Of a stretch of DNA of 64,000 bases, positions 1 to 64,000 are shown in pieces. Below the pieces are notes generated by a model that was not told where the DNA came from, did no database searches, and worked only from the letters and a program-made list of their open reading frames with translations. The stretch comes from an uncultured delta proteobacterium (GTDB taxonomy: Bacteria > Desulfobacterota > Binatia > UBA9968), in assembly GCA_963745835.1 (NCBI GenBank), contig CAVUZH010000003.1, positions 1,152,001 to 1,216,000 on the forward strand. The letters are read 5' to 3'. The position numbers and the translations under genes are program-made. Position 1 is the first letter of the stretch. Every line of letters begins with the position of its first letter.

Positions 1-679
1 CTACGCATATGACGATCAGCGTTTCCTCAATGCTCTGGCGCTGTGGAATGAGGGGGGCTAGATGCGAAGATGTCGGATGCGGCATAGCTTTCGATCAGAG
101 CAAAAGATAAGCCCGTCCAAGTTGTACCGCTGTGGCGAGAGCCGGCAATTCATGCTCTTGATGTCTGTCCCACCGGCAAGAATGATTCTGAGCCTGTTCT
201 ACTTTCAATACACCGTGATTCGGAGGCCGAAGTGCGCGGCCTGTTGTTACCTTGCCGCGAATTAAGCGTCGATCAGTGCTCCGACAATGTAAACGACGGT
301 GAGAGGTAAGGGGATGGACGTTAATCAGCCATATGAAACCCATTTCATCGTTCCAATGTTTTTATTTCGATTCCCCTCCTCGCCATGCTCTCAGTTGCAC
401 TTTCAGAGGTTTTCTTGTTGCTCGCATGTGCATTACTCGGCTAAACTACCATGCAAATTTCACCAGCTCGGTAAAAAGGAACACAGCGAATGGTCGAGTT
501 GCTCGGAGTCGTTTTTGTTACTCTCTTCGTAGGATTGTTTGTACGGGCGATACGCTTACTAGTGACTATACTCAGCAAAAAAGCGCCGGGGACGCGCCGA
601 CGCATTGATGATTCCCGAGGGCGCTATGTTCTCCCAGAATCGCCGCAGGATCTTTGATATAGCTACGAGTAAGCGTCTC

Positions 680-1100
680 CCCACCGCTAATCGCCGTAAA
701 AGCATTTTCGATGTCCTCAGGAGTGCTCGCCTCAATCCGCTACTTTAAGCGTGCGTGCTTCCTCCTCGATATTTCCGGGAACCCTCGCATGCGTCGAGTT
801 CGTTGCATCCACTAATACAGCAATGCGCGAGGCTCTTGGGAGGGCATTTTTTAATAGCTCAAAACGTTTTCCCATGATCTCCAGATCCCGCAGTTCCATA
901 CCTGTAATATTGCCCCCTGGTCTAGCTTGACTACCGGCCACTAAGCCCCGCTCAATGACATCGGACGCACGCCGAGGACGATGGGAATAGTGGTTGTAGC
1001 CTGCTTAGCCGCACATACAGCAGGCGGTGAGTGAGTCCACAGCACCTCAGGCGATATTCGGACAAGCTCAGCAGCGAATCGCTGAAGTTGATCGGGTTTA
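680..1100 (-). pseudogene. ABC transporter substrate-binding protein remnant (ABC_sub_bind type)
   Basis: Frameshifted pieces: FAAELVRISPEVLWT..AAKQATTTIPIV..ARPGGNITG..KRFELLK..PRASRIAVL; the 5' part is missing. Confidence 0.75.
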
Positions 1101-1206
1101 AACTCTGCATTATGCTAAATTTCGCATTGAAAAATATAATTTGTATAAATATCTTTAAAAATCATGAGAAAAGATGGAGGGTATTTGAAAAAGTAGGTGA
1201 TAAATT

Positions 1207-1455
1207 ATGCCAAGAAAAAAAGACGAGCCTCTTAGCAGAGCAAAGAAGGGTGTATCGGTAGAGGAATCTTCTTCTGTTATGGAAGAAATTCCCCAGGTGG
1301 AAACTTGGACAACGCCGGCAAGAGAGATGACTGAAGAGATTGTGGCGGCTGTGGAAACTTGGACAACGCCGGCAAGAGAGATGACGGTGGAAACTTGGAC
1401 AACGCCGGCAAGAGAGATGACGGTGGAGACTTGGACAACGCCGGCAAGAAGATGA
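1207..1455 (+). CDS. Small protein with VETWTTPAREMT repeats; possibly the 5' part of a disrupted gene running to 1683
   Basis: RBS-like AGGTGA before the ATG; four repeats; the same frame resumes at 1531 with a related motif VVASVESWT. Confidence 0.5.
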   Translation: MPRKKDEPLSRAKKGVSVEESSSVMEEIPQVETWTTPAREMTEEIVAAVETWTTPAREMTVETWTTPAREMTVETWTTPARR

Positions 1456-1456
1456 C
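1297..1456 (+). repeat. Four copies of GTGGAAACTTGGACAACGCCGGCAAGAGAGATGAC
   Basis: Copies start at 1297, 1351, 1387 and 1423; the last copy has one substitution and a 1-nt deletion. Confidence 0.95.
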
Positions 1457-1684
1457 CCTGGGACAATCAGGGGTCAAATACCCGAAACCGAGGCGCCTCT
1501 CTGAGCGTAGAAGCTCCGCCAACTGGTTAAGTAGTGGCGTCTGTGGAATCTTGGACGGTGCTGCTGGAGGAGAATAAGGTTCCCACTCCTGACGAATTGT
1601 GGCGTTATCATCTGGGGGAAATTCCGGAACTGATGCGGACAACGAGATTAGAAATCGGTTTAATGATTCACAAGGAGGGATGAT

Positions 1685-2062
1685 ATGCCAATATTTCCTA
1701 ACTTCATTGAAACTCCACATGAGATGCGGACACAAACCCCAGATGGTCGGGATCTCGTCTTTCTCTCCGGCTATGCGGTTTTCGACTTCATAGGAACCGG
1801 AGGCTCCTGGCGTTGCGATGACCTTTTTCTTGTAATAGGTCCTGGTTGGAGACGCATTGATGGAGTTGTCCCTGTGGTCTCTTTGGCTAGTATTTCTAAT
1901 CAGAACAACGCGGTCAACGCGGGGTGGGCAGTGGATAATTGCCGCTGGACAACTATTGGTGGCAGACTTATCTTCCTGCAAAGCAGGGTATGCATTAGAG
2001 ATTCAGACGGGCATCTCCATAGGGTGACTTATCAAGTTACCGCTATGGGCCAGTTGGAATAA
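1685..2062 (+). CDS. Hypothetical protein (125 aa, beta-rich appearance)
   Basis: Strong RBS AAGGAGG; starts 1 nt after the upstream TGA; protein-like composition. Confidence 0.7.
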   Translation: MPIFPNFIETPHEMRTQTPDGRDLVFLSGYAVFDFIGTGGSWRCDDLFLVIGPGWRRIDGVVPVVSLASISNQNNAVNAGWAVDNCRWTTIGGRLIFLQSRVCIRDSDGHLHRVTYQVTAMGQLE

Positions 2063-2149
2063 AGTACGTTAGGGGGTGAGGTCTTCAACCAAAGAAAATC
2101 AAAAGTGGAAAGCCGTTACAGCGCGGACATGGTCGGGCTAGGTAGGTTG

Positions 2150-2690
2150 CCATAGCGGGTGATCTCTCTTAGCTGTCGTTTTTCGTTTCCGCCACTTACG
2201 GTAAAAATACAAATTCGGATCGATGCCAGCGGCATGCAGAGCGTTGCCCCAGCTTCCAAATTACGCTTCTGCAGCACTCACAAGCCGGGGATTATCACGC
2301 CGCACTGCTGCATAGCCGAGTGGCTTGCCCGACCTATGCCTCTGAATGATCATCGCTATGATTTTGGCTTTGCTCCAACCAGCCGATCTGCGGTCGGTCT
2401 TTAACGCAGCCCTGGCTTTTTGCAAGCTACCGAAGTAGTAAACCGCGTGCAGTTTCAGCTTCTCTGGGAGATCATTTTCGGAATGCTGCTTCAAAGCCTC
2501 GCGCAAGGCCCGCAATACTCCGCGACGACCATCATGCGGGCTGTCAGGAACTTCGAGACCGGCGGCAATTAGTGCGTTTGGCCAACATCCAAATATGCGT
2601 AGAGCTGCGGAGAACAGTGCCGCGTAATTTTTTAGGACGTATTTCGGATAAAGAGGTATGCCTTTTTCTCGTAAACACCCTCGAAGCCAA
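2150..2690 (-). pseudogene. Helical-repeat protein remnant (W-S-K-x-K-I-I...FGSW..AL.AAG repeats)
   Basis: Frameshifted repeats: LFSAALRIFGCWPNALIAAG, YFGSLQKARAA, WSKAKII. Confidence 0.55.
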
Positions 2691-3201
2691 AGTCTTTGAC
2701 GACGCTAATTAGTTCGGCTGGCGTTGCGTCGATGTGCTCCGATAACGAAACTCCGGTTGGGCTTCGGGTGAGCGGCTACATCAGGTCGCTCAGCACTTCA
2801 CGGCGTTTCGAGAGTGGTTCGTTGAGCAGATTGATCCCCCGATAAATCAGGACATCAAACGCATAAAACAACAATGCTTGTGCTTGCGAGCGATGATGTT
2901 GCAGTAGGTTGAACGAGATGCGTCCGTTCTCGTCGATAGCGACGATCTCGCCGTCGAGCAGTGTGCGCGGCGGAAGCCGTTCACATCCTTTGGCAATATT
3001 GGGGAATTGTGCCGTCAAATCATTTCCACGCCGCGACCATAATGTGACTCCTGTAGTATCTCTGCTAGCAAGGCAACGATAGCCGTCGAATTTCACTTCA
3101 TAGAGCCAGTTTTTGCCGTCCCGTAGCTGCTGGATGAGTTGAGCGTACATTGGTTCGACGAACTGAACGCTTCCCGCAAATCAGCGAGTGGGTTTAGCCA
3201 T
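2690..3201 (-). pseudogene. ATP-dependent DNA ligase (LigD-type adenylation domain) fragment
   Basis: EVKFDGYR motif I, LWSRRG, LDGEIV, YAFDVL; internal stops and truncation. Confidence 0.85.
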
Positions 3202-4175
3202 GATGTGCAGACAAGTTGTAACTGCGCTACTTTTGGCTTAGCGGTTGTCAGTCCGATGTAGCTAGCTAGTCGGTCTAGCTCTCACCGCGCTCTCCCTCAA
3301 CTAAGATCACCTTGGGCCGATTCGTCCTACGAATGAGACAGTCTAAGTATTACGGCGGTTCTTCCCCGTTCCGGGCTGAGCATCCGCAAACGATTTGTGT
3401 CAAGGCCCAAAGCTGTGGATAACTACTACAACCGTGGAGCTATGATGATACTTCAAGGGAGCAAACCCTGCCAAGCTTACGCAACGGTAGTGATCCAAAT
3501 TGGTGTTGATTTGGAGGGGAATTCAAACGTGTGGCTTTAAAGAGCATTCTGCTATCATCAAAGCCTGGCGCAGAAAACGTCGCACGAGATTTAGGCAATT
3601 AGCTCAAGACCAGATCTGTTGTAGGTATCCGGCGATTCGACTGTGAGTTATCAACACCTTTATTAACACTTTTGGTGCAAATCGTCGAAAAACTCAGGAA
3701 TCGGCACCGTTGGCGTTCCCCCCGCGGGCTTGAACTGTCATAGAGGGTTTGTACCAAAGGCGAGAATTGTGCAGAAGGATAGGCAGGACTTGGCAGCTTC
3801 AATGTGACGTTGAGTCGACGCCGCTGTATAAGTATTATGACTCTCGGATGCGGACACAATGCTCTTGACCATCGCACCGGCCCCCGGACGGATATAGCTT
3901 CTCCCCGCCTTCAAATGAGAAGACCGTCAAAACTGCGAGCAGCTCGGACCATATTGCTATCAGTCGGGAGACACATTCGCTGACCGTTAACGGTTTGCTA
4001 GGTGGTCATTTTGCGTCGAGCTAACATGTCGATCCATCTTGACTCATGATTTTCGGTGATTAAAGTAGATGATTGGCTTGTCTGACCTTAGCTGAGCGGG
4101 CTCCTGGCTTACACATCGCAGTTCTGGTTCCATTTTCAGTCTTCGCCGTGCAGCAAACCTTGAGGAGAAATCCGG

Positions 4176-4853
4176 ATGCTGAGTCTCATCGCTTTCATTT
4201 TATTTCTTAGCCTATCCCTAATCGGCTCAAATATTAGTTGGGCAGCTCCTCCGCTCCAGGGAGGCGGTGTCAAACAGTTCATCCCCGCTTCGAATTGGCA
4301 GAAACAGTTTAAAATTACTGACGGTAAAGACCTAGGCAATGTAGTTCCGCTCACCTCTGTAGCTCTTTCGGACGAGAAAAGATGGAAGCTCGTTTTTGGC
4401 AATTATGCAGGCGTTTACTTGCTGCAAGAAACGACCGGTGAGGTGATAATCGAGAGACTCGAATTGTTTAAGAGCCGCAACGCTATCGTATATGAACCGG
4501 CGCTGCCGATTATACCGAGCGACATAAACTTAGCGAATCTTATCCGGCGTGAGACTGGATATCAGATGTTTAACCTCGACACCGGCAAACTCAAACGCAC
4601 GGGACGCGTAACCCACCTGTTGCAGCCCGCTTCAGCTTCGCAATTTGACACGCCTGCCGGCCGTCTAGATGGTCAGTACATCGAGATTGATCACTTGATG
4701 GAGATGGAATATCGTAGTCAGCTTCACCTAACGCTGGGCCTAGGCTACCGCTTAAACGAAGGTCCGATCTACGGTTCGGCAAGGTACAGTGTGACGAAGC
4801 TCGGGGTTTTTACCGCAACGAAAACTGCGGGAGCCGCCCTCTTTACTAGGTGA
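4176..4853 (+). CDS. Hypothetical exported protein
   Basis: RBS GAGGAG; hydrophobic signal peptide ending SWA; 225-aa ORF. Confidence 0.7.
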   Translation: MLSLIAFILFLSLSLIGSNISWAAPPLQGGGVKQFIPASNWQKQFKITDGKDLGNVVPLTSVALSDEKRWKLVFGNYAGVYLLQETTGEVIIERLELFKSRNAIVYEPALPIIPSDINLANLIRRETGYQMFNLDTGKLKRTGRVTHLLQPASASQFDTPAGRLDGQYIEIDHLMEMEYRSQLHLTLGLGYRLNEGPIYGSARYSVTKLGVFTATKTAGAALFTR

Positions 4854-4943
4854 TTTTTTACCTATCCCCGAGCATCATCTCAGTTGTTCCCAGCAGAGCC
4901 TGTACTAATATTACTGCGTGTAAAATTGCCGTGAACCCCCTCC

Positions 4944-5213
4944 TTAGCTGAGAGACGTTTCTGATTTTGCATTAACCGTGCTGTGGGTCGCCGCTTGCGA
5001 TTGTTTTGGATTCTTGTCGTCAATCCACTTTTTAGCGGCTTCCAGAGCGAAGTTTTCAGCTTCTTCTTTAGTTGGGAATGCGTTATTTAGTTTCAGTGTT
5101 TGAAAGGCGATGGGAGCTTTCTTACTGATACGAACCTCCGGCATGTAGCCGTTGCGGTCAAGGCTAGCCCAAGTGGTAATTACGATTGTGTGAGACTTAT
5201 AGGCGTGCTCCAT
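4944..5213 (-). CDS. Small hypothetical protein
   Basis: RBS AGGAGG; YKSHTI...FPTKEEAENFALEAAKKWID pattern typical of small accessory proteins. Confidence 0.7.
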   Translation of the reverse strand: MEHAYKSHTIVITTWASLDRNGYMPEVRISKKAPIAFQTLKLNNAFPTKEEAENFALEAAKKWIDDKNPKQSQAATHSTVNAKSETSLS

Positions 5214-5311
5214 GGGTGTCCTTCCTCCTGGTGCAGATGTTACCCGGCCTTTGAAACATAAGAAGCAAAGCGTCTCATACGAATGGTGATAATTAACCGG
5301 TGCGCTGACCT

Positions 5312-5506
5312 CTACGCTACTCTTGCTGGTTCCAACTCATGGTTTATCTCTGATGTGCATGAAATTTTGATTGGCCGATCCGCCTTTGTGAAGCAACTAA
5401 CCAATAAGTTAGCTAGAACAAGCCCGACAATCGCCGAAGCTGCGACGATTACGATTGCTGCAATAAGGAAGTAGCCAAGTAGTACCATCATGATGTTTTT
5501 CTCCAT
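5312..5506 (-). CDS. Small membrane protein (MEKNIMMVLLG...)
   Basis: Single hydrophobic helix; paralogous degenerate copy at 10788. Confidence 0.55.
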   Translation of the reverse strand: MEKNIMMVLLGYFLIAAIVIVAASAIVGLVLANLLVSCFTKADRPIKISCTSEINHELEPARVA

Positions 5507-5727
5507 ACCCAAAGATTCTTGGGCCTCGCCAGCGCAGCGCCTTTGACAGTTCGTCAAAGGAAACGAGTTGTCGCTTGCAGGGTTGTCGCCGCGCAGCGAG
5601 GGCGCGGTTAATAGCACAAGGCGTATCGGTGAATCAAGCTGGTTGCGTTCACTCTACTGACACCGCAGCGTCTGAGCATAGCCGCTTTTTTCCACCCGCT
5701 GTGCGTGGTGTGCTAAAATGCGCCGCT

Positions 5728-5997
5728 ATGGCTGTCCTGCACATCACCTACAACCACGATCCACAGACTTCTAAAGCGGGCTGTGATGGTTTCTATAAAG
5801 GAATGACGAGCTACCAATACCGGAGGTTGTCTCAATCGCATTGGACGATTAACACAGAGGAGTCCCCGCAAGCTGTTTGGCAGAAACTCAAACAGTACAT
5901 CGACCCGAGTGACTACTTCCTTATGATGCCCCTTGATCCGAGTTGTTTCTCTGCAAAGGACCGGACGGTTCTTAGTTGGTTAGCGGCAGGGCCATAG
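5728..5997 (+). CDS. Small Cas2/VapD-like ferredoxin-fold protein
   Basis: MAVLHITYN...LSQSHWTINT...VWQKLKQYIDPSDYFLM resembles the standalone Cas2-like family pattern. Confidence 0.55.
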   Translation: MAVLHITYNHDPQTSKAGCDGFYKGMTSYQYRRLSQSHWTINTEESPQAVWQKLKQYIDPSDYFLMMPLDPSCFSAKDRTVLSWLAAGP

Positions 5998-6041
5998 GTC
6001 CCGTGCCGGGGCAGCCTGGCGAAAGAGTGGGTTGGAAAAAG

Positions 6042-6188
6042 ATGTTCGGAAGTTTAATTGCCGGTCTCCTTGTCGTCACGTCGGTGCTTTTGGTTAGGCG
6101 TGGGCGAACAAACGTGTGCCGTCGGTGTCGGTCGCGCATTCGGCGGTGGTTTGCACATTGCCCAGTCTGCGGTGCGAAGCAGGACTAA
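6042..6188 (+). CDS. Small membrane-anchored zinc-ribbon protein
   Basis: TM helix followed by CRRC...CPVCG. Confidence 0.5.
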   Translation: MFGSLIAGLLVVTSVLLVRRGRTNVCRRCRSRIRRWFAHCPVCGAKQD

Positions 6189-6638
6189 GGGGCGCCGCCA
6201 GGGTGCGTGCCGAGTCTCTAAAGGAGACCGCCGCACGTGCCGGCAACGAGCACCATTGAAGCGTAGAGAAGCCGCAGACTTTAAAACTGTAAGCAGAGTC
6301 ATGTCACCCGCCTCCATCTTCAGGAGCGTCCACTCAGCTCTAATCACCAATGTCTTTTTTGACCGAGTCCTTTAGCGTCTCCTCTAACTTGTCCAGTCCT
6401 TTTGTGTCTTCGGAAGTCAGCTTTGGTATCTGCTTGAGATCTTTCGCTATGATGCGAATCGCGTCTAATCTCTCAACGATAGTTCAATTCGAGTCCTAGG
6501 CCGTGAAGCTCTTCGGTTGTCATTCTGTGATGTATTACCAGCTCTTCGAGCGCTCTCAGTTGCTGCAGAATTGAAGTCACAGATGTTTCCATGGGTCCCC
6601 TTGTAGCTGAGTTTTGCGTGGATGCTTTGGTGAAAAGT

Positions 6639-8096
6639 TCATGGCTCCCGCAATTTGCTTTCAGTCTCCCTTTGCTTGAACACAGCTTTGTCTAATCCGT
6701 ATTGATGCATCTTACGGGAAAGCGTTCTGACGCCGATTCGGCAGCTCTTTGCGGTTAGACCGATGTTCCCGCTAAGATCATTCAGTTTCTGCGCGAGGTA
6801 TTGCTTTTCCTTCTCTACAAGCCACTGCTTCAACGGGAGCGAAACACCGTGCTCCGATTCTCGAGGGTTGTCATTCGTAATGTCCGGTAAATCGACGTGG
6901 TGAATGCTGTCTCCTGCGTTCATCACAATAGCGCGTTGGAGCACGTTCTGAAGCTCCCGGATATTCCCGGGCCAAGGATAATCCAACAGAAGCCGCAGGG
7001 CTTTCCTTGAAATGGATTTGATGCCTTTCTGTTTTCCAGCGGCGTGGCGGTGCAAAAAGTGATACGCCAGTAAGGGAATATCTGCTTTCCGCTGGCGTAA
7101 AGGGATCAAATGAAGCGGAATCACGCTAATACGATAGTAAAAGTCAGAGCGCATCTTGCCGTCAGCGACAAGCTCTTTTAACGGCACATTCGTCGCGGTG
7201 ATCACGCGCATATCGACGTGGATGCTGGTATGGCCACCTAGACGCTGCACGTGTTGGTCCTCTAGGACCCGGAGTAACTTCCCCTGCATCACCAACGACA
7301 TGCTTTCAATCTCGTCCAAAAAAAGGGTGCCACCGTGAGCTAGTTCGATCTTACCCGCTTTTGATTGAAACGCTCCCGTGAATGCGCCTCTTTCGTAACC
7401 GAACAGTTCGCTCTCCAGAAGAGACTCGGGGAAGCCTGCGCAATTAATCGTCACGAAAGGTTTATCGCGGCGGCTACTATGGCTATGTACAGCACTAGCG
7501 AGTAATTCTTTACCGGTTCCGGTCTCCCCTTCTATTGAAACCGTCATATCCGTAGGGCCTACGGCACGGACTATTTCAAAGATGCGGTGCATCTCAGGCG
7601 TCTTGCTGAGCATTCCCCCAAATCGGTAACCCTCCTTCAGAGATCGTCGTAGATGGCGCATTTCCATCTCGACCCGAGTCTTTTCCAGTGCGATGCGAGT
7701 CGATTCTTGCAAGGAGGTGAGATTGCAGGGTTTCACTATGAAATCACAGGCGCCATTTTTAAGCACATCTATCGCAATATCGATGTCTGAGTATCCGGTA
7801 ATTGCCATTACGGGAACATCAGGATAATTCTCCCTCATCTTGGTTACTAAGTCGGTGCCACTCATGCCGGGCAGTTGAATGTCGGTGACGACGAAATCGA
7901 TGTTTCCCTGAGCTAATTGCGCCAAGGCCTCTTCACCGGATCCAACGGAGACAGCGGTATAGCCCTCATCCGAATAGAAGCGCAAAAGTAGATTGCGCAG
8001 TTCCGGATCATCATCGACAATCAGAATGTGCGGAATAAGCGAGTTGGATGTAACAGTAACCGGAGAAGCTAAAGGTAAAGCATTCATAAATTGCAA
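6639..8096 (-). CDS. Sigma-54-dependent response regulator (NtrC/AtoC family; REC-AAA+-Fis HTH)
   Basis: ILIVDDD receiver, GETGTGKE, ESELFGYERGAFTGA, LFLDEI, WPGNIREL. Confidence 0.97.
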   Translation of the reverse strand: MQFMNALPLASPVTVTSNSLIPHILIVDDDPELRNLLLRFYSDEGYTAVSVGSGEEALAQLAQGNIDFVVTDIQLPGMSGTDLVTKMRENYPDVPVMAITGYSDIDIAIDVLKNGACDFIVKPCNLTSLQESTRIALEKTRVEMEMRHLRRSLKEGYRFGGMLSKTPEMHRIFEIVRAVGPTDMTVSIEGETGTGKELLASAVHSHSSRRDKPFVTINCAGFPESLLESELFGYERGAFTGAFQSKAGKIELAHGGTLFLDEIESMSLVMQGKLLRVLEDQHVQRLGGHTSIHVDMRVITATNVPLKELVADGKMRSDFYYRISVIPLHLIPLRQRKADIPLLAYHFLHRHAAGKQKGIKSISRKALRLLLDYPWPGNIRELQNVLQRAIVMNAGDSIHHVDLPDITNDNPRESEHGVSLPLKQWLVEKEKQYLAQKLNDLSGNIGLTAKSCRIGVRTLSRKMHQYGLDKAVFKQRETESKLREP

Positions 8097-8257
8097 TAAG
8101 GAGAATGGCGAACTTTGTTCTGAATTAGGTTTAGACGGTTTCCGTGTCGGTTCGTTTACCGCACTATGACTTTCTCGTGACAGATTCGAGGGTTGATCAA
8201 CGATGTGCGCGTCAGCCAGGAAAGCCCGTCATCAGTCGGCCCTTAAAAGAAGATAAG

Positions 8258-8273
8258 AGCAACGGATAAGCCA
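8258..8273 (-). promoter_or_regulatory. Putative sigma-54 (-24/-12) promoter
   Basis: TGGCTTATCCGTTGCT has GG-N10-GC spacing, upstream of the regulator gene. Confidence 0.5.
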
Positions 8274-8479
8274 CAGCCAAATGAAGCAGAAATGGTCATT
8301 TGGCGAAATCGCACGACTTCTTCGCGCCAAGCAGCGGCGGACAGAAGTGCCATATTGGCTGACTTAGAATCCTGGAAGAAGCGCTCACGCCTCGTGACTC
8401 TGGCGCCGACGGGAAACTAGGTGCATGTCAGGTTCAGGATGGGTTCCGATCTGCTTAGTGCAAATCGCCAACGTATAGA

Positions 8480-8976
8480 GGATTTCAGCTTGACGGAGTA
8501 AGGAAGTATCCGGGCTCGAATGGAGCAAAGTCGATTTAACCGATTGGGTAATCCGTTTGTCACGAAAGAACTCCAAGAACAAAAAGCCACGAACTCTAGT
8601 GCTGGCCGGCGAATTGAAAGAGATCATCGTCAGGCGACTTGCCAAACGACTGCCGGACTGCCCGTTTGTATTTCACCGCGGCGGCAAGCCAGTTAAGTCT
8701 TTCGCAAAGGCATTCAAAACCGCCTGCGAAACGGTCGGCTTAAAGGGCATTGTGCCGCATGATATGCGCCGCAGTGCGGTTCGCAATCTGCGCCGGGCCG
8801 GCAACGACGAGCACGACTGCATGGAGATCTCCGGGCACAAGACGCGGGCGATCTTTGACCGCTACGACATTATTGATGAGGACGACCAGAGGCGGACGCT
8901 GGAGCGGCAGCAGGAATACAAGCGCCAGCAGATCGAACAGGGGCGGAAAGTCATCCCGATTCGGCAGGCTGGATGA
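8480..8976 (+). pseudogene. Tyrosine integrase, C-terminal catalytic remnant
   Basis: R-SKEV..LEW..VD, HDMRRS, ISGHKT, FDRY; N-terminus lost; converges on the tRNA 3' end. Confidence 0.9.
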
Positions 8977-9101
8977 ACTATCACAAAACAAGCACAAAAG
9001 GGCTATTTTTCTAGGTAAGGCAAACTTGATTTTTCAAGCACAGACGTTTGACTGGGCATTAAGTGTGAGGGGTAACTCTTTGCTGGGTAATAATAATTCT
9101 C

Positions 9102-9193
9102 TGGCGGAGAGGGTGGGATTTGAACCCACGTTACCCTTTCGGGTAAACTTGATTTCGAGTCAAGCGCCTTCAGCCGGGCTCGGCCACCTCTCC
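9102..9193 (-). tRNA. tRNA-Ser(CGA)
   Basis: GGAGAGG/CCTCTCC acceptor stem with GCCA end, anticodon arm CTTGA-CTCGAAA-TCAAG, long variable arm, GGTTCAAATCC T loop. Confidence 0.97.
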
Positions 9194-9269
9194 ACAATAA
9201 TTCAACTAGTTAGCAGATACCTCGGCAGTTCGCAAAGTCTGTGTACGAATGTCGTAAACATTCCAGACT

Positions 9270-10379
9270 AGTTGTCGCGCGAAAATCTCAACCATCTGTT
9301 CATCCGGCGGATTCACGTATCGCTGTGGAACGATCGCCGACTATGGCCGGCGGCAAGCTTGCGCACAGCTCTTCCGGAATATTCTCCAGCATCCACCGTG
9401 TAACCGAACAATGTCGGAAATCATGAAAGTGGAAATCTTTTATCTTCGCACTCCTCTTGGCTCGATCGAAAGCTTTACTCAAGGCGTCTTTCGTTATTGG
9501 CTTACCATCCCGGGTGAAAACCAAATTTGGTGCTGGAGGCCTCTAACCTTTTCGAATTCCTCTAACACTTCGGCAAGCGCTGGACTGATCGGGACCTTCT
9601 GGCGAGCCTTAGTCTTAGCGCGGCCGTTCATGATATTTATAACGGCTGCTTCTCTCCTCTTCCTGTGAGCCTCTTCATCCTCAAAGTCAGGTCTGCCCTG
9701 CTTAGGCAACCCTCGTAAGCTGCAATGATGCACCTCTGGAGCCACCGCGGAGAGGCTTCAAGTAAGGCTTTATATTCATCGGCTTCCAGAACTCTCTCGC
9801 GCGCCAAATGGTCTTCTGAATCTTTTAGTCTCCTTGTTGCTGGGATCTTCTCCAGCACTCCATTTTCGGCGGCAAGGTTGAGCATGTTGATCAATGTCGT
9901 TAGCTCTCGGTTAACTGTCGAGTGTCTGACGTGAGAGTCCTTAACAACCGGGTTTCCTCGGCGGGTGATTGGTTCGGTCAGCCGTACTTTTTATATTCCG
10001 CCATCTTACTTCACGTTATTTCATCCAAAGGACTCGAGCCTAATAACCGTTCGAGATGACAGGCGCAGCTCTTCCAAAAGCCATACGACTTCGTCCCCCT
10101 TTTCGTTTGGAGAAAAACGGATAAATACTTTGCGATCGTAAGGCGCTCGGGCGGCTCCGAATCGGCCTTTATATCGAAGTCTTTTTCCGGATATTCCTCG
10201 CTTCAAGAACCTTGCATTCCTCCCGAGCGGTCTTGAGATCCGATCCAACCGGAAACGTCCGGCGTTTCTTTTTCCATCAGTAAAAAGATGACGTAATACA
10301 GCGTGCTCCAGTCGCCGCCAGCGGTTTGATACTGGCGACGATAGAGATGCTTCTCGACGCATTCAAAAGTTTGCTTCAT
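9270..10379 (-). pseudogene. Tyrosine integrase, multiply frameshifted
   Basis: STVNRELTTL, RERVLEADEY, VPISPAL, FHFHDFRH in successive frames; RBS AAGGAG. Confidence 0.9.
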
Positions 10380-10394
10380 ACGATCTCCTTTCTC

Positions 10395-10601
10395 TCATTT
10401 TCCAGTTTTCTTCCTACTCCTCCGCCTCTTCTTCACCTTTTCACTCAGTTGATTCAAAAGCATTGCGTATGCGCCTTTCGGCTCGTTCACACCGGTTTCC
10501 CAACGTGCGACGGTATGCTGTCGTGCCCCTATCTTGTCAGCCAGTTGCTGCTGAGTTAGTTCGAGGGTGTGTCGAAGCTTCTTAATCTCTTGCGGGCTCA
10601 T
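10395..10601 (-). CDS. XRE/Cro-family helix-turn-helix regulator
   Basis: IKKLRHTLELTQQQLADKIG...TVARWETG..EP. Confidence 0.9.
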   Translation of the reverse strand: MSPQEIKKLRHTLELTQQQLADKIGARQHTVARWETGVNEPKGAYAMLLNQLSEKVKKRRRSRKKTGK

Positions 10602-10787
10602 GATCCTTATATCAATTCGTATAAGATTTTATAAGTAGAAATACATCAACAACAATGACTTGATTCACCCGCATTGGTTGTGCTATCAACTGCGCCCTCG
10701 CTGCGCAGCGGACACCTGGACACACACCTTGATCCTTTGACCGCTCGTCAAAGGCGCTGCGTTGGCAAGGCCCAAGAATCTTTGCGT

Positions 10788-10950
10788 ATGGAGAAAAACA
10801 TCATGATGGTACTACTTGGCTGCTTCATCATTGCAGTAGGTGCAGGTGTCGCCGCTTCAGGGATCATAGGGTATATTCTGCGAGCATGTTGATTCGGAGA
10901 TACGAAAAGGCTGATCGTCCTATAAAAATCTCATCTACAAGCGCAATTAC
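10788..10950 (+). pseudogene. Degenerate paralogue of the 5312-5506 membrane peptide
   Basis: Identical MEKNIMMVLLG start; early stop at 10892; DNA similarity continues (aaggctgatcgtcctataaaaatctcat). Confidence 0.55.
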
Positions 10951-11434
10951 AATTCAGCCCATCTCTCATCCACGCACTGCCGTACCAATTCCAAACCATG
11001 CGCCTCGGCTTCCTTGATCGTCTTGAATATCTTGCCCTCGATTCGTGCAACCGTGACGATAGAGCCGGCCAGACCGCTCCGGTAAATCGTTCCAAGCGAG
11101 TGGCAGCCTTACATATACGCTGGACTCGATTTACCACTGATTTTAGAGCCCTTGTATAGGATTGATGGCCGAGGACATGCCGTAATTCGGTATGATCTTC
11201 GACGAGTAAAATTTTTCTCACACAAGAAGCTAATCATTGCCGTTTGCTCTGTTAACCGACACAATTTCGACCAACGGGACATAAGTGGCGCAATTCGATA
11301 GCAGGCAGTCGCCAAGAAAAAAACCGACATTTTCTACCTCACGCCGCGAGTTCTTGCGTATATCTGCGAGTATGCGAACAATGCGTGAAAGGGCGTCCGG
11401 CGTGTACCCACAAGCTTCCTTAGCAGTTTAAACG

Positions 11435-13087
11435 ATGTATCTTTACAGATTTTTAATCGTCTCGTGTTTTGGTCTTTTCATCTCTTGTTCGAGCATCAAT
11501 CCCAAAGCTCCGGGTAATGGACCTTTGCGGATTCATCGTGCAAATCCTATCTATTTTACGGATAATTCAGGAAAAGCGATCTACCTTTCGGGACACCAGT
11601 CTTTCATTGACCTGCAGGATCCTGCTTCAAGGATGCTGGATTGGCCATGGTACCTTCAACTCCTGACTGACAAGAACATAAACTATATACGGAATTGGAG
11701 CGAGTCCGCTTTCACTGCCAGTCCGGCCGGCGTGTCTCCCTTGCCTTATAAGCGTGTTTCCGGATACGGGAATGCGAACGACGGCGGTGAAAAATTTGAT
11801 CTTTATCAATTTGAACAATCTTTCTTTGATAGAATGCGCGAAAGAGCGATCGACCTTGGGAATAGAGGCATATATATCAGCTATATGCTTTTTGATGTAT
11901 ATGGCTTTGAAAGCCGCCAGAACCCCGGTGGAGGTTTAAATCAAGTTTTTAATGCGAGCAATAATATCAATGGGATTGAAGCCAGTGACCTGTCTTTCTT
12001 TTTCTCGCCTTCTCCGGAATTAGTGGCTCTCCAGAAGGCGTATGTCAGCAAAGTGATAGATACAGTAGGCGACCTGGATAACGTTTTTTTTGAGATAGCC
12101 AATGAGTTAGGAGCGGTGAGCTGGCAATACGAGATCATCAACCACATTAAAAATTATGAGGCATCCAGGCCAAAACAGCATCTGATATTATACAGCCCTG
12201 CTGGCTTGTTAAGGGACGGGACAAATTACCACGACAGTTCTTTGGACGAAGCTTATGCCAGCGGAGCAAGCGTATACTCCGTTGCAAGCGGGTGGGCAGA
12301 TTATATAAACAATCCTCCAATAAATAATACCCGCGTCCCTCTGATTATAGACATGGATCACATATCAGGTTGGCGTGATCAATCCATGAGCACGCTCGCT
12401 CAAATCCCATGGAAAGCGTTCATGCGGGGCTATCACTTCAACTTGTACGATGCGCCGTTTGAAGATCCGACAATGGAGAGGGCTGACTGGGATAAATATC
12501 GAACCTCAACGGGCAGCACGGTTAATTATGCGAAAAGAATTGCGGATCTTGCCGGAATGCTCCCATCCACAGAGGTAAGCTCAACCGGTTTCGCTCTTGC
12601 CAAAGCAGGTTCTGATTATCTCGTCTACGCGCCCGGCGGAGGTTCTTTCAACGTAGATCTGCGGAACGGAAATTATTTTTACGAATGGTTTGATCCCAAT
12701 ACCGCAAGGCTCATAAATACGGGCTGTGTAAAGGCTTTGGGAGGTTTACAGTCTTTTTCACCTCCTTTCTCGGGCGATGCGGTGCTGTATCTTACTTCAG
12801 GCACTTCTCCGACTCGGCCTCCATCTGTTCCAAGCAGGTGCGGTACTATATGGAACTCCTATCTTGCTGTCCCGAAGCTTTCTTTACTTATTCCCCCCAT
12901 CGGTCGTGAGTTGCCAGCCGGCGCGAATCTTGCTCCTTCGCACCGATCGAGCGTTTTGAGACCGTTATGTGTTGCTCATTCAGTCACAAAGACATGGAGG
13001 TTTTGCCATGGACGGGGAGTGGAAGTGCCGGAGATCTTGAAGCCTTTGTATTCGAGCATTGCAGTGTGTCCCATGCTTCAAAGTTAG
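11435..13087 (+). CDS. Lipoprotein, glycoside-hydrolase-like TIM barrel with a C-terminal putative collagen-binding-type domain
   Basis: Lipobox-like FISC; NPIYFTDNSGKAIYL, FFEIANE, YLVYAP..EWFDP; the last ~80 aa look like read-through. Confidence 0.7.
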   Translation: MYLYRFLIVSCFGLFISCSSINPKAPGNGPLRIHRANPIYFTDNSGKAIYLSGHQSFIDLQDPASRMLDWPWYLQLLTDKNINYIRNWSESAFTASPAGVSPLPYKRVSGYGNANDGGEKFDLYQFEQSFFDRMRERAIDLGNRGIYISYMLFDVYGFESRQNPGGGLNQVFNASNNINGIEASDLSFFFSPSPELVALQKAYVSKVIDTVGDLDNVFFEIANELGAVSWQYEIINHIKNYEASRPKQHLILYSPAGLLRDGTNYHDSSLDEAYASGASVYSVASGWADYINNPPINNTRVPLIIDMDHISGWRDQSMSTLAQIPWKAFMRGYHFNLYDAPFEDPTMERADWDKYRTSTGSTVNYAKRIADLAGMLPSTEVSSTGFALAKAGSDYLVYAPGGGSFNVDLRNGNYFYEWFDPNTARLINTGCVKALGGLQSFSPPFSGDAVLYLTSGTSPTRPPSVPSRCGTIWNSYLAVPKLSLLIPPIGRELPAGANLAPSHRSSVLRPLCVAHSVTKTWRFCHGRGVEVPEILKPLYSSIAVCPMLQS

Positions 13088-13165
13088 TGATGTAAACATT
13101 GCGTTGTCGGATTCAGAATTGCGCAGCCTGCCTAGTAGTAGTCAATTCACATCACAAATTTTTAA

Positions 13166-14682
13166 TGTTGTAGTTCAGCCAATATGTCACCTTAACTGCT
13201 CAGCGAAAATGTCACCCCTGAGTGGTAGTGTGGTAAGGTTTCAGTTCGATTGTGAGATCTCCATCAGGGTTGATTTTGGGGGTACCTAGGTGCCCGCCAG
13301 TCCGAGAACGTGCGTTATAAGCGAAATACGGCGGTGGTTTTTTAGATTGTTTTCTCGAATCGAGGAGTTTTCTGTCTTTGACCGAGCGATAATGCCGGCG
13401 CAAGGTTCTTAATGGTCCTTGCACCGCAGGAGGAGGGCTCTCCAAGAGCAGCTCGTTTTTGCAGTACACGCGCCAACGGCCATCGAGCAATTGACGGATC
13501 TCGACACGGGCTCTGGCATATCCTCGACGATGCGGTCCCGCCGGGATGTCGAGGATCATTCCTGAAAGCCGCACTGCATTATCATTGCCGACGGTGGCTT
13601 CATAGAGAAAACTGCAGGTCCGATCGACATCGACTGTTTTGGGCAGAGGACGCCAGGCTGGTTGGCTTTCTCTGGCCGGTTTGGCAAAGCGGGTGTTGAA
13701 ATCGGTTTTGAACGGGCCGTTCACAAAGAGCGTCGCTTGTTGGGGGCTGGTGATCCGTGCCAGCCTGAGCTCCTGGACCAACCGATCCTGCAAAGTATTA
13801 AACAGCCGCTCCACACGTCCCTTGGCTTGAGGCGAGAGTGCAAAGATCGGCTTTATACCGAAAGCCAAAAGCGCCTGAGTCACTTGAGTGGGCGTTTGTT
13901 GCCCGGCCAGCTGCTCTTGCACGGTCCAGTGATCGTCGTTACGACGGAAGATCCCATGGCGATCCATGTACATGGCCAAGGGAATGCCGTTCTCGAGCAC
14001 GATCTGTCTGAGGCAGATCAAATAGCTCTGGGCATCCTCCTGGCGGGCAAACACGCCGCACACCAACTTCCCCGTGGCATCATCGATCGCCGCCATCAAA
14101 CTCCACTCGCCGAACTTCTCTCCAAACCAGCGGTGAGGACTCCCGTCCCACAACAACAGAGATCCTTCCTGGGCTTTGCGCTCGCGGCGCTTGTAGTGGC
14201 GCTTGACACCGCGCTTTCGCACCGCAGCGATCCCGGCCTCACGCAACACCCGGCGCACCGTGGCGCGCGATACCTCGAGCTTTTCTTTCTCCTTGAGCTT
14301 CTCGGTCAGGTGCGTGTCGTTGAGTCCCTGGTAGCGTCCACGTGCCAATGCGATCACCTTCTGCATTCTTTGCGATGCCGTCTTGTTCCAGGCCGCTTTG
14401 CCGCGATTGCCATGCATTAGACCTTCGCTACCTCGCTCTTTTATCTTTCGCCGCAGCCGTTTCATCTGGCGCGCCGAGATCTCCAAAAGCTTCGCCCCCT
14501 TGCCCACGCTCTCTCGCCCCTCTAACGTCAATCGAACCACATGCAGTCGATGTAATTCTCTCTGACTCACCCTCATCTCCCTTTCGCTCATCCCATCTCC
14601 TCCTTCTCGGAGAAGATCCTACCCGAAGGGGTGTCAGAATCGCTGAACAGTTTTGGGGTGACATTTTCGCTGAACTACCACA
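13166..14682 (-). mobile_element. IS1202-family (ISNCY) insertion sequence
   Basis: 26-bp imperfect IRs TGTTGTAGTTCAGCCAATATGTCACC and TGTGGTAGTTCAGCGAAAATGTCACC; 16-bp target duplication CATCACAAATTTTTAA. Confidence 0.9.
13212..14591 (-). CDS. DDE transposase, IS1202/ISNCY type
   Basis: N-terminal HTH; DGSPHRWF, AIDDATG, YMDRHGIF, SPQAKGRVERLFNTLQDRL. Confidence 0.95.
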   Translation of the reverse strand: MSEREMRVSQRELHRLHVVRLTLEGRESVGKGAKLLEISARQMKRLRRKIKERGSEGLMHGNRGKAAWNKTASQRMQKVIALARGRYQGLNDTHLTEKLKEKEKLEVSRATVRRVLREAGIAAVRKRGVKRHYKRRERKAQEGSLLLWDGSPHRWFGEKFGEWSLMAAIDDATGKLVCGVFARQEDAQSYLICLRQIVLENGIPLAMYMDRHGIFRRNDDHWTVQEQLAGQQTPTQVTQALLAFGIKPIFALSPQAKGRVERLFNTLQDRLVQELRLARITSPQQATLFVNGPFKTDFNTRFAKPARESQPAWRPLPKTVDVDRTCSFLYEATVGNDNAVRLSGMILDIPAGPHRRGYARARVEIRQLLDGRWRVYCKNELLLESPPPAVQGPLRTLRRHYRSVKDRKLLDSRKQSKKPPPYFAYNARSRTGGHLGTPKINPDGDLTIELKPYHTTTQG

Positions 14683-14781
14683 CATCACAAATTTTTAATT
14701 GACAGTAGATCACTGACGCATGTATTAGGATGAAACCACTTCTCGTTATCCTCACGTCACATTCACTTAGGGGGTCGAACT

Positions 14782-15687
14782 TTGAAAAAGCAAGTAATCG
14801 TGTACTCGGTTTTGTTGTTCGCAACTATTCTGCTTATGTTGACGACGCCTAACATATCCAGTAGCCAATCTGTCTTCGAAGCGTCTCTGCCCACCGTGTG
14901 GCGACCCAGCAATGGCACTTGGTTTATCCTCGACGGTTCCACACCCCGGGTAGTACAGTGGGGTGTCGGTGGTGACATTCCAGTGCCCGGTGATTATGAC
15001 GGCACCGGTAACACGTTAGACGACCTTGCCGTCTGGCGACCTAGCAACGGCACTTGGTTCATCCTTCAGTCGAATAACAACACACGGATCGTACAGTGGG
15101 GTGTTGGTGGTGACATTCCAGTGCCCGGTGACTATGACGGTGACGGTAAGACCGATATCGCTGTATGGCGGCCCGATGAAGGCAATTGGTACGTCATCAA
15201 CAGCACCGCTAATATTCCAATGGTTATACAGTGGGGTGTCGGTGGTGACATTCCAGTGCCCGGGGACTACGATGGTGACGGTAAGACCGATCTCGCTGTA
15301 TGGCGGCCCGATGAAGGCAATTGGTACGTCATCAACATTGCGACGAAGGCGTCACGGATTGTGAGGTGGGGTATGGGTGGTGACATTCCAGTGCCCGGGG
15401 ACTACGATGGTGACGGTAAGACCGATCTCGCTGTATGGCGGCCTCATGAAGGCAATTGGTACGTCATCAACAGTGCGACGAATACCACACGGGTGGTGCA
15501 GTGGGGTCGTGGTGGTGATATTCCAGTGCCGAGTGACTATAGCGTTAATGGGTCTGCTTTTGACTTGCGGACGGACTTTGTTGTATGGCGGCCTAGGGAA
15601 GGAAACTGGTACATCCTGAACAGCGCGACTGGTACCACAACAGTAGTGCAGTGGGGTCGTAGTGGTGATATTCCAGTTTCCGATTGA
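14782..15687 (+). CDS. Secreted FG-GAP/VCBS-repeat beta-propeller protein
   Basis: Signal peptide; six VWRP..G.W..QWG.GGDIPVPGDYDGDGKTD repeats. Confidence 0.9.
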   Translation: MKKQVIVYSVLLFATILLMLTTPNISSSQSVFEASLPTVWRPSNGTWFILDGSTPRVVQWGVGGDIPVPGDYDGTGNTLDDLAVWRPSNGTWFILQSNNNTRIVQWGVGGDIPVPGDYDGDGKTDIAVWRPDEGNWYVINSTANIPMVIQWGVGGDIPVPGDYDGDGKTDLAVWRPDEGNWYVINIATKASRIVRWGMGGDIPVPGDYDGDGKTDLAVWRPHEGNWYVINSATNTTRVVQWGRGGDIPVPSDYSVNGSAFDLRTDFVVWRPREGNWYILNSATGTTTVVQWGRSGDIPVSD

Positions 15688-16620
15688 GTTTCTATTGGTT
15701 ACGTAGTCGTCAAGCAACAAACTGTTCTCTGAGTTTTTGTCTGACGTCAAGACTATGCGTTTTCGGTGTCGCCCTGCTAAAGGGTAGTCTCGATTAAGCG
15801 CCGAAGATACAGCCGTAACTACTCCTTGCGGCAGCCGAGCCTCGCCTTCCCGCAGATTGCGCTCATGCTGCGCGATCTCGGCCTCTAGTTCACGGATGCG
15901 TTTCAGCATTGCTTCACGTTCGAGAGTCTTTTGCGGGTCCAGCATAATGAGTGGCGCAGCTTATATGCTTGGGCAGACTAGACGTCAAGGGTTCGGCGCC
16001 GGGAGTCTCAGCGTACAATTTTTCGTGGCGTTGAACTACTTGATCGAGCTATCGCCATTGTGCTATTAACCTCGTCCACTTCGAATTGTACGTGCTCGGT
16101 TTCAACTCTAGCCCTGGCCGGGTGTTCCCATGATCCCGTGAAACTCTCGCATTGAGAGTTTGCCGGCCGCTAAGTGCCAGATTCTGTTTCTGGCGGAAAT
16201 TGGACGATGAAAAACAAGCTGGTAGCGGAACTAGCAAGACTTGAAGTCGAGCACGGTCATGAATGGCGCGGAATACTTCAAGAACAATTTGGCCGGCTGT
16301 GGCTCAGGGTAAACGTGCCGGAAGAGAAGCCGGCAAAGGAACCGCTAAAACTGCCTAAGATCAGGGGTCAGGGCGGCAAAGTCGCGTAAATGCATCATCC
16401 CCGGTTACTGTCCAGAATTACGACCGCGGCGTTTTGATGAGAAGAAATGGAGGACGGCCAAGCTGGGGCGGAGGGAGCTTGACATCATAGCCGCGTAGCC
16501 TGAGCTTTTTTGCTCGAGCTAACGCTGCCAGCCAGTTTTCAAATGACTCGCGCCTTGGGTCTGCGATCACCTGGTTTAGATTCTTTTGTTTGGTGAGGAT
16601 GGGAGTGTCTTTGCTTTGTT

Positions 16621-17033
16621 TCAAGTTCGTCTTTCCACCCGACCGGAACCGGTCCATCTTGCAGCGACTCCAACCGCAATGAAAGGGCCATGGACAAGAG
16701 CACGTAATCTGTCGGTCTTTGAAACTTCGGCGAGCGCTAAAGTACCGTACCGTTTGTCACAGAGTGACATCTGTGACGTCAAATTGCCAGATGCGAAGAG
16801 AAAGACCACAAAGACCTGCCGAAACTATGCGATGAAATCGCTACTGAGTGGCACCCATACATGATCGGACCCGATGCCGTAACAACCCGGACCTGCTTCG
16901 GTCGTGCTGGCGCATTCGGCTGGATCCGATCGATCACGAGACTAACCGCATTCTGAATGCTGCCCTGAACCGTCTTCAAATCTGGCGACCGGCTGATGAT
17001 ATCGGGTGTTTTCTTAGGCTTAGGCATTCCCAT
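16621..17033 (-). pseudogene. Hypothetical protein, frameshifted
   Basis: Two overlapping same-strand ORFs with protein-like sequence; RBS-like AGGGA. Confidence 0.35.
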
Positions 17034-17172
17034 TATGTTGTCCCTTGAACTGAAAAGGGTTTGTGATAGTTACCCCGGACATTTGCACCGGGAGATACTC
17101 ACATGTTTAATTTGCCCACACTATTGTCCGAGCATAAGGGACACACTGAGCTGCCCCGGGTTTCACGGACAG

Positions 17173-18038
17173 TTAATTAGACGACACTTCAATGGACTTG
17201 TACTGCACGGGCGGTTGATAACTCAACGACTGATGAAGTCGTTTACGATTGTAAAACAGTTCGATGTACTCAAAGATTTCGCTTCGTGCTTCATCGCGCG
17301 TTTGAAAGTTGCGGTGGTGAACGAGTTCATTCTTTAAGGAACTGAAGAAGCTTTCAGCCACAGCGTTATCATAGCAGTTGCCCTTGCCGCTCATACTGCG
17401 CAGCATCCCATACTGTTTTAGCAATGCTAGATAACTCCCGCTCGAGTACAAAATTCCCTGGTCGCTGTGGTGAATAAGGCCCGGGTTGGGTCGGCGCTGC
17501 TCCACCGCCATCATCAGCGCTTCATTGACTAGCTCCTGGTTAGGGCGGTCCTTCATCGACCAACCGACCACTAGCCGAGTATGCAAGTCGATCATCACGG
17601 CCAGGTACAACCATCCTGAGCGCGTCGGTATAAAAGTGACATCAGTCACCCAGATCTGATCGGGGAAAGCGGCCTTGAACGGCCAGCGTAAAAGATTCGC
17701 TGCCGCAGGGGCCGTGTTGCGGGCCTGAGAGCCCAGTCTGAATTCGCGCTTGCGACGCGATTCGATCCCGGCCTGACGCCGTAGCCGGGCCACTCGATGC
17801 CTGCCACATACCATCCCCCCTGTTTCAGACTCCGCCACGTCTTGGTTGCACCGTAAGCCTCCTTGCTCTCCTGATGGATCTTGCGAATCTCCTTGAGCAG
17901 AACACCGTCCTGTTGACTGCGTTTAGACTCCTCATGCCCCGCCCAGTCGTAGTACCCGCTGCGGCTGACTTGTAGAACTTGGCACATACGCTTGACGTCA
18001 AACTCTGCGCGGTTGGCTCGCATAAAGGCGTACTTCAC
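17173..18038 (-). pseudogene. IS3 transposase OrfB with an internal frameshift near 17820
   Basis: WVTDVT, HHSDQG, DNAVAESFFSSLK; N-terminal part is in a different frame. Confidence 0.9.
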
Positions 18039-18328
18039 TTGAGCTCCTTGGCAAAGTACGCGGCTGCCTTTTTTAAAATGTCTCGCTCCTCCTTAAGCCG
18101 CTCCAGTTCTTCCCGCAGTCGAGTCACCTCGTCACTGCTCTCTAGTCGGCGTCCCTTCCCCGGAAAAGCCCGCTTGCCACTTCGGCTGAGTTGATCTTTC
18201 CACTTGTAGAGTTGATTGCGACGAACCCCAAGTTCCCGAGCAAGATCGCTTGGCTGTTTCTTCGAGGTCTCTAATAACCGAACGGCTTCTCCTTTGAACT
18301 CTGCGCTAAACTGCTTGCGCTTCGTCAT
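18035..18328 (-). CDS. IS3 transposase OrfA
   Basis: FSAEFK.EAV..ARELGV..LYKW..ERDILKKAAAYFAK. Confidence 0.95.
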   Translation of the reverse strand: MTKRKQFSAEFKGEAVRLLETSKKQPSDLARELGVRRNQLYKWKDQLSRSGKRAFPGKGRRLESSDEVTRLREELERLKEERDILKKAAAYFAKELK

Positions 18329-18894
18329 CGAACACCTCCTCCAGGGGCTCTTGCCCCTTTTCTAGGTGTCCGTCAAACCCGGGCTACCTCACATATTTCT
18401 TACCTCATTATTGACGATCCTTTTCCTGGCTGTTTGTCTCAGCGGTTGCAGTAACAAAGATTCACTAGAGTCTTTGGAGATCGATGTTATGGCGTGGAAT
18501 GAAAAAGTAGACGACCTCAAAGCCAAAATAAAAAAAGGCTGCTGCTGATAATGATTCGGTTGCACATCTGAGCAACGAAGAAGAGGCTAAACGTCTCGAA
18601 GTCGAGCTTGAAACATTACAGGAACGGAATCGTGCATTGGAGGCCGAACGAGAAAGGAAACTATGATTATTGTACGATGTAGCATCAAGCCATTACACTG
18701 GCTGGGGATTCACGTTGAAGACGAGCTTCCGCCACAGTTACAATCCAGCTATGCTGCCGGTCACATCCCCCATTCTGTTCAATCGCCGCTTGACCGTCGT
18801 ATAACCGCCGCCCTCATATAGTTGAGGGCATTTGGTTTCTCTTATGCGTGCTCCGCTTCACTGTGCGAGTCGAGCGCATTCGAGATGCACAAAA

Positions 18895-19341
18895 CTATTG
18901 CATTACAGAATTTTGACGACGATCTTTTACCGTTGCTTTCAAATGCGGATGATAGGCAAGAGAAATGCGCGTATGCTTTTCGCAAGTTTTCAATCGAATC
19001 TCCTCGAGGTCAAAAGTATTCTGAGCGGGCAAATGATCACCGGTTAATCTTTTGCCTTTGCGACTCTCATGCTCTTGTTCGAAACATCGACTTAGGCGCG
19101 CTAGAAGTACATTTCCGTTCGCATCTTTGGATACGCTGCTTGTTAATCCCCATGCTAAAGCGAGCACCCGCGTATTGATTTGGTTTAAATCTAACGGTCC
19201 GCTGTGATGCTGGCATCATCTTCGGCGTGGGGAATCATCCACGTATACAGAAGAGCCGCAAAATCACCGGCCTCCAGCAGCCAGACGGTTAATACGTGCG
19301 TCTAATGACACTTCCGTAGATAAATAGCGACAGCGACTCAT
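18895..19341 (-). pseudogene. Phage-type replication initiator-like remnant
   Basis: MSRCRYLSTEVS...AALLYTWMIPHAEDD resembles the N-terminus of phage replisome organisers; frameshifted. Confidence 0.4.
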
Positions 19342-19345
19342 CGTT

Positions 19346-19540
19346 TCAGGCGGCCTTCTTTCGTCGAGCGGCGCCTAACAGCTTTTGCTGCAACCAGCGT
19401 ATAAGCTGTTCATCGACCTCTTCGCTTCCGCCGTTAGGAACGATGGTCGGTAAACTATTGAAACCATCTAAGAAAATCAGAAGCACCGACGCGGGGATTG
19501 ATTTTTGATCCCTTCCTTGTGTATTGTTCGTTCTGTTCAC
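19346..19540 (-). CDS. Small hypothetical protein
   Basis: RBS AGGAG; lies in an operon-like run after the xis-like gene. Confidence 0.5.
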   Translation of the reverse strand: MNRTNNTQGRDQKSIPASVLLIFLDGFNSLPTIVPNGGSEEVDEQLIRWLQQKLLGAARRKKAA

Positions 19541-19616
19541 AGTCTTTTCTCCTTTCTGATTTGTTGCGCCTCTTCTGGTTGCCGGCCAAAGCTATCCAGA
19601 AGGGGCGCAGGTGTTT

Positions 19617-19817
19617 TTAGCGCCCCACTGGCTGTTGATTGGATCTATTTTCGCGCTGAACGCGCAGTCGTTCGACGTCCGAGTGCGCAAATAGGCGATG
19701 GCCTTTACCGACCCGGATTGCTGGTAAGATCCCATCCCACTCAAACCGTCGAACTGAATCCGACGATAAGTCGAGAAGTCTGGTGGCCTGGGATACCGTA
19801 AGGAATTGCTGGTCCAT
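19617..19817 (-). CDS. Excisionase-like/MerR-type HTH DNA-binding protein
   Basis: FLTVSQATRLLDLSSDSVRR...GILPAIRV..GHRLF..SDVE; RBS GGAGG. Confidence 0.85.
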   Translation of the reverse strand: MDQQFLTVSQATRLLDLSSDSVRRFEWDGILPAIRVGKGHRLFAHSDVERLRVQRENRSNQQPVGR

Positions 19818-19955
19818 GTCTTTAGATCCTCCATTAGTGAGGGACATGGACAGAATATTAAACGGGCATGAAAACTAAATCACGGAAATTACCGATAGAA
19901 TGCACTAAAAAGATGGTCAGAAAATACCGGATAACAATTTTCTTAACCCTTAGCT

Positions 19956-20988
19956 TTACTCCCAGTCCCACTCCCAGGTTTCACGGCGTGGCGGCGGATC
20001 GCTGAGAGCTGATTCGTTTCTCTCAGGGTCATACGTCCAGCTTCCGCCGTATGGAGGGGGTTTACCATGCACCACATCTCCCTTCTTATATTTGCCTTCG
20101 ATGACATTCTTTAAAATTCGCTTTCGTTCCTCGCGTTTTGGCTTAGGCGTATCGATGTACACTTCAAAGCCTTGTTCCAATTGACAGAGTATCGACTTCC
20201 AAGATTTCATATTAGATTTTACTGTTTCAACTCTTTGCGTTGTCGCATGACGTAGCGTTTGATTTTCTTTTGGATCGTTGCCCGACCTCAGTATCCTCAA
20301 CAGTCGTCCGGTCAGCCGATGACTGCTCCCGCAAATTTATCTTTGCGAGGCGCTCGTGAACAGCCAGTGAAAAAAGACTTCCTCGCGGATCAGATTTTCT
20401 GCCAACGCGCGCACTTTTGGTCCGGAGTTGCCCATTGAGACGATTCGCCGCTTCTGCAAAACACTTATAAAGCGGAAAGCGATTAGCCATCTCTTCTTCG
20501 ATGCGAAACGGTAAAACTTCCGCGCTTGTAAGCGCGTAGTTTTTTGGCCTTCTATCATTGACTTCCATGGGTTTAGGATGAATTTCTCGTACCACTCATA
20601 ACTCGAAACCGATAGTGTTGGATTCTTTTTGTTTTCATCCGCAACCGCATTTAACACCTGAATCGCGCCGGATACGATGATTCCTGGCGGACTCGGCGGT
20701 AAAGTGGAGAGATCTAGCTTCAACCTTTTTCCGCTGATTGATCCGAAACTTCTTTGCGTATGCGGTCCCAAGCAGTGACGCTCTGCTTAGGAAATCAATG
20801 TACTGGAGGTCGGCAATAGTCGCGCCGGCTTGGAAAACATCTCTGTAGGCTGGGTAAAAAGGCTGATCGTGGAAAAAGGAAATCTCCTGTTCGTACCACG
20901 AGTCGAATCCCTGTCGTAATTCTTTTTGCTGCGCTGTGCTAGGTTGGAAAGTAACATTGCAGTTCGCGGGTTTTGGCATTGGCGTCAT
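19956..20988 (-). pseudogene. Hypothetical protein broken into several frames
   Basis: RBS AAGGAG; consecutive overlapping ORFs 20635-20988, 20337-20771 and 19956-20300. Confidence 0.45.
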
Positions 20989-21000
20989 CTCTCCTTGACG

Positions 21001-21067
21001 TGCTCTCGTTGTAGGGATGGGCCTCAGGCCGGCGAGAGTACCGGCTTTCGGGAGCTACCCTAGAGGC
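21001..21067 (-). ncRNA. Putative structured leader (antisense/c4-like switch)
   Basis: Multi-stem hairpin whose segments are complementary to two boxes just upstream of the RBS. Confidence 0.35.
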
Positions 21068-21297
21068 TTTGCGTGTAAACGGCTCTATCCTAAACGTTAT
21101 GTATGTAAGCACCAATGATTGTTTTACTTAGATCGCTGGCAACGTGGGGCGATACAATTGCTCTCGTGCTGGAGCATCTCTTGCCGCTGAGCATCCGCTG
21201 CTTCGAGTGTTAGGCCAACGCTGCCGATCGCGGGCACGGGGATGGTTTTGTGAAGTGTCATGTCTGCGGCGCACCGCATGGTTAAAGCTTTGCACCC

Positions 21298-21939
21298 CTA
21301 CAGTTTAGAAAGAAATTGGTCAGCGGCAAGCATTCGCTGTTGATCCGCAGATAGCCTTTCGATCATTCGTCGCACACCCCAATATAGGCCCTCAACCAAA
21401 GGACCTTACGTTGTCCTTGAATGCTTACTGTCGCGGAAATGTTCGTCGGTCTCTTCTGATAAGTCTCGAGCTTTTCTATAAGGCTTTCAGTTAGTCCGAG
21501 TTCCCCTCTACTACTCGGCTTGGTTCCTAAGCGACGATTACTTTGAAACCCTTTGCGTGTTTTTTAAGTCCAAGCCCCAGTCGTGTGTCAACGGATTCCG
21601 AAAGACGTGGTAGATCGCCGCGGCTCCGACAGGGGGTGGTACACTAGTTTTAGGCTCGAGATCCCAGGGAAAATAATCTTCAAGAACCCCTTTAAACCTT
21701 TCGCCCACATGGGATGTCTTTTGGTCATACAATACGGTTGATGCCCCAGCGATCACCGCTGTCAGAACATCTGTGATCGCAAAGTTGCATCTCGCTCGGA
21801 GACCATGGTTCCCAATGGGAAGCCGCAGCATGCTGTGTACATCGCTAAATCTTAACTTTTCGACCCGTTCAATTATTTCCCGAACTCTCGGAGGAGTTGC
21901 AGGGTCCAGAATGAGGGACTTATAGCTCATCGGGAGCAT
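21298..21939 (-). pseudogene. Hypothetical protein, frameshifted
   Basis: IYHVFRNPLTH motif; continues in another frame as LLVEGLYWGVRRMIERL to a stop at 21298. Confidence 0.5.
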
Positions 21940-22052
21940 CGCCTCGCGAGTATTCGTGTAAACACCCTGTAAACAAATTTCCTATCAAACTGGCAGTTTC
22001 TGAACAAATGTGAATAATCCGATGATTCTGAACAGGAGCATGAAAGGGAATT

Positions 22053-22081
22053 AAAAAACGGGGAGTTGGTTAACTCCCCGT
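22053..22081 (-). terminator. Rho-independent terminator downstream of tadA and the tRNA remnant
   Basis: 10-bp stem ACGGGGAGTT/AACTCCCCGT followed by a T-run on the minus strand. Confidence 0.8.
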
Positions 22082-22114
22082 CAATGCAAAGAATTGCGGT
22101 TTCAGCCCTCTACC

Positions 22115-22157
22115 GATTTCGAGTCAAGCGCCTTCAGCCGGGCTCGGCCACCTCTCC
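22115..22157 (-). repeat. att site: duplicated 5' 43 nt of tRNA-Ser(CGA)
   Basis: Identical to 9151-9193. Confidence 0.95.
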
Positions 22158-22652
22158 AAACCTTGTGATTCGTTTTTGTTCTCGCAGAGAACTAAAGAAT
22201 TTCCCCAAAATAGTAGCACACGCTTCTGCCAGGACTCCAGCCGTATGCGGGACTTGGTGGTTAAGTCGCCGATCATCGCATAGGCGATAGAGCGATATAA
22301 CAGCGCCCGCTTTCGGATCTAAACAGCCGAATATAAGCCGGCGCATGCGTCCCTGCAGGACCGCGCCTGCACACATGATGCAGGGTTCTAAGGTGACATA
22401 AAGATCACACTCTGTAAGCCGCCAGTAACCTAGCTTCCGCGCAGCCTCATCGAGGGCAAGGATTTCCGCATGAGCGATCGGACTTTGCAGTTCTTCTCTA
22501 CGATTATAACCACTGCCGACAATCTGGTTATTGTGAACTACAATGGCGCCAACGGGAACTTCTCCCCTTTGACTTGCATGATGGGCAAGCTGCAATGCTA
22601 GATTCATGAAGGAAAGATCGCCCGGTAGGACGGCGGTTTCAATTTGATTCAT
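22134..22652 (-). CDS. tadA: tRNA adenosine(34) deaminase
   Basis: GEVPVGA, AHAE, TLEPCIMC, DPKAGA, LNH. Confidence 0.95.
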   Translation of the reverse strand: MNQIETAVLPGDLSFMNLALQLAHHASQRGEVPVGAIVVHNNQIVGSGYNRREELQSPIAHAEILALDEAARKLGYWRLTECDLYVTLEPCIMCAGAVLQGRMRRLIFGCLDPKAGAVISLYRLCDDRRLNHQVPHTAGVLAEACATILGKFFSSLREQKRITRFGEVAEPG

Positions 22653-22802
22653 GGAACTTCAACGTTAGCACACCGATGATCAAGAATAGATTCCGCGATG
22701 AACCGCACCGGCCAATACTTTGAAACCTTCGGCTATAGAGTTAGCTCGGTCCGCCGAGGCTCCGCAAGAGGCTACGGTTTACATCGCTGGAGGTACTGCT
22801 AG

Positions 22803-23621
22803 TTAAGGATGCATGTATTCAATGGGCGGTGGCTCGATATCGGTCGTGACATCTATAACGCCGGGAACTGCTCTCGTGATTCGGACGATTTCCTTTTCCA
22901 GATCAGGATCCGCCAAAATTCCTGAAATGTTTACACGTCCAGCATCGCTTGTGACATTAAGAATAACATTGCGCGTCTTCGGCGAGGTGATGAGCGCGGC
23001 TTGAACTCGTGCAGCAACCGTGAGATCTTGAAACGCTTTTTCGGATTCTGGAGTAGGCCGATATTCAGGTCTGCGGGCGGCTTCTGCGATCAAGTATGCA
23101 GCCATTTCCACCGTGATCCGCGAAGTATTTAGAATGAGATCATAGCCGGTGGGATCCTGCCAGTCGATATTGAAAAGCGCCCGAAGACGGCGACCCCGCA
23201 CCCGATCGAGGTCCTTCAAAAACTGCCGCGCACTTTCGCCCCCGAGTCCCCTTTGTGCCTTTACCTGTTCAATCCGGTAATCCATCGAGGCAACGATAAG
23301 CACCTTGAGAACATGCCTAATTCCTGGAAATAATTCCTGCCCGGCTCGACCGTGATATACGAGATCGCCTGCTTGCGCGACCTCACACATCGCCGCCTGC
23401 AAAGTGATCCGATAAAGCCTCAAACTTTCTAACCACCGCTCCCACCAGTGGCCCTGGGTCTCTAGAACCTCCTCAAACTTTGCCTCCGGTATTCCGTACC
23501 TTTGGCTCGCTTCGATCAAGACCTCTCGGTTTACGGACCGATAATTCAGTGCAGCTGCGACCTGCTCGGCAATTGCACTTCCACCTGTGAATGCAGCATG
23601 AGAAATAGTTACGATTGCCAT
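22803..23621 (-). CDS. Cytidylate-kinase-like family protein with C-terminal BON domain
   Basis: MAIVTIS..GG..IA, VYHGRAG, DPTGYDLILNT; BON-like tail VPGVIDV. Confidence 0.85.
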   Translation of the reverse strand: MAIVTISHAAFTGGSAIAEQVAAALNYRSVNREVLIEASQRYGIPEAKFEEVLETQGHWWERWLESLRLYRITLQAAMCEVAQAGDLVYHGRAGQELFPGIRHVLKVLIVASMDYRIEQVKAQRGLGGESARQFLKDLDRVRGRRLRALFNIDWQDPTGYDLILNTSRITVEMAAYLIAEAARRPEYRPTPESEKAFQDLTVAARVQAALITSPKTRNVILNVTSDAGRVNISGILADPDLEKEIVRITRAVPGVIDVTTDIEPPPIEYMHP

Positions 23622-24108
23622 TGACCTCTAGCCTCCTTCCCACACGGCCCGGAACGCGTGAACCAGCTATGGTAATCAGATATATCTGGATCGTACGGCG
23701 CCCAATTTTGCCGAACCAAACAGGCGGCATTCTCCCACTCCTCTAACTAAGTAGTCAAGGCCATTTTAGATCTGTGTTGTGGCAGCAAAACACTTGGGAA
23801 CCTTTGGTGGGACGCGAAGACTCAAGTTTTTGCCATCTGTGCCAGACCCCAGCAGACTCTTCCAGCTTAAAGCGAGGGAGAACGGCCGACCTCTCCGGCC
23901 GTAAACAGCCAGTACGACATTAGCCGATGAAATTTAAATGTCTTAGCAACGAAGATACGGCGATCCGAATACACCGCAGAACAAGTGAGAAACGTAGCGC
24001 ATTCTCGGCCTCTACGTCAGAAAACGGACACCAGCAATGGAGGTTCGCAAGTCAGCGTCGGTAGAAGATGACGTCCAGGGAGCCAGACTTCACTGCGAAC
24101 CCAGTTGG

Positions 24109-24489
24109 CTTACACTTTGGTGAGCTTTCGCAGTTGTGTGAGCAGATCGAGAGCTTTGATAGGCTTCTGGATAAAACCATTACATCCGCTATCTAAGCAC
24201 CTGGCGTTATGTACGGAAACGCGCTAATCGCGATGATCAATGTTCCTGCTCTCATTGGAGTTGCTCGGATCGTCCTCACAACATCGATCCCCTCCATATC
24301 GGACAAATCGATCTCGAGGAGTACGACGTCCGGAGCATGCTCTTTTGTGCTCTGTATGGCGCCGGCGCCAGTTCGAGCAACTAAAATTGCGTAACGGGCT
24401 ATAGTTAAGTGTTTCGTAAGGTAGGCGATCTCTTTCAGCTGCTTGCCGACCACGAGAACTGTTTTTGATTCTCCGAACGGCACGTTCAT
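24109..24489 (-). pseudogene. Single-domain response regulator, degenerate and frameshifted
   Basis: PDVVLLEIDL..MEGIDV, IIAISA, then GCNGFIQKP in another frame; phosphoacceptor position is Glu. Confidence 0.6.
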
Positions 24490-25009
24490 TTCCTGCCGTT
24501 AAGTTGGAGCAACAAATATCCCTGCAGTCGAATGATAAAAACCTCGTGCATCAGCACGGATTAATTATCTCTGCGGAATGCAAAGGTGGGCTCAATGGCC
24601 ACAGTTGTACAAACGTTGACCTACGGTTTGTTAATCGGTGCTTAGAGTCGAGGATGTGGATCGGTGGTCCGAAGCTAAAAATCCGCGACCTACAGTCGGG
24701 TTAACGACCGGGTTACCTTGACATTGCGAACTAGCCGAAATAAGGCTGCGGAGAGGATTTGCTGCGAGTGAGCTACGACTGAAGAGGTCATGGGCCGATC
24801 GATGTAAGCCAAAGAAACCTGAGGTTAACGGACGCTGATGCCGCAATTGGAGACCTACCGATCATCCGATCGGACCAACTATTTGTTTGTTGTCGGCTCG
24901 CTGCTAGTCGATACCGTTCGATCTCGGACATTGGCCGCGATTGTGCGCACCACACTCGATTGGAATCTCGTCATCCGGGGAGAACCATATGGGTAAGGGG
25001 TAGCCCGCT

Positions 25010-26005
25010 ATGAAATTACCGTGCGGCCTCTCTCTTTTATCTATTAGTTTGTTCATGTTGCTCGCCGTAACAGCTAGTGAAGGCGCAACTCTAGCGCGCT
25101 TGAGAGTCGGCTACCCGTCGCCCAGCGCCAGCTTCTTTCCTCTATTTGCCACTAAAGAAGCCGGGCTTTTGGAAAAATATGGATTCGACACCGAGATGGT
25201 CTATGTCCAGGGAGTACAGCTGGTGCAGGTCCACGTTGCCGGACAGCTCAACGTATCGACGATTTCTTCGGTGGTTTATCTTCAGGCCTCCGTCGAGGGC
25301 GCCGATCTGATTCAGGTGGCAAGCTCCATTGACAACCAACTGATGAAACTCATGGTTCATCCGTCGATAGCAAAGCCTGAGGATCTCAGGGGGAAAACTC
25401 TCGCGGTGACCCGATTCGGATCGCTCACCGACCTTCTGATTCGTCCGGTGCTGAAGAACTGGGGACTCGAACCGCAGAAGGATGTGAAGCTGATTCAAAT
25501 CGGCAGAATGCCGGATATAGCGACAGCGATCGCTCAAAAATCGGTCGATGGGGGTGTCATCTCTTTTCCGACGTCAGTCCAAGCGGAAAAGATGAACATC
25601 AAAACCATGCTGGATTTTGCCGACTCCGGTTTCGATCTGCCGGCAACCACTGTGGTGGTGAGCCGGCGTTATAGCAAAAGCAACCGGGACACAGTGGTGA
25701 AATTCCTCAAGGCTTACATCGAAGGAACGCGGCGGCTATTCACAGACCGAGAGCTGGGCATTCGGGCTCTGCGGCGCTATGGCGGCATTAGCGATCGCGA
25801 CATGCTGTCAACGACGTACGATCTTTTTACTTCCCGATACATTAAGAAAATTCCCACAGTAAATGCCAAGGGAGTCGAAAACTCGTTAGGCTTGATTGCA
25901 GAGAACAACCCAAGAGCAAAAGGCCGCAAAGCCGAGGAGTTTATGGATACCAGCTTTATAGAGGAACTGGAGAGCATCGGCTTCATCAGCTCGGTTTGGA
26001 AGTGA
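25010..26005 (+). CDS. ABC transporter substrate-binding protein (NMT1/SsuA-like)
   Basis: Signal peptide; EDLRGKTLAVTRFGS; VVKFLKAYIEG. Confidence 0.9.
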   Translation: MKLPCGLSLLSISLFMLLAVTASEGATLARLRVGYPSPSASFFPLFATKEAGLLEKYGFDTEMVYVQGVQLVQVHVAGQLNVSTISSVVYLQASVEGADLIQVASSIDNQLMKLMVHPSIAKPEDLRGKTLAVTRFGSLTDLLIRPVLKNWGLEPQKDVKLIQIGRMPDIATAIAQKSVDGGVISFPTSVQAEKMNIKTMLDFADSGFDLPATTVVVSRRYSKSNRDTVVKFLKAYIEGTRRLFTDRELGIRALRRYGGISDRDMLSTTYDLFTSRYIKKIPTVNAKGVENSLGLIAENNPRAKGRKAEEFMDTSFIEELESIGFISSVWK

Positions 26006-26239
26006 CCTCGATTTATCGCCAGTCTGAAGCGATGTTGAATCGTGCATGATCGTGAAGAGTCTTGCGATATTACGACCAGTCAATTTGGACCGTGATCGTA
26101 GCGACTCGCGTTGCTCAATACTTAAAGATGTAGATTTCTGCCTCAAGCAAATAAGAACGGCTGGGATTTGAGCGTGTCAGAGGTCGTCGAATGTTAAAAA
26201 TATTGGCAAAGTGATTTCGGAAATGTGAGGTCACACGCT

Positions 26240-27331
26240 ATGTGGCAAAACACCAAGAAGCTCAAGAATTCCGGTGAAAAGAGATTTCGTGGCCTCTTTG
26301 CTTATCTTCTGGCCACCATCGGTCTCTGGGGTCTTTTAGACATTGAGCAGGGATTTGCGCAGGCTCCTTTTTATCAGGGCAAAACCATTCGGGTGATCGT
26401 TGGTTATCAGCCAGGCGACAGTCACGATCAATGGGCGCGTACTTACGTGCGCTTCTTAGGCAAGCACATTCCTGGCAATCCCGAGTTCGTCGTCCAAAAC
26501 ATGCCCGGCGCGGGTGGGATGATTGCCGCTAATCATATTTACAATCTGACCAAGCCCGATGGCCTAACTCTGGGCTCGTTTGGCGGGGCCCTTTTTATGG
26601 CCCAGATCACCGGCCGTAAGGAAGTCCAGTTCGATTGGCCCAAGTTTAATTGGATTATGACACCCGAGCGTGGTGGTCATTTGGTATTCATGCGCACCGA
26701 CATTCCGCAGAAGACCTTCGATGATCTTCGACAAACCAGTGATCCACCGAAATGCTCGGCCACCGGCGTGGGCAGTTCGGGCTATGATATTCCGAGGCTC
26801 CTCGAGGAAGCGTTGGGATTCAAATTTCAGGTCATCAGCGGTTATCCGGGCGGCGCCGAGCAAGATCTGGCGATGGAACGCGGCGAGGTTCACTGTCGCG
26901 CCTTTACAATCGACGCTTTCTTCGGCCGGGAGCCATTTCCTACCTGGATAAAGAAGGGATTCATCAAGGTTTGGCTTCAAACCGAGCGCAAACGTAATCC
27001 CAAACTGCCGGAGGTCCCGACGGTATTTGAGCTGATGGATCAGTACAAAGTCAGCGAACCCAAGCGGCGTTTAGTTGAAGCGTACCTGGGCATCTGGGGT
27101 TTCGGCTCACGCCCTATCGTTACCTCACCGGGTGTGCCGGCGGATCGGGTAAAAGTTTTTCGTGAGGCTTTCGCCAAGATGTTCAAGGACCCGGAATTCC
27201 TCGATGAGATAAAGAAAAGAAGATGGGAGATAAGTCCGGTAAGCGGCGAAGAACTACAAACGTTAGCCAACGAAGTGGTCGATCAACCGGCCGATGTGAC
27301 GGCGGCGTTAAAACGAATTCTAAGCAAATAA
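26240..27331 (+). CDS. Tripartite tricarboxylate transporter (TctC/Bug) substrate-binding protein
   Basis: FYQGKTIRVIVG, VQNMPGAGG, KPDGLT, LAMERGEV, LPEVPT. Confidence 0.9.
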   Translation: MWQNTKKLKNSGEKRFRGLFAYLLATIGLWGLLDIEQGFAQAPFYQGKTIRVIVGYQPGDSHDQWARTYVRFLGKHIPGNPEFVVQNMPGAGGMIAANHIYNLTKPDGLTLGSFGGALFMAQITGRKEVQFDWPKFNWIMTPERGGHLVFMRTDIPQKTFDDLRQTSDPPKCSATGVGSSGYDIPRLLEEALGFKFQVISGYPGGAEQDLAMERGEVHCRAFTIDAFFGREPFPTWIKKGFIKVWLQTERKRNPKLPEVPTVFELMDQYKVSEPKRRLVEAYLGIWGFGSRPIVTSPGVPADRVKVFREAFAKMFKDPEFLDEIKKRRWEISPVSGEELQTLANEVVDQPADVTAALKRILSK

Positions 27332-27410
27332 CTGGTTGGCCTGAGAATTTGGCCCTCAGTCGGTATCAACCATCGAATGTTCTTATCATTGAATCACTTA
27401 CACCAAGGTT

Positions 27411-28598
27411 TTACCGGTGCAACGCTACAAAGGCAAAAACCTTTGCCGCATTGAAAACGTCGTTGACCGACACCAGATCGTGGTCGGTATGCTGGAAGCG
27501 GATATCGCGGGAGCCATAGTTGATCGCCTGAATGCCGCGAAAGTTGAATAGGCCGGTATCGTTGGCTGCGGTGGAAAAGGTGTATTGCGGCTCGTAGTTT
27601 AGGACCGTGCGGATGCCGTGCTCGAGGGCGCGTACCACCTCAGCATCCTTGCCAACTTCGCTCGGGTACATGAAATCCTTCGGTTGAACCTCAATCTCAT
27701 ACGGTTCTATTATGCCGATGGCGTCAATCATCTGCTGCACAGCTCTTTTGGGATCGTCGCCCGGAAGAAGCCGGCGATCAAACGTGATGCGGCACTCGCT
27801 CTGGATCGTGTGGGTGGCTTTGGGAAAACTCTCGATCGAGTTGGCCGCGAGACTCACCTTGCCCAACGAACCGTGCTTTTTGGCTTCTGGATAAGGCATT
27901 AACGGCTTGAGCTTGTCCAGTACCTTCATCGCGCCTTCGATGGCATTGATGCCTTCCCACGGACGGCTACTGTGGCTCTGTTTGCCGCGCACGATCACCA
28001 GCACATCAATACGGCCTTTATTGCCAAGTTGTATTTCGGGCGGGCCGTCGATGATGCACCAGTCCGCTTCCACCCGGCCGTGATCCAGAACATAAGCCAG
28101 CGAATCGTGCCGTCCAGTCTCGCCGGCGGTGCTGACAACTAGATAAAGATCCGAAGGAAGCTCGATTTTGCTTGAGCCAAGAAAGCGAATTGCCGCGAGC
28201 ATAGCCGCAAGACTCCCCTTCTGCTCACACGCTCCTCGTCCCCACACGCACTCGCCATCCAGTTTGTAGGGCGCGCCATCGACGATCTCTCCTGAATAAG
28301 GGTTTTGCATGGTACTCGGCGCCGCATTCATGGCGTAACCCACCAGCATGAGCCGGTCGCTCTGGCTCCTGCCCTTGATGTGTAGGATGAGATTACCCAT
28401 GCCGTCGATGAGCGGCCGTAACCCGGCTTGTTCCAGCTCCGGCTTTACGATGTCGCGGATCAGCGCAAGGACCTGCGGCTCAGCTTCGAGAAGCGCGGTT
28501 TGCGGGCTGGCGTGCTGCACCAGTTTTACAGCAAGCCGCTTCACCTCGTCGTAAGACAGGTTCTTCTCGATCAATTTTTTCGCCGTATCCGCGTCCAT
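27411..28598 (-). CDS. M20 family metallopeptidase (ArgE/DapE-like)
   Basis: VWGRGACEQKG, GKQSHSSRPWEGINAI, DRRLLPG, QHT. Confidence 0.85.
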   Translation of the reverse strand: MDADTAKKLIEKNLSYDEVKRLAVKLVQHASPQTALLEAEPQVLALIRDIVKPELEQAGLRPLIDGMGNLILHIKGRSQSDRLMLVGYAMNAAPSTMQNPYSGEIVDGAPYKLDGECVWGRGACEQKGSLAAMLAAIRFLGSSKIELPSDLYLVVSTAGETGRHDSLAYVLDHGRVEADWCIIDGPPEIQLGNKGRIDVLVIVRGKQSHSSRPWEGINAIEGAMKVLDKLKPLMPYPEAKKHGSLGKVSLAANSIESFPKATHTIQSECRITFDRRLLPGDDPKRAVQQMIDAIGIIEPYEIEVQPKDFMYPSEVGKDAEVVRALEHGIRTVLNYEPQYTFSTAANDTGLFNFRGIQAINYGSRDIRFQHTDHDLVSVNDVFNAAKVFAFVALHR

Positions 28599-28652
28599 CC
28601 GCTTATTCTTTTCTTTTGATTTAAAAGGCTTTCAGTATCTTGCCGGCTTCTT

Positions 28653-30422
28653 TCAATGTCCTTCGAATTGGCCGCCGACCCTGCCGATTTTTCGCGCAAT
28701 CATGATGAGCGTGACACAAACCATACTGATGATCAGAGCCAGAGAACACATCGGCCCGAGATTGCCGTCGACATAAAAATGATACAGCAGCGGCCCGAGA
28801 GGCTCCGAGCCCGGCGAATAGAGGAACACGGAAGCGCTGAACTCGCGCAGAAAAATCGTTGCGAGAATTATCCAGCCGGCGAGAAAGCCGGGACGGAGCA
28901 GCGGCAGCAGAATGCGGCGAAAGGTCGTCATGAAGCTGGCGCCGCAAGCCATCGAGGCCTGCGGCAGATCGTCGTGCAGCTGAACAATCGTGCTGGTCAT
29001 TGTGCGCAAGCCGTACGGCAGGAATCGGGTGATATAGGCGATCATCAGGATCCACAACGTGCCGTATATGGGCAGCGGCATATAGACATAGGTCCAGAGC
29101 AGGCCGATGGCCAGCGCTGTTCCGGGAAAGGCCCATGGAATAAACGTCAACGCTTCGATCACGCCGCGCCCGGCGGTCCGGCTTTTCGTCGTCACCCAGG
29201 CGGTCAATGCCGCTATCAGCATGCACAACGTCGCGCCGCCTATCGCCAGAAAAATACTATTTTGAAACGCCCGGTAGGTTCGGGTATCACCGAAATTGGA
29301 CCGATAATTATCCAGGGTTAACAGCTCCCAGGTCCTGGCGCTCGGCACATGAACATAGGACACGAAAGAAACGTAGATCATTACAAGAAGCGGCAAAACG
29401 ACGATCAATATAAGGATTAAACAGGCGATCGCCGACGCGCCGTAGCGCCATTTGCCGAGATCGATGATGGTTGGCCGGTAGCCGCGTCCGGTGACCGTAA
29501 CGTAGCGTTCCGAGCGCATGGTGAGACGGCGATAGAAGTAGACGAAAAGCATTGTGATAATCAGCAGCGAGACCGCATACGCCGCGGCCAGATTCTGGTT
29601 CGGCGGAAATGCGCCGACCGCCTCGCGGTAGATCTTAGTGGTGAACACTTCGATGCGCGCCGGTAGGGCTATAATGGCCGGCGTATCGAAGCTCTCGATA
29701 GCGCGAACAAAATTGAGCATCGTTGCCGCCAATAAAGCCGGACGAATGATCGGAAATGTAATACGCCGGGCGGTTTGCATATTCGTCGATCCAGCGACGC
29801 GCGCCGATTCCTCCAGCGACGGATCCATGGAATAGAGCGACGCTGAAATCAGCAAAAACGCCAACGGCGTCGTGATCAATGCTTCGACGTACACCATGCC
29901 CCAGATCGAGTACACATTTAACGGCGCCTCGGCGAGACCGAATATGTCCATCAGCACGCGGTTAATCAGACCCGTGCGCGGACTCAGCAGGACGGTCCAC
30001 GATACCGCCAGCATAACTGGCGGAAAGACGTTCGGCACAATCGCCGTCAGCTCAAAAACTCTTCTGAACGGCGCATTGGTGCGTATCGAAATCCATGCCA
30101 GGGCGGCTGCCAGCACGGTCGAAAGGATGGCCGAACCGCTGGCAAATACAAATGAGTTTAAAAGCAGCTGATAGGTCTGCGCATCCGTGTAGGCGCCAAT
30201 ATAGTGGCCGAGGGTGAAGTCGCCCGGCACGCCCAACGGTGTGCTGCGGAAGCTGCCGTAGAACAGCATCAGAGTGGGTGACAAGCTCAGGTAAGCGATG
30301 ACGATCCCAACTACCATAACAACCCCGAGCTCCGGATTTTTCCGAAAAGCCCGTAGAGGGCGAGCCAAGAGCCGACTCGGAGTTGAGGAATCTGTAAAGG
30401 CGTTACCTTTGACCGTACTCAT
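28653..30422 (-). CDS. Fe3+/thiamine-type ABC transporter permease (duplicated domain)
   Basis: Multiple TM helices; EAA loop DPSLEESARVAG; TVTGRGYRP. Confidence 0.92.
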   Translation of the reverse strand: MSTVKGNAFTDSSTPSRLLARPLRAFRKNPELGVVMVVGIVIAYLSLSPTLMLFYGSFRSTPLGVPGDFTLGHYIGAYTDAQTYQLLLNSFVFASGSAILSTVLAAALAWISIRTNAPFRRVFELTAIVPNVFPPVMLAVSWTVLLSPRTGLINRVLMDIFGLAEAPLNVYSIWGMVYVEALITTPLAFLLISASLYSMDPSLEESARVAGSTNMQTARRITFPIIRPALLAATMLNFVRAIESFDTPAIIALPARIEVFTTKIYREAVGAFPPNQNLAAAYAVSLLIITMLFVYFYRRLTMRSERYVTVTGRGYRPTIIDLGKWRYGASAIACLILILIVVLPLLVMIYVSFVSYVHVPSARTWELLTLDNYRSNFGDTRTYRAFQNSIFLAIGGATLCMLIAALTAWVTTKSRTAGRGVIEALTFIPWAFPGTALAIGLLWTYVYMPLPIYGTLWILMIAYITRFLPYGLRTMTSTIVQLHDDLPQASMACGASFMTTFRRILLPLLRPGFLAGWIILATIFLREFSASVFLYSPGSEPLGPLLYHFYVDGNLGPMCSLALIISMVCVTLIMIARKIGRVGGQFEGH

Positions 30423-30474
30423 AAAAAGGAAGAGGGCGGGCCTCGCAACGCTTCACGCAGGGCCAGCCCTCTTT
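30423..30474 (-). terminator. Intercistronic hairpin with T-run between SBP and permease
   Basis: AAGAGGGC...GCCCTCTT stem followed by CCTTTTT on the minus strand. Confidence 0.5.
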
Positions 30475-30500
30475 CCCTCATCGTACAAGCAGATGCCTGA

Positions 30501-31508
30501 TTACTTCTTGAAAAAGATCTCCCGGAAGGTACCGGTCATCAGTTTCTTGAATTCGTCCTCGGACGGATTATCCATGAAGATCAAATTGGGAGCGACCTTT
30601 TCCGCATCCTTGATGGGTGGCAACACTCCGGGATAGAGCACGAACTCCCCTTCCTCGGCCACCAGCTTTTGACCATCGGCCGAAGTGATGAATTCGATAT
30701 AGAGCTTAGCCGCGTTTGGATTGGCCGCCTTGGCACTCAGGCTCATATAGTTCGGATCGCTCAAATACTTGTCCATTAACACGTAACCCACCGGACCTTT
30801 GTACTGTTTGACATATTTGATGTAGGTGATGCCCACCGGAGCCTCGCCCTTGATGATGGTGGTCGTCACCGGCGCCAGGGATTCGACAAGCAGAGGTCTT
30901 TGGTTGGCCAACGCTTTGACCAGATCCAACCATTTGTCTCCTTTGAACTCTTTAAGATTCCACAAAAATTGCGCCGTGGTGGTGTGGCGCGTGGGATCGG
31001 GCATGGTAATCTTGCCGGTCCATTTTGGAGTCGCAAGATCGTCGAACGTTTTCGGCAAATCGCCCGGCTTTACCATGTCGGTATTGTACAGGATGCTGAT
31101 GGGAAGGACCCGCCAAGGGGTGATCATGCCATCTTTCTCTTTGAACTGCGCGGGAAACTTTTCCGATGACGGCGGCACGTACTTCTGGAACAGTCCGTCG
31201 TCGCGCATGATCAGCTGAACACCGCGATTGCCTTCGACGACATCGAAGCCGGGTTTGCCGGCGCGCCATTCGGTGAGCGCCCGTTCCGATACCCCTGTCG
31301 ACGAGCCGCGCCAGTATTCAACCGAGATGCCGTATTTTTTCTCAAATGCCGCATGCAGCGGTTTCATGGCCTGAGGAACCTGGGCCCCATACACAACGAC
31401 TCTGCCTTCTTTCTTGGCCGCCTCGATGTTTGGTTGCTGCGCCACCGCATTGCCAACCGACAGCCAAGCTATTATGAGAATGACACTCAGGCTTATTTTC
31501 CAACCCAT
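30501..31508 (-). CDS. ABC transporter substrate-binding protein (AfuA-like)
   Basis: AAKKEGRVVVY, YNTDMV, PKTFDDL..PKW.G, NPNAAKLYIEF. Confidence 0.9.
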   Translation of the reverse strand: MGWKISLSVILIIAWLSVGNAVAQQPNIEAAKKEGRVVVYGAQVPQAMKPLHAAFEKKYGISVEYWRGSSTGVSERALTEWRAGKPGFDVVEGNRGVQLIMRDDGLFQKYVPPSSEKFPAQFKEKDGMITPWRVLPISILYNTDMVKPGDLPKTFDDLATPKWTGKITMPDPTRHTTTAQFLWNLKEFKGDKWLDLVKALANQRPLLVESLAPVTTTIIKGEAPVGITYIKYVKQYKGPVGYVLMDKYLSDPNYMSLSAKAANPNAAKLYIEFITSADGQKLVAEEGEFVLYPGVLPPIKDAEKVAPNLIFMDNPSEDEFKKLMTGTFREIFFKK

Positions 31509-31798
31509 GGAACCTCCTTATTAGTGAGAACGATTAAGCAGGGGTAATAAGTATATATCGGAAGCCCCTAAGTCAAGAAAAGCAGTGATTCATTGCTTCA
31601 TTATTCGTGGGCACTTGGCTCAACCATGCCATCTCTCAAGATTGCAGCAGTCCGCTGAAGCAAAAATGAAGATACATCTCAAAATCGAAGTAAAAGTTTC
31701 ATCGCTCACTGCCGCTGAAGTGAATTCGGCCTATCGGCCCGAAGAGAACCCCTGAAATCCTTTGGATGTTATAGAGCGATCCTCAAGCAACCTCGGAA

Positions 31799-32782
31799 TT
31801 AGGCGACTATTGCCGCGGCCATGCGGACAACGCTTTTTCTCATTGCTTGGGTGCCCATAGGTAATAGAACCGGCAGACTCAGGCCCGCTTTAACAAATGC
31901 CTCCAACTGTTTGCCGCATTGTGCCGTAGTCCCGGCTATGGAGTGGGCAAAAACCACCTCATCGCTGATATATTTCTTCGCCCCATCCCAATCTCGCCTG
32001 CCCACCGCTGCTGCCAATCCCTCCTGGTCGACTTTGCCGCCGCCGAGCCGAATATTCTCGGCGTGGTGAGTGTTACGAAAAATATATGCGAGAAAAAGCT
32101 TGTTGGCGTCGATAGCTTCACGCGGATTCTCTGAAACCGCTGCGGTGATAAAACCCGCTACATCGACCTTGTTCAGCGATTTGCCGGCTTTCGCCGCGCC
32201 GCTCCGGATTTCGGTAATGCACCGCGTGATATATGCCGGAGAGCACCCGCCCGAAAGCAAGACGCCATCGCCGATTTCACCTGCCAGCTGAAGCATCCGA
32301 GGACGCACCGCAGTGACATACATTGGAATTGGCGTCGACGGCACAAAGCCCATCTTTGGACCGTTCAGCTGAAACATCTCGCCTTTATAATCAACTGAAT
32401 CTCCCTTCAACAATCGACGAAGGATGTCGACGTATTCACGCATCGTTTTCAAAGGGCGAGGCGACTCGATGCCGGCTTCTTTCAGCGCGGCGGCGTTGCC
32501 AGTTCCCGGGCTGGCAATCACCCTCCCTGGCGCAAATTCCTCCATCGTAGCCAGCGACATGGCGGAGATGATCGGCGCGCGCGAATATGGACTCATCGGC
32601 GCGGGCGCGACCTTGATCCGTTCAGTCGAAGCGAGCAGAGCCATCGAGGTCGTCAGCGAATCTCTGAAGCAAAGATGGTCGGACATCCAAAGCGACTCCA
32701 TGCTAGCCTCATCGGCGAGCCGGGCGAGTTCGATCATCTCCTGAACTGAATAGAATCCGTCAAAGCATAAGCCCAACCGCAT
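31799..32782 (-). CDS. LLM-class flavin-dependent oxidoreductase
   Basis: LWMSDH, TERIKV, PRMLQLAGEIGDGV. Confidence 0.92.
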   Translation of the reverse strand: MRLGLCFDGFYSVQEMIELARLADEASMESLWMSDHLCFRDSLTTSMALLASTERIKVAPAPMSPYSRAPIISAMSLATMEEFAPGRVIASPGTGNAAALKEAGIESPRPLKTMREYVDILRRLLKGDSVDYKGEMFQLNGPKMGFVPSTPIPMYVTAVRPRMLQLAGEIGDGVLLSGGCSPAYITRCITEIRSGAAKAGKSLNKVDVAGFITAAVSENPREAIDANKLFLAYIFRNTHHAENIRLGGGKVDQEGLAAAVGRRDWDGAKKYISDEVVFAHSIAGTTAQCGKQLEAFVKAGLSLPVLLPMGTQAMRKSVVRMAAAIVA

Positions 32783-32860
32783 AAAGCCACCTTCCCTTTT
32801 TAGAGCCTTCCTGAACTCGCATGCTCTCGTGTCATTGCTTCGGATTATCGGTTAGAACTG

Positions 32861-33973
32861 CTAAAACCCATTCTGCAAAATAACCGGCAAGGTTTCCGCC
32901 GTGATATGCGCAAGCCCGATTTTTTCTAAAGTTAAACCTTCTTTTGAGTAATCGATTCCATTAGCCACTGAAGCCAGCCTGATCAACGAGTTCATCACCG
33001 GAGTTTCAATACCAAAGAGCCGGCCAATTTCCGCCATCGGCACCAAGCCATAGCCAACATCTTCATGAAGATAGCGGTGATCAAGGCACGCCGGGGACTT
33101 GATCTTGAAGTTAGGCTCACTTTCATGAATCGCACGATAAATTGAACCGCTGGCCCGTGCTTCATCCGAAGTCAGCCCCGCTTGATAAAAGATATCGATG
33201 AAAGGTGTCGGTGCTTAAGCCTGAGGCTCTTAACAATCTGCTAAGCGCTCTTTATCGACCTCTTCGATCCACGCCGCGATCGCCGGGGTTATCTCCTTCG
33301 CGATAATACAAAAAATTACCGGCGGTGTTTTCGATCCAACCCGCGTTGCCGAGCATTCCCGCCGGATGCATGATGGCGTTGATATTCGACAAACCCGTTT
33401 CAAGCACGTTCTGAGCAACTGTGACATTGGGGTAAATACTCTGAATTTCGCCGATCAAATCGTCGGTGTATCGCGCGCGGGAAAAGCCGCGCAGCGCAGA
33501 TTCGTTGTGCGCCGATAGATTTCCACGTGCGCCGGTTTCAGCATGCGGCAAATATAGGTCAGGGTCACAGTCTCGCAAAGTCTGACGGTGGCTTTATTAC
33601 CGCACCGCCGCAGGATGTTGGCAAAATGCAGCGAGCCTCCAGTATGACCGGGATTTAAGAGAATAGATTGGCCGTCTCGGAGATGTGCTGCCATGCTTTG
33701 CGCCAGATATTCATGCGCAACCGCCGGCGCTGCAACAATAATCAGATCGACGCCATCAATAACCGGGACAATATGCGGGCTGTGAAAATAGGGAGCGGCA
33801 AACTTTTCTTCGCCGGCCTCTCAAAGCGTGATACCACCCTGCTTGATAATCGGCAGCAGAGTCGCATCGGACCGGGAAAACAGCCGAACTTCGTAGCCGC
33901 GCAGCGTCAAATCAGCCGCCGCTGCGCACCCGCCATTGCCTGCGCCCAAGACGGCGATTTTACGAATTGCCAT
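32861..33973 (-). pseudogene. NAD/NADP octopine/nopaline dehydrogenase family, multiply frameshifted
   Basis: IAVLGAGNGG.AAAADL, LNPGHTGG, NINAIMHP, HRYLHEDVGYGLVP across several frames. Confidence 0.88.
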
Positions 33974-34059
33974 ACGTCACGAATATGCTTGACGCCTAAT
34001 ATTCTAAGAACTTAGACCAGGAATATTCGAAACTACTCGAACTCGTGGGAGTCTGCTAA

Positions 34060-35217
34060 TTAGGACTTGATTCGATAGTGTTCCAGTTTGTCTTCATCCA
34101 GTTCGATGCCCAGTCCCGGTTTGGCTGAAACAATGATATCGCCGTTGTCGAAAGCGAACGGTTCGCTGATGATGTCGTCCTGGTAATAAATTCCTGCGAT
34201 GCCTTTTTTCGATTTCTCCTTGGGCGAAGAAACCGGCACCACACAGCCGTATGTAACAACCCCCGTCGATGCGGCCAGATGCAGATTGGCGGCGTTACCG
34301 ACTCCCGTTTCTACTGATCCGTTTACATTGCACGGCAATCCCGCGGCTTCAGCAATGGCGGCAACCTTTTTAGCTTTGAACATTCCGCCCGGCTTGGTCG
34401 TGTAAATCGAAATGATATCGGCCGCCTTCTTTTGAACAATCTCGAGCACGTCTTGCGCTGTCCAGGCGCTTTCATCGGCCATGATCGGTGTATTGACGCG
34501 GCGAGCAACCTCGGCCATGTGATCGATACCCTCCACCGGTTGCTCCATGTAGAAGAGATCGTATTCTTCCATGGCTTCGATTATTCTAACCGCCATCTTG
34601 ACGGTGGGATAACCCTGATTGGCATCGACGCAGATATGCAAATCGCGACCAATGGCCTTTCTGATCTGCTTAACCAGCTCGACGTCCCGCTCGTGATCGA
34701 CCCCGCCTTTGAGCTTGATCGTCTTGACGCCTTCGGCTTTGGCCTGAATCGCTTCCTTTACGGCCTTGTCGATTTCCATTAGCCCCAGACTGTGCGCGAT
34801 GCTGACCCGCTCGCGAAAACAACCACCGAGCAACTGGTACGCAGGAACGTTCAGAGCCTTGCCGACGACGTCATAAAGCGCGGCATCGATAGCCGCTTTA
34901 CAATAAGGATATCCTTTGACGGCTTTGTCCATGAGAGCATGGACCGCTTCGAAGCGGCGCGGATCTTGGTCTTTCAATGCCGGCGCGAGAATATCATCGA
35001 TGATGTGAATCGTGCTCTGCGGCGTTTCCCCGAAATATCTGCCATAATCACCGCCCCAATCCTTCAGCACCGGCGCTTCGCCGAGGCCGACCAAACCATC
35101 GTCGGTGTGCAATTTGATGATCACGTAGACACCGATAGGTGTCGTCAGACTGGCCCACTGGTGCACCCTGCGCGTCGGCAGGCGAATCGGGATGGTCTCT
35201 ACAAACGTAATCTTCAT
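34060..35217 (-). CDS. Muconate cycloisomerase/mandelate racemase family enolase
   Basis: KLK, DANQ, EQP, DES motifs; KPGLGIELDE. Confidence 0.92.
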   Translation of the reverse strand: MKITFVETIPIRLPTRRVHQWASLTTPIGVYVIIKLHTDDGLVGLGEAPVLKDWGGDYGRYFGETPQSTIHIIDDILAPALKDQDPRRFEAVHALMDKAVKGYPYCKAAIDAALYDVVGKALNVPAYQLLGGCFRERVSIAHSLGLMEIDKAVKEAIQAKAEGVKTIKLKGGVDHERDVELVKQIRKAIGRDLHICVDANQGYPTVKMAVRIIEAMEEYDLFYMEQPVEGIDHMAEVARRVNTPIMADESAWTAQDVLEIVQKKAADIISIYTTKPGGMFKAKKVAAIAEAAGLPCNVNGSVETGVGNAANLHLAASTGVVTYGCVVPVSSPKEKSKKGIAGIYYQDDIISEPFAFDNGDIIVSAKPGLGIELDEDKLEHYRIKS

Positions 35218-35222
35218 GCTTG

Positions 35223-36335
35223 TCAACCGACTCTTAACAAGGTGTCGGCCGGTGTGTAATCGGACAGCAACTCGCAACCTTTTTGGGAAACGCAAAACAT
35301 ATCCTTGTTTTGCATGCCGAAGCGTCCGGTAATATAAACCAACGGTTCGAAAGCTCCGACCATTCCGGCTTCGACAATCTCGTCGCCGTAACGGCCCATA
35401 TAGGGCTCCTCGTGGAGATGCAGGCCGATCCCATGGGCGACGAAGCTGATCGGGTCGAAACCCAACTCGCTAAACTTCGCCAGGAAGCTTTGGTAAATCT
35501 CCTTACAGCGAGCGCCGGGTTTGATTAAATCCATCACCAGATATTTGCATTCAATCAAGTTGGCCCAGATTTTCTCCTGCTCGGAAGTTGCCTGCCCGAC
35601 CACAGCGGTGCGGCACACTCCGGCCAAATAACCATTCTTCTGGCCGAAGATTTCCATGCGAATCAGATCGCCTTTTTGCAGCTTGCGTTCAGTAGGTCCA
35701 ACGTTGGGAAATTGGCTGCGTTCGCCGGACGCGATGATCATGAGCTTGTAGTTTTCTGCGCCGCCGGCAAACAGTTCGGTCAATAATCGGCCGGCTAGCT
35801 CTAGCTCGCTGATACCGGGGTTGGCCCGCACCAAGGTATCGCCAATCGCCTTGTCCGTCAGCTTACTGAGTGATCTTAGCAGCGAAAGCTCACCGGCTGT
35901 TTTTATCTGACGGGCCTTATTAAAGACCGCATCGCCGGCGCTCCAGCGGGCATTAGGAAGAAGTCTCTGCAGAGTCGCGAAATCTTTAGCCGGTAGATAT
36001 TCGATCTCGATCGCGAGGCTACCTCTAGCGAGATCAAGATCTGTTAGCGCCTCCGCTAGTTTCTCCATCGGATCATCGCTGAACTCGCGATAAATACGCA
36101 GATCATCGATGCCCGCGTGCGCTTTGACTGTGCTCGCTTCCATGTCAATGGCGACCATGGTTAGCTGCCCATCGCAGGTGACTATACAGATCGCATGACG
36201 CCAGCGCATCAACGATTGCGAAGGCACCACAAATCCGGAGACATAGGTTACGTTCTCGGGAGAGATTGCAATCAGCGCGTCGAGTCCTTGGTTGGCGATG
36301 CGCTGCTTAAGGCGAGCGACGATTTCTTGGTCCAT
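35223..36335 (-). CDS. M24 (Xaa-Pro peptidase/creatinase) family protein
   Basis: ENVTYVSG, RQIKT..E, HGIGLHLHEEP, FEP. Confidence 0.9.
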   Translation of the reverse strand: MDQEIVARLKQRIANQGLDALIAISPENVTYVSGFVVPSQSLMRWRHAICIVTCDGQLTMVAIDMEASTVKAHAGIDDLRIYREFSDDPMEKLAEALTDLDLARGSLAIEIEYLPAKDFATLQRLLPNARWSAGDAVFNKARQIKTAGELSLLRSLSKLTDKAIGDTLVRANPGISELELAGRLLTELFAGGAENYKLMIIASGERSQFPNVGPTERKLQKGDLIRMEIFGQKNGYLAGVCRTAVVGQATSEQEKIWANLIECKYLVMDLIKPGARCKEIYQSFLAKFSELGFDPISFVAHGIGLHLHEEPYMGRYGDEIVEAGMVGAFEPLVYITGRFGMQNKDMFCVSQKGCELLSDYTPADTLLRVG

Positions 36336-36554
36336 AACTAGCGGTGTGAATGCTTCAAGAAACTTGACTAATCAAATGCCATGAATGTCCCGGAGAATAG
36401 CTGCTGTGATTTGGACCGTCAAGGAGAGCAGCCGAACGCTCAGCGTTGTTTTGATATTCTGGGCTGGCAGAAAAAAGGGCTGCACAGTTTCCACGCGCTA
36501 TCTTTAAATTGCAAGTTTATCGACAGTAACTGCGAGCAGTTAGGCTTTAGAGTT

Positions 36555-37673
36555 TTAGTAAAAGCCGGCAAAATGATCGAAAGAGACTTTTCTGTCAGCC
36601 ACCGCTGACCCGACGGCTTGGAGATCGGCAATATACTCGATGGAGTCAAGTTGCTGCACGTTCTTGGGCTCGATGCCCGGAAGTCCGAGACCATCCAGCC
36701 CGTGCCGCGTCAACTCGGCATTGTATCGCAGATAGGTAAAAAGCCTTGCTTGGACAGGGCCTCTCGTGCCGATCATATTGCCGACTTCGCGATCCAGCGG
36801 ATCTCCGGCCAGGCATTTACCAAATACTCTGCATAGAAAATCCTGCTCGTTCAGCGCCGCTGCCATTAATGCCGATGGTATCGAGCTGGCGTTGTAAAGC
36901 ACGTTCATTTCATCCGGCCGCAGGTCGGCGTTCGCGTCCGGGCTCGTTCCGGTCCCAACTGATACAACGAGCAGATTATCTTCGCCCACCGGCCAGTTCA
37001 GATTAAACGCTTCCACCGTGGCCATCAGGAAGGCCTGGAACGCCGGGTTGTTGTACATCGTGATACCGCCATCGACAAAGATGAATTCCTTCTGTCCGAC
37101 CCGCACCACTTCGGGCGGAAAATAGGTTGGCGCGGCGGTACTGGCCCGAACCAACTGCCACAGCGGCAAATTCAGATTGCAATCCGCGCGCGCGCAATCG
37201 TTGTATTTGGCGCGTGGATTATTCGATATCGGCCAAGGTGAATCGGTCGAAGCGTTGCGCATGACCATCATCAGCAACCCGTCGATCTTTTCACTCCCGA
37301 GGGTGGTGTCGGCGCCAAACTCCTGGCGCAGCCGGGTAGAGAGTTTTTGATCTTCGAATTTATGCCGGTAGTAGCGATTCAGTAATGACGCTTTATCGAA
37401 CATCTCCCGGCCGTTTTGCAGGTAAAAGTCACGAATACGATCGATGCTCATTCGCCAGGAGAGACAGGCGGCAATGATCGCGCCGGTGCTGGTGCCGGCA
37501 AAAAAATCAAAATAATCCGCCAGCACAAAATCGTTGCCCCGCCCCAAATTGTGTCGCAGCATATGTTCTATCTTCGCCAGCACTTCCACGGTCAAAATGC
37601 CGCGAATGCCGCCGCCGTCCAGCGCTAATATTTTCTTCGGTCCTATGCTTTTGATCTTATCCGCCAAACTCAT
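36555..37673 (-). CDS. Patatin-like phospholipase
   Basis: DGGGIRG, GTSTG nucleophile, ASTAAPTYF, DGG. Confidence 0.95.
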   Translation of the reverse strand: MSLADKIKSIGPKKILALDGGGIRGILTVEVLAKIEHMLRHNLGRGNDFVLADYFDFFAGTSTGAIIAACLSWRMSIDRIRDFYLQNGREMFDKASLLNRYYRHKFEDQKLSTRLRQEFGADTTLGSEKIDGLLMMVMRNASTDSPWPISNNPRAKYNDCARADCNLNLPLWQLVRASTAAPTYFPPEVVRVGQKEFIFVDGGITMYNNPAFQAFLMATVEAFNLNWPVGEDNLLVVSVGTGTSPDANADLRPDEMNVLYNASSIPSALMAAALNEQDFLCRVFGKCLAGDPLDREVGNMIGTRGPVQARLFTYLRYNAELTRHGLDGLGLPGIEPKNVQQLDSIEYIADLQAVGSAVADRKVSFDHFAGFY

Positions 37674-37686
37674 TGCCGATCTCCCA

Positions 37687-39651
37687 TCACCACAAAGTCG
37701 TTGTGTCGATCACATAAACCCTGCCTGAATATTTCTGCACGGTCTCAAACATATGCTGAGTGCCGCCGGGGCCGTCGCCGCCGCTGCGGTTCCAAAGACA
37801 AACAAAGCGCACCTTCTCTGGCCCCCATGCCAGCGAAGTGTAAAGTTGCCAAAGGTTTAGCCGCGCGAACGGGTTTGCTTCCGCGGGTAGCGGTCCTAGC
37901 ACTTCGGGCATCACCAACGTTGTGGTATTTGGATGAGCTTTAACTTTGAAGTAGCGTTCCGTCCAGTTGCCCGGAGCGAAGGAGACCGACTTCCGCAAAA
38001 ACGTCGGCTCGTCCAAGGCTAATCGTAGTTCGAGTTTGGCTCCGCGCTGAAGGACGGCTTCGGCAAACAACAGGTCGCCGCCGCATGCGCCGCCGCAGAG
38101 AGCCAGGTCCGCGGACCCCGCGTCCAAGTTTTCCAGGGTAGCCGCTATCGCCGCCGCGGCGATTTTTTCTTTATCGGCAGGAAATCGCGGCTCGGGTCGG
38201 TCCGGAGCATCGATCATATGACCGCTGAATAGCAAAACCTGTCGTGGCGCCCAGGTCTTATCCGGTGGATTGAGCCGGCTTAACGCACGATCGAGAACCG
38301 CCAGTCCAGCTTCAACTTCCTCCGGACGAAAACCCAAAAGTCCCAGGAGCTCGAGCTGCTGGCGTGATGAATTGAGTTTGAACCAGTCCTTATCAGCCAC
38401 CGCGACGGCATTTTTGTATGCCGCATCGACCGCTTGCTTCGCCTCCACCAAAACTTCCAATTCGGCTAAGCTGATGCGCGCCCAGTAATCTTTGGGATTT
38501 CTCTCGAGAGCGCCACGGATCGCCCAGCGCACTCCGCCTTCCATTTCCGCGCGCAGCACATCGGCTTTCAGCTCATCGGTCGACAGGTGAGCCAACAGAT
38601 GCAGCAAGGTCACAGCATTGATTCCTGAGTAGTAGTGCGCCGGATCTTTGCGGAATCCGGTGGAGTATGCGTTGATTGCTTCGCATAGGGTTGCGCTTTC
38701 GCTCTCCGCTTCCCGGCACATATCGACCACAGATCTTCCGTCCTGTTTCCAGCAATCCACCCACGCGTCTTTTTCCACGCGCCCGCGCATCGCCCAGCTC
38801 TCGGCATCTTGAGGGAATTCATCGATCAAATCTTCGATGCACTCTTTGGCATCGTCATGCTTTTTTAGCCGGCCGAGTAATAGGCACTTCTGCCGGCGAC
38901 TCTCCAGATCTCTAGGTCGGATCGCCAGCGCCTCTTCATACTGTGCCAGAGCCAACTTGAATTGGCCTACTGAAAGCAGCGCCCGGCCGGCCTTCTGGAG
39001 TGCTTCGAGGTGAAAAACGCGAGTAGGCGCCTCGCCGGCCAGAACAAGAATATCGCCAGGACGATTGCCTCTCCTGGCTATCTCGATCCGGTCCGCCCAT
39101 ACTTCATATTGCTCCCAAAACTCTTTGGCTTCTTCGATCCGGAGAGACTTCCAATCAGGCTCGTCCAAATAGCGTAGTAGATGATAGACTGGACTCACCT
39201 TGCGTCCATACCAGGCATTGATCGTATGAGTAGCGACCTCCGATAAATTTTTCTTGTCATCCTCCAGGTACTGCGCATCGGGAACCGCTGCGGCCGGGGT
39301 GTTTTTGGCGATTCGGTAACGAACCGAACGTTCGGTAAGAACATCGAAGGGCGTTTGATCGCGCCGGCAGGTAATCTGAACTACGCCCCGCTTCCTGAGC
39401 GCATGGCGCACGCCAAGTTCGTACCAGACGTTAGGATTGTCAATGGACAAGTCGGCGACCACGAGATCCGCGAGCAGTAGTTCCTGGAACATATCTGTGC
39501 GGATATTGCCGGCGCGCATCTCTTCATCGGCGCGAAATACTTCAAAGCCCGCGCCTTCCAAAGCCGGTTTGATCAAATCACGAAATACCGCATTGAAGTC
39601 AATATCTTCCTTGATGCCAAAAGGCATCGCGACAAACGCATGGTGCGCCAT
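37687..39651 (-). CDS. DUF4071/deoxyribohydrolase-like + TPR (MAP3K TRAF-binding-like) + SLOG-like protein
   Basis: AFVAMPFG, ADLS..NPNVWYELGVRHA; TPRs; YYSGINA; FSGHMID..RFP, GACGGDLLFAE. Confidence 0.8.
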   Translation of the reverse strand: MAHHAFVAMPFGIKEDIDFNAVFRDLIKPALEGAGFEVFRADEEMRAGNIRTDMFQELLLADLVVADLSIDNPNVWYELGVRHALRKRGVVQITCRRDQTPFDVLTERSVRYRIAKNTPAAAVPDAQYLEDDKKNLSEVATHTINAWYGRKVSPVYHLLRYLDEPDWKSLRIEEAKEFWEQYEVWADRIEIARRGNRPGDILVLAGEAPTRVFHLEALQKAGRALLSVGQFKLALAQYEEALAIRPRDLESRRQKCLLLGRLKKHDDAKECIEDLIDEFPQDAESWAMRGRVEKDAWVDCWKQDGRSVVDMCREAESESATLCEAINAYSTGFRKDPAHYYSGINAVTLLHLLAHLSTDELKADVLRAEMEGGVRWAIRGALERNPKDYWARISLAELEVLVEAKQAVDAAYKNAVAVADKDWFKLNSSRQQLELLGLLGFRPEEVEAGLAVLDRALSRLNPPDKTWAPRQVLLFSGHMIDAPDRPEPRFPADKEKIAAAAIAATLENLDAGSADLALCGGACGGDLLFAEAVLQRGAKLELRLALDEPTFLRKSVSFAPGNWTERYFKVKAHPNTTTLVMPEVLGPLPAEANPFARLNLWQLYTSLAWGPEKVRFVCLWNRSGGDGPGGTQHMFETVQKYSGRVYVIDTTTLW

Positions 39652-40066
39652 GTCATTTCACCTCATCCGTGTCGGCGATCTTAATCCAATGTCGGCCGAC
39701 GTAGCGCTATCATCTTTCCGCACCAATCGGCCTCCGCGCCACATTGAAGTAGCATGTTCCGCTGAAAACCCTTCAGTTAAGATAAATACTCTCAACTAGT
39801 CCGCAAGTATAGTTTTGTTGCCTGGGAAACGCCCGCTAATTCCAACAATATGACTCACGTTGAGCTAAGCTCCAATTGGAATAACGGAATAAGCGGAAGG
39901 AGCCATGATTCTGTGATCCTTCATAACTGAATCGATATGCCTGTGGGCACGGGAACATAGATCGGATTTATCACCTGCCTCGAGAGCCATCCCGTCATTA
40001 CTTTTGCGCTTGGCTTTCTAGCAAAAAATTGCTAACTAATTTAGATTCTCAACTTGGAGGGTTAAG

Positions 40067-40240
40067 GTGAATAGGAAAGAGCTGGAAATGCGCATTTGGG
40101 GCAAGACGATAGCGTCTGCGAAGAAAAAAGGAATTATTTCGGAAGAGGAAGCGCAGTTCCTGCTAGATGAATATCTTAAAGAATTTAAGGTTAAAAATGG
40201 ATGGGATGGAGTAAGTCATTTCATCCCCAGGGTTTTCTGA
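40067..40240 (+). CDS. Small hypothetical protein (57 aa, not in the ORF track)
   Basis: RBS GGAGG, GTG start; MNRKELEMRIWGKTIASAKKKGIISEEEAQFLLDEYLKEF... Confidence 0.5.
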   Translation: MNRKELEMRIWGKTIASAKKKGIISEEEAQFLLDEYLKEFKVKNGWDGVSHFIPRVF

Positions 40241-40448
40241 ATTCTTTACCCGCGAAACGGCTAGCTACTATAACGCTTTGGGTTTCTGCCGTCTTTTGTC
40301 GAAATCAAATTAGCTTCTCGTTTTCTAATGGGGCGTCGATTCCGGACTAAACTTAATTTGTCTTCCGTTCGGCGATCTCTTCGGCTGCGCTCTCACATCT
40401 TCTCGATCGCTGAACTCGCCCGACAACTTGATAGGAGTCTGGCTTCTG

Positions 40449-40913
40449 CTATTGATTTTCCCCGGCCCGAGATTGTTGAATCGCCTCGACAATTGCGTCG
40501 GCTTCAAGACCCAGTTCCAGGGTCTCGATCAGGTCACTGTAACGATCAGGATCTATGATCGCCTTCACTTCCGGCTCGAAGACGTGATATACGGGTAAAC
40601 CCAATTCGACGCCACCGAGCGGCCCGGCATAGGTCGGATCGCCGCGGGTCATGGTTTCGAACTGCACGCGCGCCGCATCGACGTTGGGTGCGCCGAGTAG
40701 CACGACGAGATCATCCGCACCGTATTCCTCTGCGAGTTGTTTGACTCGACCTTGAACCTCAAGGTCCACCGCGCCGGCGGCAGTTCAAACAAAGCACTGG
40801 GTGGTCGCGTAAACTACCTCAGCGCCGAGATTCTCGATGGCCTGTTCAATGGTATGGGCGGGCACCCCGTCGCGTTCGCCGAGGATCGCGATTTTCTTCC
40901 CTCGAAGTTCCAT
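40449..40913 (-). CDS. grdA: Glycine/sarcosine/betaine reductase selenoprotein A (Sec UGA at 40785-40787)
   Basis: GERDGVP, CFV-U-TAAGAVDLE, GDPTYAGPL, LGLPVYHVFEPEVK continuous in one frame across the TGA. Confidence 0.93.
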
Positions 40914-40955
40914 GGAGTTCCTCTCAATCTAAGTTAGCTTGGAAGTTGATTCCGG

Positions 40956-41077
40956 TTATTCCTGTCGTTCCAACATCACCGATATGCCATTTCATTTGTT
41001 ATCACTGTCGTTCTCACCTCACTAACATGCCCATTTCATCTATTATGCCTGTCGCTCCAACATCACCGACATACCAT
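40956..41077. repeat. Three degenerate 43-44-bp tandem copies of the grdC 3' end
   Basis: TTAT..CTGTCG.TC..AC.TCAC..A.AT.CC units start at 40956, 40999 and 41043. Confidence 0.8.
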
Positions 41078-42488
41078 CGCTCAGTTGCGTCATCTGCCCC
41101 AAAAATAAACTAGCTCGGGCAAAAAGAAAACAGCGCTTGAATTGTCCCTGGGTTAGTTCTTGGACTGCATGCGGCATATAAGCCATTGCGGAGGCGATAT
41201 GGCCCTGGGTTGGCGCATAGCCGGGCAATCCCTTTTCTTTCATGAATGCCGCAAGATCGCTTTTTGCCAGCTTGCCCGCCTTGACCAGGACGGCCCCGAG
41301 CATCCGGTAATTTCGCTCCGCAACGTCGCCGCCGTTCGCCGGCAAGGTGATCTCCGGGTTGTGCAATTCGGTGACAAATTTATCGATCGCCGGCACGCCC
41401 AGCTCTAGCCGGTTCAGCGGGTCGACAACCAGTGATTTCAGCTGCTGATCCAATGACGCGCCGGCCGATACCGGATGACGGCCGACGCCGGCCAGATTGA
41501 TAATCGGGCTTTTGCCGTCATCCCGGCCGACCCAGACCGCAACTGCCGCCTGCATGTCTTCCAACACCGGAATGTTTTTTTCAAGATGGTAGAGAAACTT
41601 CATGCCGAGCTTGGGCAGAGACGATCCACCGACAACAATGATATTTTCCGCGACACCGCTTAGCACGAGCGCGGCGGCGGTGACCATCGCAGGAATCGGC
41701 GCGGCGCAAAAATCTTTAACGTCGAAACCGGAAGCCATCTCACAACCGGAAAACTCGGCGATCGCTTTGGCTAAATTGCCGCCGCCGCGCTGATAACGGT
41801 CGCCGACGGCCTCCTCCGAACAGCCCAACACAAAATCGACCTCTTGCTTCTTCAGGCCCGGGTTTCCGGCAAAGATTTCCTCAAGCGACAAAGCCGCCGA
41901 GACCTTGCCACAGAGATTCTCCAACAACACTGTCGCAGATAGAGACTCATCTTCGTGATGCCCGTTGGCGATCCAGCCCACCGGTTCGATCTCACTGCCA
42001 ATAAACAGCGGCAGGCCGTCACCTTGAGCGATAATCGTCTTCAGCTTGTTTGAGTCAACAAGATTCGGAGCAGTCGTTGCAAGCGATCTACAAACGGTCG
42101 ATTGCTGCAGAGGCGCTGCAATCTCATTCCAGAAACGGTCGAGCAAGGCAACATGTTTGAACGGATCCGCCAGCGCGATCAGCGCGAGAAACAATCTTTC
42201 GTCGACGATGCTGCCGAAGGTCTTTCGCTCCTCCGTGAGTGTCGCCTGCTCTCCGAACCACGGTCGGCTGACTGACAATAGTTTCTCAGGCGCTTGCTGC
42301 CCGATGAAAACCTGATTGGGCAAGTAGCCCTGCGCTTGCTGAAAGGACCTAAGACTTCGGTTCAAGTCCGCGAGACGCGCTGGATTGGCGGCAATTTCCC
42401 GTTGCGGTTTTGACCCATACCGTGTCAGACTCGGGGTATGGATCAGGACGCTGGAGGCTGCTTTTACCACGGGTAAAAAATTTGCCAT
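41043..42488 (-). CDS. grdC: Glycine reductase complex component C subunit beta (FabH-like)
   Basis: RYGSKP, NQVFIG, CSEEAVGDRYQRGGGNLAKAIAE, FCAAP, ELHNPEIT, PGYAPTQGHI, SLFLGQMT. Confidence 0.93.
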   Translation of the reverse strand: MANFLPVVKAASSVLIHTPSLTRYGSKPQREIAANPARLADLNRSLRSFQQAQGYLPNQVFIGQQAPEKLLSVSRPWFGEQATLTEERKTFGSIVDERLFLALIALADPFKHVALLDRFWNEIAAPLQQSTVCRSLATTAPNLVDSNKLKTIIAQGDGLPLFIGSEIEPVGWIANGHHEDESLSATVLLENLCGKVSAALSLEEIFAGNPGLKKQEVDFVLGCSEEAVGDRYQRGGGNLAKAIAEFSGCEMASGFDVKDFCAAPIPAMVTAAALVLSGVAENIIVVGGSSLPKLGMKFLYHLEKNIPVLEDMQAAVAVWVGRDDGKSPIINLAGVGRHPVSAGASLDQQLKSLVVDPLNRLELGVPAIDKFVTELHNPEITLPANGGDVAERNYRMLGAVLVKAGKLAKSDLAAFMKEKGLPGYAPTQGHIASAMAYMPHAVQELTQGQFKRCFLFARASLFLGQMTQLSDGMSVMLERQA

Positions 42489-42621
42489 GCTTGTTACTTC
42501 ACGTTGTATATATTGCGACACTGTCGCTCGAGCGGAGCATAGAGGAATAAAAAATGTTGAACGAAGAACGCTGTAACGAGTGATTTGTCAGGACAGGCAG
42601 GTTGATGACAAATGTCGATTG

Positions 42622-52537: not shown

Positions 52538-53983
52538 TCACGCCCAATAAGTGGTGCGGTCAACGGGAATATGCTGCAGAATCTCTCCCGGCACATATTC
52601 TTCGAGGCGGATTCTGGCGAGAGCCTCTTCCGGACATTTGGACACCGGCGAGAACGGCCTGTCGAGCGGGCGGGTGGCGTCGATAATCATTGCCGAGGTT
52701 AAGCGCGGGCTGTCAAGCGATGGATCGATGAGACTGGCGCGCATGATTTCGCCAATGATCGAGACTTGGCGGTGGGGCTGAACCCGTGTCGCCAGCGCCC
52801 AGAGAATTTCCGTTGGATTATAAACATCGATGTCCTCGTCGAAGACGAAGACATTCTTACACCAATCCCATGTCAAAACCGCGGCGGCGGCGCGACCGGG
52901 ATCTCCTTCGGACATTTTTTTCATTGAGATAAACACATTCAACAGAGCATGGCGGCCACTGGTACACACGGCTTGAACGTTGGGCACCGCCTCGCGGCAT
53001 CGGCGCAGATACGCGCCTTCGCGCGCCAGATCCATCCACGGCTTGTCGCCCTCCGGCGTGAGAATTGACATGTGCATCGCGTCCCGGCGGCGCGTAATCG
53101 CCCGCACTTCGTAACAAGCCGATTGCTGAAATCCCTGCATCCCCAGATAGCCGTTCACCTCGCCGAACGGACCTTCGACGATTCGCTTTCCCGGCAGCAA
53201 CGCACCTTCGATGACTATTTCGGCATCAGCGGGAACGAGTAGACGCTCGCCCCAGGTTTCCGAAGGCGTCAAGCGTAGCGGCTCCTGCAGATAGCCACCG
53301 ATAATTTCGTACTCGCTGATCTCGAACGGGCCGCCATAGCAGGCGCCCATTTGATAGCCAGGATGATGGCCGATCACGGTGGCTACCGGGCATTCTTCGT
53401 TGGCTTCTTCGTAGCCGCGGAAAATGCGCCACATATGCTGCAAGGTCATAAGGAAGCCGGCATGGTTTCGATCCTTGACTTCCATCCGATGATACGAAGC
53501 GTTGTAGACGCCGCTGTTGCGATCCCGAGCAACGCTCGACATATCGATATAAGGCCCGCCATCCATCTCGTGATGGCGCATCAACGGCAACTGGTAAAGA
53601 TCGACGTCTTCGGCGTTCTGAATGACTTCTTTAACCGGCGCCGCCCTTCTATCGACGAGAATAGGCGCGATCCTGCCTGCTTCGCGGCGCAGGATTTCGC
53701 GCGCCATTTCGGCGCGATCCATCTCCTTGGGCACACCCAACGCCACCTGGACCTTCTTCTGAGTGTTTTCGGTGCCGATGACAAGGTGGATCCCGTTCAG
53801 CTGCCCGTATGGGTTTAACGGATTATTGAAGATTAAAATAGGAAAACGCTTGATCGCTCCAAGCTGTTTTACAATCGCAGTCACATCGTAAGTAAGCGGA
53901 TTGACGGTCTTGGAAATCGTCACGACTTCGCTGGGATAAGTCCGGCGCATGTCATCTAGGAACGTGCGTAGGTTTTTCGGCAT
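52538..53983 (-). CDS. UbiD-family (prFMN) decarboxylase
   Basis: DLYQLP..HH..DGGPY, YHRM, VPADAEIVIEG, EGPFGE..GY, DEDIDV, WALATR. Confidence 0.95.
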   Translation of the reverse strand: MPKNLRTFLDDMRRTYPSEVVTISKTVNPLTYDVTAIVKQLGAIKRFPILIFNNPLNPYGQLNGIHLVIGTENTQKKVQVALGVPKEMDRAEMAREILRREAGRIAPILVDRRAAPVKEVIQNAEDVDLYQLPLMRHHEMDGGPYIDMSSVARDRNSGVYNASYHRMEVKDRNHAGFLMTLQHMWRIFRGYEEANEECPVATVIGHHPGYQMGACYGGPFEISEYEIIGGYLQEPLRLTPSETWGERLLVPADAEIVIEGALLPGKRIVEGPFGEVNGYLGMQGFQQSACYEVRAITRRRDAMHMSILTPEGDKPWMDLAREGAYLRRCREAVPNVQAVCTSGRHALLNVFISMKKMSEGDPGRAAAAVLTWDWCKNVFVFDEDIDVYNPTEILWALATRVQPHRQVSIIGEIMRASLIDPSLDSPRLTSAMIIDATRPLDRPFSPVSKCPEEALARIRLEEYVPGEILQHIPVDRTTYWA

Positions 53984-54318
53984 GTTGAATGGATAATGGA
54001 GAATTGAGAATGGCTGACTATTCGAAGCGCTTTGCTACCTTGGAAGTCTTTACCATAGCGGGTAGTTTGATTAGCTCTCCGCTTTCCGATCCGGTTGCCT
54101 AAAAGTGCTGCTCGTCAATGTACTCGCCTTGATGTAACAGATCCAGCCAATACAACGTTTCCTTTGCTTCCTTGAGCGCGATGCTCATCAAGTGGATAAA
54201 ATCGGCTGCTCCCGGCGTGCTCTGCCTACCTTATCAACACGGCCACCCTTACCATGCAACCGACAATCTGCTTCTGAAGTTCGGAAAAAACGAGCGATTG
54301 TCAGAGACCGAACCTCTT

Positions 54319-55314
54319 CTATTGTTCCAGAACCGAAGGCGCGAACATCTCCTCGATCTTCACCAGGCGCGGGGTCAGCCCCTGCTCGAACGAATACTGC
54401 GCCGTGGTCTCCAGCACCTTGCGATTGGCCGCGATACCGTGGCGGATGAGTGGCGTCGCCAACGCTTTGCGCGCTTCGGGCGGGAGTAAACCCGTTTCAA
54501 GGTGATAAGCGACCGCCTCCATGCGCGCCTTCTCGGCGGCCTCGTTCGCTCGCACGAATGCCTTGAAGAGATTGAGGACCGTCCATGGGTGCCTATCGAC
54601 GATCTCGCGCTTGATCACCATGCAATGGTTGATGGGGTAGATTCCCGTCTTTTGATAGAACCGTACGCCTTCGGCGTGGGGGTCGGGGAAGAGGGTCTTG
54701 AAATCAGGATGGCGATACAGATCCACCGTCGAACGGTCCACCAGATTGTCCGTGCCGGCCAGATAACGTAGTGCGCCGTCGAGCCTACCCTGCATCAGCA
54801 TTTCTCCCATGTTGGTGTCGTTCGGAATGAAATTAAGCTTCACGTCTGGCGGCGGTTTGAAACCCACCGCGGCACTTTGGCTGTGATCGTCGTTGCGCTC
54901 CATCCAGAATTCCATGTCACGTGGATGAACACCATACTCGTGCTGCAGGTAACCGCGCGTCCATAACGCCGCGGTCTGCTGATATTCAGGCACCCCCATC
55001 TTCTTGCCGACGAGGTCGGCGGGCTTTTCGATGCCCCTGTCCTTGCGCACAAGGACCCCGACATTGAACATCCGGCGCGTGGTGAAGACCGGCAGGCCGA
55101 CCCAGCGCGTATCGCCGCCCGCCACAGCCATCAGGAATGACGACATGGACATTTCCGAAACGTCGAAGTCGCCGAACCGGAGCTGTCGCCAGAACAGCTC
55201 GGAGGCGTGCAGAGGCGTGCAGATCAGAGAAATCCCGTCGGCCTTGACCTTGTCTTCAAAGATCGCCCGCGTGCGCGGATTGTTGGCCATGGCAATACTG
55301 AGTTGCAAATCCAT
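54319..55314 (-). CDS. 4,5-dihydroxyphthalate decarboxylase-like protein (PBP fold)
   Basis: ELFWRQL..FDVSEMS, GVPEYQQTAALW.RG, TGIYPINH. Confidence 0.85.
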   Translation of the reverse strand: MDLQLSIAMANNPRTRAIFEDKVKADGISLICTPLHASELFWRQLRFGDFDVSEMSMSSFLMAVAGGDTRWVGLPVFTTRRMFNVGVLVRKDRGIEKPADLVGKKMGVPEYQQTAALWTRGYLQHEYGVHPRDMEFWMERNDDHSQSAAVGFKPPPDVKLNFIPNDTNMGEMLMQGRLDGALRYLAGTDNLVDRSTVDLYRHPDFKTLFPDPHAEGVRFYQKTGIYPINHCMVIKREIVDRHPWTVLNLFKAFVRANEAAEKARMEAVAYHLETGLLPPEARKALATPLIRHGIAANRKVLETTAQYSFEQGLTPRLVKIEEMFAPSVLEQ

Positions 55315-55368
55315 GCTCTGCCTTTCTTGAACTATAGCCCAACAGCCGTCATGCGGCCGAAGCTGCGC

Positions 55369-56391
55369 CTACTCCCAGTTAGCGAAGGCCATGCCGCAGC
55401 CGGTGCCGGCTTCGGAGCGACAGGAGGGCACATAATCGATCAAATTCATCTCAAGGTCGGTCTCCGCCAGGATGCCGGCAACCGTGATCCAGTTTTTCGT
55501 TTCTGAGGTGCCTGATCGAAACATGTTGTCCGGCTCGGCAAATATCGTTTTTGTGTCGCGGTTCTTGATCGCGGTGAGTATTCGGGTGTCAAACTCCTCG
55601 TCGATAACGAAGTGGCTGATGCCGCCCGACGCACAGATTGCGACCCGCTTGTTCCCGTTCTCGCCATTCCAGCTCGCGATTGCGCGCCCGATCGATCTGC
55701 CAAATTCGTAGCACCGCTTCGGCGTGGGTTGATTGGGCGGGAAATAGGTATTGAGCAGGATCGGAATCACCGGCACCGGTCGGTCCTTGAGTATGCGTCG
55801 GTAGATGAAACCGACCGCATGACCTATACCGATGGGTCCCTTGGGGCCTGCCCGCTGCGTCGCCGAGATCGCCACGTCGAACTCATCCGTGATCGCGCCT
55901 TGGATAATGGCATGGGCGAGATCTTTCGGTACTGGATAGATGTGATCTTCGGCCGGGTAGTACGCCGACATCGCCACGGCGATACCCGGAGATTTCGTCT
56001 TCATCTTCTCCTGGTCAAGCGCGGTGTTGATGACCTGTTCACCGCAATAGATCGTGAATGAGGGCTGGATGTCATCGAGAAACCACTCATGCTGGTCATC
56101 GCCCACGACCACGAGAATGTCAGGATCAACATCGGCAACCTTCTCGCCGAGCCGGTCCAAGGCGCGCTGGTTGCGCTCGTGCCGGCTGCAACGGACTTCT
56201 ATCGACATTTCCCTGTGGAAGTCCTTCTCCCCCCTTCGAAGGTCGACCAACTCGGGGAAAGTATAGGCGCTGCCGCGGAACGGATGCTGCGGGTTCTTCC
56301 GGTCATCCGCAGCACGCAGATCCCATCGTTCGGGCGGTGTCGACAGCAACGGTCCGTGTGACGAGCCGAATCCATAAACGATCTTAGCCAT
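55369..56391 (-). CDS. Extradiol ring-cleavage dioxygenase, LigB class
   Basis: SHGPLL, VGDDQHEWF, GHA, NTYFPPNQP...RCY..G, SGGISHF, GTSETKNW. Confidence 0.88.
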   Translation of the reverse strand: MAKIVYGFGSSHGPLLSTPPERWDLRAADDRKNPQHPFRGSAYTFPELVDLRRGEKDFHREMSIEVRCSRHERNQRALDRLGEKVADVDPDILVVVGDDQHEWFLDDIQPSFTIYCGEQVINTALDQEKMKTKSPGIAVAMSAYYPAEDHIYPVPKDLAHAIIQGAITDEFDVAISATQRAGPKGPIGIGHAVGFIYRRILKDRPVPVIPILLNTYFPPNQPTPKRCYEFGRSIGRAIASWNGENGNKRVAICASGGISHFVIDEEFDTRILTAIKNRDTKTIFAEPDNMFRSGTSETKNWITVAGILAETDLEMNLIDYVPSCRSEAGTGCGMAFANWE

Positions 56392-56403
56392 TTTTTCCTC
56401 GTT

Positions 56404-56655
56404 TCAGCCCATCAGGGCGCGGCAGCGCTCGGGCGGCAGCTCGATGCGCACCGTATCGCCTTGGGACATCGCCGTGGACGAATGCAGCTTGAGGCGCAGC
56501 ATCGTGTCCTTGATGGTGACCCGGAACTCGGTCGAATCACCCATGAAGAGCGATGTGGAAACCCGGCCCTCGATGATGTTGCCGCTCCCTGCCGACAACG
56601 GTCCCGGGACGAGGTTCAGGTCTTCGGGCCGGATCACGATCAGAACCTTGTCAGC
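56404..56655 (-). pseudogene. C-terminal TOBE remnant of an ABC ATPase
   Basis: IRPEDL, N.IEGRV....FMG; no Walker motifs. Confidence 0.75.
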
Positions 56656-56930
56656 TTTACGGAGGGATAGCGCTCCCTGAAGGCCGCTGTCATGGTGGGG
56701 AATTGCTTATCGTCCCACGTACCCAGGATGACAACCTCTTTCTCTTTGGCGGCGCCGTCCAACCATGCCTTGGGCACAGCGAGCTCCGCGTCGAGCCCTT
56801 CTAGCATCGAGGCGTTGAGCTTCAGCTCGGCAAGCGCTTTTTGAGTCGCTTTCGGGAGTTCTGCCGCTCCCGTGCCGTGGGCCAGGGTCAGGGCGAGGGC
56901 GGATACACCTAGAAAAATCCGATTGTACAT
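56640..56930 (-). pseudogene. N-terminal remnant of an ABC substrate-binding protein
   Basis: Signal peptide, GAAKEKEV, AFRERYP.VK, then an abrupt end. Confidence 0.75.
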
Positions 56931-56975
56931 GTCGTGTGTACTTCCCCTTGCACGATTGCGTTCTGGTATTCTCTT

Positions 56976-57479
56976 TTAATTAGACGTCTTCAGCACGGGA
57001 TCGCCGCCATACAGTCCCATCTCTGAGCCGCGGTTAGCCTTACCCCGCTCCAGCACCTCGGCTGCTTCCTCTCCGGTGGGGTAGCGAGCTTCAACCTCCA
57101 CCCGGTAATCGTCAGGATCGAGAAAGAACCAGTTGACAATTCCTTCCTCACGCTTATGCCCCACCGGTCCTTCGACTTTGATGCCGAGTGACTTGATATA
57201 ATCCACCGTCTCCTCCGCCTTGGCGGGATCAACGCGATAGGCCCAGTGAATGGCGTGTGGAATCTCCATTTTTGGCATCTCCGGCGGCCGCTTGATGATG
57301 GAAAGGCCGAAGTCGCCGATATACACCTTCATCAGCGGATTCTTCGATTTATCATTGCGCCAAGCCACACGCGCGCCGAGCACTTTCATGTAAAAGTCTG
57401 TGGTGCGGTCCAGATCCTCCACGTAAAACCCGCTGTGACTAATACCCGTGATGCTCTCGCGAAGTAATTTATCGTCCAT
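56976..57479 (-). CDS. VOC (glyoxalase/dioxygenase) family protein
   Basis: GISH.GFYV.DL...FY..VLG, HWAYRV, FLDPD.YRVE. Confidence 0.9.
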   Translation of the reverse strand: MDDKLLRESITGISHSGFYVEDLDRTTDFYMKVLGARVAWRNDKSKNPLMKVYIGDFGLSIIKRPPEMPKMEIPHAIHWAYRVDPAKAEETVDYIKSLGIKVEGPVGHKREEGIVNWFFLDPDDYRVEVEARYPTGEEAAEVLERGKANRGSEMGLYGGDPVLKTSN

Positions 57480-57562
57480 GACTTTTCTCCTCCCTAAGAG
57501 CGAACAAGCCGATCCCAATACTAATTAACGATGCCCGGCGCCGATTCCACGACTGTCACGTC

Positions 57563-58828
57563 CTACTCTGCCGCCGCTTTGCCGGCCAGAACACGCCGAC
57601 AGAAGCTGGGCCCGTCCTCGTTGTCTTCGATGTAGCCCGAAGTACAAATAAAATCAGCGAATTGCGTGTTCGCTGGATCGCGGATCAGGCCCGGCGCTTC
57701 CGCACCATCCTGTATTTGCTTGATGGCCTTGAACAGCGTCTTGCGTACCGCCGCGATGACAATATCGGACGAACCGAGACGCTCCTTGGTGCGGTCTTGG
57801 ATAGGGCCCTGAGTTTCGATCGCAAAGGCATCCTGCGACGGGAAGTGCAGTCCCATGCCACCCCAGCTGTCGCCACGCTTGAGTGCCTCACGATCCTGCA
57901 GATATCGATTTTCTTGACGACGTATATGCCGATTGTCGGGTCCGACATTCTCCGCGCGATTCTTTCGCAGCTTTTCCTTATCCAAGGGCTGCGAATGCCG
58001 ATAAAAGAACTCAAATCGGCAATGCCTAAAATCGTCGATGGGAACATACCAACGTCCCTGATATCCGGCTTCGCCGGTCGACGTCGATGGCGTCGCGCCG
58101 CATGGATAAACGTAGTTGTTGACCCGCAGGTACTTGCGGTTATTTGGAGAATTGTGCAGCGCATAAATCCGCGTGCCGTAGCTCGTGTTCTCCGTGCCGA
58201 TCTCGGGCGGCTCGACGCCTCTCAGGGCGTTGACATCGTTGTCTGAGCGCGCACTGAGCGTTCCAGGGGGTCTGCGATGCAAGAAGGTCGTATGCACCGG
58301 GTCGGTGGAGCTTTCCAACCCCTGCAACCAGTTGCACATCTGTATGACGCGGAACGCCAAGCGGTTCGGTTCGGGCGCCGTCAGGAACTGGAAATCGGGA
58401 ATCAGCGGCGGCTCACCTTGGCCCAAATACGCCCAGATGGCGCCACCTTTCTCCTGCACCGGATATGCGACGTGCCGCACCGTGTCGCAGAACTTCTTGT
58501 CTTCGGGCTGCGCCGGCTGATCGAGGCACTTTCCTTGGATGTCGAAGAGCCAGCCATGATAAAGGCAGCGCAATCCACCGTCCTCGACCCGACCATAAGA
58601 GAGATCCGTGCCACGATGGGGGCAAAACTGGCCGATCAGACCGAGCCGGTCCTTGTCATCGCGGAACAATACAAGATCTTCGCTCATGATTCTGATCGGC
58701 ATCGGCTCAGCTCCGATCGGCATTTCCTCCGCGGTAGCGATGGGCTGCCAATAACTCCGCAACAATCGCCCGCACGGCGTGCCAGGGCCGGTCTGCGTGA
58801 GCAAGTCGTTTTGCACCTGCGTCAACAT
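57563..58828 (-). CDS. Rieske aromatic ring-hydroxylating oxygenase (phthalate 4,5-dioxygenase/LigX-like)
   Basis: LTQTGPGTP.G..LR.YW, CPHRG..L, CLYHGW, DPVHTTFLH, QD..A.E.QG. Confidence 0.93.
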   Translation of the reverse strand: MLTQVQNDLLTQTGPGTPCGRLLRSYWQPIATAEEMPIGAEPMPIRIMSEDLVLFRDDKDRLGLIGQFCPHRGTDLSYGRVEDGGLRCLYHGWLFDIQGKCLDQPAQPEDKKFCDTVRHVAYPVQEKGGAIWAYLGQGEPPLIPDFQFLTAPEPNRLAFRVIQMCNWLQGLESSTDPVHTTFLHRRPPGTLSARSDNDVNALRGVEPPEIGTENTSYGTRIYALHNSPNNRKYLRVNNYVYPCGATPSTSTGEAGYQGRWYVPIDDFRHCRFEFFYRHSQPLDKEKLRKNRAENVGPDNRHIRRQENRYLQDREALKRGDSWGGMGLHFPSQDAFAIETQGPIQDRTKERLGSSDIVIAAVRKTLFKAIKQIQDGAEAPGLIRDPANTQFADFICTSGYIEDNEDGPSFCRRVLAGKAAAE

Positions 58829-59186
58829 ACTAAAAGGTTCCTCCTTGCTACTTTCTACCGGATTCAGCAGGTCGATAGCTCATAGCGTTCAGCTAAAATC
58901 AACTCGCCACCCCTCTCTCACGAGAGCTCTTGGTGAGACAATCGCGAGCGGCGGCGACGCCATTAGGTGCGTGCGATACGCCGGCGTCGCAGAGAGCCAT
59001 CTCTATTCCGGCCAGAGCGCCCATCAGGCGGAAGACGCGAGCGTCTGCCATTCCGTCAGGGCACCGCTTTTTCTATGTCCGCAGGTGTAACCAGTAGCGT
59101 TGGTGAGTCTAGCACCAATATACCTGACCCATCCATTCGATTCACAGGCCATCGCTGCAATTTAGTTTCCTGCTTCAACTAAACTT

Positions 59187-59930
59187 TCAGTGAAAGACGC
59201 TCCCGCCATCCACCACAATCGTCTGACCCGTCATGAAGTCGCTGTCTGACGAACAGAGGAACACCAGTGTGCCCATCAAATCTTCCGGCGTCTGCAGTCG
59301 CTTGATCGAGCGTTCTTTGAGCTGCAGTTCGGTCAGCGCCTTGGGCGCGTTCTGACCTTCGTGCTCGACCAGGCCTGGGGCGATGGCGTTGACGCATATG
59401 CCAAACTCGCCAACCTCCCGCGCCAGTGATCGGGTCATGCCGATCAGCGCAGCTTTGGAGGCGACGTAGTGAAGAAAGTTGGGCGTTCCCCAATAGGCAG
59501 TCGAAGAAGATATATTGATGATCTTGCCGTTCTTCTGCTCTTTCATTTGTGGAAAGACGGCTTTTGCGCACAGGAACGGGCCCTTTATGTTGACCGCCGA
59601 GACCCGGTCCCATTCTTCCGCAGTGATCTCATAGAACGGATGGCGCTGTATGTTGATAAAGATCGCCGCGTTATTCACCAGAATATCGATTCGGCCAAAA
59701 GCCTTCGCCGTCTCCACCGCCATTCGGCGGCTGTCCGCTTCGTCGGAGACATCGATCTTGAGCGCCAGCGCTTTACGGCCCGCTGCGCGGATCTCGTCTG
59801 CTATCGGCTCACCATCGAGAATATCGGCAATGACAACCGCCGCACCTTCCTCGGCCAACTTGCGAGCGTACGCGGCGCCTATGTGGCGCGCCCCGCCGGT
59901 GACGATAGCCACACGCCCGCTCAACCTCAC
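59187..59930 (-). CDS. SDR-family oxidoreductase
   Basis: TGGARHIG, NNAA, YVASK, VNAIAPG, VDGG. Confidence 0.95.
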   Translation of the reverse strand: MRLSGRVAIVTGGARHIGAAYARKLAEEGAAVVIADILDGEPIADEIRAAGRKALALKIDVSDEADSRRMAVETAKAFGRIDILVNNAAIFINIQRHPFYEITAEEWDRVSAVNIKGPFLCAKAVFPQMKEQKNGKIINISSSTAYWGTPNFLHYVASKAALIGMTRSLAREVGEFGICVNAIAPGLVEHEGQNAPKALTELQLKERSIKRLQTPEDLMGTLVFLCSSDSDFMTGQTIVVDGGSVFH

Positions 59931-59941
59931 CGGCCCCTCCA

Positions 59942-60017
59942 GGAGTATTGGAGTAATGGGATGGAGGAGTGATGACTCCGGAACCCAATACTCCAGTACT
60001 TGAGTACTCCATTACTC
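59942..60017. repeat. Inverted 8-nt GGAGTA(T/A)T repeats forming an intergenic hairpin
   Basis: ggagtatt ggagtaat ... aatactcc ... agtactcc attactcc. Confidence 0.75.
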
Positions 60018-60024
60018 CGATTAT

Positions 60025-61647
60025 TCATCCGAGTCCTTTCAGGTGCTCGCTCATGTCGACCGGCTTCCACCAAGTTTCCAATCCGAGCGACTCGGCGATC
60101 ACCCGCGCGGCATTGTATCCAGGCGCGCCGGTAATGTTTCCGCCGGGATGGCACGACGAACCGCATAGATATAACCCGTCAATGGGAGTGCGATAATTTC
60201 CCCACCCTGGGAACGGCCGATTTTCCAGTGCTTGATCGCCCGCGTACTCGCCGACCATCCAATCGCCGCAATACATGTTCCTATCGTGGCGTTCAATGTC
60301 CAATGGCGTGGTTGAATCAGTTGAAAGGATATTGGTTTCATCCAGGTTGGGGGCGAAACGCCGCCAAACCGCCAGCTGCTTGTCGAACCATTCGCCGCGC
60401 ATCTTGTCCCAGTTTTGCGGGTTACCCCAGAGATTATAAGTCGCCAGCTGCCACATAAACGCAGTGGCCTTGCCGGGAGGCGCCTGCGTCGGGTCGTGAA
60501 AAGACGGCGTCGCGCCATTCATAAATGGCTTGCGCGGCAACTGCCCCGTACGACAGTCTTCGAACAAATCGCGCAGATCGTCGTATTCCTCCAATCCGAC
60601 AATGTGCATGAACGAACCGGCGACCTCGGGGTATTTTTTTTCGGTGATGTATTTCGGCCGTTCGTTCAAGGCCAGATTGGTCGCAAAGATCGGCGTCGTT
60701 TTGGAGAATCGGAAATTATTCGCCATCTCGGCAAATTTCGGCTCCAATTTTTCGCGTCCAACCAGCCTTATGAATGTTTCCACCGGATTGACGTTAGAGG
60801 CGATGAACTTACGCGCCTTGATTACCGTGCCATCTTCGAGCACTACCGCCGTCGCTTGTCCCTTGTCGACGAGAATTCGCTCGACTCCGTTGGACTCGAC
60901 ATAATCGATACCGTTGTGCGACATCATGTGCGCCAGGTTGTCTCCCAATGCGTGGGATGTGCCGCGGCAGAGTTGCGGATTGACGCCCCATGCGATCATC
61001 GCCGGGATTAGATAACCTGTGTTGGGCGCGTCCAGCTCGTAACCGCGCATTACGCCTAAGAAAGCGATAAACGCCCGCACCCGTGGATGGTCAAAGTGAC
61101 GCAGCACGAACTCTTCCGGTGTGGTGTCGAAGTACCTCAGGTACTCGCGGCCTTCGGCGGTTCTTTCGAGCAAGGGCCGCTTTTCCTCGAAGGGTATGGG
61201 AACCGCATAGGTTTCCGGGAAAACAATATTTTTCACCACCGGCTGCCAGCGGCTCCAGATATCGAGAAACGTTGCCGCGTCTTTTTTCGAGAACCTCGCA
61301 ATCGTCTCCGCAGTTCGATTCACATCGGCAAACCAGCCTAGGTACGTGTCATCAAGAAAGTGGTGCACCACGCCCGGATCGGGCTTGTAGTAATGGATGC
61401 CGAAATTCTCCAGCTCCAGATCTTTGTACCAGGGAAGCATCATCAGGCCGCGATGAAACACCGAATGAATGTTGTGCCAGAAGCCCGGATAGTCGCGGTC
61501 CTCATGGGAGTCCAGACCGCCGCCCACCTCCATGTTCTTTTCCACGACCATAATTTTCTGGCCGCACTTGGCTAAATAGCCGGCGCAGATCATGCCGTTG
61601 TGACCCGCGCCGATGACAACACCGTCGTATTCTAGGATTTTCCCCAT
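60025..61647 (-). CDS. Phytoene dehydrogenase-like FAD-dependent oxidoreductase
   Basis: IGAGHNGM, TPLDIE, YRTPIDGLYLCGSSCHPGG..TGAPGYNAA. Confidence 0.92.
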   Translation of the reverse strand: MGKILEYDGVVIGAGHNGMICAGYLAKCGQKIMVVEKNMEVGGGLDSHEDRDYPGFWHNIHSVFHRGLMMLPWYKDLELENFGIHYYKPDPGVVHHFLDDTYLGWFADVNRTAETIARFSKKDAATFLDIWSRWQPVVKNIVFPETYAVPIPFEEKRPLLERTAEGREYLRYFDTTPEEFVLRHFDHPRVRAFIAFLGVMRGYELDAPNTGYLIPAMIAWGVNPQLCRGTSHALGDNLAHMMSHNGIDYVESNGVERILVDKGQATAVVLEDGTVIKARKFIASNVNPVETFIRLVGREKLEPKFAEMANNFRFSKTTPIFATNLALNERPKYITEKKYPEVAGSFMHIVGLEEYDDLRDLFEDCRTGQLPRKPFMNGATPSFHDPTQAPPGKATAFMWQLATYNLWGNPQNWDKMRGEWFDKQLAVWRRFAPNLDETNILSTDSTTPLDIERHDRNMYCGDWMVGEYAGDQALENRPFPGWGNYRTPIDGLYLCGSSCHPGGNITGAPGYNAARVIAESLGLETWWKPVDMSEHLKGLG

Positions 61648-61671
61648 ATTCTTTGTCTCTGCTCAGGTTAG

Positions 61672-61789
61672 GTTCCAATTGTTCCAGTCGTTCCAACGGT
61701 TCCAATAGTAAAGAACAAACACCCGTGATACCTACCTCGGGGACTGAGAAACGTCTGGAACGGCTGGAACAATTGGAACGTTTGGAACA
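61672..61789. repeat. Inverted arrays of 9-nt GTTCCA/TGGAAC units
   Basis: Four units on each side, related to 52311-52523. Confidence 0.85.
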
Positions 61790-61792
61790 TTC

Positions 61793-63367
61793 TTATAGTT
61801 TCAAATCTTCCTTCATAATCCGCCAGCAGTTATACCCGGAGCCGGCGATTACCGCATCGGCCGGATGGGTGGCGATGCCGACTTGGTAGAGACCGGCGAT
61901 CGGCGTGCGGTAACCAGACAACTGTTCGTTGGGCCGGTTTGCTCCCATTTGCCCTGCGGATTTGCGCGCTACCCAAACCGAACCACGGCGCATGTTGGGC
62001 CACCGGCCAGCGAGGTAAAATGGATCCATGGCAACTTTCATTTCGATGTTGTCACCGGTCAAATTGGTCGCGTAGCGACGCCAGATATCTAGAATCGTCT
62101 CCATAAAACCGCGCTTGAGCTTGACCCAATCCTCCGGCCGTTTCCCTTTCAACTGATAAGGCACGGGCATAAACAATGATGCCGCATGCTTGCCCCTGGG
62201 CGCTTGGAGCGCATCGAAAACCGTTGGGCAAATCGCGTGAAGACAGACATGCTGTGGAAATTCACCGGCACGAATCTCTTTCCACATCTCATTAAGGTCG
62301 TCAGGTTTCTCCGGTCCAATGTTGACGTTCATTGCCCGGGCCACGGCTGGATCTTCCGCTTCATGAAATGCATAGCGGACCGGAGCCTTTAGCGCCAGGT
62401 GAATTTGGAAATAGGAAAACTCATCGGGTTCGATGTCTTCGATTGGCTTGGTGAAGTCACGGGGCAGATGCTCCTGATCAATCAACTCCCTGAAGGTCGA
62501 GTACGGATCGGTGTTGGAAACGACGGCAAGCTTTGCCTTCCATTCGCGCCCGTCACGCAGGCGAACTCCCACGGCTTTGTTTTTTTCAACGAGAATTTTA
62601 TCGACGTGATGCACGGCGCGGATTTGCCCGCCGGCATGAACGTAGGCGCGCTGCAGCACTTGGGCGATGGAATGGGATCCGCCACGGGCGAGCTCGGGTT
62701 TTTCATCGCCGGCGATCAGCTTGAGAACCTCGATCGCGCCGCCCGGATAATCCATGGCAACGCCCCGTGGAATAGCCATTTGCGACAGGACGAGAGTTTT
62801 CACTGCGTCACTCTCGAACAACTCGTCAACCAATTGATCGGGAGTCATGCGCCAAAGTCGGCTGAATTCCTGGCCATGAGGCTTGGATCCCAACTTTTTA
62901 TCGAAGTCGCTGTCCGAAATCGGCGAGTGATAATAATAAGTAATCAAACAATCGCGAATCAGCATGTGGAATTTGTCATGGGTCTGCCGCCATGCTTCGG
63001 CGTCTTTCGGCGAAAACCGCACAATCGAGCTGAGCGTGTCGTGTAACGTTTGATGGTGCGAAACCGCGCGGCCGTTGGCCAGCAGCAACGAGCTTATTAC
63101 CGGCGGCGACACGAACTCGGCGTGATAGCCATTATCCCATCTGAGTTCTCTCCACACTGGGGAGATCTCGCGGTTATCTTGGAAATAAGCCAGCGTGTTG
63201 TGCCAGTAACCCGGAATAGTGATTTCTTCACTGGCCAAGCGGCCACCGTTTTCCAGACGGCTCTCGCAAATCACCGTCCGCAGGCCAGCACGGCCGAGAT
63301 AGGTTCCGAGAGCGAAGTTGTTTTGCCCCGCTCCGATTAGAATAACGTCCCACTCACTGTCGATCAA
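61793..63367 (-). CDS. Phytoene dehydrogenase-like FAD-dependent oxidoreductase (divergent partner)
   Basis: IGAGQNN, QAPRGKH, YRTPIAGLYQ.G..THP, GSGYN. Confidence 0.9.
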   Translation of the reverse strand: MIDSEWDVILIGAGQNNFALGTYLGRAGLRTVICESRLENGGRLASEEITIPGYWHNTLAYFQDNREISPVWRELRWDNGYHAEFVSPPVISSLLLANGRAVSHHQTLHDTLSSIVRFSPKDAEAWRQTHDKFHMLIRDCLITYYYHSPISDSDFDKKLGSKPHGQEFSRLWRMTPDQLVDELFESDAVKTLVLSQMAIPRGVAMDYPGGAIEVLKLIAGDEKPELARGGSHSIAQVLQRAYVHAGGQIRAVHHVDKILVEKNKAVGVRLRDGREWKAKLAVVSNTDPYSTFRELIDQEHLPRDFTKPIEDIEPDEFSYFQIHLALKAPVRYAFHEAEDPAVARAMNVNIGPEKPDDLNEMWKEIRAGEFPQHVCLHAICPTVFDALQAPRGKHAASLFMPVPYQLKGKRPEDWVKLKRGFMETILDIWRRYATNLTGDNIEMKVAMDPFYLAGRWPNMRRGSVWVARKSAGQMGANRPNEQLSGYRTPIAGLYQVGIATHPADAVIAGSGYNCWRIMKEDLKL

Positions 63368-63379
63368 AAGCGCCTCCAG

Positions 63380-64000
63380 CTAGTTGTGCAAAAAGATCTT
63401 TCGATACTCCGCCATTTTTTCCGCGTAGGCTTGTTTATCCATGTCGATCATTTCAACCAGTTCGATTTTATCGGCATCCGGAAGGGGCGGATAGATCCCC
63501 TTGCGGGTGACGAACTCGCCGATCCCCGCCATCAGTTTCAGGCCTTCTTCGCCGATAAAGAAATCGACGAATGCTTTGCCGGCACTGGGATGGGGCGGCT
63601 TGGCGCCGATGGCTACCGCCTGTCCGTCGCCCATGAATTTGCCCAGCCGCACGTAATCCAGCGGAACTCCCTTTTTACCGTAGAACACCACGTTTTTAAG
63701 AAAGGCGATGCCTATGGGTCTTTCGCCGGTGGTAATCCGTTCTCCCGCCGGAGTCAAAGATTCCACCAATAAGGGCTTTGTCGCCGCCAGATCGCGGAGA
63801 AATTTGTCGGCCTTTTCTTTGCCGCCCATTACTTTGTGTAGGCTCGCCATCCATTGCGCCGTGGTCGTATGCTGGCTGGCATCGGGGATTACCAGCTTAC
63901 CCGCATACTGCGGCTTGAGCAGATCTTCCAGCGACTTTGGCGCCTCCGCCGGTTTGATGATGCCGGCGTGATAGACGATGCCGATGACGCTGTTGCGATA
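63380..64000 (-). CDS. ABC transporter substrate-binding protein (AfuA-like), 5'-partial
   Basis: APKSLEDLLKPQYAGK, PPHPSAGKAFVDF; runs off the window edge. Confidence 0.88.
   Translation of the reverse strand, partial: YRNSVIGIVYHAGIIKPAEAPKSLEDLLKPQYAGKLVIPDASQHTTTAQWMASLHKVMGGKEKADKFLRDLAATKPLLVESLTPAGERITTGERPIGIAFLKNVVFYGKKGVPLDYVRLGKFMGDGQAVAIGAKPPHPSAGKAFVDFFIGEEGLKLMAGIGEFVTRKGIYPPLPDADKIELVEMIDMDKQAYAEKMAEYRKIFLHN

Follow-up and report, generated by a model that had tools for sequence, protein, structure and literature searches.

On contig CAVUZH010000003.1 of an uncultured delta proteobacterium (assembly GCA_963745835.1), two closely spaced genes stand among metabolic genes and raise the question of whether they form an immune system and, if so, how the making and the reading of the signal are divided among their domains. 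The window analysed is the whole 64,000-nucleotide stretch at positions 1,152,001 to 1,216,000 of that contig. The original prediction described a large ASK1-like protein, with an N-terminal DRHyd domain, central TPRs and a C-terminal SLOG domain, that acts as sensor and signal generator and activates a patatin phospholipase. The pair most likely belongs to a family already catalogued computationally and is an anti-phage suicide module. On balance, and with guarded confidence, its domain content and gene neighbourhoods lead us to read it as a chromosomal, TIR-less, patatin-armed DRHyd-TPR (ASK-like, Thoeris-related) abortive-infection system, in which the TPR-S-SLOG part is probably the sensor and the DRHyd and patatin the executioners.

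The two genes and their proteins

The core gene (protein P0001) and the patatin gene (P0002) were both found as open reading frames on the minus strand (Table 1), and the tight linkage first described holds. The spacer between them (TGGGAGATCGGCA) carries a GGAG Shine-Dalgarno-like core ahead of the patatin ATG, an arrangement that suggests co-transcription and coupled translation. Consensus scans of 36200-40900 for promoters and terminators gave counts no higher than in shuffles, so the hairpin past the patatin stop codon can only hint that the pair is transcribed separately from the neighbouring M24 gene. Both genes are partly covered by short contigs in four of four RNA libraries from soil or rhizosphere, which is weak evidence because DNA carry-over is possible and no contig bridges the gene junction; the junction (37640-37773) lies outside their coverage and, these being contig data, this is no argument against co-transcription.

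Table 1. Features of the two-gene locus (positions within the window)
Feature	Position	Strand	Basis
Core gene, 654 aa (P0001)	37687..39651	-	ORF and translation
DRHyd (MilB / nucleoside deoxyribosyltransferase / TIR-like) domain, residues ~1-150	39202..39651	-	AlphaFold2 model, fold matches
Helical TPR-S / ASK1-type TPR region, residues ~205-450	38302..39039	-	Pfam
YpsA-clade SLOG domain, residues ~465-654	37690..38259	-	AlphaFold2 model, fold matches, invariant columns
Spacer, 13 nt	37674..37686	-	Direct sequence reading
Patatin gene, 372 aa (P0002)	36555..37673	-	ORF and translation
Terminator-like hairpin past patatin stop codon	36482..36496	-	Weak; consensus match only

The N-terminus of P0001 was expected to have a DRHyd or TIR-like fold with a glutamate in a YELG motif, and both parts of this description are upheld. 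An AlphaFold2 model of residues 1-200 (pLDDT 75.1) matches the CMP N-glycosidase MilB (4ohb, Foldseek E 6e-4, TM 0.48/0.59; 4ohr, VIA Z 12.0, rmsd 3.3, 137 residues), and in VIA the latter match ties with the RPS4 TIR domain (Z 12.2) and nucleoside 2'-deoxyribosyltransferases (Z 11.4-11.6), with generic flavodoxin-like folds scoring little below these. The PADLOC TIR-effector model PDLC00733 grazes the core protein (E 8e-7), and a sequence-profile search of the PDB with the N-terminal alignment gave no significant match. Residues 71-80 read DNPNVWYELG, and N72, P73, N74 and E78 are invariant across 40 aligned relatives; Glu78, inside NPNVWYELG, is the putative counterpart of the catalytic glutamate of MilB, judging from the identity of the motif with that of BcTpr and from the fold matches.

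The predicted central TPRs are recognised by two Pfam families, each above its cut-off: TPR-S (PF20308, residues 231-350, E 4.5e-19, 69.4 bits, cut-off 27.6) and MAP3K_TRAF_bd (PF13281, residues 265-435, E 1.6e-9, 37.7 bits, cut-off 24.1), the second of which, above the gathering score, supports the proposed link to the N-terminus of ASK1. Among the best 60 of 149 PDB matches to the full-length core alignment there were only generic TPR proteins and no ASK1 chains. The C-terminal model (residues 440-654, pLDDT 91.4) has YpsA (2nx2) as its top match in both Foldseek (E 2.4e-6) and VIA (Z 15.8, rmsd 3.2, 158/178 residues), about 4 Z ahead of DprA, ShosA, the Moco carrier protein, LOG and TRPM N-terminal domains, all of which we take to be members of the SLOG superfamily. 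This Rossmannoid fold and the invariant glycine-rich loops G524-G-D526 and G629-G-T631 identify the SLOG domain that had been predicted, and S476-G-H478, D481 and R489-F-P491 are likewise invariant. A sequence-profile search of the PDB with the C-terminal alignment gave nothing significant. An alpha/beta-hydrolase relic at the core C-terminus, entertained on matches to hormone-sensitive-lipase-type esterases (E ~0.1), was dropped after the YpsA fold match.

P0002 matches the Pfam patatin family (PF01734, E 3e-25, 90 bits, cut-off 27.7), and its catalytic motifs are intact as first described, with an oxyanion GGGIRG (GGGxRG), the nucleophile Ser62 in GTSTG and Asp201 in DGG. Across 30 partner patatins G20-G22, G25, G60-T-S62-T-G64 and G202 are invariant and D201 is nearly so. 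Models of CBASS phospholipase effectors also match, both in PADLOC (PDLC00758, E 7.5e-46) and in NCBIfam (CBASS_lipase NF041079, E 3.3e-35), the latter with 121.8 bits against a cut-off of 200, which leaves P0002 short of a CapV equivalog; profile positions 2-241 of 317 are matched, and the C-terminal 90 residues of P0002 are outside the coverage of the CapV profiles. The PADLOC check suggested with the original prediction thus returned single-gene effector-model matches (PDLC00733, PDLC00758), and no PADLOC model recognises core and patatin together as a system. A complex prediction for core residues 150-654 and the patatin, each given as an alignment, scored 0.00, below the mark, and is uninformative on binding.

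Partner genes, fusions and inheritance

The core protein has relatives in at least 587 species of many phyla, mostly uncultured soil and water bacteria. Full-length relatives are present at 65 loci (46-96% identity), and at 46-60% identity the family spans phyla and includes two archaeal MAGs. A patatin gene is immediately downstream at 26 of the 69 loci that could be assessed, elsewhere in the locus at 9 and absent at 34. The 28 non-patatin downstream ORFs scanned with Pfam encode TIR (5), SIR2 (1), caspase (1), DUF4231/SLATT (1), a Tle1-like lipase (1), other alpha/beta hydrolases (2), giant DUF7379-LCAT-CHAT-TPR-S proteins (2) and an MFS transporter (1), while 14 have no Pfam match and match no PADLOC model either; at one locus (L053) a SIR2 gene downstream of a core relative matches ThsA models. 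Partner genes as variable as these would be typical of conflict systems and, with the cassette presence/absence described below, support the conflict or immune type of two-gene unit that was proposed.

A home-made TIR profile, scored on 79 related loci with the core gene excluded, matched in 37, the window not among them. Of the 26 loci whose patatin is adjacent, 17 also have a TIR, and some of the locus TIRs are fused to WD40 or nSTAND1 sensor modules. The profile found no match at the window's closest relatives (L001, L002, L007), and the closest TIR-bearing relative (L003, core 83% identical) has the gene order core-patatin-TIR; from this order and the TIRs at 37 of 79 loci, the window can be read as holding a derivative, lacking the TIR, of a Thoeris-like arrangement of three genes. 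The adjacent TIR gene that strict use of the name Thoeris requires is absent from the operon and from the window's contig, and all six TIR_2 matches in the genome are on other contigs.

Fusion proteins retain TPR-S-SLOG and swap the remainder for SLATT, TIR with AAA_35, ParA-like, STAND, kinase or patatin. One patatin fusion (P0157), with the patatin in the place of DRHyd, shares 53% identity with residues 26-371 of P0002 and 41% with residues 153-654 of P0001; the patatin-TPR-S-SLOG fusion recurs in full-length clusters P0273 and P0274 and in the shorter P0275, and in a bacterial relative (P0133) a protein kinase is fused to the same module. Judging from these natural patatin and kinase fusions, TPR-S-SLOG may be a portable switch that serves unrelated effectors. 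Because the DRHyd slot can be taken by a patatin or a kinase, DRHyd as an effector under TPR-S-SLOG control fits better than DRHyd as an obligatory signal generator, and of the originally proposed sensor and signal generator that activates a patatin, the two-gene unit stands and an obligatory generator fits less well.

The same fusions bear on a live but less likely reading, developed from the original prediction, in which the large protein senses infection through its TPRs, DRHyd forms from NAD+ a diffusible nucleotide of the cyclic ADPR type, the patatin is gated by it directly in the manner of CapV by cGAMP in CBASS, and SLOG tunes or degrades the signal. A fusion with patatin replacing DRHyd argues that this patatin clade can be controlled without DRHyd in cis, and the TIR genes beside most adjacent-patatin loci point the same way. 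Nucleotide-gated effector models being the best matches of P0002 would suit direct gating, although its score under the CapV cut-off and its unmatched C-terminal 90 residues would not; a TIR-less pair under purifying selection, which must function without a dedicated TIR, suits it again. The preprints on the related TIR-linked systems conflict on this point, in the parts of them available: in BcTir/Tpr a cADPR isomer is attributed to the DRHyd-TPR protein and not to the TIR (bioRxiv 10.1101/2023.05.26.542521), whereas in type VIII Thoeris the TIR is the cADPR maker and the DRHyd-TPR protein the receiver (bioRxiv 10.64898/2025.12.03.692087).

The pair is placed between metabolic genes, as originally noted, with a glycine/sarcosine/betaine reductase cluster (GrdA, DUF5940, Gly_reductase, GRDB) on one side and an M24 peptidase/creatinase-like gene, an MR_MLE enolase-family gene and a luciferase-like gene on the other. 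The M24 gene neighbours the pair across relatives with core identities from 96% down to 62%, and the pair is vertically inherited beside it in the window's lineage. In a family relative with no core match (G019, 96% complete) the order is FAD-oxidoreductase, SDR, a 124-nt gap and M24; two loci (L030, L032) have these genes in the same order with core and patatin between SDR and M24, and a third (L027) has the core there and no patatin in the locus. The cassette is missing as a unit from the corresponding site in G019, the site being empty precisely at the pair's position. Of 41 genomes searched, 7 (that of the window and 6 relatives) have a full-length core gene and 3 more a partial or broken copy, and 16 genomes of two sister families held nothing beyond a weak partial core match. 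Between TIR-less relatives dN/dS is 0.10-0.14 for the core, 0.08-0.12 for the patatin and 0.07-0.12 for the neighbouring M24 gene, and values of ~0.1 point to purifying selection on both genes of the pair. A recently transferred island is ruled out by flank-like GC and by substitution rates equal to those of the neighbouring gene.

Counting against an immune reading are the missing operon TIR, the missing defence island, the flank-like GC and the vertical inheritance. A stable chromosomal place next to metabolic genes across relatives and substitution rates equal to those of the M24 gene would suit a housekeeping stress or lipid-remodelling regulator, in which ASK1-type sensing of the cell's own NAD+/nucleotide state controls the phospholipase, as would the GC content of the pair, which is that of its flanks, the absence of known defence genes beside it in the window and the absence of directly flanking mobile-element genes (the nearest, an IS110 transposase, is 6 kb off). 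Such a regulator is nonetheless improbable given the patchy occurrence, the exact cassette presence/absence at one site and the spread across phyla, archaeal MAGs included; the partners, moreover, are classic death effectors with TIR-STAND sensors nearby, and core relatives are found on conjugative plasmids with IS elements adjoining. Part of what the original prediction named as evidence against itself, vertical inheritance in core synteny, was observed, with M24-linked inheritance, an M24-like rate and no defence island; the unit-wise absence in G019 and the patchy spread across phyla with variable partners weigh on the other side.

Very improbable is a decaying remnant, inert since the loss of its TIR and with erosion still to come. 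TIR-bearing loci L003, L004 and L028 share the M24 synteny, which makes TIR loss in the window's lineage plausible, and in a genome of the same genus (G006) the core gene is broken into three overlapping pieces with a TGA. Yet dN/dS between TIR-less genomes is low for both genes, every catalytic and ligand motif is intact, and the TIR-less form is retained in at least 6 loci of differing divergence (L001, L002, L007, L022, L030 and L032, of which L022 was scored without sequence upstream of its core).

Candidate mechanism and its significance

From the domain identities, conserved catalytic residues, linkage, partner swapping, cassette presence/absence and purifying selection, all directly observed, we infer a ligand, a direction of signalling, a patatin activated by the core and an anti-phage role as follows. 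The large protein would be a sensor-effector hub whose constant TPR-S and YpsA-type SLOG module perceives a trigger. SLOG and/or TPR-S would most likely bind a cADPR-type nucleotide derived from NAD+ as this trigger, and the TPR possibly a phage protein as well. The module would turn on two executioners, the fused DRHyd N-glycosidase (Glu78), degrading NAD+ or another nucleotide, and the co-translated patatin (Ser62/Asp201), hydrolysing membrane phospholipids, and the infected cell would die or halt growth ahead of phage release. In relatives the signal would come from the adjacent TIR protein, and in the window from DRHyd itself or from a TIR at another place in the genome, for instance the solo TIR of contig C19.

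We consider unlikely a self-contained, TIR-independent circuit, in which DRHyd makes an NAD+-derived nucleotide, the YpsA-type SLOG reads it in feed-forward fashion and TPR-S licenses the patatin; were it true, Thoeris-like immunity would run without any TIR, and the DRHyd-TPR module of animal ASK1 would descend from a nucleotide-making, nucleotide-reading immune switch. The DRHyd-TPR family is new to experimental work, with two preprints that, in their available parts, both concern the TIR-linked, SLOG-less form. The SLOG-fused form is widespread and often patatin-armed, and in the window both genes are kept under purifying selection following TIR loss. With this TIR-less form it becomes testable how signal making and signal reading are shared out between the domains, exactly where the available accounts in the preprints disagree.

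Comparison with known systems

Burroughs and Aravind (J Bacteriol 2020) are said to have catalogued prokaryotic ASK-signalosome-like DRHyd-TPR systems. As citing texts describe them, these likewise fuse a DRHyd-like N-glycosidase to an ASK1-type TPR, as P0001 does with TPR-S and MAP3K_TRAF_bd; the counts here are much larger, with at least 587 species and an adjacent patatin at 26 of 69 loci. The literature searched yielded no experiments on a DRHyd-TPR system linked to a patatin, earlier surveys may list the architecture, and the 2023 preprint, in its available part, counts 4 'Patatin-Tpr assemblies' (bioRxiv 10.1101/2023.05.26.542521).

For the sister type of TIR with DRHyd-TPR (BcTir/Tpr and type VIII Thoeris), the available parts of the preprints report validated anti-phage protection. 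In BcTir/Tpr N82A and E86A abolish NAD+ depletion and defence (bioRxiv 10.1101/2023.05.26.542521), and in type VIII Thoeris the TIR makes canonical cADPR, which activates the 'CMP hydrolase-TPR' effector ThsI (bioRxiv 10.64898/2025.12.03.692087); the available parts describe TIR-linked, SLOG-less forms only and no SLOG-fused or patatin-linked form. Like P0001, BcTpr and ThsI are described there as having a MilB-like glycosidase with N-P-N-x3-E followed by TPRs, the NAD+-derived cADPR-type chemistry being theirs, and the N-P-N-x3-E spacing of P0001 is that of the reported catalytic N80/P81/N82/E86 of BcTpr. The N-terminal two-thirds of P0001 (residues 1-401) are homologous, at 32% identity, to a 447-aa 'TRAFs-binding domain' protein, with N-x-N-V-x-Y-E-L-G-V-R-H-A conserved between the two, and on a conjugative Agrobacterium plasmid this protein is encoded near a TIR gene, adjoining a DUF4231 gene and beside IS elements, an arrangement that matches the layout of the validated BcTir/Tpr and type VIII Thoeris systems. 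Plasmid relatives of P0001 with the BcTpr-like two-domain form are found near TIR genes. Compared by their available description, BcTpr and ThsI differ from P0001 in being ~415-450 aa long, with no SLOG, a TIR in the operon and no patatin; the window, for its part, has the SLOG fusion, the patatin partner and no TIR.

In ThsA (SIR2-SLOG) of type I Thoeris, as available accounts have it, SLOG senses a cyclic ADPR isomer produced by a TIR and thereby frees the domain of the same protein that degrades NAD+, a likeness in logic set against three differences, namely that the window's SLOG is of the YpsA clade, that a long TPR-S lies between SLOG and enzyme, and that the enzyme is DRHyd, not SIR2. 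Pfam found no SIR2 domain in either protein, a TIR is not adjacent, and ThsA structures are not among the fold matches listed, which has no bearing on ligand-site similarity; by analogy, the window would share with type I Thoeris only the SLOG-sensor logic.

CBASS with CapV likewise has a patatin as cell-killing effector, and P0002 is nearest to CBASS phospholipase models, differing in its sub-threshold score and unmatched C-terminal part. CBASS identity is rejected because the 97.1%-complete genome has no CD-NTase (no PF18144 SMODS match), as originally claimed. In animal ASK1 (MAP3K5) the likeness is to the N-terminal regulatory region on which PF13281, a model that matches only the TPR part of P0001, was built, whereas P0001 is without the kinase and ASK1 without SLOG or a patatin partner; a portable TPR-S-SLOG switch would bear on how this homologous N-terminus might be regulated.

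Gene pair, domains and surroundings

The core gene, encoding P0001, is followed by the patatin gene, encoding P0002, after a 13-nt intergenic spacer (TGGGAGATCGGCA) in which a GGAG ribosome-binding-like core can be read directly. The pair is bordered on one side by a glycine/betaine reductase cluster and on the other by M24 peptidase, enolase-superfamily and luciferase-like genes, so the ORF coordinates and spacer sequence bear out the original prediction of two tightly linked genes placed between unrelated metabolic genes. In four RNA libraries from soil or rhizosphere, portions of both genes are covered by short contigs, a weak hint of expression.

Residues 1 to ~150 of P0001 were modelled as a flavodoxin-like fold (AlphaFold2, pLDDT 75.1) with MilB CMP N-glycosidase, TIR domains and nucleoside 2'-deoxyribosyltransferases (NDT) as best fold matches (Foldseek E 6e-4 against MilB 4ohb; VIA Z of 12.2 for the RPS4 TIR, 12.0 for MilB and 11.4-11.6 for NDT, with generic flavodoxin folds scoring little lower). 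Within the motif N72-P-N-V-W-Y-E78-L-G, residues N72, P73, N74 and E78 are invariant in 40 aligned relatives. Over residues ~205-450, two Pfam models score above their cut-offs, TPR-S (E 4.5e-19) and MAP3K_TRAF_bd, which derives from ASK1. Residues ~465-654 form a YpsA-type SLOG fold in a high-confidence model (AlphaFold2, pLDDT 91.4; VIA Z 15.8 and Foldseek E 2.4e-6 against YpsA 2nx2), the next-best VIA matches (DprA, ShosA, Moco carrier, LOG and TRPM N-termini) lying ~4 Z lower. Aligned relatives show no variation in the glycine-rich loops of this SLOG domain (S476-G-H, G524-G-D526 and G629-G-T631). P0002 is a patatin (Pfam PF01734, 90 bits). Across 30 partner patatins its oxyanion loop (G20-G22/G25), its nucleophile elbow (G60-T-S62-T-G64) and its G202 do not vary, and D201 is nearly invariant. 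These matches uphold the predicted DRHyd/TIR-like domain with its NPNV.YELG glutamate, the central TPRs related to the ASK1 N-terminus, the C-terminal SLOG-like domain and the intact catalytic motifs of the patatin; as also predicted, no CD-NTase is present, here across the window's whole genome.

Several other features were observed (table). Divergent to the core gene, in the 800-nt AT-richer gap upstream of it, lies a 57-aa ORF whose protein is the same, start codon excepted, in L001, L002, L007 (loci of core relatives) and three same-genus loci; its differences fall mainly at third codon positions, whereas the intergenic DNA around it diverges. It has no Pfam match, was not found alongside core genes outside the window's genus, and is where RNA-library contig depth reaches the maximum of the stretch in two runs. 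The gene for GrdA (glycine reductase selenoprotein A) contains an in-frame TGA (context CFV-TGA-TAAG), because of which ORF lists give its downstream part alone. Paralogous glycine/sarcosine/betaine reductase gene sets lie on either side of an IS110-family transposase (DEDD_Tnp_IS110 and Transposase_20), and three component B-like ORFs (434-443 aa) are mutually similar. Elsewhere in the genome, two small ORFs (255 and 211 aa) weakly resemble the P0001 DRHyd (33-34% over ~100 residues).

Features of the window and of related loci (G000, genome of the window; G006, a same-genus genome; C, contig; L, locus of a core relative)
Feature	Sequence	Coordinates	Strand	Basis
Patatin gene (P0002, 372 aa)	window	36555-37673	-	ORF and translation
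Core gene (P0001, 654 aa)	window	37687-39651	-	ORF and translation
57-aa ORF	window	40067-40240	+	
GrdA gene	window	40449-40913	-	
In-frame TGA of GrdA	window	40785-40787		
Component B-like ORF	window	42749-44053		
IS110-family transposase	window	45629-46855	-	
Component B-like ORF	window	47162-48469		
Component B-like ORF	window	49925-51256		
Solo TIR, 263 aa	G000 C19 (L105 5990-6781)	272807-273316	-	
DRHyd-like ORF, 255 aa	G000 C18	209751-210074		
DRHyd-like ORF, 211 aa	G000 C14	197665-197925		
Core in three pieces	G006 C13	259933-261896		
Giant protein	L061	8114-13474		
Giant protein	L064	8089-13656		
Giant protein	L070	8153-13519		
Plasmid gene row (L107)	CP050566.1	28708-39637		

Inheritance in the window's lineage

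Seven loci (L001, L007, L002, L003, L004, L022 and L032) share the order patatin, M24 peptidase, MR_MLE, luciferase-like, and in L030 the patatin is likewise followed by an M24 start; across the M24-synteny loci the core is between 96% and 62% identical to P0001. An unpublished locus (G018) is consistent with this synteny, and no conclusion is built on it. The window was compared with two TIR-less loci, L001 and L002. The core gives dN/dS of 0.14 against L001 and 0.11 against L002, the patatin 0.12 and 0.08, and M24 0.12 and 0.07, with similar dN and similar dS among the three genes. Given the shared synteny and the low, M24-like dN/dS, the pair has therefore been vertically inherited and kept functional in this lineage.

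Despite this inheritance the pair is accessory. Across 41 genomes searched, full-length copies occur in the window's genome and 6 others, partial contig-end copies in 2 more, and a broken copy in 1 (G006), where three core pieces that overlap one another (residues 1-37, containing a TGA, then 32-305 and 297-654) represent either a pseudogene or an assembly error. In none of the 16 genomes from two sister families was there anything beyond a weak partial match. In the family relative G019 (96% complete, no core match) FAD-oxidoreductase and SDR genes are followed, after a 124-nt gap, by M24. L030 and L032 have these two genes, then core, patatin and M24, a clean cassette presence/absence at a single site. 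The core also follows FAD-oxidoreductase and SDR genes in L027, a locus with no patatin.

Partner genes, fusions and proposed mechanism

Relatives of P0001 are found in Binatia, Nitrospira, many Betaproteobacteria, Chlorobi, Nostoc, Acidobacteriota, Planctomycetota and two archaeal MAGs. A pattern scan using one genome per species gave at least 599 stretches, at least 587 of them encoding a relative (46-96% identity, full length), and 79 loci were kept; a representative-library search gave 19,607 matches at E<=1e-3, of which 498 reach E<=1e-30. Patatin position was judged in the 69 loci with enough downstream sequence: immediately downstream on the same strand in 26, further downstream in 7, upstream in 1, on the opposite strand in 1, and absent from 34. 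A further nine loci could not be assessed, and in one short locus the start of a patatin is visible.

Twenty-eight non-patatin ORFs downstream of the core were scanned with Pfam. They encode TIR (5), SIR2 (1), caspase (1), DUF4231/SLATT (1), a Tle1-like lipase (1), other alpha/beta hydrolases (2), giant DUF7379-LCAT-CHAT-TPR-S proteins (2) and an MFS transporter (1), and 14 have no match; PADLOC ThsA, caspase and ThsB models also match the SIR2, caspase and TIR ORFs. ORFs upstream of the core include plain TIR, TIR-WD40, TIR-nSTAND1-FGE and nSTAND1-WD40, as well as SLATT, a SAM-cyclase-AAA protein, GAF-HD and a calcineurin-like nucleotidase. The giant proteins (~1800 aa) lie directly downstream of the core in three Thiobacillus-like loci, and the two that were scanned (L061 and L064) carry DUF7379 and LCAT-like lipase domains, a CHAT protease and their own TPR-S. 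A housekeeping role for the pair, or its being an inert remnant, is less likely in view of patchiness, the cassette indel, this effector repertoire and low dN/dS.

A TIR profile built from 12 Pfam-defined TIR domains of these loci matched outside the core gene in 37 of 79 loci, including 17 of the 26 with an adjacent patatin (three weak or distant: L033, L040 and L055). It had no match in the other nine (L001, L002, L007, L022, L026, L030, L032, L052 and L058), two of which are end-cut upstream. By these counts TIR, core and patatin, in either order, is therefore the commonest full layout, and the window holds a two-gene form. Within the M24 synteny the TIR gene varies, being directly upstream in L004 and L028, between patatin and M24 in L003, and absent from the window, L001, L002, L007, L030 and L032 loci.

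Twenty representatives of longer or odd length were surveyed for fusions. The P0001-like body is preceded by SLATT_1 (4), AAA_35 and TIR (2), TIR alone (1), ParA-like (1), nSTAND1 (1) or an extension with no Pfam match (3), and followed by TIR (1) or a cNMP-binding domain (2). DRHyd is absent or replaced, with TPR-S kept, in three proteins: P0133 has a protein kinase in its place, P0157 a patatin, and P0217 lacks it, its TPR-S-SLOG body being followed by a sigma-54 activator domain. The P0157 patatin is 53% identical to P0002 over residues 26-371, the whole patatin with its C-terminal extension, and runs directly into a part 41% identical to P0001 residues 153-654. The same fusion recurs, among 687 matches, in P0273 and P0274 (915 aa; 5 and 4 member sequences) and the shorter P0275. 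No other evidence in the analysis speaks as strongly for this patatin clade working with the TPR-S-SLOG module as this Rosetta-stone arrangement, which also shows that the effector slot held by DRHyd can be exchanged. Over 27 pairs, core distances and patatin distances have a modest positive correlation (Spearman 0.39, a value reached in 13 of 2000 permutations, with kin non-independent); a second patatin clade, 38-40% identical to P0002, goes with cores of ~60% identity, so partners have also been swapped.

In the model we favour, sensing and switching would fall to TPR-S-SLOG as the constant module, on the analogy of the SLOG in ThsA, DRHyd would be an effector depleting NAD+ or nucleotides, and the patatin would be a second effector attacking the membrane. 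An exchangeable N-terminal slot, the cis-fused patatin, variable death-effector neighbours and frequent TIR/STAND sensors all fit such a switch. The original prediction, in which DRHyd makes a nucleotide that gates a CapV-like patatin, carries roughly half the weight of this model. The switch model gives no account of the signal source in the TIR-less form, for which DRHyd itself and a TIR in trans are candidates; the first would be allowed by the BcTpr data as described in a preprint (bioRxiv 10.1101/2023.05.26.542521). All six TIR_2 ORFs of the window's genome are on other contigs. One of them, a solo TIR on C19 that is 46% identical over 172 residues to the TIR of the L003 system, is a candidate source in trans; its neighbours are unrelated (metallo-beta-lactamase-fold, STAS and permease genes).

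Relation to known systems

Burroughs and Aravind (2020) used computation to describe the DRHyd-TPR core and to relate it to the ASK1 N-terminus. For 78 operons of that data set the BcTir/Tpr preprint counts 28 Tir-Tpr, 5 YpsA-Tpr and 4 Patatin-Tpr assemblies (bioRxiv 10.1101/2023.05.26.542521). The same preprint reports that BcTir/Tpr, a TIR gene with a 415-aa MilB-like-glycosidase-TPR protein, protects against T-series phages, and that BcTpr N82 and E86 are required for NAD+ depletion, cADPR-isomer formation and defence; the N-P-N-x3-E spacing is common to P0001 and BcTpr. Type VIII Thoeris is described as TIR plus a "CMP hydrolase-TPR" (ThsI), with canonical cADPR made by the TIR and cADPR in the medium toxic to system-bearing cells (bioRxiv 10.64898/2025.12.03.692087). 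As far as the two accounts go, they disagree on the direction of signalling for the DRHyd-TPR protein. We found no experimental work in the literature on a patatin-linked or SLOG-fused form.

Plasmid relatives of P0001 lacking the SLOG part are annotated as "TRAFs-binding domain-containing protein". One, on a conjugative plasmid, is 32% identical to P0001 residues 1-401, retains the catalytic motif, and has a TIR gene near, a DUF4231 gene adjoining and IS elements alongside. A Rhizobium leguminosarum conjugative plasmid (L107) has split core-like ORFs, DUF4231, DUF3380, patatin and DUF4071 in a row adjoining an IS4 transposase.

The pair offers a natural TIR-less, SLOG-fused, patatin-armed test case for signalling direction in the DRHyd-TPR family. 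Strictly defined, it belongs to neither CBASS nor Thoeris; it is a real, well-conserved two-gene unit of a computationally catalogued and partly validated kind.
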